A DNA stretch of 13,495 nucleotides. Source: Synechococcus sp. Lineage in GTDB: Bacteria; Cyanobacteriota; Cyanobacteriia; Thermostichales; PCC-7336. Location of the stretch: NCBI GenBank assembly GCA_051439605.1, contig JBFRWN010000045.1:1-13495 (forward strand). Direction: 5' to 3'. Positions 1 to 13,495 of this stretch are shown piece by piece. Below the pieces are notes generated by a model. The model did not search any database. It was not told where the DNA came from and was given only the letters and a program-made list of their open reading frames with translations. Position 1 is the stretch's first letter. Each line of letters opens with the position of its first letter. Made by a program: the position numbers and the translations under genes.

Positions 1-2
1 GG

Positions 3-3000
3 CGCAAGCTGACGGAACGGATTCGCCAGGGTCTGCAGCAAGAGGGTCTGTTAGGTCGGGATGTGGTTGCTTGGCAGCTGCGGGCCAAGGATTTGACCGC
101 CATCCAGACCGGATATTCCCACTACGCGAACGTGGGAGATGTCGTAGTGCCGGCGTGGGACCGCAAGAAGCTGGATTTAGAGCGGGGGATACAGTACACC
201 GTCGCTGACAAGCAAGGGGATGTCCTGTCGCTGCTGGGGCCAGACGGTCGCGTGCGTCAAGTGGAAGCATCGTCATTCCGCAAGACCCTCTACGAGCGCA
301 TCGAGATGCCGCTGGCGGTGGGGGACGAGCTGCGCTGGACGAAGAACGAACGGGGAACGGGTCGGCGGAACGGACAGCTGCTGTCGGTGGAGGCGATTGA
401 AGGAACCGAGGCGCTGGTGCAGTGGGAGGACGGACGGCTGGAGTATTTGGATCTGACCCAACCGCTGCATGCCGACCACAATTTGGTGGCCACCGCCTAC
501 CGCAGTCAGGGGGAGACAGCGGACAGAGTATTGCTGGTGGATGACGGCAGTTTGGATAAAGAGAGCTTCTACGTCGGCATTTCTCGCAGTCGCTACGACC
601 TGCAGGTGCATACGGCAGATCGGGAGCGATTGTTCCGGCAGGTGGTCCGCAGCCGGGCGAACGAGAATCCCGTCGACTTGCTGAAGGAACGGTGGGCGGT
701 CGAAACATACGAAGGTATTTCAAGCGGTGAGGAGAAACCCCATGAGTACGGAATCGATCGGCGAGCAGGTTACGGCAGCGGTGCAGAAAGCGGTCTTGCC
801 GCTGAACGACAAGATCGACCGGCTGATGCGGCGGCAGGTGGAGTTGGAGGAGAGACTGAGCGCGTTTATCGCGGAACTGATCGCCCGACTGGAGGACGAG
901 CAGAAGGACAGTCAGTTTCAGGAGCTGCTGGCGGAGTTCGTAGGCACGATGAAGCTGATGAACCAGCGGATGGAAGAAGGGCAGGAAGTGGAGAAACAGC
1001 TGATTCGGGCGATGGACGACTTCGCCCAGATGGTGGATGCCAGCTTGGATCTGCCGGAGAGCTAGCGAGGGCGATCGCCCGCAGGCGGCAGCAGCGGGCG
1101 GTGGCGTCTGCCGAGGCTCTGGAATTGTTGGGAGAGCTGAAGCAGCAGGTGGGGGGCGAGCGTTCCGAGCTGAATGCTGCGTTGAGCGGCACGCTGGAGA
1201 CCTTAAAGCAAGTTACGGAACGGAACGACAGCGGCAAAACTGCCCGTCAGCTGGTTCGCAATATCCGGGCTTGGAGGGAACGAAATACGCTGCAGTCGAT
1301 TGCTTCGATGGCAGCGATGGAGGAGTTGCAGGAGCGACTGCAGGACCAACACTCTTCTCAAGCGGAACTGTGGGATTTGACCGCTCAGCTGCAGTCCGGT
1401 CTGGACCGGTTTGGCGATCGCAAGCTGGCTCGACGACTGGCGAATGGCATTCAAACCCACTTGCAGACAGCAGCGGTTGGCAAACCCGAACTGCTGGAGG
1501 CTCTGCAGCAGGTTTCTCGTCAGTTGGAGAGGACGCAGAATGCTTCGAAATTCGAACTGATGCAGCGGCTAGCCGACACAATCGAACGGTCGATGCAGGA
1601 TATTGTCGACCGCCGCAGTGCCGCACGACTGGGCGAGGCGATCGCTCGCAGGCAACTGCGCGATCGGCTGCTGCATCCCCAGCTGCATCGCGACGTTGCT
1701 GAGGGGATGGCAGCGGTTGAAGAACGGACGGCTCGACGGGCGCAGCGGTTGGAGGTGCTGCGAGCAAATTTGGAGTCGCTGGGGCGGCGGTTGGATGCAA
1801 GCCTCGACCGGGTGGCTCGACTGAAGAAACCCCAGCGACTGGGGAATACCCCTGGAGACGGTGGCAGGGTCGCCGACCGACCGGCTCGCAAGGTGACCCC
1901 CGAACTGGCTCGGTCGCTGCATATGGAGCTCTCCCACGCGAAGGAATGGGTGGAGGGCAGCGGAGTCGATCCGGCAATTGTCTCCCTCAACGTGCGCAGC
2001 CTGTCGGAGGACGTGGCGTTTAGTTTCGTGCTCTACAGCGAGAAATTGGAGCGCACCAATACGGGACGGCTTACCGCTCGCTGGTTGAAGCAGTACGACC
2101 ATCTCTACGGGGGGGGGTGGTGGGTCAGCGGCATCGATCCCGATGATCCCTACCACCCCATGACCTGGGGACGGTTTAAACCCGATAAACCCAGGGTGGA
2201 ATTGCGCAACGGAAAAACCCGAGCGATTAAGTACGAGAATCCTCCTCAAGAGGAGACGCGGGCGGTGTTCTTGAACGTGCCTCGCGACGTCTTGAAGCAG
2301 GTGGCACGACGGTACGACCTGCCGGTACCGTTAGGCAGCGTTGCCTTCTGGCAGTGGGTGAAAGAGAACGACGTGCCCGTAGTAGTCGTGGAAGGAGCGA
2401 AGAAGGCGGGGGCGTTGCTGTCGTTGGGCTATGCGGCGGTAGCCCTGCCGGGAGCCTGGAACGGCACGAGAGCGGACGAAGCGGGAACGCCGCAGTTGAT
2501 TCCCGACCTGCAGTGGATTGCCACCGGAGGGCGACAGGTGGTGATGGCATTGGATAACGACCCCAACCCCTCCACCCGCCGGATGGTGAATCGGGCTTTT
2601 GCTCGCATGGGGGCGGCGTTTCAGGAACGGTCCTGTCGGGTGTACGTGGCCGAGAGCGATGGAGAGGAGAAGGGGATAGACGATTTGCTAGTGGCTCGGG
2701 GAGCCGAAGCGGTCGAGCGGGTGGTTGCTCGGGCCGAACGGTTTGAGGGGTGGGCGTCCAAGCGCGGGTTGAAGAATGCGGCCCTGTGGTGGGAGGTCTA
2801 CAGCCGGAGGCAGCCGGGGAATTTGTTGGAGCGGGCCCAGCAGGCGGCGTTTGCGGCCTTTAGGGACGGGCGCACGATTCCCGATGTGGTGGAGATGCTG
2901 TCTAGAGTGCCGGAATACCGGCAAGCAGCGAACTCCGAGCATTTCATGTCAGCTCGCGAGTTTGTGGTGCAGGCGCTGCGGAATGGACGCAGGTTATATC

Positions 3001-3605
3001 GGGAGTACCGACTGCGCTTTGCGTTCCCAATCGAGCCGGTGCGTCCGCAGGCGTGGGAAGTAGCCTGTCAGATTCTGGAGCGGTACGGGCTGGAACGGCA
3101 GGTGGCGGACAGGGCAAAGGATATCGTGCTGACGGCTCGCTGGGAGGACAGACCGGAGGTGGGGTTCCCGTTGCGGAACGAGGACTTCCAGGTAGTGGGG
3201 GCGACTTACATGGATGGGAACGGGTTCTGTCGCAGTGAGGGGGATAGGTCCGGCTACTACCGCGTTGCGTTGGGGCATGGAGAGGTGAAAGCGATTCTGA
3301 TTGGGGAATCGCCGCTGGAAACGCTGAAGCTGTGTCCTCGGTATCGGTGGACGAGAGAGGGGAGAGCGGTCTACATCTCCCTCAACGACAAGGGCCAGCT
3401 GCCGGTGGAGTGGGTAAGGGAGTGTTTGAGGAGGGATGTGAAGGTGTGGGGGTTTGCCAGCAGTTCCGAAGGGAAAGAGCGCATGGAGTCTCTGGCTCGG
3501 GAGCTGCCGGGCATGAAGGCGATCGACTTGAGGGCCGAGAAGCCAGAGCAGAGGACGTCCGTCAGGCAGCAGCCCCGACCGAGAAGGGGGGGGCGGGGAA
3601 GGTAG
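3..3605 (+). CDS. 5'-partial conjugative relaxase/helicase (TrwC/TraI, MOBF-like) fused to a DUF3854 Toprim/primase-like domain and a C-terminal DUF3991/Toprim-like domain
   Basis: The frame is open from base 3 (RKLTERIRQGLQQEGLLG), so the true start is upstream of the window. SF1B/RecD-like helicase motifs V and VI are present (HNLVATAYRSQGETADRV at ~477-530; FYVGISRSR at ~567-593). DUF3854-type motifs lie at ~1944-2690 (EWVEGSGVD, GGWWVSG, FKPDKPR, KYENPP, VVVEGAKKAGALLSLGYAAVALPG, ALDND, KGIDDLL). The C-terminal VGFPLRN...VVGA...ILIGESPLETL...YISL segment resembles DUF3991/Toprim_2. The relaxase domain itself is outside the window and is inferred. Confidence 0.85.
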   Translation, partial: RKLTERIRQGLQQEGLLGRDVVAWQLRAKDLTAIQTGYSHYANVGDVVVPAWDRKKLDLERGIQYTVADKQGDVLSLLGPDGRVRQVEASSFRKTLYERIEMPLAVGDELRWTKNERGTGRRNGQLLSVEAIEGTEALVQWEDGRLEYLDLTQPLHADHNLVATAYRSQGETADRVLLVDDGSLDKESFYVGISRSRYDLQVHTADRERLFRQVVRSRANENPVDLLKERWAVETYEGISSGEEKPHEYGIDRRAGYGSGAESGLAAERQDRPADAAAGGVGGETERVYRGTDRPTGGRAEGQSVSGAAGGVRRHDEADEPADGRRAGSGETADSGDGRLRPDGGCQLGSAGELARAIARRRQQRAVASAEALELLGELKQQVGGERSELNAALSGTLETLKQVTERNDSGKTARQLVRNIRAWRERNTLQSIASMAAMEELQERLQDQHSSQAELWDLTAQLQSGLDRFGDRKLARRLANGIQTHLQTAAVGKPELLEALQQVSRQLERTQNASKFELMQRLADTIERSMQDIVDRRSAARLGEAIARRQLRDRLLHPQLHRDVAEGMAAVEERTARRAQRLEVLRANLESLGRRLDASLDRVARLKKPQRLGNTPGDGGRVADRPARKVTPELARSLHMELSHAKEWVEGSGVDPAIVSLNVRSLSEDVAFSFVLYSEKLERTNTGRLTARWLKQYDHLYGGGWWVSGIDPDDPYHPMTWGRFKPDKPRVELRNGKTRAIKYENPPQEETRAVFLNVPRDVLKQVARRYDLPVPLGSVAFWQWVKENDVPVVVVEGAKKAGALLSLGYAAVALPGAWNGTRADEAGTPQLIPDLQWIATGGRQVVMALDNDPNPSTRRMVNRAFARMGAAFQERSCRVYVAESDGEEKGIDDLLVARGAEAVERVVARAERFEGWASKRGLKNAALWWEVYSRRQPGNLLERAQQAAFAAFRDGRTIPDVVEMLSRVPEYRQAANSEHFMSAREFVVQALRNGRRLYREYRLRFAFPIEPVRPQAWEVACQILERYGLERQVADRAKDIVLTARWEDRPEVGFPLRNEDFQVVGATYMDGNGFCRSEGDRSGYYRVALGHGEVKAILIGESPLETLKLCPRYRWTREGRAVYISLNDKGQLPVEWVRECLRRDVKVWGFASSSEGKERMESLARELPGMKAIDLRAEKPEQRTSVRQQPRPRRGGRGR
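742..1065 (+). CDS. Overprinted (+1 frame) 107-aa acidic helical/coiled-coil protein inside the relaxase-helicase gene, possibly a mobilization accessory protein
   Basis: GAGGAG at 729-734 lies 7 nt before ATG 742; TAG at 1063-1065. The product MSTESIGEQVTAAVQKAVLPLNDKIDRLMRRQVELEERLSAFIAELIARLEDEQ... is amphipathic and protein-like with G/C-rich third positions. The host frame over the same bases is low-complexity G/R/A/D. Confidence 0.7.
   Translation: MSTESIGEQVTAAVQKAVLPLNDKIDRLMRRQVELEERLSAFIAELIARLEDEQKDSQFQELLAEFVGTMKLMNQRMEEGQEVEKQLIRAMDDFAQMVDASLDLPES
1050..1800 (+). repeat. Four degenerate ~60-aa helical repeats in the linker of the long ORF
   Basis: ELARAIARRRQQRAV (~1059), TARQLVRNIRAWRERNTL (~1239), LARRLANGIQTHLQTAAV (~1425) and AARLGEAIARRQLRDRL (~1620) recur at about 190-nt spacing. 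Confidence 0.55.
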
Positions 3606-3639
3606 TCTTGACCGCAGGAACCGTTGTGCTGGTTCAAGA

Positions 3640-4986
3640 GAGAGCGATCTGAATTTTGTGTAAGCGGTCTAGAATCCCGATTACGAAGGAGACCGCACCA
3701 TGGCAAGGACGAAGAAAGAAAGCAACCGAGTGGATGAGCTGCTAGACGAGTTGCTGGCAGACTATCGAACCCCTGAGGAGATCCTGGGGGAATCGGGATT
3801 GCTCAAACAACTGAGCAAGCGCTTGATTGAGCGAGCTTTAGCGAGTGAGCTCACCCACCATTTGGACAGAGAATCCCAAGAGAGTAACGAGCCAACCCAG
3901 CCCGAATCAGAGCGCCGCAATAGTCGCAATGGCTTTTCGAAAAAGACGGTGCACTCCCAGCAAGGGGACATGAATCTCTCAATTCCTCGCGATCGCAACG
4001 GAGAGTTTGAGCCCGTGTTGGTGCCGAAGCACCAGAGGCGGCTAGCGGGATTGGATGAAAAAATCCTGGCGATGTACGCCCGTGGACTGGGGGTCAGAGA
4101 CATCAGCGCGCAGCTAGAAGAGCTGTATGGGGCGACGGTCTCACCAGCTTTGATTAGCGAGGTCACCGATGCGGTGAGCGAGGAGGTGAAATCCTGGCAG
4201 ATGCGTCCCCTCGATCCGCTCTATCCCATCGTCTATCTTGATGCTCTGTACGTGAATATCAAGGTCTCAGGTCGAGTGAGCAAGCGAGCAGTCTACGTCG
4301 TTTTAGGCATTAACTGTGAGGGCAACAAAGACCTGTTGGGTCTGTGGATTGGGGAAGCGGAAGCCGAGGGGGCCAAGTTCTGGTTGCGGGTGCTCACGGA
4401 CTTGAAAAACCGAGGTTTGAAAGACATTCTGATTGCTTGCTGCGATGGCTTGAAGGGATTCCCGCAGGCGATCGAAGCCGTATACCCACAAACCCAGGTC
4501 CAGCTGTGTATTGTCCATCTGATCCGTAATTGTCTACGCTACGTGCCCTGGAAAGATAGCAAAGCCGTTGCTGCTGACCTCAAGCCCATCTACCAAGCGG
4601 CCACCTTAGAAGAGGCCGAAGCAGCCCTCGACGCTTTTGCCGCCAAGTGGGACGAACAATATCCCACCATTAGCCAAATCTGGATTCGCCATTGGGAGAA
4701 CATCATCCCCATCTTTGATTACCCAAGGGCGATTCGCAAAGTCATTTACACCACCAATGCCATTGAGTCGCTCAATCGCTCGTTGCGCAAAGTGATCAAA
4801 ACCAAAGCTGTATTTCCCGATGAGAACTCTGTATTGAAACTGATGTATCTGGCAATGAACAACATCTCTAAGCGATGGACCAGACCCATCAAAGATTGGA
4901 AGGCTGCACTTTCACATTTTGCTATTCTGTTCCCAGAACGCTTCACCTTTTAAACAAGCTGCTTACACAAAAATCTAAACTCTCTC
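3640..4986 (+). mobile_element. Complete IS256-family insertion sequence (1347 bp)
   Basis: IRL GAGAGCGATCTGAATTTTGTGTAAGC (3640-3665) matches the reverse complement of IRR, GAGAGAGTTTAGATTTTTGTGTAAGC (4961-4986), at 21/26. An 8-bp target duplication GTTCAAGA sits at 3632-3639 and 4987-4994. Confidence 0.96.
3700..4953 (+). CDS. IS256 family (Mutator-type) DDE transposase
   Basis: Motifs RNSRNG, IPRDRNGEFEP, YPIVYLDA, IACCDGLKG, QLCIVHLIRN, IYTTNAIESLN; ribosome-binding site AAGGAG upstream; intact 417 aa. Confidence 0.97.
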   Translation: MARTKKESNRVDELLDELLADYRTPEEILGESGLLKQLSKRLIERALASELTHHLDRESQESNEPTQPESERRNSRNGFSKKTVHSQQGDMNLSIPRDRNGEFEPVLVPKHQRRLAGLDEKILAMYARGLGVRDISAQLEELYGATVSPALISEVTDAVSEEVKSWQMRPLDPLYPIVYLDALYVNIKVSGRVSKRAVYVVLGINCEGNKDLLGLWIGEAEAEGAKFWLRVLTDLKNRGLKDILIACCDGLKGFPQAIEAVYPQTQVQLCIVHLIRNCLRYVPWKDSKAVAADLKPIYQAATLEEAEAALDAFAAKWDEQYPTISQIWIRHWENIIPIFDYPRAIRKVIYTTNAIESLNRSLRKVIKTKAVFPDENSVLKLMYLAMNNISKRWTRPIKDWKAALSHFAILFPERFTF

Positions 4987-5003
4987 GTTCAAGATGGGTT
5001 GGA

Positions 5004-5123
5004 TTACAGCTTCCGTTTTAATTGGGTGATCGCCTTTGCACGTTTAATCTCTCGTCGTTCTTCACCCTCTTCCAGCGCTTCCTGATAAACGCGTGTTTGC
5101 TTGATATCTACGAAACCCAGCAT
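5004..5123 (-). pseudogene. 39-aa C-terminal fragment or mini-ORF of an Rpn/DUF2887-family protein
   Basis: Manual translation gives MLGFVDIKQTRVYQEALEEGEERREIKRAKAITQLKRKL*. This matches the 'ML...KQTRVYQEALEEG' signature of cyanobacterial Rpn/DUF2887 C-termini. It is absent from the ORF track, probably because it is short. Confidence 0.7.
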
Positions 5124-5163
5124 TACTTCTGAATTTTTACTACTCAATCATGAAACTTCAACC

Positions 5164-5730
5164 TTAGATGTCTACCTTCAACTCAAAGCCTGGGAGGACA
5201 TCTTCTCCAGAGAGAACGGCAGGCATAGCTAAAACCTCTACTGCACGGTTGGGACGATAAATCTCTACTTGTTTATCCTTTCGATTAATCAACCAGCCCA
5301 ATCTAACCCCACATCCGATGTACTCTTTCATCTTTTCTTGGAGCGGAAACAGGCGGTCGGAGCGTGATCGCAGTTCAATGACAAAATCGGGGCAAATGGG
5401 GGGAAATCCTTCCCTTTCTTCTTGACTGAGTGCTTGCCAGCGATTCAATTCCACCCAAGCCACGTCGGGAGCACGATCGCCGCCACCAGGCAAGCTAAAA
5501 ACAGTTTGAGAACTAAAAACGATGCCCGCTTGCGTTTGCTCGTTCCAGATACCAACTTTGAGGATTAGCTGAGCTTCTTGACTTCCACCCTCTCCGCCAA
5601 CCGGCGACATAATAATCAGCTCTCCATTGGGGGAACGCTCCAAAGGCAAATCGGGGTTGGCCAGACAAAGGCGATAGAACTGCTCCCGAGTCAATTGAGT
5701 AATGGGTTCTAAGTTTAATATTGCCGTCAT
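5164..5730 (-). CDS. Uma2 family (DUF820) PD-(D/E)XK endonuclease-like protein
   Basis: Typical motifs: EQFYRLCLANPDLPLERSPNGELIIMSP, RAPDVAWV, CPDFVIELRS, GVRLGWLIN, LSGEDVLPGF. Confidence 0.95.
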   Translation of the reverse strand: MTAILNLEPITQLTREQFYRLCLANPDLPLERSPNGELIIMSPVGGEGGSQEAQLILKVGIWNEQTQAGIVFSSQTVFSLPGGGDRAPDVAWVELNRWQALSQEEREGFPPICPDFVIELRSRSDRLFPLQEKMKEYIGCGVRLGWLINRKDKQVEIYRPNRAVEVLAMPAVLSGEDVLPGFELKVDI

Positions 5731-6025
5731 GGCTCAGCTCCCGATTGAAGGTAGCAAGGCAAAGCCGTTCACAGATAAGTTAAAGGCAGTTATGCGACCA
5801 CCTTCATTATGTCTTGCTACCAGTCAATTCCCGTCAACGGTTACCAGCCCTCAAACTTTACCCCTCGCTATTCCTCCCTCTCGCTCACGGCATTCGGTGA
5901 GGATCGAGTAGTGATCGCACTCAGTTGAAAATGTCTGAAGATGAGCGGAAGCGTAATATCTGATTGTGAAGAGGTGCTTTTTTGATACCTTATCTTCCGA
6001 TAGATTGATAGGCGTACGCTAAATC

Positions 6026-7503
6026 ATGGACTACGAATTTCGTGTCGTCGTGGAGAAAGTCTCAGTTGCCAGTCAGAAGGTTGTGAAACGAGACACGCTC
6101 AAGATCTATGACATTTAGAAACCCCAGTCTATCCTCGAGCTTGGACTTCGGCATGAAGAGCAGATTTCCCTGCTTGCTAAAGTACAAAACTCACTATTAG
6201 CCGACAAGGCTGCCCTCATCGATCTCGGTCCCGATGCTTGCCCTAAATGTGGACAGAAGAACAGCAAGAATGGATACACACAATCCCAGTTTCACGCAGT
6301 TTTGAGCGATCATAAGCTACGTATTCAAAAGCATTGTTGTCGCAATTCTGAGTGCAACTGGTAAAGTACCCCCACGATCGCATCTGTGTTTGGGACCGAT
6401 ATTCACCCTGACCTGGCTAAACTGCAATGCGAACAAGGGGCACTGCACAGTTACCGAGAAGCCGAAAGCAACTTGGAGAAATTGAACGCTCACCGTCGCA
6501 GCATCAACAATCACGTGCGAGTGAAAAGCATTACCAACCAAGTGGGAGCCCAGCTAGCCCGTGAGAATCAGAAATTACTGAGTCAGCAGGAATTACCCGC
6601 CCCTGCAGCGAAATTGATTGTCCACGTGGATGGAGGGCATATTCCCACCAAAGACAAAGGCAAGCGTAGTTTCGAAGCTCTCTCGGGTGTCATCTATCGA
6701 CCGGATTGTATTGAGTCGGTCGATAAACACCATCGTCGAATTACCGATAAAAACTGTGTCATCTTAGCGTTGGATGACGATCTGCAAAGCATTAAGACCT
6801 ATCTGTATCATGCTGCCCTCAGGCAAGGACTGACAGAGAAGACTGACGTGACTGCCTTGGCAGATGGTGCTAACAACTGTTGGTCAGCAATCCTATTCCT
6901 CAAGCCTTACTGCAAAACTCTAGAGCCAATTTTGGACTGGTTTCACATTGGCATGAAGTTCCAGACGCTCAAGAATGCCCTAGGTGAGAGTTCTGATACC
7001 AAATCCGAATCGCCATAACCCCGAAACAAAATATCCGACCATTTGGCTACTGTTGCTACGGGTTGCAGAAAATCTGAGTTCGAATAATTGTTTAGGGGGT
7101 GCTCAGAAAGGATTTGGTATGAGGAATCTCTGGAGCGCGCGAAATGGTCGCTATGGCATGGTGATGCGGAAGAGGCCATCAGGAAGATCGCTTTAATCAG
7201 AGCCAACATCACAGCCACAAAGAAACGCTCAAAGCTGAAGGGCTTAAAGGATTATCTGGAGAACAATCGGGACTATCTGGTAAATTACAGCGAGCGGAAA
7301 AAGCGAATAAAATCTTCACCAGTCAAGTGGCAGGATCCCACATTGATTGCCTCACCAATGAGCGTCATAAGAGGAAGCATAAGATGCAATGGACGCGAGA
7401 AAGAGCTCATAATGTTTTGCAAATCAGGGTTCTAATGGCAAGTAATAAATGGGAGGAGGAATGGCTAGACTTAGTGTTAGCTGATATAGAGAAAGCAGCT
7501 TAA
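6026..7503 (+). pseudogene. ISKra4-family-like transposase pseudogene
   Basis: ATG 6026 (MDYEFRVVVEKV...), CPKCG zinc motif, IVHVDGGHI, ALADGA, ILDWFHIGMKF, KWSLWHG, YLVNY and KMQWTRERAHNVLQIR, ending at TAA 7501-7503. Lesions: in-frame TAG 6116-6118, TAA 6362-6364, a MITE at 6997-7119 and a frameshift near the A-run at 7298-7302. Confidence 0.85.
6997..7119. mobile_element. 123-bp MITE with 10-bp terminal inverted repeats and a 3-bp TGA target duplication
   Basis: TACCAAATCC (6997-7006) and GGATTTGGTA (7110-7119), flanked by TGA at 6994-6996 and 7120-7122. Removing the element plus one TGA restores ...KNALGESSEESLERAKW.... Confidence 0.85.
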
Positions 7504-7593
7504 CAATTTTAATCCTTCATAGCAATCTATAACGACTCCTGCTATTTTTAATGTCAATGTAAAACTCACATCAATAAAGGAATAGAGTAAACT

Positions 7594-8223
7594 TCAGGCA
7601 AAGTAATTTTTCAATCCACCGAGCATCATCTGAACGCCGATCGTTGCCAGTAACAAACCGCCAATGCGGGCCAAGAGAGACACAGTGGTTGGCTTAGCCT
7701 TGCCAAAAAGTTCGCCGAGCCACGTGTAGGATAAGAAGGAAGCTAATGCCACGGCACCGACACCAACGAGCGCTACAACAACACCTTCGAAAGATTCTCC
7801 TTGGGCGGCAATAGTAATCGTTGTCGTGAGTGCACCAGGACCTGCAATCAGCGGGATCGTTAGCGGAATCAGTAGCGTGTCATCCTCCTCAGGACCTCTC
7901 TTGCGCACAGTCTCCCCTTGAGCCTTACTGGCACCTCCGCCATAGAGCATCTCAAATCCCATCAGGGCGATGACTAATCCACCCACTGTTCTGAAGGCAT
8001 CGAGATCGATCCCCAGGATATCGAGGAACTCTCGACCGACCAATGCAGCACCTCCGAGAATGAAGGCGACATTTAGTGCGACCCGCACTGCCGAGGCATT
8101 ACGATTGCGGGGTGGATCGGAGATAGCCTGATTGAAGAACAGGATCTTCACCGGATCGAATGCAGAGGTAATCACCAACATGGAAATTGTGGACTGGATG
8201 TAGAATCCAGTATCAATAGTCAT
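7594..8223 (-). CDS. marC: MarC family integral membrane protein
   Basis: About six hydrophobic segments; motifs ILGIDLDAFRTVGGL, IPLTIPLIAGPGALTT and RIGGLLLATIGVQM. Confidence 0.92.
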   Translation of the reverse strand: MTIDTGFYIQSTISMLVITSAFDPVKILFFNQAISDPPRNRNASAVRVALNVAFILGGAALVGREFLDILGIDLDAFRTVGGLVIALMGFEMLYGGGASKAQGETVRKRGPEEDDTLLIPLTIPLIAGPGALTTTITIAAQGESFEGVVVALVGVGAVALASFLSYTWLGELFGKAKPTTVSLLARIGGLLLATIGVQMMLGGLKNYFA

Positions 8224-8304
8224 GGGTCACTCCCGTGAAAGCATCTGATGTGCTACTCATTCAAACCCAAAAAGTTTTTGTTAGACAAAGAATTGATGTT
8301 CGTT

Positions 8305-9966
8305 TTATTGCCCAGATAGGATCGCTTCTTCCACCTCGGCTTCCGTCAGCGATCGCGTCAAAGCAAAGTTAAATTCGCCTCCATTTGGCGTAGGGATGGA
8401 AAACTCTGCCAGTAGAGTTTCGTATTCATCCGATTCAACAATGTAAGTCTGCATCAAGACTGTAGCCAAACCATTCAGTTCGGGGTGGGCTAGCTCTGGT
8501 TCGGGGCCTAGAAACTATTGAGGGAGGTTAAAAACGTCTTCTCCTCTGTCCCCCGGCAAAAAAGAAAAATGAGTACCATTTTCCACCAATACCAAGTAAC
8601 GATGCTCATTCGTCAACCAAGTAAAAGGGTTGACCTGCTCTCCCATTGCAGGAGCAAAAAAATCGTTAGAGCCCACTATTATCATGGTGGGGATTTGAAT
8701 TTGACTGAACCCATCAGGTCCGAAAAGAGCACTTCCAATGGGGTTGATCGCCAAAATGGCGGCTACGCGATCGTCTGCGATCTCGTACTCTTCTGCAGGT
8801 AGTTCCAGCACCTGGCATTGCAGCAACAACGATAAGTTGAAAGGAAGAATAGTTCTTTTAGAATCGCTGCAGACTTGGTTGAGATAGTCAAAATCGAATT
8901 GTGCTCCACCTGCAGCCAATGCGGTATAACCTCCCAAAGAATGGCCGACCAACCCGATGCGATCCGTTCGAACCTTACCTTCCCAAGCCGGATCGATTGT
9001 GGCCTGTTGCTCTAAATAATCTAATAACGCTGTGATATCTAGAGGACGGCGAATGGCTACCTCTGTCTCGGGTTCTTTTTCAAATCCCGCAATGTATTGT
9101 TGGTATCGGGTCGCATCGGTCGTGGGATGCTCAATTGCCGCAACAGCATAACCTTGCGAGGCCAGATGCTCGGCCAGATAGGCAAATGTGTTGCGATTGG
9201 AGGCCAGGCCGTGGGAGATAACGACCAAAGGGGCGGGCTCTTCGAGATTCTTTGGGAAATAGATATCCACCGCAACTTCTTCGCCTGGATCTCGAACAGG
9301 GTTGGTAATTTCAACAGTAGTTCTCGACCACTCAAACGAACCAGGTTGTCTCGGATCGGGCAAATTGGCCAGAAGTGCCTCGTCGGAAGTGAAGCCAGTA
9401 GCACCCTTCTGCCGAATGTAAGCAAAAATACTTTTGCTATTTAGCAGAATGTCATCGAGGTCGTTAGACGCTTGAATGACTGAGTCAAGGTTAATGCGTA
9501 AGTCACGCAAAGGATATTTATGAATCACATTGAGGAGCGTCAAACCTTCATCATCGTAAGCAGCTAAGACCAATGCAGAACGTAGAGCCTTGAAGTTCGA
9601 TTCTGGAGTACCACCCCAGAAAAGTCCGTTCAAACGCCGAAGGAGTGCCTCACCAGCTGTATCGTTCACAAAAGTCGATACCGTTCTGGGAGTAACATTC
9701 AAAGTTTCTTGCAACAGGTCGCGTAAACCAGCAAGCTCTCGCTCCGTTAGACGATCGGCATACCATTTCAAGCTACGGGGAATCTCTCCCGTTCTGACAA
9801 AAAAGGCCAGGTCGCCAACATCAATTGCTCTCTGTCCGCCACTAGCTCGAATGCTTAAACGCTCTGCGGCAGAACAGGGAAGACTGAGAACCATTGCAGA
9901 AAAAAGACTACAAACTATGGTGCCAACTACAGCACCTAGACCTTTGAGTAGGGATTTTTTGTACAT
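8305..9966 (-). pseudogene. DUF1400 plus alpha/beta hydrolase (predicted dienelactone hydrolase/PAF-AH-like) with one in-frame TAG at 8515-8517
   Basis: Signal peptide ending ...CSA-AERL, DUF1400-like N-domain, ISHGLAS, nucleophile elbow GHSLGG, Asp in GSNDFFAP and His in GTHFSF. After the TAG the frame continues for 69 codons (FLGPEPELAHPELNGLATVLMQTYIV...EVEEAILSGQ) to TAA at 8305-8307. The 483-aa truncated form may still be expressed. Confidence 0.8.
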
Positions 9967-10139
9967 TGTTTCAAACTACACTTTTCTTGGCAGAGTACTT
10001 ACTTATTGCACATTTCACCGTGGATCTCACAAATACTATGGAAGCTAAGTAGTGAGGGAAATTGATCGCAAATTGTATAAAACTTTCCTGGAGTTGTTTT
10101 TTACATCACTTTTTAATTACTTGTATCGTGAAAAAAAAG

Positions 10140-11963
10140 ATGGCCGGAGAAATAAGCATATTTCAGTATTGGCTGAACACCGCCAGAAAATTCTTTCGAT
10201 CGAGCTTGCCAATCGCCTGCTTGCTGACCCTTTTCCTGAATTTTCTCTGGGTTCCTTCAGCAGTTGGGCAAACCGCCCCATCTCGCTTCGTCGATCGGCT
10301 GTTCGAATTGAGCGGAGGCATTCTCCAACTGCGGCCTGCAACAACTGTATTTAGACGCGGCAATCTCGAATACTCCTACGTCACTTTCGATGGTTACAGC
10401 CTGTTTCCACTCGCGGTAGAAGCTCCACTACCGGGTGCACAAGCTAGTGAAACCGAAGCCAGTCTTCGCCCAGTTGTTCAACGGGTAGAGTATTTCGAGA
10501 ACAATCTGCGGCAAGTCGTAGCTTTAGAGTATCTACCCTTCCAGCTGGAAGTGACAGCGGAATTGGTTGGCGAAGAACTAGTAATTTTTGTTTCCGACTC
10601 GAAGACTTTTGTCGAGCAAAGGGTGGGCTTGGTAACGGAAGAGGATGCCCTCCTATTAGGACAAGAGATTGACGAACTGGCAGAGGAGCGGGTAAAGGTC
10701 GTTCGTAAGGCATTGATCCGCGCACGTGCGGAACGCAAACTCAACTACCTGCAAGCGCAGGCTCTGAAGGGTTTGGCGATCGCACTAGTGACGTTGGCAA
10801 GCAGTTTAATTCTGATGCGTGTCCAACGAGTTTTGCTCAAAAGGATGAAACAATCTTTGCAATCTCATCCACTGCCAAAATGGCCGAAATCATTCAGTCA
10901 TAGTTCGGATATGAGTGAGCTACAAGATGAAACCCTAGATCTTCTATTGAATTCACATATAGCTGAATCGCGCTCGGACTTCTCCACAAAACAAAGATTG
11001 AACGCAGTTAGCCGCTATATATTGCGAACAATACAAGTAGCGATCTGGCTGGGTGGAATAGTTTGGTTTATGATGCTTTTTCCATACAGTCGCGACCTAG
11101 GTTTGTGGTTGCTGAATTTGCCAGTTCGTCTATTGCTCTTTATCTTATTCGTGATACTAGTCAAAAGAGCAATTGATTTTTTTATCAATTCCATGATTTG
11201 GTCATGGGTTGATAGAAATATTTATTCAGGCGTAGCTTCCCGACGTCACATCAAACGTGCACCAAGTTTATCCACTGCTTACAAAACTTTGACGCAAACA
11301 GTTGCTATTTTGGCAATTTCAGTTATGGTCCTATTTGAACTATTGCGCTTGCCAACCATTACATTAGTTACGGCAGTTGGTGTGATCGGCTTTGCCGCGC
11401 AAAGTATAATAAAAGACCTGCTCAACGGATGTTTTATTTTATGGGAGGACCAATACGCGATTGGCGATATTGTGACAATTAACGACTTCACAGGATATGT
11501 AGAATATATTGGTTTACGTATAACAAAGGTTCGCAGTTTAGATGGCGAGCTGATTACTATTGCTAACCATACAATCGATACCGCGTGTAACTTGACCAAC
11601 CAATGGTCTCGACTCAACTTAGGGATTGATGTAGCCTATGGTACCGATCTAGATAAGGCAATTTCTGTCATCAATGAAGTAGCTCAAAACTTAAAGGAAG
11701 ATGCGGCTTGGGAAGAATTAATTCTTGAACCCCCGCTTGTATTGGGGGTGGATGGTTTTGGGGATAATAGCATCACCATCCGCCTGTTGATTACCACGCG
11801 ACCGATGCGGCAGTGGGATGTAGGTCGCGAATATCGATTGCGAATAAAAAAGGCATTTGATGAGGTCGGTATAACTATTCCGTATCCCCAGCGTTCATTG
11901 TGGATTGAAAACTCGTTACCCTTTAAGAATTCTAGAAATAATGACATCGAATCTACTTCTTAA
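10140..11963 (+). CDS. Mechanosensitive ion channel, MscS family, with a large N-terminal extension
   Basis: C-terminal MscS motifs: IGFAAQSIIKDLLNGCFILWEDQYAIGD, GYVEYIGLRITKVRSLDGELITIAN, GIDVAYGTDLD, QWDVGREYRLRIKKAFDEVGITIPYPQR. The start is uncertain; ATG 10140 is preferred over TTG 10062. Confidence 0.92.
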   Translation: MAGEISIFQYWLNTARKFFRSSLPIACLLTLFLNFLWVPSAVGQTAPSRFVDRLFELSGGILQLRPATTVFRRGNLEYSYVTFDGYSLFPLAVEAPLPGAQASETEASLRPVVQRVEYFENNLRQVVALEYLPFQLEVTAELVGEELVIFVSDSKTFVEQRVGLVTEEDALLLGQEIDELAEERVKVVRKALIRARAERKLNYLQAQALKGLAIALVTLASSLILMRVQRVLLKRMKQSLQSHPLPKWPKSFSHSSDMSELQDETLDLLLNSHIAESRSDFSTKQRLNAVSRYILRTIQVAIWLGGIVWFMMLFPYSRDLGLWLLNLPVRLLLFILFVILVKRAIDFFINSMIWSWVDRNIYSGVASRRHIKRAPSLSTAYKTLTQTVAILAISVMVLFELLRLPTITLVTAVGVIGFAAQSIIKDLLNGCFILWEDQYAIGDIVTINDFTGYVEYIGLRITKVRSLDGELITIANHTIDTACNLTNQWSRLNLGIDVAYGTDLDKAISVINEVAQNLKEDAAWEELILEPPLVLGVDGFGDNSITIRLLITTRPMRQWDVGREYRLRIKKAFDEVGITIPYPQRSLWIENSLPFKNSRNNDIESTS

Positions 11964-12052
11964 GGAATAGCAATTAATAGGATCAAATTCTTTGCTTCCC
12001 CGAGCAAACCTGAAGCTTATAAGTGGTAGGAAAATTTGGATAGATCTCTGCG

Positions 12053-12212
12053 TCCTATCAGGGTTTTTTGTTTTTTACTGAGAAACTGGACATTCATGTG
12101 CAGCGTTTGTCCGGAAAGAGTCGGCAAAAGTCCAACGGAATTGATGAGGGGGCAGCCACATCTGCATGGTTGGCTTTTGGGCTTCGAAAGATTCAAGCGC
12201 AAGCCAGCTTAG
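12053..12212 (+). pseudogene. Decayed 3' tail of a transposase of uncertain family
   Basis: Manual translation gives ...FLLRNWTFMCSVCPERVGKSPTELMRGQPHLHGWLLGFERFKRKPA* (TAG 12210-12212). From memory this resembles the 'FFLNHRxFMRS..ERxGKSPxELMTGQxHPHWLxLLG' C-terminus of a transposase group. An IS-end-like sequence CAATTTTTTGCGACACTGCC follows at 12301-12320. Confidence 0.55.
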
Positions 12213-12367
12213 CTGCGTAGATCGATTCTGGAAAGCGTACACATCCAAAAGCCACCATACGTTGGCCAGCTTTCTCCTGTTTTTCATACCCAAAATTAGC
12301 CAATTTTTTGCGACACTGCCAGAAAATCTCAGGTAACTCTACCAATTCTTTGGTTCGATAAGTACAC

Positions 12368-12672
12368 TGTTGGATCTTGAATAATCGTACCCCTTAAAGT
12401 CTTGAAAAAGCGTGCCCCTTCTCTAGCTCCTCAAAATCTCTAGAACATAGGCTAAGGAATGGTTTCAGCCGGTATCCGTTAAGGGGGCTACACGGAAAGG
12501 TCGAGCCTGAAAGTAGTAATACTCCCACACCTGCTGATAGCAGCCTCCCATTCCGTCCCAAGTTTCAGTTGGTGCCAAGTTGTGAAATCCCCTCAGATCC
12601 AAGAATCTAGATGATTCTAGGGAGGTACGATTTTATAAGACTTAGGGAGGTACGATTTTTCGAGACTTGACA
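12368..12672. mobile_element. 305-bp non-autonomous element with IS21-type TGT...ACA ends and two tandem 25-bp sites per end
   Basis: Left end: TGTTGGATCTTGAATAATCGTACCCCTT then AAAGTCTTGAAAAAGCGTGCCCCTT (12368-12420). Right end, reverse complement: TGTCAAGTCTCGAAAAATCGTACCTCCCT then AAGTCTTATAAAATCGTACCTCCCT (12672-12619). No target duplication seen. Confidence 0.75.
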
Positions 12673-12678
12673 TGTCGC

Positions 12679-12932
12679 TTATTTTTGCACCTTTAATCGT
12701 TTCTTGATTTCCTCGATCATCGATAAGCTAAGGCTCATGAATTTCTGTTTAGATTGCTGACGTCGCGCTTGCATCTTCATCTGAGCTGTGTCAGGCAAGT
12801 AGTGAGTCTCATCTATACGATTTCGACGCAACTCTCGCGAAATTGTACTTGCAGAGCGATTCATTTCTTTTGCTATTGCGCGAATTGGCAACTTGTCGAT
12901 GCTCTGATATTGGTACAGATCGATTCGTTCCT
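12679..12932 (-). pseudogene. IS30 family transposase N-terminal HTH fragment
   Basis: ERIDLYQYQSIDKLPIRAIAKEMNRSASTISRELRRN...YLPDTAQ matches the HTH_38 of IS30 transposases. It is truncated at both ends and lacks a DDE domain. Confidence 0.85.
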
Positions 12933-13174
12933 GGGTCTTGCGGATTTTGTGGAGTGACTTTCTGGTCTTTGCTAAAACGCCATAGGCCTTATAAATAAAA
13001 GATTTCAGCCATTCCAATGTTGTGCAAATTTTCCCCTACAGGAACTGTGATGGTCCGTTTATTGGTGAATTTAGGGCAATAAGCAAGGATTTACACGTCG
13101 CTGAGATTTGCCCTAAATCTGGAAATGCCTTTTATATCAATGCTTTCAAGCTCTCCACAAAATCCGCAAGAACC
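12933..13174. mobile_element. 242-bp MITE with ISL3-type terminal inverted repeats
   Basis: GGGTCTTGCGGATTTTGTGGAG (12933-12954) matches the reverse complement of 13153-13174, GGTTCTTGCGGATTTTGTGGAG, at 21/22. GG(T/C)TCT termini are typical of ISL3. Internal 11-bp inverted repeat at 13069-13079/13108-13118. Confidence 0.75.
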
Positions 13175-13233
13175 AGGAACGAATTACCCAAGCTCTTGCT
13201 CAAAAGTAGTGAGCGCTCCAGAAATCCTATAAT

Positions 13234-13386
13234 TCAATCTCTATCAACCAACGGCTCCTGACAGTTATCCTCCCAATCCACCAGCAACAGCTCTTTTCGC
13301 TCCGAGAACGCCGACACGATCCTCGTCAGAGCTTCTCCACTCAATGACGCGCACTGCAAACAAGTGGGATTGACGGGCTTGGGCAT
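13234..13386 (-). CDS. Small 50-aa CxxC-containing ORF, hypothetical and possibly truncated
   Basis: Manual translation gives MPKPVNPTCLQCASLSGEALTRIVSAFSERKELLLVDWEDNCQEPLVDRD*. From memory, the N-terminus resembles a cyanobacterial plasmid-associated hypothetical family. Confidence 0.35.
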   Translation of the reverse strand: MPKPVNPTCLQCASLSGEALTRIVSAFSERKELLLVDWEDNCQEPLVDRD

Positions 13387-13495
13387 CCCTCATTTCGAGC
13401 CCGACGACTCAAACGACCAACTACCGGTAGATTAGCGAAATTTTTCTCGTTGTACCCGCCTCTATATCCGAGTTTATCCACTATAGATAACTGTC

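Follow-up and report, generated by a model that had tools for sequence, protein, structure and literature searches.

The window analysed here, a stretch of 13,495 nucleotides from a contig of Synechococcus sp., opens with a long open reading frame (ORF), within which the initial annotation had placed a second, overprinted gene in the +1 frame. Is this second frame a gene in its own right, what kind of protein does the long ORF (hereafter the host ORF) encode around it, and what might the product of the nested gene do? In bacteria, well-supported cases of genes overlapping on the same strand are rare, and they usually escape gene callers.

Architecture and class of the host ORF

The host ORF contains, from the N- to the C-terminal side, the C-terminal end of a helicase, a linker, a helical insert, and a DUF3854 (Toprim-like) region (Table 1). 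An SF1B helicase region like that of TraA and TraI is present, since host residues 2-226 aligned in part with the C-terminal helicase portions of the models TraA_Ti, TraI, and PRK13889, with scores under the whole-protein cut-offs, as is to be expected of a fragment. The Pfam match to DUF3854 had an E value of 2.4e-36 and a score of 125 bits (gathering cut-off 23). No relaxase domain was found within the window's portion of the host ORF, and a TrwC domain is lacking there because the contig starts inside the helicase. When host residues 1-245 were searched, 53 database proteins were retrieved at 33-49% identity and none closer. The majority of them contained TrwC and AAA_30, many with DUF3854 or Toprim_2/DUF3991 as well, and their source names were MobF family relaxase or TrwC/TraI family protein. 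A protein search with host residues 150-480 gave no match, probably because low-complexity words swamped it. In the source genome itself, a paralog on contig C13 consists of TrwC, AAA_30, and DUF3854, TrwC fragments were found on other contigs, and the helicase region of the window is 45-49% identical to those of its paralogs. From the C13 paralog and the relatives in other genomes, which supply the relaxase part, we infer that the host ORF encodes a MOBF-type relaxase-helicase-DUF3854 fusion. It had been described as a relaxase-helicase-primase fusion; the helicase end and DUF3854 of that description are present in the window, whereas the relaxase domain itself is reached only through the paralog and the relatives.

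The host ORF has the same domain set as the cyanobacterial MobF-DUF3854/Toprim relaxases, to which its helicase end shows the 33-49% identity given above. It shares DUF3854 with cyanobacterial plasmid replication proteins, this being the N-terminal domain of CyRepA1 and CyRepA2 (PMC10079941). Unlike other cyanobacterial MobF fusions, the window and the two copies in another genome, G001, carry about 350 additional amino acids, made up of the nested gene and a helical domain. The latter, the helical insert, was recognized by BLASTP (window residues 295-586 against residues 355-640 of the second G001 copy, G001b; E 5e-17), is present in 2 of the 401 genomes of the class, and is absent from the C13 paralog. 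No repeats border the insert other than HIP1-containing units.

Table 1. Positions of the features of the host ORF and the nested gene in the window
Feature	Position	Strand	Remarks
Host ORF	3..3605	+	No stop in frame; 5' end cut by contig start
Shine-Dalgarno-like GAGGAG	729..734	+	7-nt spacer to ATG 742
Host-frame read of the overlap, G/A/R/D-rich spacer	741..1067	+	Residues 247-355
Putative nested gene, +1 frame of host ORF	742..1065	+	ATG 742-744, TAG 1063-1065, 107 codons
Host-frame helical insert, about 250 aa, 3' of nested gene	1068..1820	+	BLASTP homology to G001 insert
DUF3854 (PF12965, Toprim-related) of host ORF	2346..2711	+	Pfam, residues 782-903

A second coding signal in the linker

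In the window, the nested ORF lies between the end of the helicase (about residue 240) and DUF3854 (starting at residue 782). All of the elements listed in the initial annotation, namely the GAGGAG motif, the ATG, the TAG, and an acidic, helical 107-aa reading frame between them, were found where it had put them (Table 1). The deduced product has a pI of 4.4 and a net charge of -11, contains the peptide AVLPLNDK, which had been suggested as a proteomic marker, and was modelled by structure prediction as two long helices folded into a hairpin. At positions 741-743, over the ATG, the host frame indeed reads CAT; therefore, the change from CAT to CAC that had been proposed for abolishing the start would be silent in the host protein.

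The composition of the overlap departs from that of the remaining host ORF. Gly, Arg, Ala, and Asp together account for 61% of the host residues over the overlap versus 35% in the remainder, and hydrophobic residues for 11% versus 29%. The GC contents at the three host codon positions are 0.82/0.65/0.30 over positions 726-1064 and about 0.69/0.41-0.47/0.70-0.73 elsewhere, which is the normal pattern moved to the +1 frame; it is normal again just past position 1065. Composition and codon-position GC thus agree with the earlier description of a host frame that is of low complexity along the nested ORF and becomes ordinary after its TAG. Over the overlap, the +1 frame had a codon-usage score of 0.414 and the host frame one of 0.008, the references for this genome being 0.232 +/- 0.085 for in-frame genes and about -0.5 for off-frames. 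In a scan of the whole host ORF, the overlap was the only stretch in which an open alternative frame scored above the host frame.

Such a frame might be open by chance, because long alternative frames are common in DNA of about 60% GC; for example, positions 1037-1702 are open in the +2 frame and give a junk-like translation. A compensated double frameshift or an assembly artefact would likewise leave no second gene to explain. However, the same scan detected no alternative-frame coding signal in the own-genome paralogs C13, C112, and C34, and further evidence against these explanations came from related loci, as described below.

Recurrence of the layout and selection on the two frames

Homologs of the small protein were found at six further loci in five other cyanobacterial genomes (two in G001, designated G001a and G001b, and one each in G370, G208, G391, and G721). 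At all seven loci, including the window, the small ORF is kept open in the +1 frame inside a long ORF, so that the search for homologous loci bore out the nested arrangement. The hosts at G001a, G001b, G370, and G208 contain TrwC, whereas the host at G391 has a PF03432 (MobA/VirD2-type) relaxase. The linker that is used also differs by host: it is the one between relaxase and helicase in G001, in which the nested ORF lies between TrwC (ending at residue 288) and AAA_30 (starting at residue 799), and the one between helicase and DUF3854 in the window, a helicase-primase position that G370 shares. For the small proteins of G208 and G391 the relationship is distant (E 3.5e-6 and 1e-4, respectively, before they joined the profile), and these two ORFs are without a clear Shine-Dalgarno sequence and have uncertain start codons. 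By contrast, the start signals suggested for the window are conserved at all five close loci (window, G001a, G001b, G370, and G721), where GGAG stands exactly 7 nt upstream of the start codon, which is ATG in four cases and TTG in one. The G001 paralogs keep this GGAG-N7-start arrangement within a 60-nt stretch in which 27 bases differ. With the layout recurring in six genomes and in metagenome contigs that, aligned over positions 1-2400 of the window, show no insertions or deletions, with the small protein kept at constant length down to 35% identity, and with the +1 frame under purifying selection in the G001 pair (see below), we consider the probability of an artefact or a chance frame to be negligible.

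A different possibility is that the +1 segment belongs to a long protein through a programmed +1 frameshift near positions 735-741, which would yield either a truncated helicase-small protein fusion or, if a second shift followed, a continuous helical protein. The window reads GAGGAG AAA CCC C before the ATG and G370 reads AGGAG CAA CCC C, and a Shine-Dalgarno-like element near a slippery proline codon is reminiscent of known sites of +1 shifting; moreover, helical sequence resumes in the host frame right at the stop codon of the small ORF. However, CCC-C is missing from G001a, G001b, and G721, all three of which nevertheless keep GGAG-N7-start, a start codon stands at the aligned position in 5/5 close loci, and the N-termini of the small proteins vary in the manner of free ends. 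In addition, no longer protein containing the small protein as an in-frame segment was present among 1.84 billion representative proteins. Together with the selection on the host frame described next, which shows that the overlap is read in frame 0 as well, these observations make a frameshift very improbable.

The frame-specific substitution analysis that had been suggested gave a clear result for the one pair to which it was applied, the two paralogs of the single genome G001: the small frame is under purifying selection (dN/dS 0.16, dS 0.65), while the host frame over the overlap has an apparent dN/dS of 3.2 and is merely kept open, and the flanking host sequence has a dN/dS of 0.07 (dS 0.53-0.63). 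Between these paralogs, the codon phase of the substitutions changes over at the ATG and again at the stop codon of the small ORF. Between distant pairs, the small frame retains 21-33% identity with positive BLOSUM scores, which exceeds the expectation from host conservation alone (P <= 0.004); the host frame has 11-16% identity and negative scores, not above expectation.

No host-frame stop codon was observed in the overlaps, versus 3.9-15 expected from the small protein and the host codon usage. The probability of an open host frame by chance was at most 0.006 at each of six loci (0.006 for the window), and a stricter synonymous-permutation test at six loci gave P values of 0.10, 0.10, 0.35, 0.15, 0.008, and 0.002, which Fisher's method combined over five lineages to 1.2e-4. 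Selection for an open host frame shows that the overlap is also read in frame 0. We rejected a fully dual-coding overlap, because the dS of the small frame equals that of the flanks and the host frame changes freely. A host frame that serves as a spacer only is not universal, since the host frame in the lineage of G370 and G721 retains partial similarity and is like the 64-aa helical repeat that comes next.

Taking the +1-frame composition, the recurring layout, the purifying selection, the open host frame, and the conserved start signals together, we conclude that positions 742-1065 very probably constitute a real, separately translated gene that is read in the +1 frame and lies where a linker joins two domains of a MOBF-type relaxase-helicase-DUF3854 fusion. 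The original proposal, that a gene has been overprinted on the linker of a relaxase-type fusion, is thereby upheld, with the stand-alone relatives of the small protein described below as further support. The nested gene would be carried on the relaxase mRNA and translated by internal initiation at GAGGAG-N7-ATG, giving an acidic protein with a predicted two-helix hairpin. Ribosomes translating the host gene would cross the same DNA in frame 0 and make a flexible spacer rich in Gly, Ala, Arg, and Asp, whose sole requirement would be the lack of a stop codon.

The protein family, its possible role, and known nested mobilization genes

Close relatives of the small protein, P0004-P0006, are 86-94% identical to it and exactly 107 aa each, and P0007-P0009 are 35-50% identical and 106-121 aa long. 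Among 1.84 billion representative proteins of any length, only four, P0006-P0009, matched it at E <= 0.001, and all four are stand-alone proteins. The expectation that gene callers would miss such a gene held in part: the exact small proteins of all four genome loci looked up were missing from a collection of 15 billion proteins, whereas seven metagenome versions had been called as genes, four of these on contigs of 536-631 nt. Searching a plasmid collection by tblastn with the small proteins of the window, G391, and G208 gave no match, nor did a pattern scan of genome contigs for the small protein; the scan of metagenomes gave one weak locus, L004, at which the segment lies in frame in a 220-aa ORF without a family. 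This locus and six others (L003, L012, and L019-L022) lie in frame within long ORFs that contain no relaxase domain, and were rejected as probable coiled-coil noise. The dropped loci include four weak phylum-level matches (E 6e-5 to 6e-4) as well as G047 and G375.

No Pfam or NCBIfam family exceeded its threshold for the small protein. PF04899 (MbeD_MobD) and PF04837 (MbeB_N) did not match the window protein even at E <= 10 and, when 12 members were scanned, neither ranked among the 25 families with the most matches. Foldseek with the small protein found nothing in the PDB at E <= 0.001, and a family profile searched against PDB sequences matched mostly designed helical bundles. Compared as a possible frameshifted copy of the helical units of the host, the small protein gave a BLASTP E value of 0.006 over 86 aa, and a complex prediction of the small protein with the helical insert scored 0.00, which counts neither way.

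By analogy with MobB, which is made together with MobA/RepB, the small protein might act in the relaxase complex as an accessory subunit that binds proteins, a tentative reading to which we give somewhat less than an even chance. All seven loci are associated with relaxase genes, of two relaxase classes, which argues for a relaxase-linked role. A real nested gene could instead have a job outside the relaxosome: its product might counter restriction as an acidic DNA mimic, serve in plasmid maintenance or exclusion, or regulate the synthesis of the host protein itself. The family is small, all-helical, and acidic (net charge -7 to -14 in 12 of 13 members), so that its members would not bind DNA by charge, and G001a has plasmid-type neighbors (ParM-like ALP_N, DUF932) and no transfer apparatus within 13 kb. 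The language-model look-alikes include a 'putative MobD', scoring 0.86, and an MbeD_MobD cluster, scoring 0.81; both are under the 0.9 mark of the tool and serve as leads only. With no family match to tie the small protein to any of these candidate functions, and given its association with relaxase genes, we regard a job outside the relaxosome as possible, if somewhat unlikely.

The nested family may be shared by two relaxase classes that are unrelated, TrwC-type and MobA/VirD2-type (G391). It might then be a portable gene-within-gene cassette, that is, one family with its own ribosome-binding site that occupies different linkers, spreads by insertion or recombination preserving the host frame, and depends on relaxase expression; we think this rather unlikely. 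In the window and G001, the nested gene is accompanied by the same host-frame helical domain. The nested gene may also have been born by overprinting on a helical repeat of the 64-aa type, because the host frame under the gene in G370 and G721 resembles the adjoining repeat.

Two known systems can be compared. In ColE1-type plasmids, mbeB and mbeD encode small helical proteins out of frame inside the relaxase gene mbeA. Nesting in a relaxase gene is the same here, but the relaxase class and the host group differ, and the window protein lacks the matches to the MbeB and MbeD families noted above. In RSF1010 (IncQ), according to PMC2200642, mobB lies wholly inside the relaxase-primase fusion gene mobA/repB, on the same strand and in another frame, and MobB works with the relaxase in mobilization. 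Like mobB, the nested gene of the window occupies a linker, and the relaxase-type fusion around it has a Toprim-like part on the C-terminal side. Unlike in RSF1010, where a MOBQ MobA is joined to RepB', the host is a MOBF (TrwC-type) protein that contains an SF1B helicase and DUF3854, and the nested gene occupies different linkers in different hosts. The small protein belongs to no recognized family and is compared with MobB by gene layout alone. Judged from sequence, the layout repeats the RSF1010 mobB design, with a protein family that is new and a relaxase of a different class.

The 'accessory gene inside a relaxase gene' design of RSF1010 and ColE1 would thus extend to cyanobacterial MOBF-type relaxase-helicase-primase fusions. 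The comparative proof for the overlap lies in the substitution phase, which switches at the start and stop of the small ORF, and in a host frame that stays open against expectation, and the locus would offer a clean model of a disordered linker hosting a second gene. It also points to an unstudied component of plasmid transfer or replication in cyanobacteria, which bears on the design of vectors for these organisms.

Coding signal and recurrence of the nested reading frame

The initial annotation had described a 107-codon overprinted gene with a ribosome-binding site of its own inside the long ORF at the beginning of the contig, and all of these sequence details were confirmed in the window (see table). 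We regard this reading frame as very probably a real, separately translated nested gene.

Features of the window and of two related cyanobacterial loci (L016, genome G370; L028, genome G721)
Feature	Position	Strand	Remark
Host long ORF	contig's first bases to TGA 3605	+	open reading frame
TraA/TraI-type SF1B helicase, C-terminal end	host residues 1-240	+	partial model matches
Shine-Dalgarno-like GAGGAG	729-734	+	7 nt, then ATG 742
+1 ORF (nested gene)	ATG 742 to TAG 1063-1065	+	107 codons
HIP1 copies in the helical insert	1071-1078, 1414-1421, 1638-1645		within a recurring 17-nt unit
DUF3854 domain	host residues 782-903	+	E 2.4e-36
Mutator-family transposase gene	3700-4953		begins 95 nt after host ORF stop
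64-aa repeats	L028 host frame about 468-1043		3 copies
64-aa repeat	L016 host residues 1261-1324		1 copy
Second +1-frame ORF of G370	L016 7063-7971	+	about 275-300 aa

Over the overlap, the host frame is rich in Gly, Arg, Ala, and Asp, as had been noted (61% vs 35% elsewhere in the ORF), and contains 11% hydrophobic residues vs 29% elsewhere. Its codon-position GC in 726-1064 is 0.82/0.65/0.30, compared with the usual ~0.69/0.41-0.47/0.70-0.73, and therefore amounts to the normal pattern displaced by a single base; the usual pattern is restored just past 1065, in agreement with the annotated return of the host frame to normal at the small ORF's stop. When codon usage was scored with 424 long ORFs of the source genome as the training set, the +1 frame reached 0.414 over this interval and the host frame 0.008 (in-frame genes, 0.232 +/- 0.085; off-frames, about -0.5), and the nested stretch was the sole region flagged when the entire host ORF was scanned. 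The same scan detected no nested coding signal in the host-gene paralogs on contigs C13, C112, and C34 of the source genome.

Whole-genome six-frame searches with the small protein were performed on four genome sets, giving matches in 3 of 61 genomes of the nearest relatives, 6 of 401 of the class (with the small-protein family alignment A2 as the profile), 5 of 401 of the phylum, and 3 of 48 of the family of G370. Seven weak matches (L003, L004, L012, and L019-L022), all in-frame segments of long ORFs that lack relaxase domains, were rejected. The seven loci retained, from six genomes, are the window, two paralogs in G001 (G001a and G001b), and loci in G370, G721, G208, and G391, and the annotated layout, a small ORF in the +1 frame of a far longer same-strand ORF, recurs at all of them. 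The hosts of G001a, G001b, G370, and G208 carry TrwC and that of G391 a MobA/VirD2-type relaxase domain (PF03432); at G721, the contig measures 1950 nt and carries the host frame open over its full length. G208 and G391 are distant relatives (E 3.5e-6 and 1e-4 before joining the profile), and both matches land within relaxase genes, out of genomes of 4.6-6.4 Mb.

The putative ribosome-binding site is likewise conserved: GGAG stands exactly 7 nt upstream of the start at all five close loci. G370 starts with TTG, and the other four (the window, G001a, G001b, and G721) start with ATG. G208 and G391 have ATGs, and a clear Shine-Dalgarno sequence is absent. In the 60 nt upstream of the nested ATG, the G001 paralogs (L014 6777-6836 vs L015 1364-1423) differ at 27 positions spread over all three codon phases, with GGAG and its 7-nt spacing retained. 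Among the 40 variant positions listed out of 373, bases 734, 735, and 738 differ in two of four metagenome runs, leaving GAGGA, and no insertions or deletions were found in metagenome contigs aligned to window 1-2400.

Selection on the two overlapping frames

The two G001 copies, 88.5% identical as host proteins, reveal which frame is under selection. In their 1700-codon alignment, differences fall mainly at host codon position 3, except in residues 301-400, where they fall at host position 1, i.e. position 3 of the small frame. Host amino-acid changes amount to 19-23/50 there vs 0-9/50 in most other windows; two further variable stretches lie near residues 1251 (15/48) and 1651 (22/50). By the Nei-Gojobori method over 104 shared codons, the small frame has a dN/dS of 0.16 (dS 0.65) and the host frame over the nested gene an apparent dN/dS of 3.2, the frame-specific comparison that the initial annotation had proposed, while flanking host sequence shows 0.07 (dS 0.53-0.63). 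In 30-nt steps, the substitution phase switches at the nested ATG and at its stop.

Between lineages, the small frame is 21-33% identical with positive BLOSUM scores, and its conservation exceeds what host-frame conservation could induce (P <= 0.004, 1000 resamplings); the host frame is 11-16% identical with negative scores, not above expectation. The exception is G370 vs G721, with 38/110 host-frame identities. Because their +2 frame also gives 38/110, part of this similarity is unsaturated DNA identity. The host frame under their nested genes resembles a 64-aa helical repeat downstream. These tandem repeats directly follow the nested gene's stop in the host frame, and the likeness of the underlying host frame to the unit is weak (E about 0.01). 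A chance open frame or an artefact is ruled out by the comparative data.

The host frame, in turn, is kept open. When synonymous codons of each small protein were resampled from host codon usage, 3.9-15 host-frame stops were expected, and the chance of zero was <= 0.006 at each of six loci. Permutation of only the codons actually present gave P values of 0.10, 0.10, 0.35, 0.15, 0.008, and 0.002 (Fisher's method over five lineages, 1.2e-4); the +2 frame contains 8-24 stops. Therefore both frames matter, the small one as a protein and the host as an uninterrupted spacer. That the +1 segment is instead reached via programmed frameshifting is unlikely: a slippery site is missing in three of the five close loci, which retain the Shine-Dalgarno sequence and start, and frame 0 is also under selection to remain open. 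Rather, the nested gene would be translated from the relaxase mRNA through internal initiation, and the host frame over the overlap would form a flexible spacer without stops.

In metagenome contigs aligned to window 690-986, fewer differences occur over the nested gene than in the same runs' flanks (7/297 nt and 2/135 nt vs 18-25 per 228-336 nt, among the differences listed), which hints at extra constraint on the nested gene at short distance.

The host gene and its inserted unit

The window comprises the first 13,495 bases of one contig in a 4.9-Mb, 143-contig genome. The host had been annotated as a MOBF-like helicase-containing relaxase; the helicase end is indeed present, and a relaxase domain, absent from the window itself, was found in the paralog and relatives. 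The paralog on C13 (1447 aa) combines TrwC relaxase, AAA_30 helicase, and DUF3854, and more TrwC fragments lie on other contigs. At least five additional relaxase/helicase copies or fragments (C13, C112, C34, C9, and C104) occur in the source genome, which probably accounts for the assembly break within the host gene of the window. DUF3854 is described as the Toprim-related domain of CyRepA1 and CyRepA2, which are replication proteins of cyanobacterial plasmids (PMC10079941). Relatives of the host protein that carry names are cyanobacterial. Uma2, MarC, DUF1400/alpha-beta hydrolase, and MscS-like genes follow the transposase gene, and the window contains no transfer apparatus genes. The octamer GCGATCGC (HIP1), a mark of cyanobacteria, occurs six times in the window vs 0.28 expected, and this frequency, like the named relatives of the host protein, is consistent with the DNA being cyanobacterial. 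The first copy in the helical insert lies 6 nt past the nested gene's stop.

Compared with the C13 paralog, the window ORF has ~350 extra residues between helicase and DUF3854, consisting of the overlap and a helical domain of ~250 aa. A homologous domain follows the G001 nested genes (E 5e-17); among the 401 genomes of the class, just 2 were found to have it. Since the unit of overlap and helical domain separates relaxase from helicase in G001 and helicase from DUF3854 in the window, it has moved within this gene family.

The second +1-frame ORF in the G370 host relaxase ORF encodes a coiled coil and a C-terminal transmembrane-like helix, was flagged by the frame-score scan, and matched no Pfam family. 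By analogy with ColE1 mbeB/mbeD, it may be a second, stacked nested gene.

The small protein and its possible role

A word-indexed protein search returned three 107-aa proteins (86-94% identity), and an exhaustive search of 1.84 billion representatives (E <= 0.001) four of 106-121 aa (86, 50, 39, and 35% identity) and none in which the small protein is embedded in a longer one. All these relatives come from metagenome contigs, four of them 536-631 nt long. A 15-billion-protein collection contains no exact copy of the small protein from the window, G001a, G370, or G721, which fits the expectation that gene callers miss the nested gene when the gene around it is whole; a different called start could be an alternative cause.

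The family is acidic: of 13 members, 12 have a pI of 4.3-4.9 and a net charge between -7 and -14, and only G208, with its uncertain long N-terminus, deviates. An AlphaFold2 model from a 12-row alignment predicts two long helices (residues 3-52 and 57-102; mean pLDDT 71). No Pfam or NCBIfam family scored above threshold, Foldseek returned nothing at E <= 0.001, and PDB sequence matches were mostly designed helical bundles. A language-model search scored a "putative MobD" at 0.86 and a cluster of MbeD_MobD proteins at 0.81, which are leads only because both scores are below the tool's 0.9 mark. We found no published description of a nested gene in cyanobacterial MOBF relaxases in the accessible open-access literature. 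For the nested gene, some other plasmid function is less likely than not. Tentatively, and by a slight margin ahead of that alternative, the small protein may partner the relaxase complex in an accessory role, by analogy with mobB of RSF1010, which is described as lying within mobA/repB (PMC2200642).
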